64,000 nucleotides of DNA from Candidatus Heimdallarchaeota archaeon. GTDB taxonomy: Archaea; Asgardarchaeota; Heimdallarchaeia; Heimdallarchaeales; Heimdallarchaeaceae. Where the stretch lies: assembly GCA_019057815.1 (NCBI GenBank), contig JAHLWR010000003.1, positions 96,001-160,000 of the forward strand, written 5' to 3'. Below, in pieces: positions 1-64,000 of this stretch (position 1 is the stretch's first letter; the number at the start of each line of letters is the position of its first letter). The notes below the pieces were generated by a model. That model had not been told where the DNA came from and made no database searches. It saw nothing but the letters and a program-made list of their open reading frames with translations. The translations under genes were made by a program, and so were the position numbers.

Positions 1-1
1 T

Positions 2-400
2 GGCGATCACAAAACACTGCAAGGATTAATTAATGGAATACTTTTTGGTTTTTTCACAGGTGTGATTATCTGGTATACCGTTGGTGAAACTATGAATGCA
101 AGGTATGAACATCTTGGTTTCCAATACCCATTCTGGATTGGCATATTGTTTGGTTGGGGGGCTAACTTTGGTGATTTGTTAGGGTCATTCATAAAACGAA
201 GAATAAATATAAAATCTGGTGGTAAATTTCCTGTTTTTGATCAACTTGGTTACATGGTTTTTGGTATTCTCTGGGCATGGCCTGTGTATAGAGCTATTCC
301 ATGGCAATTCTGGGTTTCTTTGTTGATTTTTGCTCCCTTACTTCATATATTATCTAATCTTTTTGCTTATGCTATTAAAGCAAAAGACGTACCATGGTAA
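2..400 (+). CDS. carS: CDP-archaeol synthase (5'-truncated by window edge)
   Basis: Frame is open from position 2 (GDHKTLQG...). Contains the CarS signature GDLLGSFIKRR...FPVFDQL, hydrophobic helices and C-terminal K.VPW. Confidence 0.9.
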   Translation, partial: GDHKTLQGLINGILFGFFTGVIIWYTVGETMNARYEHLGFQYPFWIGILFGWGANFGDLLGSFIKRRINIKSGGKFPVFDQLGYMVFGILWAWPVYRAIPWQFWVSLLIFAPLLHILSNLFAYAIKAKDVPW

Positions 401-507
401 ACTACTAGTTCATATAGAAAAAGAGCTATTTAATACACTGTCGATAAAGTCAAATTTATAAAGGAAATTACGTATAGAAAATTGTACTAACTTAAAAGTC
501 GTTTTCA

Positions 508-831
508 ATGAAAGTAGATTCAGATAGAAAGGATTGCATTCTAACTTGTCGTTCCTTTATGTGCAGCAAACGAATGTTGAAAATAAAAAGAGATGGAGAA
601 AGTAAAAGCTTTATTTGTCGCTTGGATGGATATGAATGTTTAGGATACAGCTGCAGTTATGCTGAGTGTAGAGACAGATTACTTAGTGACGATGGAAGAT
701 GTTTAAAACCTGTTCAGAAGGATCAGAAACATCTTAGGGTAAAGAATCTTGCATTTGAGCAACACAATAATAAGTTTCAACAAAATCTAGATGATAGAAT
801 TCAAAAGAAAATAAGCAGAAAGTTGAAATAA
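508..831 (+). CDS. Cys-rich conserved archaeal hypothetical protein, probably metal-binding
   Basis: Eight Cys in the pattern C..C..F.C..C...ECLGYSCSYAEC...DGRC. Confidence 0.7.
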   Translation: MKVDSDRKDCILTCRSFMCSKRMLKIKRDGESKSFICRLDGYECLGYSCSYAECRDRLLSDDGRCLKPVQKDQKHLRVKNLAFEQHNNKFQQNLDDRIQKKISRKLK

Positions 832-896
832 GGCTATGACTAAATCTTAAATATCTATAATGTAAAAGGTCTATAAGAATAAGATGTGATGTAAAA

Positions 897-1676
897 ATGA
901 TTCCTAATAGTTCTGGAACAGGTCAAAAAAAGCTTTTAACTTTCGGAATACCAAGTCTTGATGAAATTTTAGGGGGAGGAATACCTCCTGGATCAAATGT
1001 TCTAATAGAAGATGCAATAGGTGCTGAAGCGGAGCCTTTTGTTCTACAGTTTCTTGCTGAAGGCCTTAAAGCAGGTGAATACGGTTATATTATGTCGACA
1101 GAACACCCATACGACTATTATGTCGACATATTGAATGGGATAGGTGTTAACCCTGATATGCTATCAGCAACTGGGAGATTGCAATATATTGATGCTTTTA
1201 GCAACCCTTTTGGATATGCAGATAAGAGAGATTCACACCAACACACTGTAAACGATTTAAGCCAACCAAGAGAAATTAACGAGACAATAAGAAGAGCGTT
1301 TTTACACGTCCAAAATCAAAAAATCATGAAAAGAGGTATAGTCTTATCACTTTCATCGATAATTTACGCATCCAACGAATCGAAAAATATCTTATTTTCT
1401 TTTCTACAAAATAGATTAGCAAGCAATAAAAATGATGGGTCTGTAACAATTTTCTTACTGCATTACGATGCTCATGAACCGTTATTGGTAAGAGCAATAG
1501 AACATAATTGTGATGCAACTATAAGAGTATTAAAAGCTAAAACAGATAATGATCGACCTATTACAGAAGTCCGAGTTGTTAATGTAAAAGGCAAACCTGA
1601 ATTAGTAGGAGAACCAGTACTTTTCGAGTTCATAAGTGGAAAAATCTTACCCTATTATGAAGGTGAAAAGTTCTAG
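897..1676 (+). CDS. KaiC/RAD55-like RecA-fold protein with degenerate Walker A
   Basis: TFGIPSLDEILGGGIPPGSNVLI N-terminus and IEHNCDATIRV. The Walker A position reads EDAIGAEAEP (no GKT) and Walker B reads IVLSLS. Confidence 0.85.
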   Translation: MIPNSSGTGQKKLLTFGIPSLDEILGGGIPPGSNVLIEDAIGAEAEPFVLQFLAEGLKAGEYGYIMSTEHPYDYYVDILNGIGVNPDMLSATGRLQYIDAFSNPFGYADKRDSHQHTVNDLSQPREINETIRRAFLHVQNQKIMKRGIVLSLSSIIYASNESKNILFSFLQNRLASNKNDGSVTIFLLHYDAHEPLLVRAIEHNCDATIRVLKAKTDNDRPITEVRVVNVKGKPELVGEPVLFEFISGKILPYYEGEKF

Positions 1677-1699
1677 ATAACTCTTCATCCTTTTTTTTG

Positions 1700-2302
1700 A
1701 TGGGAATTAAAGATAGGTTTAATAATCAATATGAAAAGAATAACACGAGAAACTTGATGTTTGATTACCTATTTAAAACGATAATTGTTGGAAATCCAGG
1801 AGTAGGGAAAACATCAATAACACTCCGATTTGCTACTGGAGTATTTAAATCAAGATATCTCCCAACAATAGGCGTAGAATTCTCAGTAAAAGATATTGAA
1901 GTGAAAGGACAGCACATAAAATTACAATTATGGGATACAGGAAGTCATGATCGTTTCTCTTATATTAGACCAATGTATTATAGAGGAAGTTATGGTGTTC
2001 TGGTAGTTTGTGATTTAGCAAATGAGCTGACACTTAAAGAACTCGATAAATGGTTCACAGAAGTGTACTCCAATACTGAGGAAGTGATACCAGCTATATT
2101 GATAGGTAATAAAGCTGATTTGGGTGATAAGCGCTTGATATCGACAGAAGAACTTTTGCAATATGCTTCAGAAAAGAAAGACGAGTACAAATTAGCTGAA
2201 ATACCAGTCTATGAGGTTTCAGCAAAATCAGGGCAAAATATTAATGATATTTACTATCGCTTAGCAGATTTAATGATTAAAAAATCTAATGAATCGGAAT
2301 AA
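1700..2302 (+). CDS. Rab-like small GTPase (alternative start 1757)
   Basis: FDYLFK, G1 GNPGVGKTS, G2 PTIGVEF, KLQLW, G3 WDTGSH, YYRG, G4 NKAD, G5 EVSAK. Confidence 0.93.
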   Translation: MGIKDRFNNQYEKNNTRNLMFDYLFKTIIVGNPGVGKTSITLRFATGVFKSRYLPTIGVEFSVKDIEVKGQHIKLQLWDTGSHDRFSYIRPMYYRGSYGVLVVCDLANELTLKELDKWFTEVYSNTEEVIPAILIGNKADLGDKRLISTEELLQYASEKKDEYKLAEIPVYEVSAKSGQNINDIYYRLADLMIKKSNESE

Positions 2303-2391
2303 ATAACTTATAACTCTGCTTCTTCTCATGTTATTAATAAAAATCCAAATTTTCATTTTAATGAGGTTGTATGCAAATATTTAAGTTATTT

Positions 2392-2992
2392 TTACTCATT
2401 ATAGTATATATAATAAATTTAGATTGTTTTAGGTGAAAAAACTATGGCTAAAATAGTTGATGTCCGTATAAACGGAAGAGGAGGGCAAGGAGCTGTGACA
2501 GCTTCTCGTCTATTAGCAGAAGCAGCTATCATAGAAGGACAATATGTTCATGCTTTCCCTAACTTCGGTCCTGAAAGGGCAGGGGCTCCAGTTACGTCAT
2601 TTTCAAGAATCAGCCCTGAGCCCTTTACAGAGAAAATAGAGGTTTATAATCCAGATATCGTGGTTGTAATAGATTCTTCTTTGTTGGGTGATGTTCAAAT
2701 AGCTGAAGGTTTAAAACCTGGAGGTATAATTATTTGCAACTACGAAGGGAAATTGGAATCGCTAAAACACTATTTTGAAGGAGTAGATTCTAAAATTTAT
2801 AAGATATCTGGAACAAGAATTGCTAGGGAAGAGCTGGGAATAAATAAACCAAATATGATAATGCTAGGTGCATTGTTAAAAGTTGTTCAGATTGTTAAAC
2901 TTGAAAGTCTAATCAAAGTAACTAAAGAAAGATTCAAAGGTGTAATTGGTGAAAAAAATTCTAAAGCTATGAAAAGAGCATATAATGAGGTG
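2392..2992 (+). repeat. Direct repeat copy A (gamma gene plus upstream region)
   Basis: Matches 3523-4123 at offset 1131. The core 2465-2959 appears identical; the edges are diverged. Confidence 0.95.
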
Positions 2993-3013
2993 ACAGGCAA
3001 TGGTACAATCTAA
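2444..3013 (+). CDS. porC: 2-oxoacid:ferredoxin oxidoreductase gamma subunit, copy 1
   Basis: GRGGQGAVTA, FGPERAGAPV and NMIMLGA motifs; AGGTGA RBS. Confidence 0.92.
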   Translation: MAKIVDVRINGRGGQGAVTASRLLAEAAIIEGQYVHAFPNFGPERAGAPVTSFSRISPEPFTEKIEVYNPDIVVVIDSSLLGDVQIAEGLKPGGIIICNYEGKLESLKHYFEGVDSKIYKISGTRIAREELGINKPNMIMLGALLKVVQIVKLESLIKVTKERFKGVIGEKNSKAMKRAYNEVTGNGTI

Positions 3014-3269
3014 TGTCTGGTTCATAAAAAAGCAGAGTTGCTCAACCAACCTGTCAGAATAGCGTCAGAAGAACTATAAACAGAGAAGCTAAATTTAGGA
3101 GGTTTAGAATATAAACTAGATTAGTGAATTATTAGTGTTTAAAGATTTTAATCCTATTTTAGGTCCCCTAAATGTTATTTTCTCTCGGGAAAACTATATT
3201 TAAAAATAACCTATTTACGGAGAATATCACAATAATTTCTTTAAACATAAGAAAGTTTCCGGTGATAAA

Positions 3270-3563
3270 ATGGTATATAAATTTCCAAGCAAAGGATGGA
3301 TTGAATACTATAAGGACATTCTAAACAGTGAAAAGGGCAAACCATGGCAAAAAGCTGCTAAAGCGTGGGAAGGCGACTTTCTATTTGTTATAGAACCTGA
3401 TGAAAAATTAAAGCAAGGGAACACTTTCTACATAAATCTATGGCATGGAGAATGTAGGAAAGTAGACAGCTCAGAGGATGGAAAAAAATTACCGGAATCT
3501 GAGTTTGAGTACAGAGGAATACTTACTCAAGATAGCTTAATTAATAAATTTAGATTATTTTAG
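3270..3563 (+). pseudogene. SCP2 sterol/lipid-binding domain protein, 3'-truncated at the repeat junction
   Basis: FPS..W....LN...AA..WEGDFLFVIEP...LWHGEC is the archaeal SCP2 N-terminal half. After EFEYRG the frame runs into repeat copy B. Confidence 0.75.
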
Positions 3564-4123
3564 GTGAAAAAATTGTGGCTAGCATAGTTGATGTTCGTAT
3601 AAACGGAAGAGGAGGGCAAGGAGCTGTGACAGCTTCTCGTCTATTAGCAGAAGCAGCTATCATAGAAGGACAATATGTTCATGCTTTCCCTAACTTCGGT
3701 CCTGAAAGGGCAGGGGCTCCAGTTACGTCATTTTCAAGAATCAGCCCTGAGCCCTTTACAGAGAAAATAGAGGTTTATAATCCAGATATCGTGGTTGTAA
3801 TAGATTCTTCTTTGTTGGGTGATGTTCAAATAGCTGAAGGTTTAAAACCTGGAGGTATAATTATTTGCAACTACGAAGGGAAATTGGAATCGCTAAAACA
3901 CTATTTTGAAGGAGTAGATTCTAAAATTTATAAGATATCTGGAACAAGAATTGCTAGGGAAGAGCTGGGAATAAATAAACCAAATATGATAATGCTAGGT
4001 GCATTGTTAAAAGTTGTTCAGATTGTTAAACTTGAAAGTCTAATCAAAGTAACTAAAGAAAGATTCAAAGGTGTAATTGGTGAAAAAAATACTAAAGCTA
4101 TTAGAAGAGCATATAATGAGGTG
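3523..4123 (+). repeat. Direct repeat copy B
   Basis: Counterpart of 2392-2992. Confidence 0.95.
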
Positions 4124-4129
4124 GAATGA
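3575..4129 (+). CDS. porC: 2-oxoacid:ferredoxin oxidoreductase gamma subunit, copy 2 (operon head)
   Basis: Near-identical to 2444-3013; GTG start; stop overlaps the delta gene (ATGA). Confidence 0.93.
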   Translation: MASIVDVRINGRGGQGAVTASRLLAEAAIIEGQYVHAFPNFGPERAGAPVTSFSRISPEPFTEKIEVYNPDIVVVIDSSLLGDVQIAEGLKPGGIIICNYEGKLESLKHYFEGVDSKIYKISGTRIAREELGINKPNMIMLGALLKVVQIVKLESLIKVTKERFKGVIGEKNTKAIRRAYNEVE

Positions 4130-4467
4130 TGAAAAAAAAGGAAATACCTCTTGATATCCAAAAGTGGCATATAAACAAGTGGGGAACTGAAAAATTGCCA
4201 ATTGGTGGAGCTGTACCCTTTCACAGTTCATATGGTTATAAAACAGGAAATTGGTCAGCGAGGAAACCGTTTATTGATCAAGAAAAATGCACTGGGTGCT
4301 TGAATTGCTTCTATTATTGCCCTGATTCTGCAATTGAAATGCAAGAAATTGAAGGAAAATACGTAGCAGAATGTGATTTCAACTATTGTAAAGGCTGTGG
4401 AATATGTGTGCAACATTGTCCTGTTAATGCAATAGAATGGACGAAAGTGAGGTGGCACACAAAATGA
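4126..4467 (+). CDS. porD: 2-oxoacid:ferredoxin oxidoreductase delta subunit (2x[4Fe-4S])
   Basis: KTGNW motif, CxxCxxCxxxCP twice, YCKGCGIC. Confidence 0.93.
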   Translation: MMKKKEIPLDIQKWHINKWGTEKLPIGGAVPFHSSYGYKTGNWSARKPFIDQEKCTGCLNCFYYCPDSAIEMQEIEGKYVAECDFNYCKGCGICVQHCPVNAIEWTKVRWHTK

Positions 4468-5654
4468 TAGAACCAATAGTTAAAGGAATGACAGGTGATG
4501 AGGCTGTTGCTTGGGCTGCAAAACAAATAAATCCAGATGTAATAGCCGCCTACCCTATCACACCCCAGACAATTATTGTTGAACGCTTTTCAGATTATGT
4601 GAATGATGGTTTAGTTGATACTTCATATATTCCAGTTGAATCAGAACATTCAGCAATGTCTGCATGTGTAGGTGCTTCAGCAACGGGAGCAAGAGTTTTT
4701 ACTGCTACGGCTTCTGCTGGACTAGCTTTAATGTATGAAATTCTTTATGTGGCTTCAGGTATGAGATTACCTATCGTTTTAGCTGTCGCAAACAGAGCTT
4801 TTTCAGCTCCAATTAATATACATGGAGAGTGCACAGATCAAATGGTCTGTCGCGATGCTTCATGGATTTCTCTTTTTGGTGAATCAGCACAAGAGGCATA
4901 TGATGAAACTATTATGTCTTTCAAAATAGGAGAAAACCCAGAAGTAATGCTTCCAACAATGTTTGGTATAGAAGGTTTTATTGTTACACATGCTCTTGAA
5001 AGAGTCGATACACTTCCTGACAAAACCGTTAAAGAATTTCTCGGTGATAGAAGAGTAATACCAGCCTGTTGTACTTTTAACCCATTCGCTGTAGGAACTT
5101 TTGGTTCTTTAGTTTTACAAGATAATTACATGGAACTTAAAAGACAACAAGAAGAAGCAATGCAAAAAGCTTATCACGTAACAAAAAATGTTATGGCAGA
5201 ATTTTCCGAGATTTCAGGAAGGGATTACGAAATAATTGAAAAATATAATCTTGAAGATGCTGACTATGCTTTTGTCTCGTATGGAGCAACAGCAGGGAAT
5301 GCTAAAGCTGTAGTTGATCGTTTAAGAGAAAAAGGAGAAAAGGTTGGTTCACTAAAAATAAGACTATATCGTCCTTATCCTGTTTCTGACATCTATGAAG
5401 CTCTGAAAGGAATTAAAGCCGTATCTATTCTAGATCGTTCTGCAACTTTCGGTTCTCCAGCAACCATAGCTCAAAACGACTTGGCAGCAGCTCTTTATGG
5501 AAAGAAAGATGTTCCTACACTACATGGCTATATTAATGGTCTTGGGGGACGCGTTTTATTACTTCCTGAAATTGAACAAGTCTATGAACAGTCTAAGAAA
5601 TATCATGAGGAGGGGAAAGCCTTGACTCAAGATTGGATAGGGTATAGAAGGTGA
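4464..5654 (+). CDS. porA: 2-oxoacid (pyruvate):ferredoxin oxidoreductase alpha subunit
   Basis: AAYPITPQT, VESEHSAMS, RVFTATAS, GLGGR; ATGA overlap with the delta gene. Confidence 0.93.
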   Translation: MIEPIVKGMTGDEAVAWAAKQINPDVIAAYPITPQTIIVERFSDYVNDGLVDTSYIPVESEHSAMSACVGASATGARVFTATASAGLALMYEILYVASGMRLPIVLAVANRAFSAPINIHGECTDQMVCRDASWISLFGESAQEAYDETIMSFKIGENPEVMLPTMFGIEGFIVTHALERVDTLPDKTVKEFLGDRRVIPACCTFNPFAVGTFGSLVLQDNYMELKRQQEEAMQKAYHVTKNVMAEFSEISGRDYEIIEKYNLEDADYAFVSYGATAGNAKAVVDRLREKGEKVGSLKIRLYRPYPVSDIYEALKGIKAVSILDRSATFGSPATIAQNDLAAALYGKKDVPTLHGYINGLGGRVLLLPEIEQVYEQSKKYHEEGKALTQDWIGYRR

Positions 5655-5659
5655 GGAAT

Positions 5660-7729
5660 ATGATAGAATTACAACGTGTTAACTTAAAAGAAATCTCTAA
5701 ACTAGAACCTGCTCTAACAGGAGGTCATAGACTCTGCGCAGGATGTGGTGCAGGTACAATGGCAAGACAAGTAACTCTAGCTGCACAAGCTCTAAAGGAA
5801 CCTTTTATGATTGTTAATGCCACAGGGTGCCTTGAAGTAGCAACAACTATCTATCCATATAATTCATGGACCGTACCATGGTTGCATAATGCTTTTGAGA
5901 ATGCAGCAGCAACAGCTTCAGGAACAATTGTAGCACTAGAAGCTCTGAGAAGAAAGAAACAACTAGAGTATGATCAAATAAATATATTAATTTTCGGAGG
6001 TGATGGGGGGACGTATGATATAGGTCTTCAGAGTCTATCAGGAGCAATAGAAAGAGGACATGATTTTCTATATGTCTGTTATAATAATGGAGCATACATG
6101 AACTGCTTAAGTTTAGATACTTTCATTATGACTGAAGATGGTCTTAAACGTGTAATTGAAATCCAATTGGGTGATCTTGTTTATGCTTTTGATCAGACTA
6201 CAGGGGATTTGGTCTTAAAAGAATGTAGCGGTATATATGATAATGGTACTAAAGAAGTCTATGAATTGAAAACACTACATCACTCAATAAAAACAACATT
6301 AAATCATCCATTTCTGACAGTTCAAATGAGTCGAAAGAAAGATGTGAATGCTTTGATTTGGAAAACTCTTGAGCAATTAGAACTAGGAGATGAGATAATC
6401 GTTTTAAAGAAATTGACAGGTGGAAAGAGTTATACTTTCAAGAAAATAGATCTCTCCGTAAGGGGAGATTTTAAAGTTCATAAAATAAATGAAATCCAAC
6501 TACCAGAAAGTAGCAATCCAGAGCTAATGGAATTTCTTGGTCTGTACATAGGTGATGGTTGGACAAGATCTCATAAAGCTGAAACAGGATTTTCTTTTCC
6601 AGAGAAAACAGATGCGAGAGCGAGGTTAGTCTTCTTATCAAAGAAATTATTTAATTTAGAACCTAGTACTACTAGTCTTAATGACGTATATTTATACTCT
6701 ATAAATCTTGCACGGTTTATCGAATCACTTGGTTTTGGTAAAGGAGCTAAAAATAAGATTATACCATCTTGGGTCTTTACTATACCTCTTGAAGAAAAAG
6801 AAGCATTAGTTAAGGGATTAATGCAATCTGATGGATATATTGTAGGAAAAAGCAAAAGGTATGTTTCTGCTAGTTATGAATTGCTCAAAACATTAAGACT
6901 GTTATTGCAAACCATGAATTATAGAGTTGGAAAAATACATCAACAAACAAAGAAAAAAGGAACGTTTGTAGTTTATAGAAAATTACTGGAAGATAGTAGC
7001 TACGGTTATGTCTGTTTTAGTAAAAAGAAGGAACCGAATATAGACAAATATCTATCACAAATTAAACAGAGAAACTTCTTAGCAGAAAATAAATATTTTA
7101 GTTCAGAGAAAATTACTTCCATTGAATTCATTAAGGAAGAACCTACAATAGATCTTAGAGTTGAAGATGAACATAATTTCATTGCAGATGGAATAGTCGT
7201 CCACAATACTGGAATCCAACGTTCTAGTGGAACCCCTATGTGTGCTTCCACAACAACCAGTCCTGCTGGAACTGTTATCCCTGGTAAGATTAAGTGGGCC
7301 AAACCTCTTCCAGATATTATGGCTGCTCATGGAATTCCAACATTTACTGCTAGTCCCTTCTACCATCGCGATCTGATGTCCAAAGTTCAGGCTGGGTTAA
7401 ACCATGAAGGTCCTGCTTTCCTTCTTGTCGATTCACCTTGCAACTTGGGTCAACGATACGAGCCTAACATTTCATTAGAAATAGCTAAACTCGCTGTTCA
7501 ATCTTGTTTCTTCCCATTATACATGACATATCAAGATGAATGGGCATTCACTAGTGAATCCTTAAGAATTGCTAATAATCCTGATAAAAAGGTTCCAGTT
7601 GAAGATTACCTTAAACTTCAAGGACGGTTCAAACATCTCTTCAAACCTGAATGGAAGGATAAGTTGGTTGAGATTCAAGAAACAATTGATAATCGTTGGG
7701 AACGATTAATAAAGAAAACAAAATACTAA
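5660..7729 (+). CDS. porB: 2-oxoacid (pyruvate):ferredoxin oxidoreductase beta subunit, intein-containing
   Basis: GHRLCAGCG, ATGCLEV, GGDGGTYDIG and YNNGAYMN|TGIQRS split by an intein. Confidence 0.93.
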   Translation: MIELQRVNLKEISKLEPALTGGHRLCAGCGAGTMARQVTLAAQALKEPFMIVNATGCLEVATTIYPYNSWTVPWLHNAFENAAATASGTIVALEALRRKKQLEYDQINILIFGGDGGTYDIGLQSLSGAIERGHDFLYVCYNNGAYMNCLSLDTFIMTEDGLKRVIEIQLGDLVYAFDQTTGDLVLKECSGIYDNGTKEVYELKTLHHSIKTTLNHPFLTVQMSRKKDVNALIWKTLEQLELGDEIIVLKKLTGGKSYTFKKIDLSVRGDFKVHKINEIQLPESSNPELMEFLGLYIGDGWTRSHKAETGFSFPEKTDARARLVFLSKKLFNLEPSTTSLNDVYLYSINLARFIESLGFGKGAKNKIIPSWVFTIPLEEKEALVKGLMQSDGYIVGKSKRYVSASYELLKTLRLLLQTMNYRVGKIHQQTKKKGTFVVYRKLLEDSSYGYVCFSKKKEPNIDKYLSQIKQRNFLAENKYFSSEKITSIEFIKEEPTIDLRVEDEHNFIADGIVVHNTGIQRSSGTPMCASTTTSPAGTVIPGKIKWAKPLPDIMAAHGIPTFTASPFYHRDLMSKVQAGLNHEGPAFLLVDSPCNLGQRYEPNISLEIAKLAVQSCFFPLYMTYQDEWAFTSESLRIANNPDKKVPVEDYLKLQGRFKHLFKPEWKDKLVEIQETIDNRWERLIKKTKY
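6104..7207 (+). mobile_element. Intein (368 aa) with dual-motif LAGLIDADG homing endonuclease
   Basis: Begins CLSLDT (block A); TLNHPF (block B); FLGLYIGDG and VKGLMQSDG (LAGLIDADG motifs); ends HNFIADGIVVHN followed by Thr+1. Confidence 0.96.
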
Positions 7730-7956
7730 TCTTTTTCTCCTCATTCTTTCTTTTTCTTGAGATTATTAGTGAAATATTCTCTTTCTGATTATAGTATGCA
7801 CAAGATTATGAAAATGTTGTTTTAAAAAAGCTAAAAGTATTATAATAGGGAAAAGAGAATATTTGCTAATGCCCTTTTTTTCTTGTAGAAACTCTAATTC
7901 TGATTTAATATTTGTGTCTTCATAATCTTTATTAAATATTTATCTGATTTGCAATC

Positions 7957-8307
7957 ATGGCGACAAAAAAACAATTGGCAAATTGGGGCTCTATTCTTGC
8001 TCTAATTGGTGGAATTCTTGAAGTAGCTGTAGGAGTCTTGATGTTAATAGGAGGAATTCTAGAAAGTATCCTTGATATCTTCAATAAATCTAATTGGCTT
8101 GGTCCTTTGGTAGGGAATGATTTAGTCTCTGCTATAATACTAATAGTTGTTGGAGTTATTGTCATTCTCATTGCGATTGGGAGATTTGGATTAAATTATA
8201 CTGTAATTGCAATTATCTTCATCATCTTAGGAATTATAGGAAGTAGTCTTGCTGCTTTACTTATTCTAATTGGTGGAATTCTATACTTAATCGCTGCTTT
8301 GAAATAA
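7957..8307 (+). CDS. Small multi-pass membrane protein
   Basis: Three to four hydrophobic helices; LIGGIL repeated three times. Confidence 0.75.
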   Translation: MATKKQLANWGSILALIGGILEVAVGVLMLIGGILESILDIFNKSNWLGPLVGNDLVSAIILIVVGVIVILIAIGRFGLNYTVIAIIFIILGIIGSSLAALLILIGGILYLIAALK

Positions 8308-8310
8308 ACT

Positions 8311-9774
8311 CTAATTTTTTTTCTTTTTCTTTTTCCTTTTTACCTTCCTTTCTGATCTCTTTTGCTTTAAGAGGATGAAATTATCCTTTGAAAAAGCATA
8401 TAGTTCTTTGTAATTTTGTGGTCTCCAGAAAGCTAAATGCATTGTTAAATCATATGTAGAAATTGCAGTTATTAAAAGCAAAAATACGTAGAACATATGT
8501 AACCATTTTATTTGCATGATAATCCACACATTAACAACAAAAAGCCAACTAATAAGAGCTAGGAAAATTGCTGTTGCAAGAGGCTTCCATTTAATATTCC
8601 TGTATAATTGGGTGAAAGCTATTATCAAAAAAGGCATGAAAAAAGGGTCGTAATATTTGTAATTTCCTCGTGGTTGGAAAAGGTGTGCACCAACTACAAA
8701 CATCGCGAGAAAAGAATACCAAGCGCCTTTTTTCTTATATAAATGAGGACCAATTAACATCATAGCAAAATAGCATAAAACAGAGAAAAGAAGAAAAGGC
8801 AAATATAATTCATTCATTTCATAATAAAATAAAGCTAAACCTTCCCATTCCCAATAAAGAAATGCGTGAAAAGGTGTTGTTGACCATAGTCTCCACGTAG
8901 AATGAATAGAAAATTGAACATTGATGGTTGTACCTGTCCAAAGTTGTCGTCTAAAGTAACTTAATTTATGCATGTAAATCCATGGTAGAGAAATTATTAG
9001 TCCAACAACGAATAGAACTAAAAGAAATTCTAGACTTTTTCTAATGTCATTACGGAAGTAGTAAAGAAAGAAAATTGGTACCAAATATAGGGCAATGAGT
9101 TTTGTAAATACAGCTATAGCTAAAAAACTAGCTGAGAGTTTGTGTTTTTCGCTAATAAGAAAGTATAGGGCGAGTATGGTGAAGAATGTGAACATGTAAG
9201 TGTTGAGATAAACAATAGTATTGTAAAAAAGAACTAGAGGTGAAAAGGTGTAAATTAAGCTACCTGTTAGTGGTAAAACGTATTGCATAACTCCTTCGAT
9301 TTTCTTTTTCGCGCTTTTTTGAATGATTAAAAATATAAGAATTGTAGTAAGAGAATCAAAGAAAGCTGGAGCAATTGTTACAGTTTCCCATGCTAACTCC
9401 ATGCGAGTAAGAGAAGGATGAAAAATTTGAACAAAATATGAAAGAAAAACAAACATGTAAGCAAAAATCGGTCCATAAACATACCCCACTAATGGCCAAG
9501 TCATGTCTCCATAAAGATTCCAATTTTGATACCTAAAAGCATAGAGATAAGATCTATAGTAATCAGTTGCATCTTGATATGTTTCCCAATAATGACCTGT
9601 AGAGGAAATATACGGAGTGACATCATAGTTGTGCAAGAACCAAGTTTCTATTATTGCTCTAATAGCGAAAGATATTAAGAATATACTGTAACATATGGCT
9701 ATCTGCTTCAGCTTCTGATAGTTGTTTGAAGATAAATAGATTCCAGTTTTGTCGACAACGTTTCTAATTCGCAC
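8311..9774 (-). CDS. GT-C fold membrane glycosyltransferase (GT87/PIG-M-like mannosyltransferase)
   Basis: About 11 TM segments; first-loop Asp (YQDA), YVYGP, F.D, FSPLV and LAIAVFTK...P motifs. Confidence 0.7.
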   Translation of the reverse strand: MRIRNVVDKTGIYLSSNNYQKLKQIAICYSIFLISFAIRAIIETWFLHNYDVTPYISSTGHYWETYQDATDYYRSYLYAFRYQNWNLYGDMTWPLVGYVYGPIFAYMFVFLSYFVQIFHPSLTRMELAWETVTIAPAFFDSLTTILIFLIIQKSAKKKIEGVMQYVLPLTGSLIYTFSPLVLFYNTIVYLNTYMFTFFTILALYFLISEKHKLSASFLAIAVFTKLIALYLVPIFFLYYFRNDIRKSLEFLLVLFVVGLIISLPWIYMHKLSYFRRQLWTGTTINVQFSIHSTWRLWSTTPFHAFLYWEWEGLALFYYEMNELYLPFLLFSVLCYFAMMLIGPHLYKKKGAWYSFLAMFVVGAHLFQPRGNYKYYDPFFMPFLIIAFTQLYRNIKWKPLATAIFLALISWLFVVNVWIIMQIKWLHMFYVFLLLITAISTYDLTMHLAFWRPQNYKELYAFSKDNFILLKQKRSERKVKRKKKKKKN

Positions 9775-9951
9775 AGAATAAATGAAAAGCTTACTATAGT
9801 TAAATTTTTTCCAAAGAAAGAGATTTTAATACGAAATGCAAGAGATTTGCAAATAAACTGTTTTTTTGACTGAACATAGCGAAGTACACTTCCTTTGGGG
9901 AGTAGTTTATCATAAAAGTTAAATCACTATTAGTTGTATTCTTAATAGAAT

Positions 9952-11790
9952 ATGGGTATTTACAAAAATCACGCGAAAAAAGTTTCTGGGGAATTTTACA
10001 CTCCTGAAATAGTTATTGAATATATGATTCAAAGGATCTTCAATTTATTAGAAGATCAAGGAAGAATCACCATGTTTTCTTTTTCAAAATTCATTGATTC
10101 GCTTGAGAGAATAAGTTTTTGTGATCCTGCATTAGGCACTGGGAACTTCATTTTGGGTATTATGCAAAAAATCCGTAGATTAAGTGTTGATTTTCCAGAT
10201 TATTCAGATAAAAAATACTCTTCTTTTATTAAGAAATTTGTAGGTAACAATATTTTTGGTATAGAACTAAGTAGAAATTCACTACAAGTTTGCAAAAAAA
10301 GACTGAAAGAAAATCTTTCTCTACCGGAAGAATTCGAATTAAGGAATTTAAAACTGGGAAATACACTGGTAGATGAAGATGCATTTGATATCCTTCAAAT
10401 GGAGGAAACTTCAGTGTTAAAACCTTTTTCTTGGGAAAATTTTTCTGGAAATAACTCCAAATTTGATATAATTATCGGTAATCCTCCATACTTTAACCTA
10501 AAAAAAATGATTCTGTTAGATAATCAAGTAAGACTGTTATTTACATATTTAAGAAAATCTAAATTCTGGAGAGGATATTATCGTTCATCTTCTGATATAT
10601 ACTATTATTTTCTCATCAAATCGCTCTTACACTTAAAAGAAAATGGTTTATTATCATTTATTTTGCCAAATTCTTGGATTGAGAATAAATATGCGGATAA
10701 ATTAAGAGATTTCCTATTAAACTACGGAATAATTGAGATTGTTGATTTAGGTCCGATGTTGATATTTAAAGAAGAAGGAAGATGGCTCAATATTGAAAAT
10801 AGTATTTTAACAGTACAAAACAAACCTGCTTTAGATACTTTCCAAATAATAAAAAATGAAGAAATAAGAGTATTGAATCGAGACAAATTTATTGGAGAAA
10901 TAATGAACAACTATAGCAGATTCAAAATAGCTCAAACAGCTCTTAACAAAGAAAAATGGGTTCTTAGTCCAAATTTGTCACTTATTCGAGAAATAGAAAA
11001 AAACCCATCTGTTGTTCAATTAGGAGAAATTGCTACAGTAGCTCAAGGAATGTCACCTGGACTAAAATCGGTTTTCGTTCTTTCAGAAGACGAAGTAATA
11101 AAACATGAAATCGAAGAAGATGTGTTAGTACCATTCATTACAAATAAAAGTATAAAGAAATGGTTCTGCCAAGATTCAAAGAAAAAATGCATATTACCTT
11201 CAAAAGTAGAAGACATTAGTGAGTATGTAAACTGTTATAGGTACTTGACTTCTTATGAAAAGGAATTACAAAGAGGTCCTGATAGACAAAGATTACTTAA
11301 AAAAGGTCTAATAAGGTTTTACGATTTCAGTGTTTACAGGAATCTAAACTTGTTTCTTACAGCTAAAAAGAAAATAATCTGTCCTTATAGATCTTATAAC
11401 AACAGATTTGCTGTTGATTTGAAAGGTTTATTTGGGGCAACAGATATCTATGCTATTGTACCTGACGATGAGACTATGCTTTATTATCTCCTAGGCATAT
11501 TAAACAGCACTATCTTTGAATTCTGGTATAAAGAAGCTGGAAAGCGTAAAGGGAAAATGCTTGAATTCTTTAGCCATCCTTTAAGAAAATCTCCTATCCC
11601 TTTAATTAATGAAAGAGAAGAGATTCAAGATCATGTGAAATCAATTGTGCAAATGTCAGCAAGGGAGAAGGGAAAAGAAACAACTGAAATTGTCAAGAAA
11701 CAAGTAATTATTGATCAGCTTATTGTTGAAGGAATGGGAATTAAACAATCAGATTTCAATAAAATACTGAAATTGAGTTCAAAATTATAA
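9952..11790 (+). CDS. N6-adenine DNA methyltransferase, gamma class (Eco57I/TaqI-like) with C-terminal TRD
   Basis: GEFYTP, CDPALGTGNF, IIGNPPY, YYLLGILNS. Confidence 0.9.
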   Translation: MGIYKNHAKKVSGEFYTPEIVIEYMIQRIFNLLEDQGRITMFSFSKFIDSLERISFCDPALGTGNFILGIMQKIRRLSVDFPDYSDKKYSSFIKKFVGNNIFGIELSRNSLQVCKKRLKENLSLPEEFELRNLKLGNTLVDEDAFDILQMEETSVLKPFSWENFSGNNSKFDIIIGNPPYFNLKKMILLDNQVRLLFTYLRKSKFWRGYYRSSSDIYYYFLIKSLLHLKENGLLSFILPNSWIENKYADKLRDFLLNYGIIEIVDLGPMLIFKEEGRWLNIENSILTVQNKPALDTFQIIKNEEIRVLNRDKFIGEIMNNYSRFKIAQTALNKEKWVLSPNLSLIREIEKNPSVVQLGEIATVAQGMSPGLKSVFVLSEDEVIKHEIEEDVLVPFITNKSIKKWFCQDSKKKCILPSKVEDISEYVNCYRYLTSYEKELQRGPDRQRLLKKGLIRFYDFSVYRNLNLFLTAKKKIICPYRSYNNRFAVDLKGLFGATDIYAIVPDDETMLYYLLGILNSTIFEFWYKEAGKRKGKMLEFFSHPLRKSPIPLINEREEIQDHVKSIVQMSAREKGKETTEIVKKQVIIDQLIVEGMGIKQSDFNKILKLSSKL

Positions 11791-11805
11791 ACTGCTTTCA
11801 AGAAT

Positions 11806-12609
11806 TTATATGTAAGAACAATGGACACTCCATTCATCAAAACCAGCTAAATATAATTTTACTTTGTTATATCCTATTTCTTTAAGAATTAAATAAACAA
11901 GAGCAGATTGTGGAGCGCTTTCACAATAAACGACAATGTCTTTTTTTCTTGTAATTCCTTTGGATATTAAAGCATCTTCAATACACCTAAGAGCTTTTAA
12001 AATAAAATAATCGGGTAATTCTTCATACATATCCATCCACCAATATTGCAGGCTGTTTGGAATATTACTACCCATATTATCCATTTCAATTGCATAAATT
12101 GAACGGTTGTCAATAAATGTAAAATTACCAGTTTTTAATGAAATCAATATTTCATCGCTAGTAATCATTATTTCTTCATTACAGCAATTTAGGTCAAAAT
12201 CTCCTCTCACAATTTCATGAGTATTCGTTCCCATGGGTAAGTTCTCATTTTCCCATTTGGCAAGCGCACCATCAATCAATTTAACGTTCAGAAAGTTGAA
12301 ATAATGCAAAGACCACGTAGCCAGGGAGCAATTAAGGTTGAAGACATCATCAACAAAAATGATTGTATTTTCTTTATTCACACCTTTTTCTTGTAAAGAG
12401 TTAACAACGTCTTTTCTATCGGGTAAAGTGTTAAAACCATCTTCATTTTTCCGAATAAAAACAGAAGAATCAATATGAACAGATCCAGGAATGTGGGCTT
12501 CTTCATACTTTTCTTTTAATCTTAAATCAATTATTTTGAAGTTCTTATTATCAAGAATGCTAGCTACCCATTCAGTTGAAACGAAAGTTTGAATCTTCTC
12601 CTTACTCAT
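11806..12609 (-). CDS. Tandem-domain rhodanese/sulfurtransferase
   Basis: IIDLR...HIPGSV, LIDGAL..W, active-site VYCES, LYLAGFDEW. Confidence 0.88.
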   Translation of the reverse strand: MSKEKIQTFVSTEWVASILDNKNFKIIDLRLKEKYEEAHIPGSVHIDSSVFIRKNEDGFNTLPDRKDVVNSLQEKGVNKENTIIFVDDVFNLNCSLATWSLHYFNFLNVKLIDGALAKWENENLPMGTNTHEIVRGDFDLNCCNEEIMITSDEILISLKTGNFTFIDNRSIYAIEMDNMGSNIPNSLQYWWMDMYEELPDYFILKALRCIEDALISKGITRKKDIVVYCESAPQSALVYLILKEIGYNKVKLYLAGFDEWSVHCSYI

Positions 12610-12654
12610 TCATTGTTGAGAAAAGTATTATCTATTAATAATTTTGTTGTAGTA

Positions 12655-13620
12655 CTACTCGTCTCGTTGTATGTTGGCTAAAGTTCCAGCAAATATTAGT
12701 GGGAGTGCTATAGTTATATCTGAGACAACTGTAACCATCTTAGATCTACCTGATGTCTTACCCCACGATATAGATTCCGAAAGAGATGCTCCTGAAAGAC
12801 CACCTGTTTCAACTCGATCCATGGTGATTTGAATGGCATATTCATATGTTTTAGGGGACATAAGTCTAGACTGAAAAATGTAATTTTTAGGAACTCCTCC
12901 TCCCAAGAAAAATGTTCCAGCCTTATCTGAATCACACGCAATTTGTTGGATTTTACTCAAATCCCCCATTATATCGATAAATACTTTGTGAGTTTGTGAG
13001 AATAACCAGAGTTGTAATCCAAGAATACTATCGGAGAATGCAGGAACAAAGATTGGTATCTTTTTTTCATAAGCAGCTTGAACAAAAGAATCTTCATCAG
13101 ATATTTTACTTCCTATTATTTCAAGTAATTTGTAAGTAGTAAGAGAAAGTTGCTGGTTTTCACTTCTTTCGCCCCAGATCTCTTGAAAAATAGGTTGAAG
13201 ACCATCTTCAAGTTTCATAAAGGATTCGTCAGAAACAAAAGCATCGTAGATTCTATCAATTGACTTTTCCCTTAATTCAGCATCTGAAGTGTAAGGCACT
13301 TTATGCATATGCCTTCCTCCAAAAGCTTCAATTAAATCATGAGTGACATTTGCTCCAGTAGAGACGATCACATTAACCATATCATTTCTGATTAAATCAA
13401 CTAGAACTTTTCTCATACCACCAGGAACTAAAGCTCCTGCTATTCCAAGAAAAACTGTTGCCTTATTTTGGAGCATTTCAGTAAATACTTCAATTGCTTC
13501 TGCAATTCGTCCTGGACCAAAAACACCAGAAGATCTAAATTCAGATAGCAATTCCTCCACTGTTTGTCCGTTATTAACCTTGATATGATTTACTCGGGAA
13601 TATTTATTATGGTTTTTCAT
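12655..13620 (-). CDS. dys: Deoxyhypusine synthase
   Basis: STGANVTHD, DRIYD, GGGVPKNY, GGLSGASLSESISWGK with the catalytic Lys. Confidence 0.93.
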   Translation of the reverse strand: MKNHNKYSRVNHIKVNNGQTVEELLSEFRSSGVFGPGRIAEAIEVFTEMLQNKATVFLGIAGALVPGGMRKVLVDLIRNDMVNVIVSTGANVTHDLIEAFGGRHMHKVPYTSDAELREKSIDRIYDAFVSDESFMKLEDGLQPIFQEIWGERSENQQLSLTTYKLLEIIGSKISDEDSFVQAAYEKKIPIFVPAFSDSILGLQLWLFSQTHKVFIDIMGDLSKIQQIACDSDKAGTFFLGGGVPKNYIFQSRLMSPKTYEYAIQITMDRVETGGLSGASLSESISWGKTSGRSKMVTVVSDITIALPLIFAGTLANIQRDE

Positions 13621-13699
13621 CGACTTCTAAGTCTAATATTCTAATCCATTCTTTAGTTTTTTCACTGAACGGAATGTTTTCCAAACCATCCACAAAAAA

Positions 13700-13981
13700 T
13701 TATTTGTTTTCCTCTTCTTTTTGTGCAATAAGCAGTTCTATCTCTTTAGCTCGAAAAGGTGATTCATCTAATTCTGTATGATCAATAGGACAAATATATC
13801 GAATCTCATCTCCAATTTGAATTTTACCTAAAGGGAGATTGCAGATATACATGCGTCCACATGCAGGGCAATAGAATGTAGAACGTGTTGCTTCTTCAAA
13901 TAAATCTAAATCTTTATCTATAGCACAAACAGGGCATGGGAACATACAAATTGTAGGGCGAAGAGATTCTTTTGGTGACAA
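13700..13981 (-). CDS. Zinc-ribbon hypothetical protein, possibly prematurely stopped (frame continues to 13607)
   Basis: CPVC, CPAC..C and CPID motifs; TTG start inferred. Confidence 0.65.
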   Translation of the reverse strand: MSPKESLRPTICMFPCPVCAIDKDLDLFEEATRSTFYCPACGRMYICNLPLGKIQIGDEIRYICPIDHTELDESPFRAKEIELLIAQKEEENK

Positions 13982-14084
13982 AATTATACACCGTGATATT
14001 TTAACATAAAACAATTAGAATATATTAATTTTGGCATTTAATTTCTTTATAAAATAGTTAAGACAACTAATTTTTTCTCTTATT

Positions 14085-14861
14085 TTATGCTTTGAACCAC
14101 AATTTTAACTCTGGAAAATGGAACACTTCATTTTTTTCACCTAGAACAAAGAATTCCATCAGATTAATGTTTACTTGCGTTCTTAAGATAGGGGATAATA
14201 ATGATTTTTGATTCAAGGGTGTAATGGGTGTTCCTGCAGAATATACTGTATAAGCTGGCATTACAATGATTTTTGCGTCATAATTTATTAAAGGTCCAAG
14301 TAAGAATGAAGGCGCTTTCAATTTTTGAATTTTATTCACTTTCTGTTCAAAGACAGGGTGTTCATGACCTATTATCACATAATGAACTGAAGAAGGAAGA
14401 TGTTCAGGTAATGGCTGATCACCATGAGTAAAGTAATAATTCTTAAAAACAAAAGACTCTGGATGGAAATGAACATTAGTATATTCTCTAGCTACCCAGT
14501 TAAGAAAAATGTCATGGTTTCCTTTAATTAAATGAATATCCTTAACTAGTTTGGAAACAGCTCCTACAAATTTCTTTACATCTCTATTTTCGATTTTTGA
14601 AGGTTCTTGAAAAGAATGTTTTACATCTCCATTAAGTACAAGCATACAAGGTTTAATCTGTTTAATTAGTAGTTTTATTGTATTGATAACAGAATCTGTC
14701 TGATTATAAGGAGTAAAAGATCCATCCTCATTCATAATAGCTTCTATTCCCAAATGTAAATCTGAAATTACAAGCGCATTAATATCCTCTAAAAATAAAA
14801 CTGGTTGGGCATTTATTATACTAATCAACGAGGATATTTGGTATTTAGTGAACGATTTCAT
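14085..14861 (-). CDS. Metallophosphoesterase (ICC-like, COG1407 type)
   Basis: SDLHLG, NGDVKH, GNHD, HGD, GHEHP, VMPA. Confidence 0.9.
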   Translation of the reverse strand: MKSFTKYQISSLISIINAQPVLFLEDINALVISDLHLGIEAIMNEDGSFTPYNQTDSVINTIKLLIKQIKPCMLVLNGDVKHSFQEPSKIENRDVKKFVGAVSKLVKDIHLIKGNHDIFLNWVAREYTNVHFHPESFVFKNYYFTHGDQPLPEHLPSSVHYVIIGHEHPVFEQKVNKIQKLKAPSFLLGPLINYDAKIIVMPAYTVYSAGTPITPLNQKSLLSPILRTQVNINLMEFFVLGEKNEVFHFPELKLWFKA

Positions 14862-15707
14862 GTAATTCCTTTTTCCATATTTTTGAAGATAAGAAGCTGT
14901 TAACGTGTTCAATTAATGCTTCTTCTTTTCCTTCAATAAACTTGTGGGAGTCATGTTCGAATAATTTGTGCTCACTGAGTGGATTTCCTACTAGATATCT
15001 TCTAGCATCTTTAGGGTCCGTAAAATCATCATTTGTACTTGACATAACAAAAATAGGATAAGGCATGTTTCCTTCTTGTCCTCTAAAATCTACTACTCCT
15101 AAAGTTTCAATAGCTATTCTTCTTTGAACCCATGGATCATTATCATAGAACCTTTTTTCTGCATGCTTAACATCTTTTCGTTCTTTTTTATTTCTTGTAA
15201 TTTTTAGCCAAAGAAAAACGATTTTTTGAAAGAAACTGAATAACCAATCAGGAAACCATCCTATTCTCTTAAAAATGCCTGCTTCTCTATATTTTGGAGA
15301 AGGAGAGGCTAATAATAATGCAGCTGGTTCAGGTTTTTCACCTTCTAAAAAAACTGAATATTGATGTATCATAGCTACAGCTAAACTTGATCCAAAAATG
15401 GTAAATTTTTGACTCTGGAGATTCAATTCCTGAAAAATCTCTCTCATCTCATTTGCATAAGAAACAATTATTAAATTCCCTTTACATGCAATTTGGAAGA
15501 CTTTCCATATCCTCTAGGTTCATATAAAATAACATTATAATATTTTGAAAATGCTTGTGCTAGAGGGTAGCGCTCTTCTATAGTACCAAAAAATCCTGTA
15601 ATTATTATAACAGTTTTATCTTTGCCTTCCTCGTTCTCAGTCTGAAGGTGAACATATCTAATGTTTATTTCGTTAAAGGAAGGAAGTGTTAGTGTCTGAA
15701 AATGCAT
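14845..15707 (-). pseudogene. Alpha/beta hydrolase split by a frameshift near 15470
   Basis: The N-terminal part has ITGF and YEPRGYGKSS. The C-terminal part has the GSSLA nucleophile elbow, Asp (NDD) and His (SHK). The two parts are in different frames. Confidence 0.8.
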
Positions 15708-15832
15708 TTTCTATCAACAAATGATTTCTATTTCTGGTTTGTTGATAAATTTAAAAATTATTGTTTCGTACCAAATATTTGTTGAGACGAAGTAAGCTTT
15801 AAGAAATCAAACACAAAGTAATTTTGAAAGAT

Positions 15833-17092
15833 ATGACGATACGAAAAGAAATTCAAGAATTTCTATTAGAAGAGACGGTAAAGAGATTTCTAGTGTACGT
15901 TAAGATTCACACAACATCTTCAGAAGAATCAACTACTTATCCCAGTACATCTTGTCAACTGGATTTAGGTAGTAAATTAAAGGAGGAATTGCTTGAGTTA
16001 GGTCTAGATAATGTTGTGCATGATGAGTTTGGTTATGTCTATGCTGATTTATCTGCAAGCGAAAATCGTGAAAATGTTCAACCAATAGCGTTTATTGCTC
16101 ATCTTGATACTTCTCCTGCTGCAGAAGGGAAAGATGTTAAACCAATAATTCATGAAAACTATCAAGGGCAAGAAATCAAGTATCCTGAAGATCCTACTCT
16201 GTCTTTAAGTGTAAAAGATTCACCTGAGCTTGAATCATTTATTGGGATGGACATCATTACTTCTTCAGGTGATACTCTTTTAGGAGCTGATGATAAAGCT
16301 GGAATAGCCGAGATTATGGCAGCTCTAAGAGCATGGAAGAAATTTCCTGAACTTAAGCATGGTAAGATAATTGTCTGTTTTACTCCTGATGAAGAAGTTG
16401 GTAAAGGTACAGCAAAAATCAATTTAGATCGATTACCTAAATTCTGTTACACTCTTGATGGTGGAGAAATGGGAGAATTAGAAACTGAATGTTTTGATGC
16501 ATGGAAAGCAGAATTCGAATTTAAAGGCTTGAGTGTTCATCCAGGATATGCAAAAAACAAGATGATAAACGCTATTGATACCGCTTCAAGATTCTTTTCA
16601 GAAGTTCCAGAATATGAAACGCCAGAACACACTGAAAAAAGGGAGGGTTTTTATCATCTGTATAATCTTTCAGGTAGTGCAGAAGTAGCGAAAGCTGCAA
16701 TGATTTTGAGAGATTTTGAAGAAAAAGAAAATAAGAGACGAATGGTATTTCTAGAGTCTCTGAAAGAGACCTATGAAAAGCGATATATTGGGTTAAAAAT
16801 AGATTTAAAATTATCTCACAGTTATGAAAATATGTCTGTGTATTTGGAACCATTTCCTGATGTTATAAAACATGCAGAAAAGGCTATAGAAGAAGTTGGT
16901 CTAGAAGTAAAACGAATAGGGATACGAGGAGGAACTGATGGTGCAAGATTGTCAGCTAAAGGGATACCAACACCTAACATCTTTGCCGGTGGAATGCTGT
17001 TCCATTCACGAAAAGAATATATACCTGCCAAAGCTTTGCAAAAAGCTGCTGAAGTCGTGTTAATAATCGCAAAAAATTGGATAAGTAACTGA
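15833..17092 (+). CDS. pepT: Peptidase T (M20B tripeptidase)
   Basis: AHLDTS, LLGADDKAG, FTPDEE, HPGYAK, IRGGTDG, FHS. Confidence 0.95.
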   Translation: MTIRKEIQEFLLEETVKRFLVYVKIHTTSSEESTTYPSTSCQLDLGSKLKEELLELGLDNVVHDEFGYVYADLSASENRENVQPIAFIAHLDTSPAAEGKDVKPIIHENYQGQEIKYPEDPTLSLSVKDSPELESFIGMDIITSSGDTLLGADDKAGIAEIMAALRAWKKFPELKHGKIIVCFTPDEEVGKGTAKINLDRLPKFCYTLDGGEMGELETECFDAWKAEFEFKGLSVHPGYAKNKMINAIDTASRFFSEVPEYETPEHTEKREGFYHLYNLSGSAEVAKAAMILRDFEEKENKRRMVFLESLKETYEKRYIGLKIDLKLSHSYENMSVYLEPFPDVIKHAEKAIEEVGLEVKRIGIRGGTDGARLSAKGIPTPNIFAGGMLFHSRKEYIPAKALQKAAEVVLIIAKNWISN

Positions 17093-17125
17093 AATGTAGT
17101 GCAGAAAGTTAGAAAATACTTTTAT

Positions 17126-17794
17126 CTATTTATTTTTCCTTGTTCTCTCTTTTTCGAATAAAACAGAATACATCTTTTTACATGCAATACAACAGTTGCT
17201 TACTATTTCTTTCATTTTGTTTGCCATTATATATAAAGAGAACTCGTCTTTCAATGTTTGGGTTTCTTGCATCATGTATCTGAGCATCACACGATACAAT
17301 TTTTGCGAACTAATATCAAGTTCAGTTAATTGGATTTTGTCAAGATGTTTTAAACTTGTAAACTGTGGTTGGATGATTCTGTTGAATAATGCTATTGAAT
17401 CAGCTACTGTTTGATTAAGAGCATATAACACATCCATAAATGGTAGTTGCATTTCTATGTGTTTGTGAGATAATAGTGTGTTAAGATCAACCATTAAATT
17501 GGCAACAATTTTGAGATGATTAAAAACATAGTCATAAGATGGAACTAGGCTTGTGTATTCCTTTTCAGTCGGAATAATTACTATTGTTGAAATATCATCC
17601 AGAAAATTAATCACATTGATATACAACTGTTCGATCAGAATCCCTCTCTCTTCTATTCCTGGATGAAAGAGAAGAGAGTTTGTCAGCAATTCAGACATTC
17701 GTTCCAAAGTACTACCCACTAGCGTAGAACAATTTTGAAGTATTATAATTATTTCTTCACTTGTACTCTTTTTAGGTGACATTATAGAACCCAA
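17126..17794 (-). CDS. All-helical hypothetical protein (possible PhoU/DUF47-like bundle)
   Basis: Long ORF with amphipathic helices; the fold guess is weak. Confidence 0.55.
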   Translation of the reverse strand: MGSIMSPKKSTSEEIIIILQNCSTLVGSTLERMSELLTNSLLFHPGIEERGILIEQLYINVINFLDDISTIVIIPTEKEYTSLVPSYDYVFNHLKIVANLMVDLNTLLSHKHIEMQLPFMDVLYALNQTVADSIALFNRIIQPQFTSLKHLDKIQLTELDISSQKLYRVMLRYMMQETQTLKDEFSLYIMANKMKEIVSNCCIACKKMYSVLFEKERTRKNK

Positions 17795-17867
17795 ATAATA
17801 ATATCTTCTATAAGTATAAAGATTTTTGTGTGATTTATTTCCACTGAATAATCCCCTTTACAGCTGT

Positions 17868-18401
17868 TTATATGGGTATAATTTGGACAAATTCAAGAGT
17901 CTGAGCAAAGAGTCTGAAGTCTTCAGTATCGAAGATGTTCTTATGCTTCTTTCTATTGTAGCCAAATACGAATTTTGCTCCATTATAATTCTCGCAAAAA
18001 AATTGTAGGTGTTTGATCTTTTCTTCAGGTTCATCAACAAAAATAGCTTCTGCTCTAAATCTCTTAAAACCCTTGTAAACAAAAACAATTTTTTCTTTTT
18101 GAGCTCGGATATTTCTAACCCAATCAGCATTTTTACCTCGAGCTGAATAAAGGGTAATAGTATTTGTGTAAAAAGAGTTATGGAGAGTTGGAGTTCTTCT
18201 TTTCTTTCCCGTTCTTCTTCCGATTGTTTCAATAACTAGCATACTTTTACCTATGCCAAATATTGGTAAAACATAAAACCGATACAGAAATATTATAACT
18301 CTGTTCATTCTTTTTGTCTGTTTTCTAAAAGAGCTATTGCTAGCTCTATGTTTAGAGACAATAGAGACAATAGAATTAGAAGAAGGGAATTCATTAGACA
18401 T
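17868..18401 (-). CDS. Deazaflavin (F420)-dependent nitroreductase family protein
   Basis: LVIETIGRRTGKKRRTP and ADWVRNIRA motifs. Confidence 0.85.
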   Translation of the reverse strand: MSNEFPSSNSIVSIVSKHRASNSSFRKQTKRMNRVIIFLYRFYVLPIFGIGKSMLVIETIGRRTGKKRRTPTLHNSFYTNTITLYSARGKNADWVRNIRAQKEKIVFVYKGFKRFRAEAIFVDEPEEKIKHLQFFCENYNGAKFVFGYNRKKHKNIFDTEDFRLFAQTLEFVQIIPI

Positions 18402-18500
18402 AATGTTACTTTTGTTTATCAATATATAAAATTTTGCAGAACTGAGCCTTAAAATCAAATAATTACACAAAAAATGAAAATAAATAGGAAAACTAGTTTT

Positions 18501-19019
18501 TTAGTTCTCTTCTGTGAAAAGTTTTCCTACTCTATCAGCCCATTTTTCGATTTTTTCCCAGTCACGATTATCTTTTTGGAATGTGGGTATCCTCTGTAAG
18601 ATACGAAGAGTCCAGATTTTTGGTATTTGTGTTAAAGGTATTCTACCACCAAAAGCTTCAGCGGCTATTGGATTTACATTAGAGTGTTTAGCAATTACAT
18701 TTTCAAGAAAATTCTTCTTTGCGTAATCATATGTTTCTGTTTCTCCTGCGTAACTAGAAGAAATATAAACAGCTACTTTCTTACCAGTAAAATCGTTTTC
18801 GAGATATTTTTCAGTATTTTCAGTCCATTTACCATATTTGATACCACTGCCGATAATTACATATTTGTAATCTGATAAATCGGGACAAGATCTGTAGTCT
18901 TTAAGATCCCATATATCGGATACAAGTTTGTGTTTTTTCTTCAATACAGCTGCTATTGCTGCTGCAGTATCACCTGTAGCTCCATATCTTGTTCCAAATG
19001 CTATTAGTACGTCACTCAA
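18501..19019 (-). CDS. Flavodoxin-domain protein (HemG/Flavodoxin_5-like)
   Basis: TRYGAT, VIIGSGIKYGKW, FGG, DNRDWEKIEKWA. Confidence 0.85.
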   Translation of the reverse strand: MSDVLIAFGTRYGATGDTAAAIAAVLKKKHKLVSDIWDLKDYRSCPDLSDYKYVIIGSGIKYGKWTENTEKYLENDFTGKKVAVYISSSYAGETETYDYAKKNFLENVIAKHSNVNPIAAEAFGGRIPLTQIPKIWTLRILQRIPTFQKDNRDWEKIEKWADRVGKLFTEEN

Positions 19020-19136
19020 TTATTTCACCTTAATTGGGTATTCATCCATTTTCTACTTCAACTAACGTGTTAGAGTTTATTAAATTTCTCAATAAACAAA
19101 TTTTTAAATTATTTTTATAAAGAGATTTAGAACATC

Positions 19137-19664
19137 ATGCCATATCCAGTAAGACTTGTAGATTACAAATCTGAATGGTCTGCTCATTTTAAGAAAGAAA
19201 AGGATTTAATTATGGATATAGTCTGTGTCAAAAACATTGTAGTTGAGCATATAGGCAGTACATCTATTCCAGGAATAAAAGCTAAATCGACGATAGATAT
19301 CTTAGTAGGTGTTCAAACGTTAGAGGAAGCAATGAAAATCATTCCAGATCTTGAAAAGATAGGATATGAGTACTTTCCTGAGTATGAAGAGCGGATTCCA
19401 GAGAGAAGATATTTGAGTAAAGGCGAAAAAGGGAAAAGATCTCATCATCTTCACATGTTTGATATCAAGAGCGATTTATGGAAAGAACATCTTCTTTTCA
19501 GAGAATATTTAAGAAAAAATAAAGAGAAAGCAAAGGAATATGAGAAATTAAAAGTGAATTTCGCAAAAAAGTATCACTCAAATAAGGAAGAGTATACAAG
19601 AGCTAAGGGTCCTTTTATCGAAAAAATGATTAGAGAAGCAAAATCCCAGATTCCTTCACTTTGA
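19137..19664 (+). CDS. GrpB/UPF0157 nucleotidyltransferase-fold protein
   Basis: EHIGSTSIPG, KSTIDI, HHLH, FREYL, Y..LK, YT.AK. Confidence 0.9.
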   Translation: MPYPVRLVDYKSEWSAHFKKEKDLIMDIVCVKNIVVEHIGSTSIPGIKAKSTIDILVGVQTLEEAMKIIPDLEKIGYEYFPEYEERIPERRYLSKGEKGKRSHHLHMFDIKSDLWKEHLLFREYLRKNKEKAKEYEKLKVNFAKKYHSNKEEYTRAKGPFIEKMIREAKSQIPSL

Positions 19665-19706
19665 TCAAGATTTTCTCTACCACTAACTACTTTTTTAACT
19701 ACAAGG
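19514..19706 (+). repeat. Direct repeat copy A (3' end of grpB-like gene plus terminator region)
   Basis: Matches 20955-21147 at offset 1441, with about 8 mismatches in 193 bp. Confidence 0.93.
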
Positions 19707-20206
19707 ATTTAAGATACGAATTCATGATTAATTGTACATTATATGTATTTGCTGGAACAGATATGCTAGGTATTGAAACAAGTCTTCGTTTAAAATGCTC
19801 TCATTCAAGTCGTTTTCAACCCCATTACCAACTTTATTTCTTACTTGGTATAAATCGACACAAACTGCAATATTAATGTTTTCGAATAATCTTCTTCTAG
19901 ACGCACTCTGATTATATATTACACATTTCTTAAATCTTAAATGAAATCTCATCTAATTCAGACTTGTAGACGTTTTAACATAGTCTAGATATTTATTGTG
20001 TTTAAAACAGAGAGAGCGTGTTAATAATCGAATATAACCAAAAATAAAGCATTTTCCAAATTCTATTCACCAGAGTGAACATTTTGTTGATATATATCTT
20101 ACAACTATAAATTCTATAGAAATAGTTAAAATATGCATATTTTTTAACTAAGTTTAAAAGATACTTATCCTTTTTATTATTAGATTAAATATCTAGGAGA
20201 ATAAAA

Positions 20207-20614
20207 ATGATTGAACGAGTTCATGAACATATTCTTGATGAATTAAAAACTAATACTAGAACAGACACAATTTTCATCATTACTGCTATCATTCTAAATA
20301 TTGTTGCAGCAAGCATTAACGCTACAATTGCAGAAGGTTCAGATCTTTCAGATACACTAATCTTTGTTATATTTATTGTGTTAGTTCTCGTGATTAATAC
20401 TGCTGTATTCTTTGGTTTAAATAGAGGAAAACAGACTCGACAGAAGTTGTTAGATGGTTTGATAAGATTATATAAAGATCAAGAAGTCAGTGGATATTAT
20501 GATTCATCGATTCTAAGTTCATATAACTTTAGATATATTCTCTTCACGATAGTTGTTTTAACTACTGGAATCGCAGCTTTAGCAATCTCCATAATTCTAA
20601 AAGTTTTGGCATAG
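20207..20614 (+). CDS. Conserved three-TM membrane hypothetical protein
   Basis: AGGAG RBS; HEHI..EL..N.RTDTIF; three hydrophobic helices. Confidence 0.75.
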   Translation: MIERVHEHILDELKTNTRTDTIFIITAIILNIVAASINATIAEGSDLSDTLIFVIFIVLVLVINTAVFFGLNRGKQTRQKLLDGLIRLYKDQEVSGYYDSSILSSYNFRYILFTIVVLTTGIAALAISIILKVLA

Positions 20615-20634
20615 TCAAAATTCATCAGAATTCA

Positions 20635-20954
20635 GTACAAGTTCTAGGGAATGATATTATAATTGCATCAGACGAGAGCCATGGTAGCGTTAGATTTTAA
20701 CACTATGAAACCTCTTATCACTGTAAGTATTCTTGATTCAATCAACCTAATGTCCAAAAGTATCATATCTTTCACAGAAAATCTTCTGAAAGGTTTGAAA
20801 CCAAATATTGAGAATATCAAGAAGCATATGGAAAGAAATTTGATATCTGTAACTAAACTTGCACAAATAATCGGTTATGATAAAGCTGAAGAATTTGCCA
20901 TTAAAGCCCATGAAACTAACAAAACAATCAAGGAATAGTTTCAGAATCAGATTT
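20635..20954 (+). pseudogene. fumC: C-terminal fragment of class II fumarase/aspartase
   Basis: VQVLGND (upstream frame), then N.MKPLI...IGYDKA...KAHETNKTIKE. Frameshifted and lacking the N-terminus. Confidence 0.85.
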
Positions 20955-21147
20955 AAAAAATAAAGAGAAAGCAAAGGAATATGAGAAGTTAAAAGTGAAT
21001 TTAGCAAGAAAGTATCACTCAAATAAGGAAGAGTATACAAGAGCTAAGGGTCCTTTTATTGAAAAAATGATTAGAGAAGCAAAATCTCAGATTCCTTCAC
21101 TTTGATCAAGATATTCTTTACCACTAACTACTTTTTTAACTATAAGG
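20955..21147 (+). repeat. Direct repeat copy B (orphan grpB-like 3' end)
   Basis: Counterpart of 19514-19706. Confidence 0.93.
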
Positions 21148-21251
21148 TTTTGGGACATGCTTACAAACGATATTTTCTTTTTTTCTTTTCTTTTTAATGA
21201 AATAAACAAATATATTAATGAGAATAAATAACATATTGAAGTGAATGCTAA

Positions 21252-23942
21252 TTGCTAAAGGAAACTAATAAAAGGTCAACCATAATATTGTTACTACTGC
21301 CACTTTTATTGATATCAATCTGCTTTTTCACTGTATATTCGAGTGATATTTCAACTTACTACCAAAATTATGATGAAATTATAACAAATTCTTTCCCTGA
21401 TTATTTAACGTTTAATGAAAATGCTTCCTTTATTCACACACCAAAATTTCAAAGAGATACAGTTATTCAAGAGTTCACTTTGGAGGATTATACTCATCTA
21501 GGTTTTTTCTCATGTGAAACAGCGTTAGGTGACAAAAATTTTCCACTGATGACAATTATATGGGCACCTAGTTCGTTTTATGAAGAGTACCTTAGTTTAT
21601 CTTTGTTTGAAGGAGAAATATTTATAGGAAGTTCACTAAGAAACGAATATTTTAATTATACAACAACGCTCTTTACTTCATTTAAACCTGCAGAAAGCTT
21701 GATTATTAATAGTTCTTTTACTCTAAAAAATTTCATACAAATAGAAGATATCTTTATTGGGAAAATGCTTTCAAGCCTACAGAGAGACAAATTAGGAACA
21801 AATAGTAACTACATTTGTATGACAGATGATACTTTTAACACTATTTTTAGTGAACATATAAACAATTTCGGTTTTTATAATATTTTTATGTTTAAATTCG
21901 ATAGAGAAACAATTTATTCTCTTCCAATTGATCAAATCAAGAAATTTCTTGACACTAATGAGAGAAATATCAATTCTTACTTTGAATACCAAGCAGATAA
22001 TGATTTGATTTTTATTCAGTTTTCCTTAAAAGGGGAATTAGAAAGGTTTGATGAGCGATACAGTGGAGTAAAAATATTCCAAATGTTAATTATTTATTTA
22101 GTTGTTACCTTTTTAGCTACAATCTCATTGGCATTTACGGTAGAATCATATATCACTAACCAAAGAACTACAATTAATTTATTCAGATTGAGAGGAGGAA
22201 AAAGGTATGATATTTTTAAGAAGTATTTTAATATAGAATTAAAATTAATAATTCTAACAAGTCTTATAGTATATATCTTCTCGATAGGGTATATTGCTAT
22301 TGTGGCTCCAGCTTTCTTACATTTTAATACAAACTTCTTTAAGCTTGCAGGATCAGTACTTTCATTTGTTATCCTCTGTGGAAGCATTCAAATATCTATG
22401 CTAGTAAGATACATTTCACAAATAAGGACTGTAGAATACAGTTCTACTGTCCTAATGCAAAAAATGAAGAATATCATAAAAGATTTATTATTTTCGCTCA
22501 TTCCAACATTGTTTTGCGTTCTTTTATACTTCATCCTATTTGCGATGCTATTGGGTAATGAAGTTTTTGTGAATTACTGGATATTAGGACTCTTTTACGT
22601 TGCAGTGTTGATGTTAAGTTTTATTATTACAAGAAACAGGATTTTAAGAGTGGGTACGCTAATATTTTCAGCGTTTTCCAAGTTATATAATCTCTTTTCT
22701 TACACAAAAGAATTTTCACAAAAAGTATTATTAAAGAGATTAAAAATGTCTAAATTATTAATAGTATACATTATAATTCTGTCTCTATTTTTCTCAATGT
22801 TTGATTCCTTTAATTCCTACGAAACTAGAAATGAAGTCTATAATGAAGTTGGTGACTTGACCATTGTGTACCCAAAATCAAGCAGTTATCAGGTGCAACA
22901 AACCCTAGCTCAATATATTGATTTATCAATCGAATTTTCTCATTTTCGAATTCATAAACAATACATAGATGCTGAAAATTCATTAAGAAATATAAATATT
23001 GATAGTTACATTTTAAATCATAGTAAGATTAATGATTTGTTTGAATGTGAGAAGTTCAAGAAATCTTATGCTGGTCTAGAAGATCTTGAAATTATTAAAT
23101 CAAAGTTCCATAATAGTAATGCAACTATAGTTTCTGAAACTTTATCTTCTGAATTGCAAAAGGAGATAGGAAATACTCTTATTCTTAAAATAGCAACACA
23201 TAGTACTTACAGAGCAGAGATAATAGATATTGTCGAGATTCTACCTGTTTTTTCATGGATAAGTATGAACTATTTTTTCCCAAGTGCAGTTTCAAACTAC
23301 ATATTATTAAATAATGAATTTACAGAAAACATTTCTGAATTAGAAATTAGTGAGACTTGGACAATCCTTTTTACAAATAATTCATGTGACCGTAATCAAC
23401 TAATAGAGATAATAAACAACTTAAACAATGATCTACACTTGGGTATCTCAATCATAGATTTTGGGGAGACAAATCTAATAGATGAAAATTATGCGGGAAT
23501 TATGATAAATTCAACACAAATAGTAATTATAATAGTAATTCTGAGTGTTGCACTTAGTTTTTTCACATTAGAATATTGTAGACAAATGTTTAGTGAACAA
23601 CTTAATGGTTTTAGAGTATTTTTTGCTAGAGGAGTTCCAATAAGAAAAGGTTTATTCCTCGCTTTAGTGCCATTACTCTTGTTTATTTATTATATCACCG
23701 TAATAGGAAATATTTTCGGTTGGTTGTTAACTTTTATAATCTCAAGCGAAATGCAACCGTTTGATTATTTAAAAGTACGATTATCGATTTTTCCTTATTC
23801 ATTATTGTTCCTTGTCGCACAATTATCTTTATTATCAATTATAACTTGCATAACAGGATATCTTAGTTATAAGAAACTTAAATCAAGATTACCAGAAATC
23901 ATTTCAACAGATAACCTAACGATTAAATTAGAGGAGAGTTAA
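21252..23942 (+). CDS. Large FtsX/MacB-like ABC permease
   Basis: Two TM clusters, each preceded by a large extracytoplasmic domain; LFRLRGG and FFARGV FtsX-type motifs; upstream of a LolD-type ATPase. Confidence 0.8.
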   Translation: MLKETNKRSTIILLLLPLLLISICFFTVYSSDISTYYQNYDEIITNSFPDYLTFNENASFIHTPKFQRDTVIQEFTLEDYTHLGFFSCETALGDKNFPLMTIIWAPSSFYEEYLSLSLFEGEIFIGSSLRNEYFNYTTTLFTSFKPAESLIINSSFTLKNFIQIEDIFIGKMLSSLQRDKLGTNSNYICMTDDTFNTIFSEHINNFGFYNIFMFKFDRETIYSLPIDQIKKFLDTNERNINSYFEYQADNDLIFIQFSLKGELERFDERYSGVKIFQMLIIYLVVTFLATISLAFTVESYITNQRTTINLFRLRGGKRYDIFKKYFNIELKLIILTSLIVYIFSIGYIAIVAPAFLHFNTNFFKLAGSVLSFVILCGSIQISMLVRYISQIRTVEYSSTVLMQKMKNIIKDLLFSLIPTLFCVLLYFILFAMLLGNEVFVNYWILGLFYVAVLMLSFIITRNRILRVGTLIFSAFSKLYNLFSYTKEFSQKVLLKRLKMSKLLIVYIIILSLFFSMFDSFNSYETRNEVYNEVGDLTIVYPKSSSYQVQQTLAQYIDLSIEFSHFRIHKQYIDAENSLRNINIDSYILNHSKINDLFECEKFKKSYAGLEDLEIIKSKFHNSNATIVSETLSSELQKEIGNTLILKIATHSTYRAEIIDIVEILPVFSWISMNYFFPSAVSNYILLNNEFTENISELEISETWTILFTNNSCDRNQLIEIINNLNNDLHLGISIIDFGETNLIDENYAGIMINSTQIVIIIVILSVALSFFTLEYCRQMFSEQLNGFRVFFARGVPIRKGLFLALVPLLLFIYYITVIGNIFGWLLTFIISSEMQPFDYLKVRLSIFPYSLLFLVAQLSLLSIITCITGYLSYKKLKSRLPEIISTDNLTIKLEES

Positions 23943-26594
23943 GTGAAAATAACTTATTTACTTTCAAAAGGTCAGAGAAAATTACTTGTAATAGAGTTTA
24001 TAATTATTTTCTCTTTATTTATTGGTACTTCTTTCCTTTTTTGCACATATTTATCAGAATATCATAAAGAATATTCAAATCTTGTAACAGCAAATAACGA
24101 CCCAGATTATGAAGTACAAGCAGATCAAAGGTTTTCGTCATATTTGTTATCTCATAGTTCTTTCGTTGGTCAATTTGGAGGTTATAAATACCAATCAATA
24201 GTTAATATCCCCAAGAGTTTAGTAAATGTCCAAGTTAAAAACAATAGTTTCGATAAATATAATCTTATATTAATTAATTCGGAGATTAATGAAGCTGTGA
24301 ATGCTGATTTACATGACAATGAAATCATGATACTTTTACGTAATTCTGATGAAATACAAGTTTCAGATATTTCTATCAATTGGAATTTTTATGTAGAAAA
24401 CGAGAGTCTATCGGTTATCAACATTGTAAATGAGACATTCTTTAAACCTGCTTTTTCTTCAATGAACAATTTGCTGGTTAACCATGCTTTGCAAAATTTT
24501 AACATAATTATTTATGAAACATTTTTCTTTAAAATTGCCCAAAAAGTAAGTTATAACACTTTGTTGAATATTGCAGCCTTAAATACTACTTCTCTTTTCT
24601 CTTTCTTTCGGTGGAACAAAACAGAGTATCTCAACTCTTTACCAAAACGAGTACAAGAAGCACATGACATATGGACAAATACTATAAGGAATGGTTTTTT
24701 ACAATTTTATGGTTTCTTTGATGCAGTCAGCGGACCTTACGCTCAGATCGATTTTAACGATATTTTCGCAGATAAAGTATCGAAACTTACTCAAAAAATG
24801 AATGCTGTTTTTATAAGCACATCTATTATAGCATTGATTATTTCTTCAATTTTCCTTTTTACAACATATAATTTTCTCAAACAAAGTCAAACAGATTTAA
24901 GGCGTGTTTTAAAGAGTTTCAGCGAGAAAGGTGCTAGTTATTCAACTCTAAGTAGGAGGATAATTTTCCTGCACATTCTTGTTTCGCTGTTCTGTTTGAT
25001 TTTTTCTCTCTGTGTATCCTTTTCATTCTTATTTATCAATAAAATTAATAGATGGTCTTACTCAAACTTACTTATAATAATAGTTCATTTAATAGTTATA
25101 TTTCTCATAAGCTTCTTTCAATTTAGACTAAACTCAGCTGTTCAATTGAAGGAAACCTTGAGAGAGAAGAGGAAAAGAACATCATATTCAAAATCGGAAA
25201 TAATAAGCGTTATTATTCAATCTTCAGCAATATTAGTAATCGTTCTGACTATAACTGTCTTTTGGACGATAAACAAGACAACTCTTGGATCCGGAGGACT
25301 GACTACAGGAGCAATTTGGTTAATTTCATTAGGTATTCTTAGTTTTACTACTCTTCTACTTTTCACTCCTAGAATATTACCACTTGCAGTAAAAAGAGTA
25401 GTAAATAAACTTCTATCCCTTTTTACAGATCTATATTCATTTATCACCAGACTTTTTACATCAATTTACAGAAGTAAAAAACAAGCTTGGTTACTCAGCT
25501 TCTACTTACTCTTTTTTACTTCGTTTCTAACATTAAGTTATTCAACACTTCAAAACCATCAAGAACAATTATATTTATCAGCAAAATTGGGAGATGCAAC
25601 AGTAATTATTGATTCAGACGCTGTTTCAGATGTAATCAAGATAGGTGGAAAAGAGAATTGCGTGGTCTCTTATTTAGACACTGTGAGTACGGTAAAAGGT
25701 GTGTTCTATATGTTATATCTTAATAATCCATTGAAATTTTATGAAAATGCTTTTTTTGCAACTGAATGTTTTCAAGAGATGGAAAATTATGAGGTTTTTA
25801 ATCTTTTGAATAGCTCATCTGACTATTTTATAACTTCTAGTCTCATTGCAAACGCATTTTATTATTCCATAGGGGACAATGTTTCAATTCCAAGAACTTC
25901 TCATGATTTTAGCATCAATTATGAAAATAAAATTCTCTTAGACATAGCAAAATATTTACCGTTTTATTTTCCAACAGGTGATATAAATTGGTATGTGATG
26001 AAACAAGATATATTAAAAACAAATGATACCCATTATCAATTCGCATATATTAGTATTAAGAAAGATAACAATAATATTGAAGATTTAATCTTTTTCTTGG
26101 ATGAACAAAAAATATGGTACTCGATAAATGAATATGACGAAAATGTGTTATCAATTGAAAATACAAATGAAAGTTTTGTAGAAGGATTAAAACTTCCAGT
26201 TATTTTCATAAACATAACTATCCCAGCAATTCTAGCATTAATTCTGTTAGATATTCAAAAAACAAGCAAGGAACAATTTTCATATCTCAATCTGAGAGGT
26301 TTAAAAAAATCTGTTTCTGTTTTTGCAATTTCTAACTGGTTTTCAATCCATATGTTACTAACTATTATTTTAACCATGTTAATTTCGATTCTTGGTCTTC
26401 AAATTATTCTGTTTATAAGAAATTCTTCTTATGGTTTACCCGTAACACTGAATATTTCTAGTGTTTTTTTTGTAACACCGCTTATTCTTATAATTGTTAC
26501 ATTAGTAGTACCCTATTCCTCATCTTTACTTCTGAGGATTATGGGACAAAAACAATCTTCCAAATTCATAATCAAAGGTGATAATAATGAGTAA
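23943..26594 (+). CDS. Large FtsX/MacB-like ABC permease (second subunit)
   Basis: Same architecture; FSEKGAS and LNLRGL motifs; abuts the previous gene. Confidence 0.78.
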   Translation: MKITYLLSKGQRKLLVIEFIIIFSLFIGTSFLFCTYLSEYHKEYSNLVTANNDPDYEVQADQRFSSYLLSHSSFVGQFGGYKYQSIVNIPKSLVNVQVKNNSFDKYNLILINSEINEAVNADLHDNEIMILLRNSDEIQVSDISINWNFYVENESLSVINIVNETFFKPAFSSMNNLLVNHALQNFNIIIYETFFFKIAQKVSYNTLLNIAALNTTSLFSFFRWNKTEYLNSLPKRVQEAHDIWTNTIRNGFLQFYGFFDAVSGPYAQIDFNDIFADKVSKLTQKMNAVFISTSIIALIISSIFLFTTYNFLKQSQTDLRRVLKSFSEKGASYSTLSRRIIFLHILVSLFCLIFSLCVSFSFLFINKINRWSYSNLLIIIVHLIVIFLISFFQFRLNSAVQLKETLREKRKRTSYSKSEIISVIIQSSAILVIVLTITVFWTINKTTLGSGGLTTGAIWLISLGILSFTTLLLFTPRILPLAVKRVVNKLLSLFTDLYSFITRLFTSIYRSKKQAWLLSFYLLFFTSFLTLSYSTLQNHQEQLYLSAKLGDATVIIDSDAVSDVIKIGGKENCVVSYLDTVSTVKGVFYMLYLNNPLKFYENAFFATECFQEMENYEVFNLLNSSSDYFITSSLIANAFYYSIGDNVSIPRTSHDFSINYENKILLDIAKYLPFYFPTGDINWYVMKQDILKTNDTHYQFAYISIKKDNNNIEDLIFFLDEQKIWYSINEYDENVLSIENTNESFVEGLKLPVIFINITIPAILALILLDIQKTSKEQFSYLNLRGLKKSVSVFAISNWFSIHMLLTIILTMLISILGLQIILFIRNSSYGLPVTLNISSVFFVTPLILIIVTLVVPYSSSLLLRIMGQKQSSKFIIKGDNNE

Positions 26595-27273
26595 AAATAC
26601 CCAACCAATCGTTCAAATAGTAGATTTAGTGCAAATTTATAAAGGAAAAGTCGAGACAATAGCTCTCCCTGGGATTAATCTAAAAATAAATCGGGGTGAG
26701 AGAGTTGTAATAAGAGGAAAATCTGGAATTGGAAAAACAACTTTACTTCATTGTTTAGCAGGAATTCTTAAACCATCAGCTGGAAAGATAATCATTGAAA
26801 ATAGAAATATTGTAGACTTTAACGAGGATCAACTAGCAGATTATAGGTGTACAACTGTTGGGTTAATTTATCAATCATACAATCTTGCTCCATTTTTAAC
26901 AGTCGAAGAAAATATTGAATTTCCCATGGTTATAGCGAAAATTAGAAGAGAAAAACGAAAGGACAGGATTCTTGAGCTTGTTGACTTGCTTGAAATTGAA
27001 AGATATCTTAATCAAAAACCCCCTTATCTGAGTGGAGGAGAACAACAAAGAGTCGCTATTGCAGTTGCTTTAGCTAATAAACCTGCTATCATACTAGCGG
27101 ATGAACCTACAGGGAATTTAGATACAGAAACTTCTGATCAAGTATACAAGCTGCTTTCAAATATGTGTATAGCTCATAATACTACATTAGTCATGGCTTC
27201 ACATGATCCTGAAGCCAAAAGTTATGCTGATCGCGAGATTGTACTTTCTAAATTAAAGTCACATGACTTATAA
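26587..27273 (+). CDS. ABC ATP-binding protein (LolD/MacB family)
   Basis: GKSGIGKTT, LSGGEQQRVAIA, ILADEPTGNLD, SHD. Confidence 0.95.
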   Translation: MSKNTQPIVQIVDLVQIYKGKVETIALPGINLKINRGERVVIRGKSGIGKTTLLHCLAGILKPSAGKIIIENRNIVDFNEDQLADYRCTTVGLIYQSYNLAPFLTVEENIEFPMVIAKIRREKRKDRILELVDLLEIERYLNQKPPYLSGGEQQRVAIAVALANKPAIILADEPTGNLDTETSDQVYKLLSNMCIAHNTTLVMASHDPEAKSYADREIVLSKLKSHDL

Positions 27274-27351
27274 TTCTCAAGAATCCCAACAGTTATTGCT
27301 GGTTGAAGATCACCTATCTATGATTTAAATTCAATAATTTTTCGAGTGACA

Positions 27352-28656
27352 TTAAGAAACTTTTGGAGTTTTAATCTTCTTTCCTTCTCCTCTCAATAAA
27401 AGATTAATGATAAACATAGTAGCTCCAACAATTACGAAAAGTAAAGGAATTGAATAATCTCCAAGTAAACCAAATAATGGTGCAAAGATAAGCACTAATA
27501 TTGATTTTATCTGCGACTCTACGCTTAACATAGTTACTCTCTGTTCCTTTTTCATAGTTTCTCCTAGATAGTCGACACACAACGGTCTCCTAATGTTTTG
27601 CAAAATGTATATTATTAAATAGAGAATGGTGACTACTATAGGAATTTCAATATAAACGAATAACGCGTTCAAAAGCAGTAATGCACCAAATATGTAGAAA
27701 ATAATATCCATTCCTTTTTTAGCTGATTTGAAATAATTTTTTACTAGATAAGCGTTCCTAGAAGAAAATGATGAAAGTAGATAGAAAAGTGTGTACAGTA
27801 AGCCCAAAATGATTGAAATAATGTCCTCTTCTGAGATATTTAGACTACTTAAACCTAAATGCAATATCATCGCTGCAATTAATATTTGAATAATGGGTTG
27901 AATGTAGTCTTTCAATGTTCTGAAAATAGCATCATAAGTCGCAGAAGAAAAAAGTCCTTTAACTAATCTTCTATTCTTCAAAGCTGCAAATATATCCTTA
28001 AAACCACTTGCCATTTCTTTCCAGCTAGATTGAGTGTGGGGAACATGTTCATTCATGTAGGACGGATAAGTGGTGATGAGAATAAAATCGAGGATATAAG
28101 GAATAATTGTAATTAAGAATAACCAATTGCTAGCAGGAGCAAAGATTATTATAAAGATTGCTAAAATACCTGAAAGAGCAGAACCTAATAACGACCAAGA
28201 TCTTGTTCTACCATATACAAAGGTTTTGTGATCTTGATAATTGTTTTTATCCATCCAGAGCAAGATCATAGCTTTATGAGTACCAGAGCGAAAAGCTTCA
28301 CCCAAACCAAAAAAAACAGAAGCGAAAATTAAAACAGTCCAATTGGGTCCAGAACCAAAGAAGAAGAAAACAAAGGAAGAGATATAAAAAACAAAACAAA
28401 CTAGGAGTTCGTTCTTTTTACCATATTTGTCTGCAATGATGCCTGAAGGTACTTCGAAGACATAGGTGATTATTTCTCGGATTAAAACCAATAACCCTAT
28501 TTGAAAAAGATTTAACCCCCAAGCTAAAAGAATAATCAACAAGTAAGGTTCAAAGAATCGAAGATTCTTAAAAAAACCATAAAGCTGGAATTTTTTCATA
28601 ATAGGAGCTTTAAGTATCTCAGTTTGAAGCGCATCGTACTTGGGAACATCGGGCAT
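27352..28656 (-). CDS. MFS transporter
   Basis: FEVPSGIIADKYGKK (motif A), GEAFRSGT, about 12 TM segments. Confidence 0.9.
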   Translation of the reverse strand: MPDVPKYDALQTEILKAPIMKKFQLYGFFKNLRFFEPYLLIILLAWGLNLFQIGLLVLIREIITYVFEVPSGIIADKYGKKNELLVCFVFYISSFVFFFFGSGPNWTVLIFASVFFGLGEAFRSGTHKAMILLWMDKNNYQDHKTFVYGRTRSWSLLGSALSGILAIFIIIFAPASNWLFLITIIPYILDFILITTYPSYMNEHVPHTQSSWKEMASGFKDIFAALKNRRLVKGLFSSATYDAIFRTLKDYIQPIIQILIAAMILHLGLSSLNISEEDIISIILGLLYTLFYLLSSFSSRNAYLVKNYFKSAKKGMDIIFYIFGALLLLNALFVYIEIPIVVTILYLIIYILQNIRRPLCVDYLGETMKKEQRVTMLSVESQIKSILVLIFAPLFGLLGDYSIPLLFVIVGATMFIINLLLRGEGKKIKTPKVS

Positions 28657-28915
28657 AATTAGGTGAAGATTTCGTAACTTTTTAAATATCTATTTGCTAA
28701 AACAAAAGCTATTATTTTCCTATTTGAATATTAGTAAAAACAATCAGTTGATTATAAAATACTGTTTTAGTTAGTCTATTTCCAATCTTTGTTAACCATC
28801 TACACTTGACTGTTGACATAATTGGTGAGATTTCTTTTTCTGTGATTTGATAGACAGTTTAAGATGTTTTTGGGAGTAAATTAAATTAAATATCCAACAA
28901 AAATAATTGATTTCC

Positions 28916-29365
28916 TCAGTCTTTTTTCTTAGGTTTTTTCTTGATTGCTGTGAGCATTTTTACATCTTCTAAATCTTCAGGTTTATGAACTCTAATCCAC
29001 AACCATTTACCATCGTGGAATTTTTTTGTATTCTCATACAGTTGGACTATTTCTTGACTAAATTCTAATTTTAGCTCCTCAAATTTTTGTATTTCATTTT
29101 TACCAAAAACTAGTAGAATAGTGAAGCTTCCTTTTTCAGGAAAAAGAGAACATAAAGTTTTTCCACTTCTTCGATAACGAACAGTCCAACCATATTTCCT
29201 GCCATAAAACGTAGTTTCCGGAATAAAATCATAATTAATATCTAGAAAACTCCTTAAATCGATCCAAGCTGTATTTGCAGGTTTTTTTAAAAAGTATAAA
29301 ATATCTTTTTCTGTTGGTTTGATAGCTTCATCAAACATTCTCTGAGTTTCCTGTTTTGAGTTCAA
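28916..29365 (-). CDS. DUF3788-like protein
   Basis: YGRKYGW..RYR..GKTLCSLFPE and HDGKWLW. Confidence 0.8.
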   Translation of the reverse strand: MNSKQETQRMFDEAIKPTEKDILYFLKKPANTAWIDLRSFLDINYDFIPETTFYGRKYGWTVRYRRSGKTLCSLFPEKGSFTILLVFGKNEIQKFEELKLEFSQEIVQLYENTKKFHDGKWLWIRVHKPEDLEDVKMLTAIKKKPKKKD

Positions 29366-29653
29366 AAAACCACCAAATCAAAATCTTACGCTAAAATAAA
29401 TATCTATCACTTTTAAATATGACTATCTTATTTAGAGAAACAAAAATTCGAATCAAAATTCTATTATCTTTTCTTTTTATTCATTTCTTCAATTAAATTG
29501 TTTATTTTATCTGAGTGATAGGTTAATGCTTTTCCATTTGTGATAGCAGGATGTTCCATAAGGGTGGATTTTTTTTTGAGTTTTTCTACAATAGCTGTAA
29601 GTTTTAGTCTTCTTTATTTAGTTAAGGAAACAGGATTTTTACAAGAATTGCTT

Positions 29654-30025
29654 TTATGATAAACCTGCTTTTGTAGTTGAATCCAGAAGTAAGTGGCTAA
29701 AATAACCTGTAAATAAACCCAGTAGCGGATAAGCGATAAATACATTATCATATCTAGTTACTAATACAAAACTTATCACAAAACAAGCTGAGAAAACAAA
29801 GAATAGTATAAAGACTGAATGAAAGAATTTTCTATGATTCGGGCTTTTCGGAGGTTCTATAATGTCTGGTAAATGGGAACCAACCAGTATAAATGGTAAT
29901 GAAACAAGTAATGATAGTATCAGCAACCATGTACTAAATTCCGACGCTAAGAAATATCTTACTACTCCTATGATAGGTAGTCCAATTATCAATCCTCCTA
30001 GTGTATGAACGATTCTGTTCGGCAT
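29654..30025 (-). CDS. Membrane-bound metal-dependent hydrolase (YdjM-like)
   Basis: H...GSHLPD...HRKFFHS...SHLLLD. Confidence 0.85.
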   Translation of the reverse strand: MPNRIVHTLGGLIIGLPIIGVVRYFLASEFSTWLLILSLLVSLPFILVGSHLPDIIEPPKSPNHRKFFHSVFILFFVFSACFVISFVLVTRYDNVFIAYPLLGLFTGYFSHLLLDSTTKAGLS

Positions 30026-30207
30026 TGAGTTTCACTATAATATTATGTGTTTCATTTTTAAGGTCAAAGAATATACTATTCTTAAATTATCTTATATAGA
30101 TTCTCCATTCTCCATTCTTTAGTTTTAGTAATTCCTTAGTATTTCAAGTTCACGTGTATTCAGAAGTGACTGAAATGTTTAAAAGATGTTTTGTCTAAAA
30201 GCATGTT

Positions 30208-30657
30208 ATGAAAGCTGTTTTTATTGCATCAATGGTACCTGTTCAAGGACCAACGATAATCTCACTAAATCCTGATGATTATTTATCAAACAAGGAAAAA
30301 GAGGAGGTTGCTCTCATTAGTATGCCTGTAGGGGGTAAAGAGGGGGAGTTTTGCTCTGTTTCACTAAATAATTATCATGCATGTAGTATCCTAACAGTAC
30401 TTCCACCTATTGATGAAGAATTGGATACAAGAGACACTCCAACATCAATTGGTTTCTTACTAGATCCATATGAAAACCCTATTCCATACAAGAATCTTAT
30501 CGAAGATTTCATTGAAAAATGCAAGACTCATGGCATATTCACCTTAGATTTTTTGAAAAAGGCTCACCCTGAATTATTTAAACTTCAAAATTCTACTAGC
30601 ATAAAAATCCCCTTTGGTGAATCTAGTTCATTTAATATTAGTATCACAGGAAGATGA
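30208..30657 (+). CDS. Stand-alone uDENN/longin-like domain protein
   Basis: VFIASM.PVQGPTI...P...LSNKEKEEVALISMP resembles the uDENN start of the DENND6/AVL9/NPRL2 families. Confidence 0.6.
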   Translation: MKAVFIASMVPVQGPTIISLNPDDYLSNKEKEEVALISMPVGGKEGEFCSVSLNNYHACSILTVLPPIDEELDTRDTPTSIGFLLDPYENPIPYKNLIEDFIEKCKTHGIFTLDFLKKAHPELFKLQNSTSIKIPFGESSSFNISITGR

Positions 30658-30763
30658 AAAACACAAATTAGTGCACCATTCAATCTTTGAAAAACAATTA
30701 CAGTTTTTTTAGATGGTTTGATGGATAATCTTTAATTACAGCTAAAAGAGCTTCATGTAAAAG

Positions 30764-31747
30764 GTGTTATACTTGAAATTTAAAGAAAAAATAGCAAACT
30801 TACAAAAAAAACAAATAATTTATGGAATTTTAATTCTAGTTTTCTTAACTGTCTTCATAATCTATTTAGTTAGTCGATTTGTTGATGATACTTTTGTCGA
30901 GGTTATTTTTGATAATCTTAAAGGTGAATCTGAAGTAATTTACAAGGATTTTCTGAAAGCATATGTTGATTCATTTTTCATTTATGCTACTTGTCTAATT
31001 GCTATAATGTGGATAATGAATTTTATTCTCCGAACAGTTAAAAAGAGAGTCTCACCCGATTTTCACAACGCAATACGAGTAATTATAAGAGTCACTGTAA
31101 TACCTTTTTTTATTATAGCATATCTGAATAAATTTCCTGCATTTACTGGAGCCATAATTGGAGTAGCTGCAACGATAGGTATAGCTTTTGGTTTAGCAGC
31201 TTCTAGATATGTTAGTGATTTAATAACTGGTCTCTACATTCTTTTCAGTAAACATCATAATATTGGGGATTACTTAATCATACCATCTTTAAATATTGAG
31301 GGAATTGTACAAGAAATTTCAATTAACTATTTAATTATTCTCCAACCGGGTGGAACTACCTCTGTAATCCCAAACAACAAGTTGAAAGATCAAGATATCA
31401 TTAATATCACTGTCGTAAAAGAGGAAAAAAGTAGAGATGGTATTTCACAATTGATAATGTATGGTAAAAAAGTTTCAGAAGTTCAATATATCTATCCATT
31501 AAAATGGGCGTGCAACTCCGATGACTCCCATGAAATGATTGCAAAAGCTATTGAAGAAACTGGGGATGATTTCAAAGACTTTCTTGAAGATAAGGTAAAC
31601 TGGCACATTTCAAAGAGAAATAGATTAGACCGTGAATACACTATTATGTTAACTGTAATTGATTCTAAATCTCTACTTGCTTTAGTTCCCAAATTCACTA
31701 AAACTCTGGAAGAAAATTATGAAAAACTAAAGAACAAAAAAAGGTGA
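30764..31747 (+). CDS. mscS: Small-conductance mechanosensitive channel family protein
   Basis: IGIAFGLAA...SDLITGL...IGDYL...GIVQEI...IPN. Confidence 0.85.
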   Translation: MLYLKFKEKIANLQKKQIIYGILILVFLTVFIIYLVSRFVDDTFVEVIFDNLKGESEVIYKDFLKAYVDSFFIYATCLIAIMWIMNFILRTVKKRVSPDFHNAIRVIIRVTVIPFFIIAYLNKFPAFTGAIIGVAATIGIAFGLAASRYVSDLITGLYILFSKHHNIGDYLIIPSLNIEGIVQEISINYLIILQPGGTTSVIPNNKLKDQDIINITVVKEEKSRDGISQLIMYGKKVSEVQYIYPLKWACNSDDSHEMIAKAIEETGDDFKDFLEDKVNWHISKRNRLDREYTIMLTVIDSKSLLALVPKFTKTLEENYEKLKNKKR

Positions 31748-31786
31748 ACTTCTTTCCCTTTTTCTTTGAAAGTCAATAAGATTCGA

Positions 31787-32344
31787 TTAAAACCTCAACT
31801 CACTTAAGAATTTTCGTATATTCTTCTTTCTTCTAAGAATAACAACGCTTTCTTTACTCAATATTTGACTTATTTCTTCTAGTAGTTTCTTATATCCTCG
31901 TTTTTTGAATCTAAATGCATATTTTGCTAGTTCAACAAAACTCTTGAAAAAATACTCTTTATTTTCATTTTCCTCTATACGTGATGGAAGACGAGAAATT
32001 TTTCCTAATCTTATTTTTGTACTTCTTCCCAAAGTACGCACAAGAAGCCTCCATAGTATTAGAAGTAAAGGTGGATTTAGTATTATAGCGTGAGTGACTC
32101 TATCTAATATCCTTTCTCGGACTTTCGAATAATTCCCATCAATAATCCATTTCTTATCTGTAGTTATATCCTTAACTTGATTCTGAAAAATTTCTGCAGG
32201 AGCCATTTTCCATTCAGCTTCCCAGAAAAGGTCATCTAGGTGATAAACAGGAATATCTAAGAGATCAGATAAAATTATTGCGAATGTTGATTTCCCAGAA
32301 CAAGTACTTCCAAAAACTGCTATTCTATCCATTCTCCTAGTCAC
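31787..32344 (-). CDS. Adenylate-kinase-like P-loop protein (FlaR/topology-modulation family)
   Basis: GSTCSGKST, HLDDLFW, WIIDGNY. Confidence 0.85.
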   Translation of the reverse strand: MTRRMDRIAVFGSTCSGKSTFAIILSDLLDIPVYHLDDLFWEAEWKMAPAEIFQNQVKDITTDKKWIIDGNYSKVRERILDRVTHAIILNPPLLLILWRLLVRTLGRSTKIRLGKISRLPSRIEENENKEYFFKSFVELAKYAFRFKKRGYKKLLEEISQILSKESVVILRRKKNIRKFLSELRF

Positions 32345-32708
32345 TAGAGATACAATAATGAGTGGGTTAATAACTATTTTTTAAAGATAAAAAGGAATTA
32401 GGAAGATGTTTAGAGTTTTATTAAGTTGATTTCTACTTTCTTCTTTGATACTCCTAGCTTATTACAACTACCAGCCACACCAGAAAAAATCCTAAACCAA
32501 TGATTGAAGAAACTTCTTGAAGATATACTTTCAAGTATGTTGATTAGCTAATGAGACAAATAAAGTGTTGTTTTGCAAGTATTAAACAAAATAAAACAGT
32601 TAAAAAACAGAGATTATTTTGAAGAACATCTTTTTAGTCCCACAAAATTTATTCCAATTTTATCTTGGATTAAAGAAAATTTTATCGCTTAATTATAAAC
32701 AGTAATTA

Positions 32709-32906
32709 TTATACTTGTTTTACATTAGTTGCTTGATTTCCTCTATCGGTTTCTTCAATATCGAATTCAACTTCGTTCCCTTCTTTAAGGTCATCAAATT
32801 CACCTGTGAATCCGGAACGATGGAAGAAGAGATCTTTTTCTTCTCCTTCAACAGTGATAAAACCGTAATTTCTATCTGAATATATTCTTTTTACAGTTCC
32901 TTTCAT
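32709..32906 (-). CDS. csp: Cold-shock domain protein
   Basis: KGTVK, YGFI (RNP1), LFFH (RNP2), L.EG..VEF, A.NV; AGGAG RBS. Confidence 0.95.
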   Translation of the reverse strand: MKGTVKRIYSDRNYGFITVEGEEKDLFFHRSGFTGEFDDLKEGNEVEFDIEETDRGNQATNVKQV

Positions 32907-32941
32907 GTTATTAACTCCTATTATTTATTTTTGTAACTAGT

Positions 32942-32962
32942 TTGAATCTTTGTGAGATTCAA
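32942..32962 (-). promoter_or_regulatory. Perfect 8-bp hairpin in the csp 5' leader
   Basis: ttgaatct-ttgtg-agattcaa, 36 nt upstream of the csp start. Confidence 0.45.
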
Positions 32963-33280
32963 CCTCTAACTAAAAACTCGCTAATCAGATTTTATTTAAT
33001 ATTCTACTGAACAAAACAAAAATCTAACTAAATAATTTTTAATTGTCAAAGAAGGTTAGAATGATATCCTAATAAACTATGTGATTAAGACAAATTAACT
33101 AAAGTAATTCTACAGCCTTGTATTCCTTGTAAGAACACATAATGGATATTGTAACTCATTCTCTGAAGTTTCTCGTCTTTTTGAGTTTTTTCATATAACT
33201 TCTCTCTTGGGGGAAATTTTCTGATTACTATAGTTATTTTAACAGAGAAAGAATTTTAATTAACCAATCTTACAAGTAAG

Positions 33281-34528
33281 ATGTGCATGATTAAGATAAG
33301 AAAGAATGCGATGAAATTTTGTTTTTTATCATTTGTATTAACATTATCTATTTGTTTAAATTCAGACAATCTAAAAATATCGGATAGTGTTTCCATAAAT
33401 GTGTCTGCTTTCACAAATATTCCTAAAATTATTATTGCATCAAATGAAGACTTCCAGAACTATAATTTCTCTGGCGTAGGAAGCTATGATAATCCTTACA
33501 TTATAAATGGATATGAGATATTAGACAGTGGGATAGGCATCACTATTAGTAATACTACTGAAAATTTTGTCGTTTCTAACTGCAAAATCGAAAGTGTTTC
33601 TTCAGGTTATGGTATCTTCATCTACGATGTAAGTTCAAATTTCAGCATTGAAGGGTGCCTTATTAGTACTCAATATGAATGTATTAAAGTTTTCAACGTT
33701 ACAGCAGCTAATGTTAAAATAAACGCTAATACAGTCGGTAACAATGGAATTTCTGTGACATCAGGTATTCATGTGAAAAACTCCTCATTAATTACAATTT
33801 CTGGCAACTATTGTGAAAGAAATGCAAATGGAATCTTTGTTGAAATGTCTCATAACACTGTGATCGAAAACAACAGATGTCTAGATTCAACAATAAGAGT
33901 TGTCAGTTCAAATCTGACAACAATTGTCGATAACAGGTGTTTTAAGCTTTCAATTGCTTATTGCCACTTCTCATCGATTAACAATAACCTCTGTGATGGT
34001 AAAGAGACAATTAGTAATATTGTCTATATTGAACATAGTTCAAATCTCAACATTACAGATAATACTATCATCAACAGCTGGCAACTTGGATTTATGGGAT
34101 TTTATCTAGAAGACAGTCTAATAATATCAAATGTTTTTCAAGATAACCGTCAATATGGGCTTGCTCTGTTTTATGGTCCATATTATGAAGACATAGGTCA
34201 CAATATCATATATCTGAACTCGTTCTATCATAACAGTTATGAGGATGAAGTTTATGATTCGAACTCGCAAGCGTTCGATTATGGCAATAACACTTGGTAT
34301 AATGAAGAAACAAGTGAGGGGAATTATTGGTCAGACAGGGATAATGGAGAAACCTATTCCATAGATGGTATCAGTAACGCTTATGACCTCTTTCCATTAG
34401 ATAAACCTTCTAAACCCAAATATTCTGGATCTTTCCAATTAATGGTCTTTACTATAATAGGGCTTTTATCGATTGTTTTATGTAGAAAAAATAAAAAAGA
34501 ACAAAAGAAAAAAAGGTATAGTGTCTAG
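33281..34528 (+). CDS. Secreted right-handed beta-helix (NosD/CASH-like) surface protein with C-terminal membrane anchor
   Basis: Signal peptide, G.GS..NPYII, Asn-rich PbH1 repeats, GNYWSD...D.FPL, TM segment plus basic tail. Confidence 0.85.
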   Translation: MCMIKIRKNAMKFCFLSFVLTLSICLNSDNLKISDSVSINVSAFTNIPKIIIASNEDFQNYNFSGVGSYDNPYIINGYEILDSGIGITISNTTENFVVSNCKIESVSSGYGIFIYDVSSNFSIEGCLISTQYECIKVFNVTAANVKINANTVGNNGISVTSGIHVKNSSLITISGNYCERNANGIFVEMSHNTVIENNRCLDSTIRVVSSNLTTIVDNRCFKLSIAYCHFSSINNNLCDGKETISNIVYIEHSSNLNITDNTIINSWQLGFMGFYLEDSLIISNVFQDNRQYGLALFYGPYYEDIGHNIIYLNSFYHNSYEDEVYDSNSQAFDYGNNTWYNEETSEGNYWSDRDNGETYSIDGISNAYDLFPLDKPSKPKYSGSFQLMVFTIIGLLSIVLCRKNKKEQKKKRYSV

Positions 34529-34551
34529 CTATAATTCACCCTTCTTTATTC

Positions 34552-35049
34552 TTATAATGCTGCCCATTTAGCGAAGAAGAACAAGAATATTATTCCACCT
34601 GCTAGAATGATCAAACCATTCGTCAATAGAAACATGAAAGATGCGGTACCATTCATTGTTTTTCTTCCTTTTTCATTCTTCCACCAAAAATGGACAAGCG
34701 CTGATCCTTCCCAACCTTTTGGAAACAAATCAAGAAAGAGATGTGATGCATGCCCTATTAGATACATGGCAAAGATGGGTAAAAGAAATCTCATTTCTGT
34801 TGTCATAAAATAAATAGGAATGGTTAACAAAGCAGGAAGAATAAAAGAATGTGTAAGAATATTCCTATGAGGTAATAGTTTTTTCCATAAAATATCATAA
34901 TCTGGTAATTGTGCACCAAATTGGCTTGAGAAGAAGGATAACATTATCCAGATAGAGTATTCAGTCAGTAATTCTCCGAACCAATAATAAAATCCAATTA
35001 TTAAAACCCAAAATAACGCTCCACCAATTATATGTCCTTTTCTATTCAT
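34552..35049 (-). CDS. Membrane-bound metal-dependent hydrolase (YdjM-like), paralogue of 29654
   Basis: MNRKGH, GAQLPD, HRNILTHS, SHLFLD; AGGTGA RBS before 35049. Confidence 0.85.
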   Translation of the reverse strand: MNRKGHIIGGALFWVLIIGFYYWFGELLTEYSIWIMLSFFSSQFGAQLPDYDILWKKLLPHRNILTHSFILPALLTIPIYFMTTEMRFLLPIFAMYLIGHASHLFLDLFPKGWEGSALVHFWWKNEKGRKTMNGTASFMFLLTNGLIILAGGIIFLFFFAKWAAL

Positions 35050-35298
35050 AATATCACCTATGATATTGCATACTATTACAAGTTTATTTTTAAAGACTAC
35101 TATGCAAAATCGTGAAATATTCTCGATTAGGTAATAAAAACTCAAGAATGCATGAAACTTTAAATTTTCATATCTCCCTATATTTTTCCTTTTAGTAAAA
35201 CCTTAAAAATCTGTTTTAAATCTTTAAACATAAATATTTAATACCTATTGCGCAAATATAACTATCTAGAGGTTTTTACCTATCTTTGGTGGACAAAT

Positions 35299-36699
35299 AT
35301 GACAGAATTTCAACTTTCATTAATTACTGCATCTGGGCTCTTATTGGCCTCAAAACCTGAGTCTATTGACGAAACAAAGCAAATACTTGCTACTGGATTG
35401 ATGACTGCCTTACTTTCTTTTTCAGAAGAAGTTCATCATAGAGAATTACAATCTGTCTCATTCCATGACAGATTAGTATCATTCATAAGAATTAATGGTT
35501 TCATTCTAATTGTTGAAGCTGTTTCAGATGAAAGTGAACTTTCGATTATTGTCATAAATCAGATTCTCGAAAAAATTAAGCAGTCTATGAAAAATCTTCT
35601 GGAAGGAGCAGATTCAGAGTTATTATCAGAAGGAGAAGCTGCACTAATACTTGAACAATGTACGTTTGATATCCGGAATTTAAAACTCAAACTCACAGAT
35701 AAACCATTCAACAAAGCCGAAATCTCCACTTTTACAATTATTCACTCTGATAAAAAATGGGAAATAGAAAAAATAAAGGGTGAAGGACCCCAAATTTCAG
35801 ATGTGGCACAAATTTTAGATGCTCACAAAGTAAGTCAAACATCTCAAGGTTCATTGTTTCCGTTTATAGCACTTTTTCCTGAACAAAAATATGTAACTTG
35901 TAATATAGCTTATCCAGTTGGCAACAAAACAGGTGTAGGTGTTTTGAAGTTTCCCAACTTGCTTGACCATACATTGTTTAGACTTTTTCCAGTTTTAGAG
36001 AAACGATTGGCTGAAATGTCAACTCAAAAGATTGAATTCAATATTGATGATATTCTAGAAGAAATAAAAGAGATTGAGGATACAGGTAATCGATTATCTT
36101 TACTAAAAAAGGATAGTTTATCACCATCATTATTGTCAATTGTTGGGGGTAGAAATATAGGTAAAGCAATATATTCAGCAGTTATAGGCGAACCTATTTC
36201 TATTATTGGAGATAAACCTTCTGTGAAAATTATTATTGACACTCTATCGATATTCTGCCAACATCAAAAAATAAACGTAGACGAATGGGTTGTCGAAGAG
36301 TTGAGGAAAAAAGACAAATATAAATTAGAGGCTAGATTACATGGTATGTCTCAAAAAACCTATGATTCGCTATTAGAGCAAAAAATAGTAAAAAAGAAGA
36401 TGACATCAATGAATTTAGAATCAGCCAAAGTAACTGGAGCAAAAACAAGTCACTATTTCAAGAAAATTTTTGATGATAACAAACAAGAGAGCATTTCAAA
36501 GCTGTCAAGTGTAATAGGTAAAGAACTTGAAAATCTTGTTTCAATGTCCCTTATAATAACTTCTTTCTCTCTTGAAAGTATAAGCGACGGAAAGGAAAAA
36601 CTAAAAGAACTCGAACTAAACACGAAAAGTCCATTTCTTTTTCAGAAAGCATTGCTTTTAGCTGTCTCTAGAAACAAACTACTTAAGAATCTTCTTTAA
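35299..36699 (+). CDS. Longin plus DENN-like (folliculin-type) protein
   Basis: N-terminal Asgard longin (LITASGLLL...GLMTALLSFSEEV). C-terminal IGKAIYSAVIGEPISIIGD...IIDTLSIF resembles the cDENN of FLCN/SMCR8. Confidence 0.7.
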   Translation: MTEFQLSLITASGLLLASKPESIDETKQILATGLMTALLSFSEEVHHRELQSVSFHDRLVSFIRINGFILIVEAVSDESELSIIVINQILEKIKQSMKNLLEGADSELLSEGEAALILEQCTFDIRNLKLKLTDKPFNKAEISTFTIIHSDKKWEIEKIKGEGPQISDVAQILDAHKVSQTSQGSLFPFIALFPEQKYVTCNIAYPVGNKTGVGVLKFPNLLDHTLFRLFPVLEKRLAEMSTQKIEFNIDDILEEIKEIEDTGNRLSLLKKDSLSPSLLSIVGGRNIGKAIYSAVIGEPISIIGDKPSVKIIIDTLSIFCQHQKINVDEWVVEELRKKDKYKLEARLHGMSQKTYDSLLEQKIVKKKMTSMNLESAKVTGAKTSHYFKKIFDDNKQESISKLSSVIGKELENLVSMSLIITSFSLESISDGKEKLKELELNTKSPFLFQKALLLAVSRNKLLKNLL

Positions 36700-36780
36700 T
36701 CATTGTTTAATAGTTGTAATTAATTGGATGTTTGTTTTAAGGTCTACTTTCAAAAAGGGAGACTCTTTTAAAAGATACCT

Positions 36781-37023
36781 TATTATTAGATATCTCTTAT
36801 AACACCATTTCGTACTTATGCATTTCTAGGGATTATCTGAGTTACAATAGCTACTATATCGACCTTCCTTCAATTCTTATATATTCTTCTATTTTACTTC
36901 TGCTTAAACTGTATTAACTTCGCATGTCCTCTTAATCGTGTTTCAAAAGAAGTAAGAGTGAAATATATGGAAAAAAATCCTAAAATAAAGGAAGCTTGGG
37001 AAAAAGCTAACTTAAAAGGATAG
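36781..37023 (+). pseudogene. C-terminal remnant of a Cys-rich membrane protein
   Basis: TM segment followed by CLNCINFACPLNRV...NP.IKEAWE. In-frame stops at 36787 and 36838; no start codon. Confidence 0.6.
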
Positions 37024-37194
37024 AATCAGCTGAGATTTTATCTAGTCTGTAAGTTGACTTTAGTTATGATAAGCATTTTTAAAAGCTATTTTATAGTAAT
37101 TTAATCTAATTTATGCATTGCAAATAAATTAAACAATAAACATTTAAAGTAAAAGTGATATACTCACTATGGACTAAGTAATGGAGATTTCTGT

Positions 37195-40100
37195 ATGGGT
37201 CAAACATTCTTATGTAAAGTTAATGCAAATGTGATTATGGTATTGTTTTTATTTACATTATTAACGCCCTTCATGTTTCATGACTATTCAACTAATCATT
37301 TCAACCAAATACAGACAAATGATTCCAGATACAATGATATTTGGGATGATTCTTTTTACAATAAGTTAAAATTAGATTATACTCCAATAAATAGTCTAGA
37401 AAGAACCGGTAGTATATTTTCAATTGAAGACGATATATCAGTACATCAAGTTGATTCCTTAAGTCTAGGAAATGGCAGAACAGATCAATTCACAATCTCC
37501 GGATTAACAGGATATTATGTAGATAGTTTATCGTATGATATGACTATAACTGGTAAGAAGGATATATATGAACAAAGAGATGTTTCAAACAAGGATGAAG
37601 TTCTCACATCATCAAATATCAGAGTTGCTCAAGCTTTTGATGTTCCTTGGGATAACGCCGTATTTTATGGAGCAGAAGTTAATTTGATTATTGACACTCC
37701 TATTGGTGGAGATGAACTTGAACTATTCATTGTAAAAGCAAGAGCTTCAGATGAAAAACCAAATATGGATGACATCAGAACAAATGCTACAAATGACCCT
37801 TATACCTTTTTAAACCCTATCAATGTAAGCGTTGATAATAATTTAGTTTATTACGATTTTCATGATGTGGTGTTAGAACAAGGTAAATATTTTGTAGTGG
37901 CGAATCTTTCAAAGATTGATGGAAATGATGGAACAGGTTTCAATTGGAGAGGACAACAAATGTCATTATTTGGAGATAGCTATAATCATGATGGAACAGA
38001 CTGGGGGGATACATTATATAAAGATTTATGCTTAAATATTCAACTTATGCCTTCTTTTGCAAATGGCACAGCATTTGTTTTTTCTGATCCAACAACAATA
38101 AGTCTAGAAGATGGTGGACAACCCATTACTTCCCTTACACAAACAATATCTTCTACCGGAACTCACACTTTATCTGCTGATACTTATGTTGATGTTGATT
38201 TGAATAATAGTTATATTTTCACAAGAACATATAGTGGTTCTTCTAGTTTTCAAGTGACCAATTCTACTTTCAATGAAGAAAGTGTAGATTGGTATATCTC
38301 TTGGAGTATTGATGCAGTAGATTTTTCATCCTATTCAAATCCAACAAGGTCACATACTCTACTCACTCCAAATGACTGGAATGAAACGGCACTCTCCTTC
38401 CTACTAGATACTATAACTCCTCTGCCAGGACAAAAACTCACTAATGGTTTTACTGTAGATTTGGTAAGTCTCCTTTCAGGAAACACTTATACAAGTGGAG
38501 ACATTTCATTTTCAACAACAAGTACAAATTATCTTTACGATTATACTCTAACAGATGGTTTTTTTGAAACTACAATTTTTAACCTTGGTTATTGGACGTA
38601 TAATACTACTCATGCTATAGGATATGAAGGCTCAACTGTTTCAGTTGATATCCTGATTAAAGATTGTACGTTAGCAGATATCACAACAGGTGAACTAAAT
38701 TTCACAATTTATAATTCAACCGGAGAGGTAATTCCATTTAAAACTTCAATTTACGCTAATCTCTCATATACAGACACTTCCAATTACACTATACTCTCAA
38801 CTACGCAAACAAGTGCTGGATTATATGAAGTGAATACTACATTTGATCCTTCAGTATACGGAACAGATGTTGAAGGTTACTGGACTGCAGTTTACTACTG
38901 GAATAATGGTACAGAAGTAGGTTTCTTCTCCAAAAGGATTACTGTTATTAAAGATACAGAAGCTATATTTGAATGGGAAGAACTTCCTGCAAATGGTGAG
39001 TGGTTCAATAATTCATTACAGGACATAAGAAGAATAAATGGTCATGATATTAGTATTAGAGTAGTTTATTATCATTTAAGTGACCCATTTTTCACAGGAT
39101 ATGGTACTCTTATCTCTGGCGGTGAAGTGTTTTTTTCCACAAGTTGGGGTGATAGTGGAAATCTTGTTTTTGATTCACCTTATTATGAATATAGTATTCC
39201 TACAGATTTTCCCCCATCTGATCATTTTATTTACATTGAAGCGATGGGGCAATTTTTAGAAAATCACACAATTAATTTTGTAGTTAAAATACTGCACCAG
39301 TTCACAATAGAGAATTTACAAACTGTTTATTATACAAATTACACAAATGAAGCGATAATTGAATTTAGGGTACTGGATGTTTCAAACTCAAGTGTTCCGG
39401 TTCTTCCTGATAGTATGATTTTCTCTCATAATGGTACTTCAATAGATTCAGCTGATTATTCGACTAGAATTCTGGGTGATGATACAATAGAAATTACATT
39501 TGAGACTGTTTCAATTCTTTCAAGTATAGATTCTCATGATATCGGTATAACAATCTCTAAAGCAGGTTTTATAGCAAGCTATACTGAGAATGATGCTGAA
39601 TCAAGTGTATCGCTTTCGGTTCTGCCAATAGTAACAGAAATTGAGATAGTTAATAGTGTTAGTTCTATAAATTATAACAATCAAACAACAGTATCTTTCA
39701 GACTTATAGACACGAATCATTCAACACACTTAACAGGGGCAAATTTCGAAATCCATGCTGATATTGAAGGTGTTGAAATAACTAGTCATTCGGAAGATGA
39801 AGGGCTCTATTTCTTCGTTGTAACAGTTCATGAACCTTCTCTAAGTTCTGTTAACATTTTCCTTAATATTACTAAGGAGGGGTATGTAGCAAAACAGAAT
39901 TATTTATTGACTTCTATAGGTATTACACCGGGAAGCACACAAACTAGCACTTTACCCCCTGATGAAGGTGCTCCCCTATATATGTACTTACTTATTGCAT
40001 TCTTTGCAGCTATTATAATTGGTGGTTCTGCCTTCTATATTTTTCAACGTAGAAGAAGCACAGCTATTAGAGAGAAAAAGGAGATCTATAAACACATTAG

Positions 40101-40761
40101 CAGCATTTATCAAAGCGTTTTATCTCTCAAAAAATTAATTGTTGTTCATACTGAAACAAGTCTACCTATTTTTGAAATGGATTTCAGTTCAGAAATAGAA
40201 GTAGACCCTTCTCTTATCAGCGGTTTTCTCCAAGCTGTTTCTACTATAGGCGGTGAAATGGTAGGTAAAGAAAGTGGAGGAGTTAAAAGAATAGATTATC
40301 AGGATTTAACAGTCACTAGTACTCTGGGTGGTAGATTCGTTATTCACACTTTTTCAGATGGCGAACTGTATGAGCATATTGAGAATAGGTTATCGAAAAT
40401 TGTTCAATGGTTTTCATTAATGTTTGGGAGTTCAGTTGAAGATTGGGATGGTTCAACAGAGATTTTCAGATTGAATAAAGAAGGAATAGCAGAAAAAATA
40501 ATGGGTGAAATCTTTCTGTGGCTCTTTTATCCACTAGATATTACAACTAAAGGAGTAGAGAACCTTGAAAATATGAAAGACCTTGAAAAAAGAATTTTCA
40601 CATTTATGCAAGAAAATGGTTCTTCAACAATGAGTCGAATTATTGACATCTTGGATGATCTTGAGTTAGAGGAAACCTTGATAGTATTATTTGACTTAGT
40701 CGATAAAGGTTACATAAAACCTAATTATTCTGCTTACGATATTGTAACAATAAGACTCTAA
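37195..40761 (+). CDS. Large single-pass surface glycoprotein with cytoplasmic longin and winged-helix domains
   Basis: Signal peptide; about 900 aa beta-rich Ser/Thr/Asn-rich ectodomain; TM segment at about 39976-40044; then LIVVHTETSLPIF...LISGFLQAVSTIG (longin) and a C-terminal wHTH (LFDLVDKGYI). Confidence 0.85.
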   Translation: MGQTFLCKVNANVIMVLFLFTLLTPFMFHDYSTNHFNQIQTNDSRYNDIWDDSFYNKLKLDYTPINSLERTGSIFSIEDDISVHQVDSLSLGNGRTDQFTISGLTGYYVDSLSYDMTITGKKDIYEQRDVSNKDEVLTSSNIRVAQAFDVPWDNAVFYGAEVNLIIDTPIGGDELELFIVKARASDEKPNMDDIRTNATNDPYTFLNPINVSVDNNLVYYDFHDVVLEQGKYFVVANLSKIDGNDGTGFNWRGQQMSLFGDSYNHDGTDWGDTLYKDLCLNIQLMPSFANGTAFVFSDPTTISLEDGGQPITSLTQTISSTGTHTLSADTYVDVDLNNSYIFTRTYSGSSSFQVTNSTFNEESVDWYISWSIDAVDFSSYSNPTRSHTLLTPNDWNETALSFLLDTITPLPGQKLTNGFTVDLVSLLSGNTYTSGDISFSTTSTNYLYDYTLTDGFFETTIFNLGYWTYNTTHAIGYEGSTVSVDILIKDCTLADITTGELNFTIYNSTGEVIPFKTSIYANLSYTDTSNYTILSTTQTSAGLYEVNTTFDPSVYGTDVEGYWTAVYYWNNGTEVGFFSKRITVIKDTEAIFEWEELPANGEWFNNSLQDIRRINGHDISIRVVYYHLSDPFFTGYGTLISGGEVFFSTSWGDSGNLVFDSPYYEYSIPTDFPPSDHFIYIEAMGQFLENHTINFVVKILHQFTIENLQTVYYTNYTNEAIIEFRVLDVSNSSVPVLPDSMIFSHNGTSIDSADYSTRILGDDTIEITFETVSILSSIDSHDIGITISKAGFIASYTENDAESSVSLSVLPIVTEIEIVNSVSSINYNNQTTVSFRLIDTNHSTHLTGANFEIHADIEGVEITSHSEDEGLYFFVVTVHEPSLSSVNIFLNITKEGYVAKQNYLLTSIGITPGSTQTSTLPPDEGAPLYMYLLIAFFAAIIIGGSAFYIFQRRRSTAIREKKEIYKHISSIYQSVLSLKKLIVVHTETSLPIFEMDFSSEIEVDPSLISGFLQAVSTIGGEMVGKESGGVKRIDYQDLTVTSTLGGRFVIHTFSDGELYEHIENRLSKIVQWFSLMFGSSVEDWDGSTEIFRLNKEGIAEKIMGEIFLWLFYPLDITTKGVENLENMKDLEKRIFTFMQENGSSTMSRIIDILDDLELEETLIVLFDLVDKGYIKPNYSAYDIVTIRL

Positions 40762-40889
40762 AATAAATAGATAGAGCGAGATTAGAATGAGGTGAAATAA
40801 TACAAAAATTATTATTCGTAATCTGGACAACAAACAAAGGGATTTTTACACATATTATGATGAATCTTTAGCATTTCAAAATAAAAAAT

Positions 40890-41420
40890 TCATTCAGAAG
40901 TCTTCCTTTCCTTCTGTTTAACTAGAAAATTCGCCAATTTCTTAATGTCTTCTTTAGTGAAGTTTATTTTCCCTGTTGAATCAACTGTTACTGTACTTGG
41001 TTCTAGTTGAACCTTTTCTTCAATGGGTTGAATTTCTATTGTGGAAATGGTTTTTATTTCAAGAGTAGGAACTGTTCCAACAGCTCGAATTTCTGGAGGT
41101 GGTGGTGCAACTATTGGTGGTTCTTTACTGTCTGTTACAGAAGTTAGTTGTGTTTCCTCTTCTTCAGGTATTTTTGCTTCCCTGCTAGTTTTTTCAATTT
41201 CAAGAATCGGCAATGGAGCTTTTGGTGGCAAATCTATCTTCTGTTCTTCTTTCTTATCTGTTGATATTTCTGTTTGTATAACTTGTTCTTCAAGTAATGG
41301 TTCTGTAACTTCATCTAATTTAATTGGTTGAACTGCTTCTTCTTCTTCTTCTTTTGGTACCACAAGTTTTTTGTCTTCTTTTTTAGGTTTAGGTGGTTTT
41401 GGGGGTATATCTTCTGACAT
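40890..41420 (-). CDS. Low-complexity Pro/Glu/Lys-rich disordered protein
   Basis: PPKPPKP, LPPKAP and APPPP motifs; short C-terminal helix; GGTG RBS. Confidence 0.7.
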   Translation of the reverse strand: MSEDIPPKPPKPKKEDKKLVVPKEEEEEAVQPIKLDEVTEPLLEEQVIQTEISTDKKEEQKIDLPPKAPLPILEIEKTSREAKIPEEEETQLTSVTDSKEPPIVAPPPPEIRAVGTVPTLEIKTISTIEIQPIEEKVQLEPSTVTVDSTGKINFTKEDIKKLANFLVKQKERKTSE

Positions 41421-41673
41421 GTTAAAAACACCATGGAATCATTAAAGTAAGGTTTCACGTTAACAGAAATTTTGTTTTTAAATAATATTTTGTTATTGAC
41501 AATACTTTCTCTAAAAAAATAAAATAAAAAATAAGACGTTTTAAGCGTTTATGTTTTTATCTTCTACTTCTTCTAAAACAGCTAAAATAATAACAGTTGT
41601 CAATCTGCTAAGGAAATTAAAGAAACAAGACGAGGACAATATACTTAATACTTAGCTTTCTTTTGATAATTTC

Positions 41674-41955
41674 TTATTTTCTTTTACTGTTTAAATCTCG
41701 AGATAATTTGAAAACCACAGGATTTTTGTAATCAGGGCAACAAACTGTGCATGTGTCAGTGTTCTCTTCCCAAGGGAAATCTCCACCACTCTGTAAACCA
41801 AGAATGTATGGATAAAGGACAGTGAAAGCAGCAGGACATATTTTTCCCCTCTCTTCTGGAAAATTAAATTTATCACCAATTTCGTGTTTGCTGGGGCATT
41901 TCCCAGCTTCTAATATATTTACAACTTCTATAACTATTTTTTCGTACCAAGACAT
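41674..41955 (-). CDS. TIGR04076-like small Cys protein
   Basis: GKCP..H.IGD.F, ICP.AF, CCPD..NPVVFKL. Confidence 0.8.
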   Translation of the reverse strand: MSWYEKIVIEVVNILEAGKCPSKHEIGDKFNFPEERGKICPAAFTVLYPYILGLQSGGDFPWEENTDTCTVCCPDYKNPVVFKLSRDLNSKRK

Positions 41956-42029
41956 TTAAATCACTTTTTCTCTTTTTCTTTTATTTATGTTTTCACTCAA
42001 TAAAAAATGTTATTGAGATTCTAGCAAGT

Positions 42030-43271
42030 TTAAAACACCTTTATGATCCAGAACACCCAATAAACTACTATAAGAACAGCACCTATTGCACTTGGAATCT
42101 TCTTCTTACCTTTAAGTATTTTAATAGCAGAAGCGTTTACTGCTCCAAAAATGAACATGAAGATTAAGCTAGCAGCAGTAGCAACTAGTTCTATAGAGAA
42201 AAGCAATATAAATATAATGCTCAAAATCCCAGAGATAGTGATTGCCCTCGCTGGAACTCTCGTTCTTGGATTTATTTTAGAAAAAGCTTTGGGAAGAACA
42301 TTTTCGTGAGAAAGCGTATATGATAAACGGGAAGAACCTAAGAGCGTGGCATTAATCGCAGAAGCAGCTGATATAATTGCAGCAAATGCCATAATTCCTG
42401 CCCCAGCTACTCCTAGAAACTTCCCAGCAGAATGAGTAAGGATAACTTCACCTATATCTTTTATTTCTTCGCTGTAACCAAGAACTCCGACAGTCACAAT
42501 TGCAACAGAAACATAGAGAAAGAGAACGATTATAATTGAAGAATACATTCCAATAGGTAAATCTCTTTCAGGATTCTTCATCTCTTCCACACTATTTGAA
42601 AGGATTTCAAACCCTTCCATTGAGACGAAGATTAATACAGAGCTTGCTATAACTGGAAACGCACCGTTTGGTAGAAAATTAGCAAAACTATCTTTCTTAA
42701 TAGCAAAGATTCCAACTGTTATATATAATACTAAAATAGCAACTTTCACAAAAACGAGTATGTTTTGAGTTCTAGATGATTCTTTTACTCCTACTAGATT
42801 CAATCCTACGAACAATAAGACGCTGAATAATTGGAAAACAAAGACTGAAACTGAAATATTGAAGAAGGGTAAAGTACTATCTCCAAAAAGGTGCCATACC
42901 TCTCCCAGATATCTGCCAAAAGTCATTGCATAAAGGCTAACAGAAAAACTATAGCCAAACCACAGAATTATCCCTAAAATCCCTGAAAACCATTTAGACT
43001 TGAAAGCTTCTCTAACATAAATAAACGCTCCACCAGCTTTAGGATATTTTAAGGCAAGGTTAACATAGCTATAAGCAGTAAAAGCGCTTACAATACCAGC
43101 TAAGAGGAAAGCAAGAAAAGCACCAGGACCTGATTCATATATTACAAGACCTAAAACGCTGAAGACCCCCCCACCAATTAGAGCACCGATAGCTATGCCT
43201 AGAGCTTCCTTCAAACCCAGCTCTTTGGAGAGCTCGACAACATCGTTGGAGTTCTTTTTGTTCTCTGCCAT
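42030..43271 (-). CDS. APC-family amino acid permease
   Basis: IGALIGGGVF, P.AGG.F.Y, EEMKNPERDLP, SRLSY; about 12 TM segments. Confidence 0.92.
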   Translation of the reverse strand: MAENKKNSNDVVELSKELGLKEALGIAIGALIGGGVFSVLGLVIYESGPGAFLAFLLAGIVSAFTAYSYVNLALKYPKAGGAFIYVREAFKSKWFSGILGIILWFGYSFSVSLYAMTFGRYLGEVWHLFGDSTLPFFNISVSVFVFQLFSVLLFVGLNLVGVKESSRTQNILVFVKVAILVLYITVGIFAIKKDSFANFLPNGAFPVIASSVLIFVSMEGFEILSNSVEEMKNPERDLPIGMYSSIIIVLFLYVSVAIVTVGVLGYSEEIKDIGEVILTHSAGKFLGVAGAGIMAFAAIISAASAINATLLGSSRLSYTLSHENVLPKAFSKINPRTRVPARAITISGILSIIFILLFSIELVATAASLIFMFIFGAVNASAIKILKGKKKIPSAIGAVLIVVYWVFWIIKVF

Positions 43272-43388
43272 CGGTATCCCATTAAGAGCCAATTTAATCA
43301 AGGAATTTAAGAATATTTCTGTAATAGAAATAAGAAATATTGTAATTTTTGCTGTTAAGAAAGCAGTTATTAAGCAACTTTAAGACGC

Positions 43389-44303
43389 TTAAATTGAAGA
43401 AACAATTGCATATATTCCAAAAATTACTAAGTTTGCAATAATCGATGACCATAATATCTTCTTATTCCAAGTTTTAATGTATTGTCCATTGTTAATTCCA
43501 ATTGGTATTAAATTGAACAACACGTAGAAAAACATCAAAAAGGGGAATATGCTCAGTCCTTGGCGCATCTCAAGTGGGAATAAATCAGTGAGTAATGTTA
43601 CAATTGTAAAAATTTGAAAACCTAATATCCACATTATCCCACTCAAAGCTACTTTCCCTCTTTCTCTCACTTTAGCAGTAAAATCTCGGAAAACAAGAAA
43701 AGACGGGAAAATGATAAAAAGTATGAATATACTTACAATGCCTAGAAGTAATCCTTGTAACCACAAGACATTACTGCTACGAACTCCATAATGTCTTGAA
43801 AGAATTTTTTGTAAAACTAGATGACCTCCAAAAATTACCAGGACTCCAAAAAGAACAGTTAGAAAAGGCCATGGAAAGAGGAAATTCACTGGTTTTTTTT
43901 CAATAACAGCTACTCTAAACATCAGATGAAGGTACATAAAAAGAGCTACAGCAACTGTAGCTATTAAAATATTGTACATATTTGTTTTAAAACTATATAA
44001 TGTATAGAAAGAAGAACGAATTAAGAATCTATCCTCTGGTCTCATATAATTTGCTTTTTGATCCGAATCAACTTTTCTTACAAAGGTTTTTCTCTTAGTT
44101 TTTCTACTCTCAGATTCTTTTTTTGCTATCCTAGTAGTTGACAACTTAGCTTTTCTATATTCATCTGTTTGGAAAAACCCTACCATAGGGCAATCGTGTT
44201 GTTCTGCTAATCTATGTTTACCACAATAATATTGATTGCATAGTTTACATTTAAAAGGATAAACTTCTTCTTCATTGCACTCTGGATATGAACAATTCTT
44301 CAT
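43389..44303 (-). CDS. AN1-type zinc finger fused to an M50-peptidase-like membrane domain (degenerate)
   Basis: C....C...PFKCKLC...YC.KHRL.EQHDC; membrane part has HLVLQK, GKVALSG and FNLIPIGINNG. Confidence 0.75.
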   Translation of the reverse strand: MKNCSYPECNEEEVYPFKCKLCNQYYCGKHRLAEQHDCPMVGFFQTDEYRKAKLSTTRIAKKESESRKTKRKTFVRKVDSDQKANYMRPEDRFLIRSSFYTLYSFKTNMYNILIATVAVALFMYLHLMFRVAVIEKKPVNFLFPWPFLTVLFGVLVIFGGHLVLQKILSRHYGVRSSNVLWLQGLLLGIVSIFILFIIFPSFLVFRDFTAKVRERGKVALSGIMWILGFQIFTIVTLLTDLFPLEMRQGLSIFPFLMFFYVLFNLIPIGINNGQYIKTWNKKILWSSIIANLVIFGIYAIVSSI

Positions 44304-44327
44304 TTTTGTGTTACCTTTTGTAGTCCA

Positions 44328-45206
44328 TCATTTTTCTAACATATGGTGAACACATACACCTGGAGTTAGAAGCTTATCCCTGATTTTATTAGACAAAGAT
44401 TTTGTTATTTTCTGAATTAGTGTTTTTTTTCTTGAACAACCAATTAACACCATATCAGGTTCATCTTTTTCGAAAATAAACTCTAAAGATGAACTCAAAC
44501 CATGTCCAATTATGAATTTAGGTTGAATTATACGACCAAAAATTTTGGAATAATTATCGATATATTCTCTAAATGTCTTTTCTTCTTTTTTAATTTCAAC
44601 TTCATTTCTAGCTTCAGAAAGAGGGACTAATCGAGGAATTTCTGCGACATGGTAAACTTTTACTGTTGCTCCCTTTTGTGGAGCAGCAATCGCAGATGCC
44701 CACCTTAGAAGGAAAGGGTCTCTATCTGAATATGGTAGTAGAACAGCTAAGTTTTTAATCTTTTTATGAAGTTTCAGCATTGATGGAGGAAAAACTTGTA
44801 AAATCTCAGCTTGAATATGAGGTATTACACTGTTAGAAATACTGTTAATAGTAATTTTATCAAAAAGAGAAGGTTTTCGTCTACCAGACATAACAACAAG
44901 GCTTTGACGATGTTCATGCCAGTGATCTATTATTGCCTTAGAAATATTATGCTTTTTTACTATTTTCATGTCAAATTCGATTTCATATTTAGCAAGTTTT
45001 TCAAAGTATTTTTCAAAGAAAGGTTCTCGTGTCTTACCGATATGGAGGAAATCTAGTTTTGAACCATATTCATGAGCGATATAAAAAGCTGTATCCAAAG
45101 CCATCTGCTCAAATTCAACTCCTTTGATGGGAACTAATATTCTATCTAAATAAACAAAGAACTCATCTTGAAAATTTAACTTGTGTTGAGATGGTATATT
45201 ACTCAT
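44328..45206 (-). CDS. Tandem universal stress protein
   Basis: ILVPIKG...LVVMSG and LAVLLP...DMVLIG domains. Confidence 0.8.
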   Translation of the reverse strand: MSNIPSQHKLNFQDEFFVYLDRILVPIKGVEFEQMALDTAFYIAHEYGSKLDFLHIGKTREPFFEKYFEKLAKYEIEFDMKIVKKHNISKAIIDHWHEHRQSLVVMSGRRKPSLFDKITINSISNSVIPHIQAEILQVFPPSMLKLHKKIKNLAVLLPYSDRDPFLLRWASAIAAPQKGATVKVYHVAEIPRLVPLSEARNEVEIKKEEKTFREYIDNYSKIFGRIIQPKFIIGHGLSSSLEFIFEKDEPDMVLIGCSRKKTLIQKITKSLSNKIRDKLLTPGVCVHHMLEK

Positions 45207-45300
45207 TCTAATGGTCGTTTTTACTGTCTTCTCATTTTATAAAAGGTTTGTGTCAAGCAGTTATCTACGGGAAGAAAGGTTTAGAAAAGTTTTTACTGAT

Positions 45301-46308
45301 TTAATTTTCTCGTAAATCGATTATATCCTCTGTTCTTGGTCCTGTCCCTATTAGAGTTACCTTACATCTGGTTTTAGCTTCAATTGTATCAATGAACTCT
45401 AAAGCTTCACCCTTGAGGTTGTCTACATTGTTGCTTTTTGCTATTTTAGGATAGATGATGTCAAGTTTAGTTAATGCAATCTGAGTCGCACTGTTGATTC
45501 TAACAGCTTTTTTAGCAAGTTCAAAATTAAATGGAGCAGCTCTTCTTAGTCTTCCTGTTACGGCACCGTATTCTACCCATCCTTTTTCAATTGTTTCTTC
45601 TTCAGATAATTCTCCAGGAAGTTCTCCTGTTCCTACTCTAGTAATAAACGATTTCATCACTACAATAACCTCATCAACTTTTTTAGGTCCAACACCTATA
45701 TCTGAGCATATTGCTGAAGCTGTAGTGTCTTTAGAAGTGACATAGGGGTAAGTTCCATGGTAAAGAGATAAGAAAGTTGCTTGACTTCCTTCAGCTAGCA
45801 CATTTTCTCCTTGATCAAGAGCATCATTAATCTCTGTACTCACATCCGTTAGAAATTCTTGTAATTCAGGTATGTCTCTTGCTACTTTTAACGACCTCAT
45901 AGCTCTATCCATATTTGCTGGACCCGTTCCACTTCCAGTTGAACCTATTTTACCAGAGAGATGCTTGTTTTTGGAATCCATTTCTATATGTTTGTCTTCA
46001 ATGATTCCAACTTGGTAATCTATTCCTAGTTTACTTTGCGATTTTGTATCTTCAATTTCCTTGAATAGAACCTTAGTGTTAATAAGAACACCTGCTCCTA
46101 TAAGGAGACGTGTGTTAGGATTAATAAAGCCTGAAGGAATCAACCGTAGTTTGTACTCTTTTCCTTCGAAAAATATTGTATGACCAGCATTTGGCCCCAC
46201 ACCTGCTCGAGCAACTATAGAAGGTTTATCTACTATGGCTAGATGAGATAGAATTTTTCCTTTCCCCTCATCTCCCCAAAATCCACCACATATTACAGTA
46301 AGAGTCAT
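45301..46308 (-). CDS. purA: Adenylosuccinate synthetase (short archaeal type)
   Basis: GGFWGDEGKGK, GPNAGHT, GTYPYVTS, TRVG, TKLD. Confidence 0.97.
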   Translation of the reverse strand: MTLTVICGGFWGDEGKGKILSHLAIVDKPSIVARAGVGPNAGHTIFFEGKEYKLRLIPSGFINPNTRLLIGAGVLINTKVLFKEIEDTKSQSKLGIDYQVGIIEDKHIEMDSKNKHLSGKIGSTGSGTGPANMDRAMRSLKVARDIPELQEFLTDVSTEINDALDQGENVLAEGSQATFLSLYHGTYPYVTSKDTTASAICSDIGVGPKKVDEVIVVMKSFITRVGTGELPGELSEEETIEKGWVEYGAVTGRLRRAAPFNFELAKKAVRINSATQIALTKLDIIYPKIAKSNNVDNLKGEALEFIDTIEAKTRCKVTLIGTGPRTEDIIDLREN

Positions 46309-46396
46309 TATTAAAAGGTTTAGAGTATAAGATAATAAATTTTTCATTTGGATACATCATTACGAAAAGCTAATAAAGCGCATAAACCAACTTAAC

Positions 46397-46969
46397 ATGA
46401 GGACAATGTCTATTTTTGGAGTAGTTAAAATAGTCTTAATGGGAGATTTTGCAACTGGAAAGACAACCTTAAAGCGATCATTTATGGGAATGCACTTAGA
46501 TGAAAGGTACATGAGTACACTAGGTGTAGATCTTGCTTCTTATAATCATCAAGATGAAGATATGACGATAAAATATCAAATTTGGGATTTGGGAGGTCAA
46601 GATGAATTCGTTAAAGTCAGAAGGAAACAGTATAAAGGTGCGGAAGGTGGTCTTCTCGTCTTTGATAAGAGTAGAGATATGACTTTTGAAAATCTAGATA
46701 CATGGTTAGATGAAATAAATTCTTCAATTGATCAATCAGTTTTTCTTTTAATACTAGGGAATAAAGACGACTTAGTATCTGAAGAGGTTAATAGAGAATG
46801 GGATGAAAAAGCATCAAAATATATCAAAGACAACATATCAACTTATCCACACATTAAGCTGTTAGGCTATTTTTCGACCTGTGCTTTACATGGTAGTAAC
46901 GTAGAGAAAGCTTTTGTAAAAATAGGAAGAGAAATTATCAAAAGAAAAAGTGACGATATGATTATTTAG
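46397..46969 (+). CDS. Rab-like small GTPase
   Basis: G1 GDFATGKTT, STLGVD, G3 WDLGGQ, G4 NKDD, G5 STCAL. Confidence 0.93.
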   Translation: MRTMSIFGVVKIVLMGDFATGKTTLKRSFMGMHLDERYMSTLGVDLASYNHQDEDMTIKYQIWDLGGQDEFVKVRRKQYKGAEGGLLVFDKSRDMTFENLDTWLDEINSSIDQSVFLLILGNKDDLVSEEVNREWDEKASKYIKDNISTYPHIKLLGYFSTCALHGSNVEKAFVKIGREIIKRKSDDMII

Positions 46970-47066
46970 CTTTTTAAAAGAATTTTACATTAGTAAATAG
47001 TCATCAAAAAGAAAGAATTAAAACTGATAACATTAGAAAACGTGTAGGAATACTCTGGTTATTACT

Positions 47067-47966
47067 ATGGCAGACAGTATAATTGGACAATTTATTGTTG
47101 GCTTATTGCCAATATTAGTTTTCGTAGCATTATATCTCGGATTTTATATATGGGGAAAAAGGAAAAATAAAAAGAAGAAAGAAGGATATATCGAAGATAT
47201 TGTAACTGCTATGGATCCATATATAGAAAATTATACTAGAAAAGACCCTTCTGATAGACAAGTTGAACTAAGAACGCAGTTAAGCGAAGATTATTTAGTA
47301 AAATCTGCATCTGCTTGGGTATTATTACTTCCAAGAACAAGTTTTCCAACAATGCTTGTTGACGGTTTATTTTTTAGAAATAAAGATTCTTTTGGTTTAG
47401 CAGCTAATTTCCCAGAAAAACCCAGAGTCATTTTTGAAGTAATACCTTATCGTTCAAGATCTGCTATTCGAAAGGATTTTGATTACCTTGTTGCAATTGA
47501 TGACATCGACACCCCAGATTCAGAAGTAAATAGTACCTATCTTATAAAATCAAACAAACCAAAAATCATTAATCAGCTAATTAGAAGTAAGACTTTCATA
47601 AAGACAATGAACGATTATCCAAAAATCATTCAATGGATTTCTATAAGGACTGATGAACCTCATTTTGAAATGAAATTTGAATTAACAGGGAAACAAGCAG
47701 ACTTACTTTCACTTACTAAATTCACTATGATTCTTTTGAAATTCTTTGGAAAAGTAATAGAAAACACAAAGAGTTTACCTATTCCAGTGATTCTCAAGAA
47801 AGAAACAAAGAAACTCTCTGATAAAGAAAAGGCTAAACAAGAAAAAGAAAAACAGAAATTCATGAAGGAAAGAGAAAAACGCAGAGAGAAAGCCCGAAGT
47901 AAGGAAGAAAAAGAAGCTAAGAAAAGATCTAAAGCTGAAGACAAAGCAAGGAGAAAAGCTAAATAA
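47067..47966 (+). CDS. CCDC47/DUF1682-like single-pass membrane protein
   Basis: N-terminal TM ending YIWGKRKN, alpha/beta globular domain, long charged C-terminal helix; co-linear with CCDC47. Confidence 0.65.
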   Translation: MADSIIGQFIVGLLPILVFVALYLGFYIWGKRKNKKKKEGYIEDIVTAMDPYIENYTRKDPSDRQVELRTQLSEDYLVKSASAWVLLLPRTSFPTMLVDGLFFRNKDSFGLAANFPEKPRVIFEVIPYRSRSAIRKDFDYLVAIDDIDTPDSEVNSTYLIKSNKPKIINQLIRSKTFIKTMNDYPKIIQWISIRTDEPHFEMKFELTGKQADLLSLTKFTMILLKFFGKVIENTKSLPIPVILKKETKKLSDKEKAKQEKEKQKFMKEREKRREKARSKEEKEAKKRSKAEDKARRKAK

Positions 47967-48134
47967 AATAACCTCATTTTGCATTTCTCATTTATTCAAA
48001 ATTCCAATATTCTCCAACCAGAAAACATTTCATGAAAGAATTTATATATTACCTTTTGAAGGAGTTATTAACTTCAATCTATATTACACCTATTTTAACT
48101 ATTTTAGCTAAAAACAGTAAGAATCGGATAAAAA

Positions 48135-49010
48135 ATGATAAGTAACATAGACCAAAAACCTACAAAATTAAAAATAATAACTGATAGCTCCTGTGACTTA
48201 CCTGATGCGTTTTTAAAGGAATATGACATAGATTATGTTCCTTTCTATGTTAATATTGCTGGTAAAAGCTATATTGATAGAACAGAACTAAAGCCAGAAG
48301 TTTACTATGAGCAATTAAAATCTATTAAAGACCTACCAACAACTTCTGCACCTAGTCCAAAAGATTTCTTCGATAAGGTAAATTCAGTAGTCAAAGATTA
48401 TTCCACAGTTTTAATAACAACAATCTCTTCAAAACTATCCGCAACATATCAATCTGCAAGAGTAGCTGCTAAACGTTTAAGAGAAAAAAGTGTTCATGTC
48501 TTCGACTCATTATCTGGATCTGGAGGTGTAGGATTATTATGTCTTGCAGCTGCAAAGCTTGCTAGACAAGGATTGAAAGAAGATAATTTGATAAAAGAAG
48601 TTGAACGAATCAGAAAAGAAACAATTTTGCTTGGATACGTTGACAACCTTGAGAACTTAGTGAAATCAGGTAGAATATCCAATTTTAAGTATCTCATTGG
48701 TAGATTAATGAAAGCCAAACCTATACTCCAAGTGAAAGATGGATTGATTCAACCTCTATCAAAAGCTTCAGGAAAAGAAAAAGCTATCAAAAAAATGCTT
48801 AACATCTTGTACAAGCGTGTTGATGAGGATGTTAAATATGATATTATGATAACTCATGGGGATGATTATGAGACTTCTAATAACATTCTACAACAGATAG
48901 AAAAGAAAGTTGAATTAGGAGAAAAGATTATTAATTTCTTGACACCTGCTTTAGCAACCCATTTAGGGCTTGGAACTATAGTTGTAACACTATCTCCAAG
49001 TGTGGATTAA
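48135..49010 (+). CDS. DegV-family fatty-acid-binding protein
   Basis: IITDSSCDL, PTTSAPS, ISSKLSATYQ, L.KSGRI, KPIL, HLG.G. Confidence 0.93.
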   Translation: MISNIDQKPTKLKIITDSSCDLPDAFLKEYDIDYVPFYVNIAGKSYIDRTELKPEVYYEQLKSIKDLPTTSAPSPKDFFDKVNSVVKDYSTVLITTISSKLSATYQSARVAAKRLREKSVHVFDSLSGSGGVGLLCLAAAKLARQGLKEDNLIKEVERIRKETILLGYVDNLENLVKSGRISNFKYLIGRLMKAKPILQVKDGLIQPLSKASGKEKAIKKMLNILYKRVDEDVKYDIMITHGDDYETSNNILQQIEKKVELGEKIINFLTPALATHLGLGTIVVTLSPSVD

Positions 49011-49021
49011 CTCCTTATCTT

Positions 49022-50557
49022 TTATTTTTCTTTTGGTTTAAAACTCAAAGCTTTAGCAATTACTTTGTTGATATTATTTGTGATATCTGAAGCCATCAGT
49101 CCATTACCAAATTGTTGAGATGCTAATTCACCAGCAGCTCCTGAGATATATGCACCTAAACATGCTGATGTATAAGAATCATTTGTAACTGAAAAGAGAG
49201 TTCCTATTATTCCTGTTAATACGTCCCCTGATCCTCCAACTGTCATCCCTGGGTGACCAGTCTTGTTGAATTTGGTGTTAAAACCGTCTGATATGATGTC
49301 TATCTGCCCTTTGACAAGAATTACTGTTTTGTATTTTAAAGCAATTTCAGTGACCAAGTTTGCATCTTTCCTTAAATCATTGTAAAACTTTTTGTTGAAG
49401 ACTTTACCAAATTCACCTCTGTGAGGTGTCAATATTGTATCATGCTTGAAAAGAAGTTGTAATTCGCTTTCAGATAGAACTGACAGGGCACCAGCGTCAA
49501 TAACGATTTGTCTTTTCATTTCACTCTCAAGAAGTTTATTAACACATTGATTGGTTTTTACAGAATCTTTCATTCCAGGACCTATAATAAAGGCTGAATT
49601 TCTAGTTTTATCTTCTTCCATGATAAGTGAAATATCAGAAGGGTCAATTTCATTTTCTTTTGCGGGAATTGTAATAAAATCTGGAGAATAAGCTGCTAAT
49701 ACATGTCTTATATTTTTCGGAGTTAGGATGAAGACTAGATCAGCTCCTGTTCGAAAAGCACCAAAACCAGCTAAAGCGGGTGCACCGATGTACTCATCGG
49801 ATCCTCCTATTATTGTTACTACACCATTATCTCTTTTATGACTATCATTCTTCCTTTTAGGATAATTCCATTTCAAATCTCCTAATCCTACATACGTTTC
49901 AGCTTCTTCTGGAATACCAATATCTTTTACAATTATTAGAGATTCAGAGAAATCATTTGATTCAACTTTGTTCTTTCCCAAACATACAATTTTCTCAGGA
50001 TTTGATATGAAAATAGTATTATTGGACGTAGGATTATATCCAGAGGGAGTATCTATAGAAATTATCTTTCCTCTAAAATGAGAGTTAAGATATTCGATTA
50101 ATGATTTATAGGGTTCTTTCGGTGTTCCTAAGATTCCTATCCCAAGAAGTGCATCAATAATGAGTTTATTATCATTGATATTACTTTTAAATTTTCCAAA
50201 TGCCTTCTTATCTTTAATTCTGATTATCCTTTCATCTGTTAATATTTCTGTTAGTCTTTCAAAGTTTTTTTGAGATGAGAGAGAATTAAACTTGTTTTTG
50301 TTTCCAAATAGAGCTAAGGAGCAGTTATATCCTTTGTTAATCAAGAGTCTTGCAGTTACTAACCCATCTCCTCCATTATTTCCATATCCCGCAACAATAA
50401 GAATACTATTTTTTTTTACTTGCGGAATATTAATAATTTCCTCAAATACAGCTTTACCAGCATTTTCCATTAATTTAATAATTGGAATACCCATAGCAAA
50501 AGCATTGTCTTCTAAAGCCCTTACTTCAATAAAAGTAAAGTATTTTCTTTTCATCAT
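49022..50557 (-). CDS. nnr: Bifunctional NAD(P)HX epimerase/dehydratase
   Basis: LMENAG, GNNGGDG, DALLG; HK..NG, GPG, IDAGAL, TPH.GEF, GGSGDVLTG. Confidence 0.95.
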   Translation of the reverse strand: MMKRKYFTFIEVRALEDNAFAMGIPIIKLMENAGKAVFEEIINIPQVKKNSILIVAGYGNNGGDGLVTARLLINKGYNCSLALFGNKNKFNSLSSQKNFERLTEILTDERIIRIKDKKAFGKFKSNINDNKLIIDALLGIGILGTPKEPYKSLIEYLNSHFRGKIISIDTPSGYNPTSNNTIFISNPEKIVCLGKNKVESNDFSESLIIVKDIGIPEEAETYVGLGDLKWNYPKRKNDSHKRDNGVVTIIGGSDEYIGAPALAGFGAFRTGADLVFILTPKNIRHVLAAYSPDFITIPAKENEIDPSDISLIMEEDKTRNSAFIIGPGMKDSVKTNQCVNKLLESEMKRQIVIDAGALSVLSESELQLLFKHDTILTPHRGEFGKVFNKKFYNDLRKDANLVTEIALKYKTVILVKGQIDIISDGFNTKFNKTGHPGMTVGGSGDVLTGIIGTLFSVTNDSYTSACLGAYISGAAGELASQQFGNGLMASDITNNINKVIAKALSFKPKEK

Positions 50558-50619
50558 TAATTAAAAATCTAATTACTGCTTTAAAACAATTATTCTAAGA
50601 TATAAAAAAAAAGAAATGT

Positions 50620-51189
50620 TCAGACGTATTTCAAAGTTTTTTGAGCTCTTTTGTGTTCTTTATCAAGCTCATCATCTAATGTATCAAGCAGAGTAGATGT
50701 TTGTTTTCTTACTCTCACATAGTCTTCATATGATGTTTTGAGAGAGTTAAGAGAATTTTCGAATAACCCTAAAGATGTTTGATCATTTTGAACAAAAGAA
50801 AGTGTTTTACTTATGTTCTGGGCTACATTCTTGAGAAGCGCGATTACATCTTCCTCTTTTTTACTAATATTCATCATTTTTTTAGGTGTTTTTAGGGGGA
50901 AATCTAATCCGTCTATTTCTACCATTAATGTATATATTCCAGCAATGATTTCTTCCATAACATTCAACGTTTTTCCTAGATTTTGTAATGTAAGAAGTAC
51001 ATCTTCTTTTAAATCGGCAAATTCTTCTTGATTTTCATTGGATTGTTTGAAAGATGTGTGTATTTTTTCTACATCATCAACGATTTGTTGTGATTTGTCA
51101 GTCCATTTTTTTCTAATCTCTTTGAGATTATGCATAAAAGAGCCTGTGGCATGTGCCAAGGAATCAGTTTTTCTTACTGCAAAATTCAT
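50620..51189 (-). CDS. All-helical/coiled-coil hypothetical protein
   Basis: 189-aa ORF with heptad-like helices; GGTGA RBS. Confidence 0.7.
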   Translation of the reverse strand: MNFAVRKTDSLAHATGSFMHNLKEIRKKWTDKSQQIVDDVEKIHTSFKQSNENQEEFADLKEDVLLTLQNLGKTLNVMEEIIAGIYTLMVEIDGLDFPLKTPKKMMNISKKEEDVIALLKNVAQNISKTLSFVQNDQTSLGLFENSLNSLKTSYEDYVRVRKQTSTLLDTLDDELDKEHKRAQKTLKYV

Positions 51190-51487
51190 TATATCACCTT
51201 TGATGATATTTGGAAGGAATGAAAACAGTACTCGTTCTGAAATAACTTGAAAAAAGTTGTGAATATTCCTCCAAACATATATGTATTATATTATGCATTG
51301 CCCAATATAAAACTTACCGATACCACAATATGGTTCTGGATATTATACAAAAATGTAATTCTTCCTATTCCAAATGCATCTGTGTTAGAAAATTTGTGGT
51401 CTAGAATAGAAAAAATACTCATTTAATATTTTTCTGTAATAGGTCAATAATCGATGATTTAAAAATAACCCTTTCTATACTGTTCTT

Positions 51488-52492
51488 GTGCCTTATAATA
51501 ATGCGTCATCAGATGTGAAAGGTAAAGCTCTTGATGTTCAGCTTTATATTGCTCAATGCGCTGTTCTAGCACATAATCTATTATATGTAACAGAACCTAA
51601 ACCTGGTGGAGCATCTTTTCATAAAAGTTTTACTGATACAAAAACTGAACATTTTTTAGCAGGTGGGAGCAGCTTGTTTGGTCCTATTTTTGAACTTTCT
51701 AAGAGAGGGATTTTAGTAGCTCAAAACCATCTATGGTACGATGATTCTGAGATAGGTTTGTTCATCACTAAAGCTCTAGACGGTGCAAAGAGATGGTACC
51801 AACCAATCGGTAATACAATTCTAGGGACAATTCTAATGTTTTCTCCCATTACAGTAAGCGTTGCACATTATTTTGCTAATGAAGGGATGAAAACTAACGT
51901 AAAACTAGATTTAGATGTTGTTGTAGCTTTGAGTGAAAGGTTCTTAAAAAATTCAACCACTGATGATTGTATACATCTTACTCAAGCTTTAACTAAAAAC
52001 GTATCTAACGACATTCTACCTTCAGATAAGGATGAAGATGATTTTTCCTCTTTTATTAGGATATATAAGCATCAAAGAACTAATTTGTACGATTTTACAA
52101 AATTCTATGAAGAAAGAGATTTAGTCTTTTATGAGATGAGTCATAATTATAAGACGACTATTGCAACTGGATTCAAAACACTAACTAAGGTCTATGAGGA
52201 AGAGCATGATTTAATGAAAGCAATTTCACACACTTATTTAACGTTGCTTGCAGAAAGGAAAGATACTCATATTGCAAAAAGATTTGGAAATGAAATCGCA
52301 AGCGAAATCCAGCAAATGGCGAAAAACATCGTGAAAGCCGGTGGAATATTCACTGTTGACGGTATGAAAATGATTGATGAACTTGATGATTACTTAAGAA
52401 ACTCGAGACCTAAAAAAATAAATCCTGGATCGATTGCAGATATAACAACTACAACTATACTTCTAGCATTATTAGATGGATACAGACCTTAG
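51488..52492 (+). CDS. CitG-like triphosphoribosyl-dephospho-CoA synthase family protein
   Basis: PKPG, NTILG, DTHIAKRFG, INPGSIAD. Confidence 0.85.
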   Translation: MPYNNASSDVKGKALDVQLYIAQCAVLAHNLLYVTEPKPGGASFHKSFTDTKTEHFLAGGSSLFGPIFELSKRGILVAQNHLWYDDSEIGLFITKALDGAKRWYQPIGNTILGTILMFSPITVSVAHYFANEGMKTNVKLDLDVVVALSERFLKNSTTDDCIHLTQALTKNVSNDILPSDKDEDDFSSFIRIYKHQRTNLYDFTKFYEERDLVFYEMSHNYKTTIATGFKTLTKVYEEEHDLMKAISHTYLTLLAERKDTHIAKRFGNEIASEIQQMAKNIVKAGGIFTVDGMKMIDELDDYLRNSRPKKINPGSIADITTTTILLALLDGYRP

Positions 52493-53511
52493 GAACGTAA
52501 CGTAAATATTTTTGATAATTCTTCAAAAGAATCAGCTGCGGATTTGTGTTCTTCAAAATCAAGAAATAATGTTCTATTTGGAAGTTTGAATATTATGCTA
52601 GCATTATTAGTCGTCATAATAAATTGAGAAAATAACTTAGTATTATACAAATATGAAAATCCTTCTTCTCCTGCCTTGAAAGAATCGCATAGAATTTTAT
52701 GTTTGTGTTTTTCTTTATCTTTCTTTAGGGATTCTAAAGAGCGTCTGGAATAGATTTCTATGTCTGTTGGGTTAAACCTTTCAAAGAAAGTATCCTTTAG
52801 TTGCTGGTTTGACTTTGTTTTAAATTCCTTGAAAGTGGAAACGTTGAAATCTTCTATTTTTATAGCTATTACAATAAAAACGTAGGGTAGACTAATTGTC
52901 AGTATTAGTGAACCTTCAAGAGATAGATGATATGCTATTCCCAATTTAGAATTCCATAAAGAGGCAGTTATTTTTCGTAGACACTTACTAAATAAGTGAA
53001 ATATGGCGAAACTGTCAAAATTATAGTTTTGTTCATGGGCTTGTACTACCAAAGTTTCTAAAGAATCTGAATAAATACCAAAAGCCTTTGATATTTTACT
53101 CTTTTCAAAAAATAATTCATTTGCTATATAGATCCCACATCGATCTAGTATTTTTCTGCATATACATTGAAAACCTCTGAAAACACTGACTTGACCTCGA
53201 AAGGCTACAAGTTGTTCTCTGTAGAGAGAGAGAAATTCATTGGAAATTTTTGTAATAAGATATTCTGCATACTCATAAGGCATATTATCTGAAATTTGAA
53301 AAATAAATACTAAATCCTCAGCTAATGACAAAATAAATTGACTTTCTTCGAGAATTACTCTTGAAATTTTCTCCTTTTCAGTTTCTTCTGCAAAACGTAA
53401 AAATCCTGCTAATAACCCCGAAACTAGAACTTCATCTCCTCTGGTATAATCTTCAAAATCAAAAAGTGGAATACCATCAGCTGTTATTATAAGGATTCGT
53501 TTGATCAACAT
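52489..53511 (-). CDS. Multi-longin/roadblock-domain protein
   Basis: N-terminal longin (ILIITADGIPLF...LVSGLLAGFLRFAEE...F.G.VSVF), followed by two further alpha/beta units of about 100 aa. Confidence 0.75.
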   Translation of the reverse strand: MLIKRILIITADGIPLFDFEDYTRGDEVLVSGLLAGFLRFAEETEKEKISRVILEESQFILSLAEDLVFIFQISDNMPYEYAEYLITKISNEFLSLYREQLVAFRGQVSVFRGFQCICRKILDRCGIYIANELFFEKSKISKAFGIYSDSLETLVVQAHEQNYNFDSFAIFHLFSKCLRKITASLWNSKLGIAYHLSLEGSLILTISLPYVFIVIAIKIEDFNVSTFKEFKTKSNQQLKDTFFERFNPTDIEIYSRRSLESLKKDKEKHKHKILCDSFKAGEEGFSYLYNTKLFSQFIMTTNNASIIFKLPNRTLFLDFEEHKSAADSFEELSKIFTLRS

Positions 53512-54405
53512 CTAATTCTCCCCCTCTAATTTTAAACTGTGGAGAGTGTATCGTATATCTGTTAAACCTGGAGGTCTCCCAATTATCTTTTGATTTGCAA
53601 GAATAGATTGTATCTTTACTTCAAGATCTTTGATTGAAGTAAAAGAATAAGGTTCTTTGAAAAAGACATATTCATGATGGTATAATGATAATAGATATTG
53701 ATTCAAGATTGCGTGATTTAAACAAATGTAGAAGTTTGATTCTCCAATTTGAACTCTGTTGTTCTTTTTATGTGTAAGATAATCCAATTTTCTGGAAGCG
53801 ATAAGAATTAAACGATTCAAGTAATTCGAATTAGATTCTGTAAAAATTTCATGGGTACCAAAAATGATAAATTTACCTCTCCTCTTTCTTGCTACAAGAA
53901 TAACGGGTTTACTATCCATTAGAGCAAGAGGTGTATAACTCTTAATCCCGCTTTCTTTCATAAAATGATGTTCAGATTTGTAATCAATTACACGTGATTT
54001 ATTTATTAAAAGTTTAGAGCCGAGTAATCGTGTTTCGTATGGGATTCTAGGGAGTCCATAAACGAATTGTTCAGAGAGATTTATTCCAAGTTCCCATCTC
54101 AATGCTTCAAACCATCGACCTAATTCAAGTGATGCTTGAGGTCGTGGAAGAGTTAAAATCAAACACCCTCCTATATCAATATAAGAAATTAGCTCCAGAT
54201 ACAAATCTTGAGAAATTTTCTTTCGAGGGAGAGTAATAAATAGAATGTGGGATTTTTCTAAGATGGATCTTTCTAATCCAGTACCATAAAACCGTTTCTT
54301 AATGATTTTGAATTTTACTTGAGCTACATCTTGATTAATGAGACTTATTATTTCCTTTGCTTTGATTTCTTCATCGAGTGACATATCTACTGTGCAAAGT
54401 CTCAT
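53512..54405 (-). CDS. Cytoplasmic GIFT (IFT52/GldG)/GATase-like domain protein
   Basis: ILFITLP.K.IS......L.SYI..GG.LIL...LGI and GKFIIFG..IF..SN patterns; no signal peptide. Confidence 0.55.
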   Translation of the reverse strand: MRLCTVDMSLDEEIKAKEIISLINQDVAQVKFKIIKKRFYGTGLERSILEKSHILFITLPRKKISQDLYLELISYIDIGGCLILTLPRPQASLELGRWFEALRWELGINLSEQFVYGLPRIPYETRLLGSKLLINKSRVIDYKSEHHFMKESGIKSYTPLALMDSKPVILVARKRRGKFIIFGTHEIFTESNSNYLNRLILIASRKLDYLTHKKNNRVQIGESNFYICLNHAILNQYLLSLYHHEYVFFKEPYSFTSIKDLEVKIQSILANQKIIGRPPGLTDIRYTLHSLKLEGEN

Positions 54406-54451
54406 TGAATAATTGTATAAACATCCGAATATAAATTTATTTGGAGTTAAG

Positions 54452-55540
54452 TTATTGTTTAGTTTTTTTAATCTGCTCTGTATCTTTCAAACTTTTCCTA
54501 AGAGTTCTTCGTAATTTTCTAGCAGCTGTATTTTCAGGATGATGAACTAGGGACTTACTTACTTCATTATAAGCTTCTTCATAATTTTCTTTGGCTTTGA
54601 AACATATAGCTCGAAGAAGATGAGCTCTGGAGTTCAAATGAGGAGTGCTAGTATGATGTTGAGTTGTATATTCAATTATCTTTGCAGTAGTAGCTAATGT
54701 ATTATCAAAATCATGCTTTTTTACGTACATTCCAGCTAGTTTAGATAAGATACCAATGTTATAAGAGTCTACTTCTCGTAAATATCTCTCTAAAAGTTCA
54801 ATTCCTTTCTCTTCTAAATCAATAACTGTATAATAATTAACTGCTTTAATTATCAGATTCGCTTTTAAAACACCGTCAAAATTCATTGTCTGATAGTAGA
54901 CTAATAAAAATGTTCCTATTCCTAAAAGAAGAGCTACAACTTGTGATGATATAAGTAAAGCATCTTTGGATACAAGAGCAGAATTGATAGGGAGAAATAT
55001 TACTGCAATGCTGATAATAGATGTTATTGAGATCCAAATCCAAAAACTTCTTCCAAAAAGTATTTGAAATTGATTCTTTTTAGCTATTTTTTCATCTTCT
55101 CCTTCAAGTAAGGGGAAAATTCGAAGAGTATCTGTTACTGTGATGTTACCAGCAAATTCTAGAAACTCTAGAGTTATTAAAGCAGCGCAATTAAATAACA
55201 AAATAGTCCTTGCTTCAGTATTAGGTTCAATGTATCTAGATAAGAAAAGAATATTTTGGATAATTATTGAAAATAGATTATAATTTCTTAATGTTTTAAT
55301 AACTGATAAATAAATGGACTTAGTATATTGGACTTGTTTAGGTAATGGTCTTACACGAAGTCTTGAGATTCCCCAACCAATTATTAATAAAATTAATGCT
55401 GGAAAGGTTATCCAAGCTAAAGTATCTGGAGAACGAACATCAGAAAAGGACAATATGATAGCTATTGTTCCTAAAATTAAAACAACCAAATCTTCATTAG
55501 AGACTGTCATATCGTAATCAGTTTGAAACATTCCAATCAC
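54452..55540 (-). CDS. Multi-pass membrane protein with C-terminal TPR repeats
   Basis: About 6 TM segments, then TPR-like ILSKLAGMY and AHLLRAICF...YEEA...SLVHHPENTAA. Confidence 0.75.
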   Translation of the reverse strand: MIGMFQTDYDMTVSNEDLVVLILGTIAIILSFSDVRSPDTLAWITFPALILLIIGWGISRLRVRPLPKQVQYTKSIYLSVIKTLRNYNLFSIIIQNILFLSRYIEPNTEARTILLFNCAALITLEFLEFAGNITVTDTLRIFPLLEGEDEKIAKKNQFQILFGRSFWIWISITSIISIAVIFLPINSALVSKDALLISSQVVALLLGIGTFLLVYYQTMNFDGVLKANLIIKAVNYYTVIDLEEKGIELLERYLREVDSYNIGILSKLAGMYVKKHDFDNTLATTAKIIEYTTQHHTSTPHLNSRAHLLRAICFKAKENYEEAYNEVSKSLVHHPENTAARKLRRTLRKSLKDTEQIKKTKQ

Positions 55541-55637
55541 TGTTGCTAATTATTTCAAGTTTTCAGATATTGATAAACATAACGGAAGGATTATTTAAGA
55601 AGAGGATAAGTTTTTATTTGTCCTTGAGTATTTTCTT

Positions 55638-56015
55638 TTGATGTTTTCCAAAAAGAACGATAATCATAAAGCGATTATGTTGAAAGAAGATATACAACAA
55701 AATGTTGCTCTAAAACAGGCAGAAACTCTGAGTCTTATAGAAATTGACGACCCAAGCAATCTTGTATGTTATCACAAAGTTTGTCATAAACCTCCTTCTT
55801 ATTTAATTGGTGCGCTTATACCTGGCATTTGGATAAAGAACAGTGGAGATAATAAATTAATACCATTCATTTATGTTTCTTGCATTGAACACAGGTTAAA
55901 ACTCATTGATGCTTTACCTAGAAAGACATTAACTGTAATCTTGCAAGATATATCAGGAGATTCATATAAATTGATCAAGAATATACTTGAAAATACTGCA
56001 AAAGAAATTCTGTAG
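55638..56015 (+). CDS. Hypothetical protein with putative Cys3His zinc finger
   Basis: CYHKVC...SCIEH. Confidence 0.6.
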   Translation: MMFSKKNDNHKAIMLKEDIQQNVALKQAETLSLIEIDDPSNLVCYHKVCHKPPSYLIGALIPGIWIKNSGDNKLIPFIYVSCIEHRLKLIDALPRKTLTVILQDISGDSYKLIKNILENTAKEIL

Positions 56016-56020
56016 TATGT

Positions 56021-58642
56021 TTATTTTTTTATTCTTTTCTTTTTGACTGGTTGTTCAACATATTTTGTGATGTTGAGTGCTATTTTCTCTAATTCTTTTT
56101 GTTCTAGAACTCTAGCCAGTCGCTTTATTGCTTCCAAATGATGTACTACTGAATCAAGGTAAGAATAGATATCTCCTGGATACAATTGAATATTAAAGTC
56201 TTTTCTAATTGCGTCACTTATCATAGTTGGGGAATAACCCTTCATCCTATAGTCTATGAGTATCTTTGAGAAGTTTATTTCCCCACAGTCACAAAAAGGC
56301 ATGTCTAAACATTTACAATTGAAGATATGCTTGGACCAAATAGCAAAAGTTTCCATAATTAATTTTGTGGGAGATTTAGATCCCCAACCATTACCTAAAT
56401 AAAGATCTCCAATAGCTCCTGAAAATATGTTTGTTGATATTCGTGTTTTCAAAACCCTTTCAATTTCTCCTTGGATTTTTGGAGATAAGTGAGCTGATCT
56501 AAAAGTCTGAATTTTAACAGCTAATGTTAAAGCAAAATCATCGGAGTAACCTTTTCTTATTTGTCTTTTAATTTCTTGCACTAATCTCAAGGCGTAAGAT
56601 GGGGCTAGAAATGATTGTGAAACAGCTTTACCTAAGTTGGTAGCATAGATATTCTTATTTTCAACATATATCATTTTCATTTTCTTTAAAACTCTCATCA
56701 CATCGCTAATAGGAGATGATTTACCTATAAAATTAGCAAAAACTTTCTTATCTCTTGAAATATTGAATATTTTGTGTGAAACAACCGTAGCCAATACTTC
56801 TTCCTCCTCTTGTAAAGTATCAAGTTCTGGGTTTACATCTTCGATTGGCTTTGTTAACAAATCAAATGCTATTTGCTCTTCAGTAGCATCTTGTCCAACG
56901 AATATTTTCCTTCCAGGTTCGACAAGCAAATACACTTTACCCTTGTCATGATAACCTAATCTTCCAGCTCTTCCAAGAATTTGATGAAATTCCGTTACTG
57001 TAAGCCATGATATACCCATAGCAAGATTCTCAAAAATAACTAATGAAGCTGGAAAATCTACACCTACACCTAGAGCTATTGTAGTTGCTACTGTAGAAAT
57101 CATTCCTTTTTCAAATCCTCTTTCAACTTTTTTTCTCTTATTGAAAGTTAATCCAGCATGATAATAGGACGCCTTTACTCCTTCACTTTTTAGTTTCTTG
57201 GCAAGTTTCTCGCAGTTTCTTCTAGAATTTGTAAAAACTAATGTTTGACCTTTAAAACCAGTACTAGAAACTATTTTTTCTTCTGCTTTGCATAAATCTA
57301 CTAAATATCTTATTCTCTGATCTTCAGTATCAGTAAGAATAGTGTGAAGTTCTAATGGTACTGGTCGACCGAGGTATTTTACACATGTTGCAGATAATTG
57401 CTTTGCTAGCTCGTCAGGATTACCTACAGTTGCAGATAAGTAAATGAATTGAGCTTTAGGAAAGTGAGATTTTAGTCGAGCTATCAGACCATTTAAACGA
57501 AAGCCTCTACCCTCTGACATCAGCATTTGAATTTCATCAATAACTATTGTTCCTATGTTCCCTAATTCGCTAGATTTTTCACTTCTTAAAAGAAAATCAA
57601 AAGCTTCATAGGTTGCTACAACAAAACCAGCTTCTTTGTAATCATTGTCAATAATGGGATTAAATTCTCCCTCAACTTCAATACGACTCATTCCAACGCG
57701 AATTGCGGTTTTAATATTCAATTTCCTGTATCTCTTTCTAAACTGTTCATATTTCTGATTGGTGAGAGCAACTAAAGGAGAGAGATAAATTACTTTTTGA
57801 CCATTTAGAGCTTTTTTGATTCCTGCTAATTCCCCTACAAGAGTTTTTCCTGATGTGGTTCCACCCACAATTAATAAAGGTTCATCGTCAAATAATCCAC
57901 TTTTGATTGCTTTTTCTTGTATGGGGAGCAAAGTTTTGAAACCTTCTGAGATAAGCAAATGTTTCATTCTCTTTGGAAGACCTTTAATGTCTGAAATATT
58001 CACTTGTGTTTTTTGTTTCTTCGCAGGTATAATATCATAAAGCGTTGATTCGGGATTCTTTACAGGATCTAGTTCTAAACCCAATGTGATTGAGTCTAAT
58101 ACATCATCAAGATTTTGAGTTCTTTGAGCTTGTTTTTGGTAAAATTTTGTTAAACCAGTAGATACAACTAGATTCTGTTTCTGCAATTCACTTTGTAATT
58201 CTTTTTTACTACAAAACTCGCAAATACGGAAATTCTTATACTTTACAGATTGATCATCAAGAGAAGTCCAAGTATTCCGATGCATCAAACAATACCAACA
58301 CACTTTTGCGACTTTGGGTTTGGAAATTTTGAAGGTTTTACAATATTCTATGAAACTTTTATAATTCCAAGGTAAATCTGTATCTGAAACAAGAAGATAT
58401 TTTGCTTCACGCAAGTGCTCTGTAGCGACTTTAGGTCGAATGTAAACGCTTGAGCTTAATCCTAATCTTGAGTAACGGGATACTCTTAGATAGTCTTTTT
58501 CATATACAAATTGAAGTCGCATCTTAACTAAGGGATTTTTGCTATCTCTTTTTGTATCTATATAAAAATAAACTATATCAGTTGATAATTTAGATTTGTT
58601 CCAATTCAATAAAAAGGCAACGTAAGGTTTACGTAGTTTCAT
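56021..58642 (-). CDS. Archaea-specific Ski2-like SF2 helicase (ASH-Ski2/DUF5814 type)
   Basis: N-terminal CxxC..CxxC; TTSGKTLVGELAG, DEIQ, LSAT, QILGRAGR; C-terminal CKC...PFCDC and YPGDI. Confidence 0.92.
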   Translation of the reverse strand: MKLRKPYVAFLLNWNKSKLSTDIVYFYIDTKRDSKNPLVKMRLQFVYEKDYLRVSRYSRLGLSSSVYIRPKVATEHLREAKYLLVSDTDLPWNYKSFIEYCKTFKISKPKVAKVCWYCLMHRNTWTSLDDQSVKYKNFRICEFCSKKELQSELQKQNLVVSTGLTKFYQKQAQRTQNLDDVLDSITLGLELDPVKNPESTLYDIIPAKKQKTQVNISDIKGLPKRMKHLLISEGFKTLLPIQEKAIKSGLFDDEPLLIVGGTTSGKTLVGELAGIKKALNGQKVIYLSPLVALTNQKYEQFRKRYRKLNIKTAIRVGMSRIEVEGEFNPIIDNDYKEAGFVVATYEAFDFLLRSEKSSELGNIGTIVIDEIQMLMSEGRGFRLNGLIARLKSHFPKAQFIYLSATVGNPDELAKQLSATCVKYLGRPVPLELHTILTDTEDQRIRYLVDLCKAEEKIVSSTGFKGQTLVFTNSRRNCEKLAKKLKSEGVKASYYHAGLTFNKRKKVERGFEKGMISTVATTIALGVGVDFPASLVIFENLAMGISWLTVTEFHQILGRAGRLGYHDKGKVYLLVEPGRKIFVGQDATEEQIAFDLLTKPIEDVNPELDTLQEEEEVLATVVSHKIFNISRDKKVFANFIGKSSPISDVMRVLKKMKMIYVENKNIYATNLGKAVSQSFLAPSYALRLVQEIKRQIRKGYSDDFALTLAVKIQTFRSAHLSPKIQGEIERVLKTRISTNIFSGAIGDLYLGNGWGSKSPTKLIMETFAIWSKHIFNCKCLDMPFCDCGEINFSKILIDYRMKGYSPTMISDAIRKDFNIQLYPGDIYSYLDSVVHHLEAIKRLARVLEQKELEKIALNITKYVEQPVKKKRIKK

Positions 58643-58691
58643 TACTAACACCCTATGGGATTACTTGATTTGATTTGTATTAATTAGGTGC

Positions 58692-59246
58692 TTATTTTTT
58701 GGGTTCTTGCATGTTGTGACCGCAACTATTACAGAATTTAGTTGTTACAGAAACTTTTGTTTCACAATCAGGACATGAGATTATAAGAGGTTTCCCACAT
58801 AGTTTGCAAAAATTAAGAGCTGGAACTTCTTCAAAGCAATGAGGGCAGACTATCAGTTCAATGCCTTTCGTTTTTGGAGTCTTCTTTTTTGTTTCAGAAG
58901 GAACCTTCAACCATTGGGGTTTTGATGGTTGGTAACTGTTTGCTTGTGTATTAACTGAAGACCCAGCTTTCTCAATTGGTGTTGTTGGACTGATAGGTAT
59001 AGGTTTAGCTTCTTGGAAAGGTTGAATTGTTACGCTTGAAGGAACTGAGATATAGTTCATTGCTGAAGGATCAATTTCAAAAATATACTTCAAAATATTT
59101 GATTCTTCTGGAACAGTAATCTTATTTTTTTGCTGTAGTAGAAGAGCAAGAGTAAGAAAATCCTTCGCATCTTGCTGATCAGAGCCACACATAGAGCAAA
59201 TCTTGGATTCTTCGGGAATCTCTTCCCAACAGGCTAAACACTTCAT
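58692..59246 (-). CDS. Double zinc-ribbon protein with Pro/Ser-rich linker
   Basis: CxxC pairs at the N-terminus (2) and C-terminus (4). Confidence 0.8.
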   Translation of the reverse strand: MKCLACWEEIPEESKICSMCGSDQQDAKDFLTLALLLQQKNKITVPEESNILKYIFEIDPSAMNYISVPSSVTIQPFQEAKPIPISPTTPIEKAGSSVNTQANSYQPSKPQWLKVPSETKKKTPKTKGIELIVCPHCFEEVPALNFCKLCGKPLIISCPDCETKVSVTTKFCNSCGHNMQEPKK

Positions 59247-59453
59247 ACTTACACCTTTCGTTTATTAGTAATTATCTAGACTTTTGCACTCATCTAGAAG
59301 ATAATCTCTGTTTTAATTCGTTCTTAAGCTATTATAAAACTTACTTTCATGTAATTTGTCTGAATGATGGTGAAAGTAAGAAGAAAAACTATTGATTTCC
59401 ACAAGCAAATTTAAAAATATATGACTGATTGGTACAACATAAAGTGAAATAAT

Positions 59454-59846
59454 ATGGCGAAAAAGGTTAAGAAAATTAAGTGCAAGAAATGTGGAACTGA
59501 ATGGCTACCCTTGGAAGTACCAACAAATAAGGAATGGACAAAAGTGGCACCGATGCCTGATTCAAAAGGTAATGTGACAATAACCCTTATGGCTACTTGG
59601 AATTGCCCTGGATGTGGGAAAAGCAAAATGGGTGCAAAAAGTAAAACTAAGGGTGAATTCAAAGAAGAAGATACTAAAAAGTACAAAGTTAAAAGCGCTA
59701 TTCTATCTGGTGATAAAATCGATCTACCTAAGCTTGCAGAAGAATCAGGCGTTTCTGTAGAAAATTTGCGCAAAATTATTCCTCTGTACCAGAAGAAGCA
59801 CAATGTCAAAGGGAAGATTAAAGGAAATTACTATATCCCAGAATAA
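59454..59846 (+). CDS. Cren7-like zinc-ribbon domain fused to a winged helix
   Basis: CKKCG...K.W..VAPMPDSKG.VTIT.M....CP.CG, then IDLPKLAEESGVS.E.L...VKGKI. Confidence 0.65.
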   Translation: MAKKVKKIKCKKCGTEWLPLEVPTNKEWTKVAPMPDSKGNVTITLMATWNCPGCGKSKMGAKSKTKGEFKEEDTKKYKVKSAILSGDKIDLPKLAEESGVSVENLRKIIPLYQKKHNVKGKIKGNYYIPE

Positions 59847-59912
59847 ACACTCTTGCAAAAACTTTTAAATCAGAATTTAAATCTCCAAAACAGACGAAAA
59901 GAAGTGAAAATA

Positions 59913-60137
59913 ATGGCAGTTACTGGTTATGCTGGAATCTTTGCAGGTGGATGGTTAACATTTATGCTTGTTATATTCACAATATTGACAATTGCTTCAA
60001 TCATCTGGTTAATATTGTACGTTGAAATGTCTCAAAACAAAACCTGGAAAATGACACTTTCTATTGCTATAATTACTGCAATATCAACAGCCATGGAAAT
60101 TCAATTAATTCTGATTAAGAGTAATGTAATCTTTTGA
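59913..60137 (+). CDS. Ost5/TMEM258-like two-TM protein
   Basis: 74 aa, two TM segments; Y near the N-terminus, W...Y.E after TM1, hydrophobic C-terminal end. Confidence 0.55.
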   Translation: MAVTGYAGIFAGGWLTFMLVIFTILTIASIIWLILYVEMSQNKTWKMTLSIAIITAISTAMEIQLILIKSNVIF

Positions 60138-60317
60138 TTTCTTCTCCTCTTTTCATTACCATTTTAACTAATTCTGATTTGTTTTCTTTTTGCTAGATTT
60201 AATGATGATTTGGAAGTTATCAGTAAGTGTGATTACGAAAAAATTAAAGAAGAGGGAAACTCATACACCATAAATACTAGCAATCTATGAGCTAATAATT
60301 CCTTTAGTGTGATATAT

Positions 60318-61169
60318 ATGCCCACCACATTCTATATTGACTACATACCTAATAAAGACTTACAGGCTGAAGTACGACGTCTTGGTCATAAAGGAACCGA
60401 TAAGACAAAACATGTTGCTCAAATGATTGTTACAAAAGCAATTAAAAGTAATAAGTTTTCACAATTGAAGATACGAAGCTTATGGAATACAGCAATGAAA
60501 AATATGTTCTTCAATAATTACTTACGAATGTTCATTTATATTCCAGCTCAACAGTTTGAAACTTCCAAAAAAATCAAAGCATTATTGCAAAGAGAAGTTA
60601 AACCAATTATTGAAGAACTGGAATTGACTGAACCTCAATTCTATATCTCAACAATTACCAAAAAACCCAAACATTTTCTTGTAGCCTTAACATTCGAAAA
60701 AGTTGATAATTTTTCTTCATTCCTAAAAGTTCCACTAGAAAAACAACTGATTCTGACATTTCTACCAGAATTTGGTGTTGCTACTTACTGGCCTATGGAT
60801 AAAGATCAAAAATTGAAATTTGTTATGAAATTATTGCTTTCTACTTTTCAAAAGACATCAGAAATTAAGGTTAATTCTCTACTTTTACGAAAGTACTCTA
60901 CTCAAGAATCAATAAACAAATTGACTATATCAACACCTCAAGAAATTGCAGGTTTTCCTGGATTAGATGTAATAGAATTCAAAGGTGAAGACGTAGTACT
61001 AGGGTTATCTGGTTTAAAGCGAAGACATGATGCTAATGTTGATGTAATTACAAGAGTAGGACCATTCACCGAGATTGAATCTCAATCAATTACGTTAACT
61101 TGTGGAAAAGGAGTCAAGCTGAAAAACTACAATGGGCTTGAATCACTACTTAAAGTGATTAGAACTTAA
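60318..61169 (+). CDS. Hypothetical protein, CENP-N/Chl4-like (TBP/RdgC-related fold)
   Basis: Co-linear motif similarity to CENP-N, including C-terminal IEFKGEDVVLGLSGL. Confidence 0.5.
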   Translation: MPTTFYIDYIPNKDLQAEVRRLGHKGTDKTKHVAQMIVTKAIKSNKFSQLKIRSLWNTAMKNMFFNNYLRMFIYIPAQQFETSKKIKALLQREVKPIIEELELTEPQFYISTITKKPKHFLVALTFEKVDNFSSFLKVPLEKQLILTFLPEFGVATYWPMDKDQKLKFVMKLLLSTFQKTSEIKVNSLLLRKYSTQESINKLTISTPQEIAGFPGLDVIEFKGEDVVLGLSGLKRRHDANVDVITRVGPFTEIESQSITLTCGKGVKLKNYNGLESLLKVIRT

Positions 61170-61256
61170 TTGAACTTAATTATGTTGTAGAGAAACAATT
61201 ATAAAAAAATATCTTTTTTCTATTAATGAATATGAAGAGATTAGAGGTTGAAGCTA

Positions 61257-61811
61257 ATGATTGAATTATTGCAAATAAGTAGAGGTGGAAGCGGGGGAGT
61301 AACTGGAGCTAAGATATTGGCCGAAGCTGCGCTATATGAAGGAGTGGAGTCTCAAGCTATTCCAAAATATGGCTCTGAAAGAAGGGGTGCTGCTGTCGAA
61401 GCTTACGTTCGTTTTGATGATAAACCAATAAGAATACATAGCCCCGTGGTTGAGCCTGATATAGCTATGGTTTTGGATACATCACTAATAGATAGGTTGG
61501 ACTTATCGAAAATTAAACAAGACGGGATAATTATTATAAATTCAAAAGAAATCCCCGAAGCTTTCAAAGGGACAAATAGAAAAATTGCTTATGTTGATGC
61601 TACTGCTATCTCATTGAATTTGGGACTAGTAGCAGGAGGATTTACATTAGTTAATACTACAATGCTTGGAGCATTCGCTAAAGCTACAGGTTTAGTAAGT
61701 ATTGAAAATATCATAAAAGGTATAGAACATACACTTAATCCCAGAATAGCTCCCAAGAATGTGGAAGCTACGAAGAAAGCATTTGAGGAAACAAAGGTGG
61801 TAATAGTATGA
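61257..61811 (+). CDS. 2-oxoacid:ferredoxin oxidoreductase gamma subunit (second operon)
   Basis: RGGSGGVTGA, YGSERRGA, NTTMLGA. Confidence 0.92.
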   Translation: MIELLQISRGGSGGVTGAKILAEAALYEGVESQAIPKYGSERRGAAVEAYVRFDDKPIRIHSPVVEPDIAMVLDTSLIDRLDLSKIKQDGIIIINSKEIPEAFKGTNRKIAYVDATAISLNLGLVAGGFTLVNTTMLGAFAKATGLVSIENIIKGIEHTLNPRIAPKNVEATKKAFEETKVVIV

Positions 61812-62089
61812 CCAATGAAGGACCAGAAATGCCAATTTTATACCCAATAGAAGGATCAGCAGGAAGAACTGGTGATTGGAGAATTTTTCGACCAGTTGTA
61901 GATCCAGAAAAATGTAAAAAATGCAATATTTGCTGGCAATATTGCCCAGATTTAGCTATTACAGCAGCAAATAAGGAAGAGGATAAAGCAATTATATATG
62001 ATTATGAATATTGCAAAGGATGTGGAATATGTGCAAAAGAATGTCCATTTGGCGCAATAACTATGGTTAGAGAGGAAGGTGGTGATTAA
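61808..62089 (+). CDS. 2-oxoacid:ferredoxin oxidoreductase delta subunit
   Basis: TGDWR..RP, two ferredoxin motifs, YCKGCGIC. Confidence 0.93.
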   Translation: MTNEGPEMPILYPIEGSAGRTGDWRIFRPVVDPEKCKKCNICWQYCPDLAITAANKEEDKAIIYDYEYCKGCGICAKECPFGAITMVREEGGD

Positions 62090-63226
62090 ATGGTAGGAAA
62101 AACAGTAACATTAACAGGAAATTTTGCAGCAGGAAAAGCAGCAGAAATGGCAAAACCAAAAGTAATAGCAGTCTACCCTATCACGCCTCAAACAGATATA
62201 ATCGAATATCTCAGTGGTTTAGTTAGTTCAGGGAAACTCGATGCTCGTTTTATAACAGTGGAATCGGAGCATTCTGCTCTTGCAGCATGCGCAGGAGCTG
62301 CTTGGAGTGGAGTGAGAACTTTTACAGCAACAAGTAGCCAAGGATTATTGTACATGGGCGAATGGGTCTTCTGGTCAGGTTATGGAAGATTACCAATAAT
62401 CATGCCTGTTGTTAATAGATGTCTAGCTCCAGGATGGAGTATCTTCGTTGATTTGCAAGATTCTATGGCTTTCCGCGATGCAGGATGGATTCAAATCTAC
62501 ACTAAAAACAACCAAGAAGTGTTTGATACAGTTCTTCAAGCTTTCAAGATTGGAGAGAGTAAAGATATTTCTCTACCTGTTATGCCATGTTTAGATGGTT
62601 TTGTTTTAAGTCATACAACAGCGAAAGTAGAATTACCTGACCCAGAAGAAGCTTACAGCTTTGTTGGGGATTATTCAGATCCTGTTGTTGAAGTAGATGT
62701 CGATAATCCTTGGGCTTATGGAGGTTTAGTTGGTCCTGAACAATTCAACATAGCTCGAAGAGACTTAATGAAAGCAATGGAAAGAGCTAAAGAAAAAATA
62801 ATTAAAGTAAACAAGGAGTTCGAAGAAACTTTCGGTAGAAGTTACGGAAATGGGTTAATAGAACAATATGGGGACGATGATGCTGACTTGACGTTGATAA
62901 CTATGGGTACAATGGGAGATGAAGCTGATGAAGCAATAGATCAATTAAAACAGGAAGGCTACAAAGTCAATGGAGTTAGAGTGCGTACTTTTCGTCCTTT
63001 CCCTGTTGAGGATATCGTCCGTATTGCAAAGAAAAATCGTAAGCTGTTTGTTCTAGATAGAGCTGTGTCTTTTGGTCATGAAGGACCTTTAAGAATTGAA
63101 ATTGAAGCAGTACTAAAGAGACATAACCTTGACATTCCTATAAGTGGTGATATTGTAGGACTAGGTGGAGAATCAGTTCCTTTCAAGAGAATAATGAAAA
63201 TAGCAAAGGAGGCTCTAAGGAGTTAA
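62090..63226 (+). CDS. 2-oxoacid:ferredoxin oxidoreductase alpha subunit (Por/Vor family)
   Basis: YPITPQT, VESEHSA, TATSSQGL, DGFVLSH, GLGG. Confidence 0.93.
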   Translation: MVGKTVTLTGNFAAGKAAEMAKPKVIAVYPITPQTDIIEYLSGLVSSGKLDARFITVESEHSALAACAGAAWSGVRTFTATSSQGLLYMGEWVFWSGYGRLPIIMPVVNRCLAPGWSIFVDLQDSMAFRDAGWIQIYTKNNQEVFDTVLQAFKIGESKDISLPVMPCLDGFVLSHTTAKVELPDPEEAYSFVGDYSDPVVEVDVDNPWAYGGLVGPEQFNIARRDLMKAMERAKEKIIKVNKEFEETFGRSYGNGLIEQYGDDDADLTLITMGTMGDEADEAIDQLKQEGYKVNGVRVRTFRPFPVEDIVRIAKKNRKLFVLDRAVSFGHEGPLRIEIEAVLKRHNLDIPISGDIVGLGGESVPFKRIMKIAKEALRS

Positions 63227-63238
63227 GAGGTGGAAGAA

Positions 63239-64000
63239 ATGGGTACAAAATTAAAAGATTTAATGAATAATCCCAAAGAAGCTTTTTATAAAGGACATTT
63301 TGCTTGCGCTGGATGTGGTTCTGTTTTAGCGCTAAGGCACGCTATTGGTGCTATTGCTGATAAAGTCATTTTAGTAGTTCCAGCATGTTGTACATCAGTT
63401 TATCAAGGATCAGGTAAAGGAGTATCATTCAATGTTCCTACAATAAATACAGCTTTTGCGTCTTCAGACTCTGTAGCTTCTGGAATAAAAGCTGCGATGG
63501 AAATGAAGGGAAAAGATGTACATGTAGTCGTTTGGGCAGGTGATGGTGGTACCGCTGATATAGGTATCGCTACTTTGATAGGAGCTTGTGATAGAGAAGA
63601 AGACATTCTGCACATCATGTATTCAAACAATGTTTACAGTAATACTGGTGGTCAAAGGTCTGGTGATACACCTATTGGTGCAAGAACTTCTACTACTCCT
63701 GATGGTAATACCACTGCTAGAAAAATGGTTCCCTTTATTATGATGGCTGATAATGCAAAGTATGTTGCTACGGCTAGTGTTGCTCATCTCACTGATCTTG
63801 TAGACAAAGTCAAAAAAGCAGTTTCTCTCAAAGGTTTTAAATTCATCCAGATTGACGCAACTTGTCCTGTAGCTTGGAAAGTCGATTTCTCCAATAGCAT
63901 TGAAGTTGCTAGGCTAGCTGTTCAGACTGGTATATGGCCTCTCTTTGAATGGGATCGTGACATAGGAAAAGTTACTATCAGTCGTCCAAGTCAAAAATAT
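63239..64000 (+). CDS. 2-oxoacid:ferredoxin oxidoreductase beta subunit (VorB-like), 3'-truncated by window edge; absent from the ORF track
   Basis: MGTKLKD...GHFACAGCG...PACCTSV...WAGDGGTADIG...NNVYSNTGGQRS; frame open to the window end. Confidence 0.92.
   Translation, partial: MGTKLKDLMNNPKEAFYKGHFACAGCGSVLALRHAIGAIADKVILVVPACCTSVYQGSGKGVSFNVPTINTAFASSDSVASGIKAAMEMKGKDVHVVVWAGDGGTADIGIATLIGACDREEDILHIMYSNNVYSNTGGQRSGDTPIGARTSTTPDGNTTARKMVPFIMMADNAKYVATASVAHLTDLVDKVKKAVSLKGFKFIQIDATCPVAWKVDFSNSIEVARLAVQTGIWPLFEWDRDIGKVTISRPSQKY

Follow-up and report, generated by a model that had tools for sequence, protein, structure and literature searches.

CCDC47 (calumin) is a eukaryotic membrane protein of the PAT complex and of the multipass and SND3 translocons. 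It contacts rRNA H24 and Sec61 through a coiled coil that carries positive charge (PMC7505659), and in the structure of the fungal SND3 translocon it is seen without Asterix (PMC12572126). Archaeal homologues of the GEL complex are already known, and the same study states that prokaryotes lack PAT components (PMC9630114); PAT has also been stated to lack obvious bacterial homologues (PMC13261788). Our literature search, which left subscription papers and some supplements out of reach, found no paper on CCDC47 in Asgard archaea, and the subject is not mentioned in the text or supplements of Eme 2023, in the main text of Koestlbacher 2026, or in a 2026 structural-clustering preprint. A further described protein of related fold, mycobacterial TtfA, is an accessory of the transporter MmpL3 (PMC6593404).

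The window analyzed here, a 64,000-nucleotide stretch of a Candidatus Heimdallarchaeota genome, contains a 299-codon open reading frame (P0001; positions 47067 to 47966, plus strand, stop codon included) that we judged to be real and that is flanked by a small Ras-superfamily GTPase gene and a DegV gene. On the basis of the ORF call, Pfam, an AlphaFold model, and a fold search, the gene product almost certainly belongs to the CCDC47 family, broadly defined: it combines a single membrane anchor with the globular domain of CCDC47 and has a basic extension at its C terminus. Its closest relatives (60 to 92% identity) are named Ca. Heimdallarchaeaceae or Heimdallarchaeota, and two close relatives bear the automatic NCBI name "DUF1682 domain-containing protein"; no NCBIfam model matches the 299-aa protein.

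The sequence-only reading of this DNA had described a single transmembrane segment, a globular domain, and a K/E/R-rich C-terminal helix, all of which were found by hydropathy analysis and in an AlphaFold2 model (mean pLDDT of 91.3, with an input alignment of 43 prokaryotic sequences). The sole transmembrane segment covers approximately residues 10 to 29 (47094 to 47153, plus strand, as are all parts of this gene), with a Kyte-Doolittle value of 2.5 over residues 10 to 28; hydropathy and the start of the structural alignment place no signal peptide or lumenal domain ahead of it. Since this one hydrophobic segment is directly followed by a strongly basic stretch (residues 30 to 40), an N-out/C-in topology is predicted, which would leave the C terminus in the cytosol. 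Alignments of prokaryotic and fungal members define a G-x-x-x-N motif with a basic juxtamembrane helix (residues 30 to 52; 47154 to 47222), while the model, structure alignments, and conservation delimit a cytosolic alpha/beta globular domain with the CCDC47 fold (residues 53 to 233; 47223 to 47765). The proline-rich linker that follows (residues 234 to 251; 47766 to 47819) marks the minimum in model confidence, yet its mean identity within the Heimdallarchaeaceae is 0.73. Finally, the model, hydropathy, and tail comparison identify a long basic K/E/R helix (residues 252 to 299; 47820 to 47963) at the place where CCDC47 has its latch helices. The charged tail of about 60 residues noticed earlier is indeed present, with 39 K/E/R among the last 60 residues (net charge, +15) and a modeled helix from residue 252 to 298.

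The Pfam model for CCDC47 (PF07946, formerly DUF1682) matches the full-length protein with an E value of 1.2e-8, and this is the sole match to that model in the genome; 14 control genomes yielded none. With the tail removed (residues 1 to 245), the match persists at 8e-7, with a score of 28.9 bits (cutoff, 27.7), and the isolated charged tail has no Pfam match, so that an artifact of the charged tail is ruled out and the homology withstands the masking that the sequence-only reading had named as its refuting test. Restricting the query to residues 30 to 240, i.e., without the transmembrane segment, weakened the E value to 0.024. All eight CCDC47-like motifs that had been quoted from the sequence are present and in order (at residues 27, 86, 106, 121, 133, 158, 180, and 212), and the register in which they had been aligned is the same as that in an alignment of a prokaryote-only profile to rabbit CCDC47, which is collinear with rabbit residues 141 to 329 and, at an E value of 0.11, not significant by itself. 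Identity to eukaryotic CCDC47 is only 10 to 14%. When the PDB was searched by sequence, neither the protein alone nor narrow profiles yielded a significant match (CCDC47 at E values of 2.3 and 0.11), a profile built from 24 fungal CCDC47 exons placed the gene only fourth in its genome (E value of 0.99), and hhalign against a fungal CCDC47 profile returned weak probabilities of 10 to 51%, mostly from the motif at the end of the transmembrane segment. This fungal set, for which loci were collected with a short motif taken from an alignment and from which animal, plant, and protist sequences were left out, was too narrow.

In the transmembrane segment, P15, F19, and Y23 are invariant in 23 sequences; immediately behind it, G30 and N34 are found in 54 and 42, respectively, of 55 diverse prokaryotic members, and the matching G and N are invariant across 19 fungal CCDC47 sequences. 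In the globular domain, R90 is invariant and D107 and P198 are nearly so. G30, N34, R90, and D107 are retained from bacteria to mammals.

A Foldseek search of the PDB with the AlphaFold model, a check that had been proposed from the sequence, returned only CCDC47 chains at E values below 0.001 (rabbit, 8.6e-10; Chaetomium, 9.1e-8; human, 1.3e-5), with TtfA next at 1.1e-3. PDB chains of CCDC47 are 7TM3/7TUT chain 4, 6W6L chain 7, and 9I78 chain 4. An independent structure aligner gave Z scores of 18.6 and 17.0 for CCDC47, 11.2 for TtfA, and about 7 for the rest; the rmsd in this alignment was high because the tail is differently placed. The match persists without the tail: residues 6 to 249 superimpose on a chordate CCDC47 model from the Atlas with a TM score of 0.66 and an rmsd of 3.7 Å, and a tail-less relative from Bathyarchaeia reached a TM score of 0.84 in structural comparison. 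TtfA (PDB 6T84) also combines an N-terminal transmembrane segment with a cytosolic domain of related fold, but its match to the Heimdallarchaeal protein (rmsd of 4.3 Å over 161 residues, 6% identity) is far weaker than that of CCDC47, and its role is tied to mycolic acid transport. DUF3137 (PF11335) likewise has a related fold (TM score of 0.66 to the Bathyarchaeia member) and matches a few archaeal relatives (best E value of 5.7e-10); neither the 299-aa protein nor its genome contains a match. Weaker fold matches, with Z scores of 6 to 7, were to YbjN-like proteins and secretion chaperones.

The likeness to eukaryotic CCDC47 thus comprises the single transmembrane segment, the G-x-x-x-N motif, the juxtamembrane helix, the fold and order of the globular domain, the conserved R and D, and a basic helical C terminus. 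The eukaryotic proteins, however, are 455 to 483 aa long, whereas the archaeal protein has 299 aa and carries neither signal peptide nor acidic lumenal domain. The absence of the acidic N terminus had been noted before and is corroborated by the structural alignment, which begins at rabbit CCDC47 residue 135, the archaeal transmembrane segment beginning at residue 10. As the missing regions lie outside the Pfam core, their absence marks a variant. The tail differs as well, being shorter than the eukaryotic one and consisting of one helix after a proline-rich linker, and its sequence does not match the latch of fungi significantly.

Downstream of the core, the tail comprises 66 residues with a net charge of +16 (the conserved linker plus one 47-residue helix), compared to 78 to 79 residues with conserved motifs in fungal CCDC47. 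On a profile of the fungal tails it scored 20.3 bits, against 18.0 +/- 2.8 bits for its shuffles, 21% of which scored as high. Tails from 12 of 13 family members scored above their own shuffle means on the fungal profile, the members not being independent of each other. Homology of the tail to the eukaryotic latch helices is therefore putative. Tails of such length (35 to 82 residues) are typical only of the Heimdallarchaeaceae; in sister families, basic tails are about 10 to 36 residues long and in some cases 0 to 3, and CstA-module and bacterial members have almost none. Since close relatives with tails of 0 to 3 residues exist (families f7, f32, and f33), the tail is dispensable in the wider family. 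As a rule, members of the stand-alone Asgard branch carry a basic tail, whose length varies. The more parsimonious and more likely view is that a short basic tail was lengthened in this one family, rather than that a complete latch was retained from an ancestor.

The fold is found beyond archaea. A comparison with the ESM Atlas pointed to bacterial clusters, and homologues occur in Chloroflexota, Betaproteobacteria, Gemmatimonadota, and Actinomycetota, where their neighbors are CstA and two ATPases of the Get3/ArsA type; archaeal profiles detect these "mini-CCDC47" module members at E values of 1e-11 to 1e-32. CstA is present at 31 of 34 loci of module members, in a sample biased by the fact that the loci were collected via the neighboring CC-star gene. 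A Chloroflexota member of the CstA/ArsA module, folded from its own alignment (pLDDT of 93.8), aligns to CCDC47 with a Foldseek E value of 1.0e-9, a Z score of 17.5, and an rmsd of 2.6 Å over 211 residues, so that it matches CCDC47 as closely as the archaeal protein does. Because of this equal fit, the fold is not specific to Asgard archaea and cannot show an archaeal origin. Proteins of the CstA/Get3-ArsA/cory-CC-star module, which occur in bacteria and in Thor-, Sif-, and Bathyarchaeia, share the core, the G/N/R/D/P residues, and the fold with the Heimdallarchaeal protein but differ from it in being tail-less and in forming a separate branch of the tree. That branch, together with the absence of cstA and CC-star genes from the 95% complete source genome, rules out that the 299-aa gene belongs to such a module. 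The module itself looks mobile. Besides CstA, it includes a pair each of CC-star proteins and Get3/ArsA ATPases, along with a CCDC47-fold protein that has no tail; a 200-aa protein of unknown nature is present in some cases. The module may reveal the ancestral role of the CCDC47 core.

Of 83 Heimdallarchaeia genomes examined with profiles, 73 have the gene, as do 47 of the 51 whose completeness is 85% or higher. Most carry a single copy, although in one family two copies are frequent. The gene also occurs in several other Asgard families (with named members from Jordarchaeia, Hodarchaeota, Thorarchaeota, and Sifarchaeum), including 6 of 58 genomes of a Thorarchaeial family, and was found in none of the 106 genomes of the largest Asgard family, which we infer is probably Lokiarchaeia. 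In family f5, we observed two paralogues, one short-tailed, downstream of apparent E2-like and JAMM-like genes (identified by eye), the second CCDC47-like paralogue having a tail of 31 to 36 residues. A tree of 97 sequences, all of them noneukaryotic, contained a stand-alone Asgard group (46 rows; support, 98/81) in which the branching follows host taxonomy and the Heimdallarchaeaceae are nested deeply; bacteria formed one group (100/100) among the CstA-module archaea, with weak backbone support. The gene is thus inherited vertically within the stand-alone Asgard branch, which is distinct from the lineage that accompanies CstA/ArsA genes in bacteria and some archaea. As to which prokaryotic members are nearest to eukaryotic CCDC47, Pfam scores favor archaea over bacteria, while the structural match does not: the eukaryote-built PF07946 matches 26 of 43, 15 of 24, and 4 of 10 archaeal members in three sets and 0 of 10 bacterial ones, a preference in which base-composition bias may play a part, many bacterial rows being of atypical makeup. 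Profile comparison with 19 to 24 fungal CCDC47 sequences was too weak to rank the prokaryotic branches by their nearness to eukaryotes.

The gene directly upstream encodes a small Ras-superfamily (Rab-like) GTPase (46397 to 46969, plus strand; Pfam Ras, 8e-32), which ends 97 bp ahead of the 299-aa gene. The GTPase reported in the sequence-only reading is thus present; as a partner, however, it does not hold up. While the two genes are co-oriented neighbors, 41 to 150 bp apart, in the examined Heimdallarchaeaceae loci, the pairing is missing outside this family, and where a GTPase lies close by in two further families it is nonorthologous (BLAST rank 8 to 29, or unranked). We therefore rejected the GTPase gene as a conserved partner; it probably stands outside the CCDC47-like system and looks like an incidental neighbor. 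In the GTPase itself, the G5 segment reads TCAL, which is unusual, and the C terminus offers no cysteine that could be prenylated. At the loci examined, no conserved cargo or multipass partner gene and no small three-transmembrane gene was found, and at none of them was the CCDC47-like gene linked to secY or to genes for ribosomal proteins. It adjoins a KaiC/FlaH-like ATPase gene in four other Heimdall families, often with an NAD(P)HX repair gene as well, and such a repair gene also lies two genes downstream in the window (49022 to 50557). Elsewhere in the window, we noted an AN1-type zinc finger fused to a multi-transmembrane domain (43389 to 44303, minus strand), a large predicted surface protein with a C-terminal transmembrane segment and cytosolic domain (37195 to 40761, plus strand), and a 340-aa ORF (52489 to 53511, minus strand); the latter two have no Pfam match and appear longin-like on visual inspection.

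The proposed search for translocon partners was successful in part, in that a TMCO1/EMC3 homologue was found (contig C13; E value of 5e-20) but Asterix was not detected with PF03669. For Asterix (WDR83OS), this model gave nothing at E values of up to 10 in the 95% complete source genome and no match over the cutoff in 83 Heimdallarchaeia genomes, although a search of this kind might overlook a small membrane protein of divergent sequence; of seven weak matches, six run across stop codons. SND3/Pho88 was not found in the source genome, and TMEM147, a BOS subunit (PF09767), stayed under the cutoff with a best E value of 0.17. A SecY homologue is present elsewhere in the genome, as is an EMC6/OPTI homologue (L191:1342-1770, contig C43) at 24.4 bits (cutoff, 23.3), which, together with the TMCO1 homologue, suggests a putatively complete GEL complex. 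A TRAP-beta homologue (C48:186893-187336; E value of 1.3e-11), about 27 kb beyond the end of the window, sits directly beside an ArsA/Get3-like ORF (C48:185754-186635). Several Heimdallarchaeaceae genomes contain a second, divergent SecY with 44 to 52% identity to that of the source genome, some of them apparently split (G028:C68, G021:C204, G020:C209, G009:C94, and G027:C54), and family f4 (G035, G036, and G042-G046) has two TMCO1/EMC3-like copies per genome, one of them in a frame of approximately 480 to 495 codons. Prediction of a complex of the 299-aa protein with SecY and the TMCO1 homologue scored 0.24 against a mark of 0.32, which is uninformative either way.

The function that we tentatively favor is that of a housekeeping accessory of multipass membrane-protein biogenesis at a ribosome-SecY/GEL translocon, without Asterix. 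The anchor would hold the globular domain at the cytosolic face, beside SecY and the TMCO1/OPTI-type (GEL) insertase, and the basic helix might bind rRNA near the exit tunnel, as the CCDC47 coiled coil does. The protein could thereby keep ribosome, translocon, and insertase together and steer nascent helices off the SecY gate; since it would act without Asterix, it would supply a scaffold or latch but would lack the intramembrane-chaperone surface that the PAT complex provides. Consistent with such a role are the homology to CCDC47, the near-universal single-copy pattern, the host-following tree, the lack of a conserved cargo neighbor, the restriction of basic tails to the stand-alone branch, the presence of SecY, TMCO1/EMC3, EMC6/OPTI, and TRAP-beta in the genome, and the fact that both characterized fold relatives (CCDC47 and, with MmpL3, TtfA) serve multipass membrane proteins. 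Arguing against it are a tail that fits the fungal profile no better than shuffles do, the tail-less relatives, the lack of linkage to secY or ribosomal-protein genes, the absence from the 106-genome family, whose members need multipass proteins too, and the bacterial members of the same fold that sit in a transporter module. These last point to a possible, if rather doubtful, alternative that we consider nearly as likely as a ribosome-docked scaffold: a protein that, independently of the ribosome, assists or assembles one mature multipass protein or a small number of them. Its basic tail would then have been acquired later and would bind lipid or some other protein. TtfA, the next fold match after CCDC47, assists MmpL3 in this way, and the CstA/ArsA-module members, which match CCDC47 structurally as well, appear to do the same, but the source genome has neither cstA nor CC-star, the stand-alone branch is separate and follows host taxonomy, and no conserved multipass partner gene lies beside it.

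The sequence-only reading had gone further and seen in this protein an archaeal precursor of the ER multipass machinery. The CCDC47 homology stands, but three findings weaken the further claim of precursor status or a PAT-like complex: the core is also bacterial, the long tail belongs to one family, and no Asterix was detected. In its fullest form, a complete archaeal PAT complex would pair the protein with an Asterix-like three-helix protein undetectable by Pfam, the pair being the direct precursor of the eukaryotic complex. With CCDC47 itself barely passing the Pfam cutoff, a hydrophobic partner of 100 residues could be missed, and both the conserved transmembrane segment and the preference of the eukaryote-built Pfam model for archaeal members would suit such a pair; against the lack of PF03669 matches and of a small three-transmembrane gene as a conserved neighbor, we nevertheless consider it improbable. 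Scarcely more probable is an unrelated use of the fold, e.g., as a membrane anchor for RNA or as an adaptor that binds proteins, as in YbjN-like or type III chaperone-like folds. A common fold by itself shows no function, and the identity to CCDC47 is low, with YbjN-like and secretion-chaperone folds among the weaker matches; the residues kept from bacteria to mammals, on the other hand, suggest a retained binding surface near the membrane. That the Rab-like GTPase encoded upstream has its membrane receptor or effector in this protein, as the close, co-oriented spacing of the two genes might suggest, is highly improbable with the pairing confined to Heimdallarchaeaceae, no orthologous GTPase beside the gene elsewhere, and 37 small GTPase ORFs in the source genome.

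In summary, our analysis shows that the CCDC47 core is older than eukaryotes and is present in archaea and bacteria. The weight of this finding is limited in that we infer the function and that NCBI already labels some relatives automatically as "DUF1682 domain-containing protein". We speculate, as an unlikely extension of the translocon reading, that Heimdallarchaeia run a eukaryote-like multipass translocon in which the basic helix of the CCDC47 homologue attaches it to the ribosome while the protein latches SecY next to GEL, and that eukaryotic CCDC47 descends from the vertically inherited Asgard branch, Asterix or SND3 having been added later. With a CCDC47 core that predates eukaryotes, the origin of the ER multipass translocon becomes open to testing. 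The 299-residue protein, its tail-less relatives, and their bacterial cousins can be compared as a graded set to learn which region contacts the ribosome and what role the globular domain plays.
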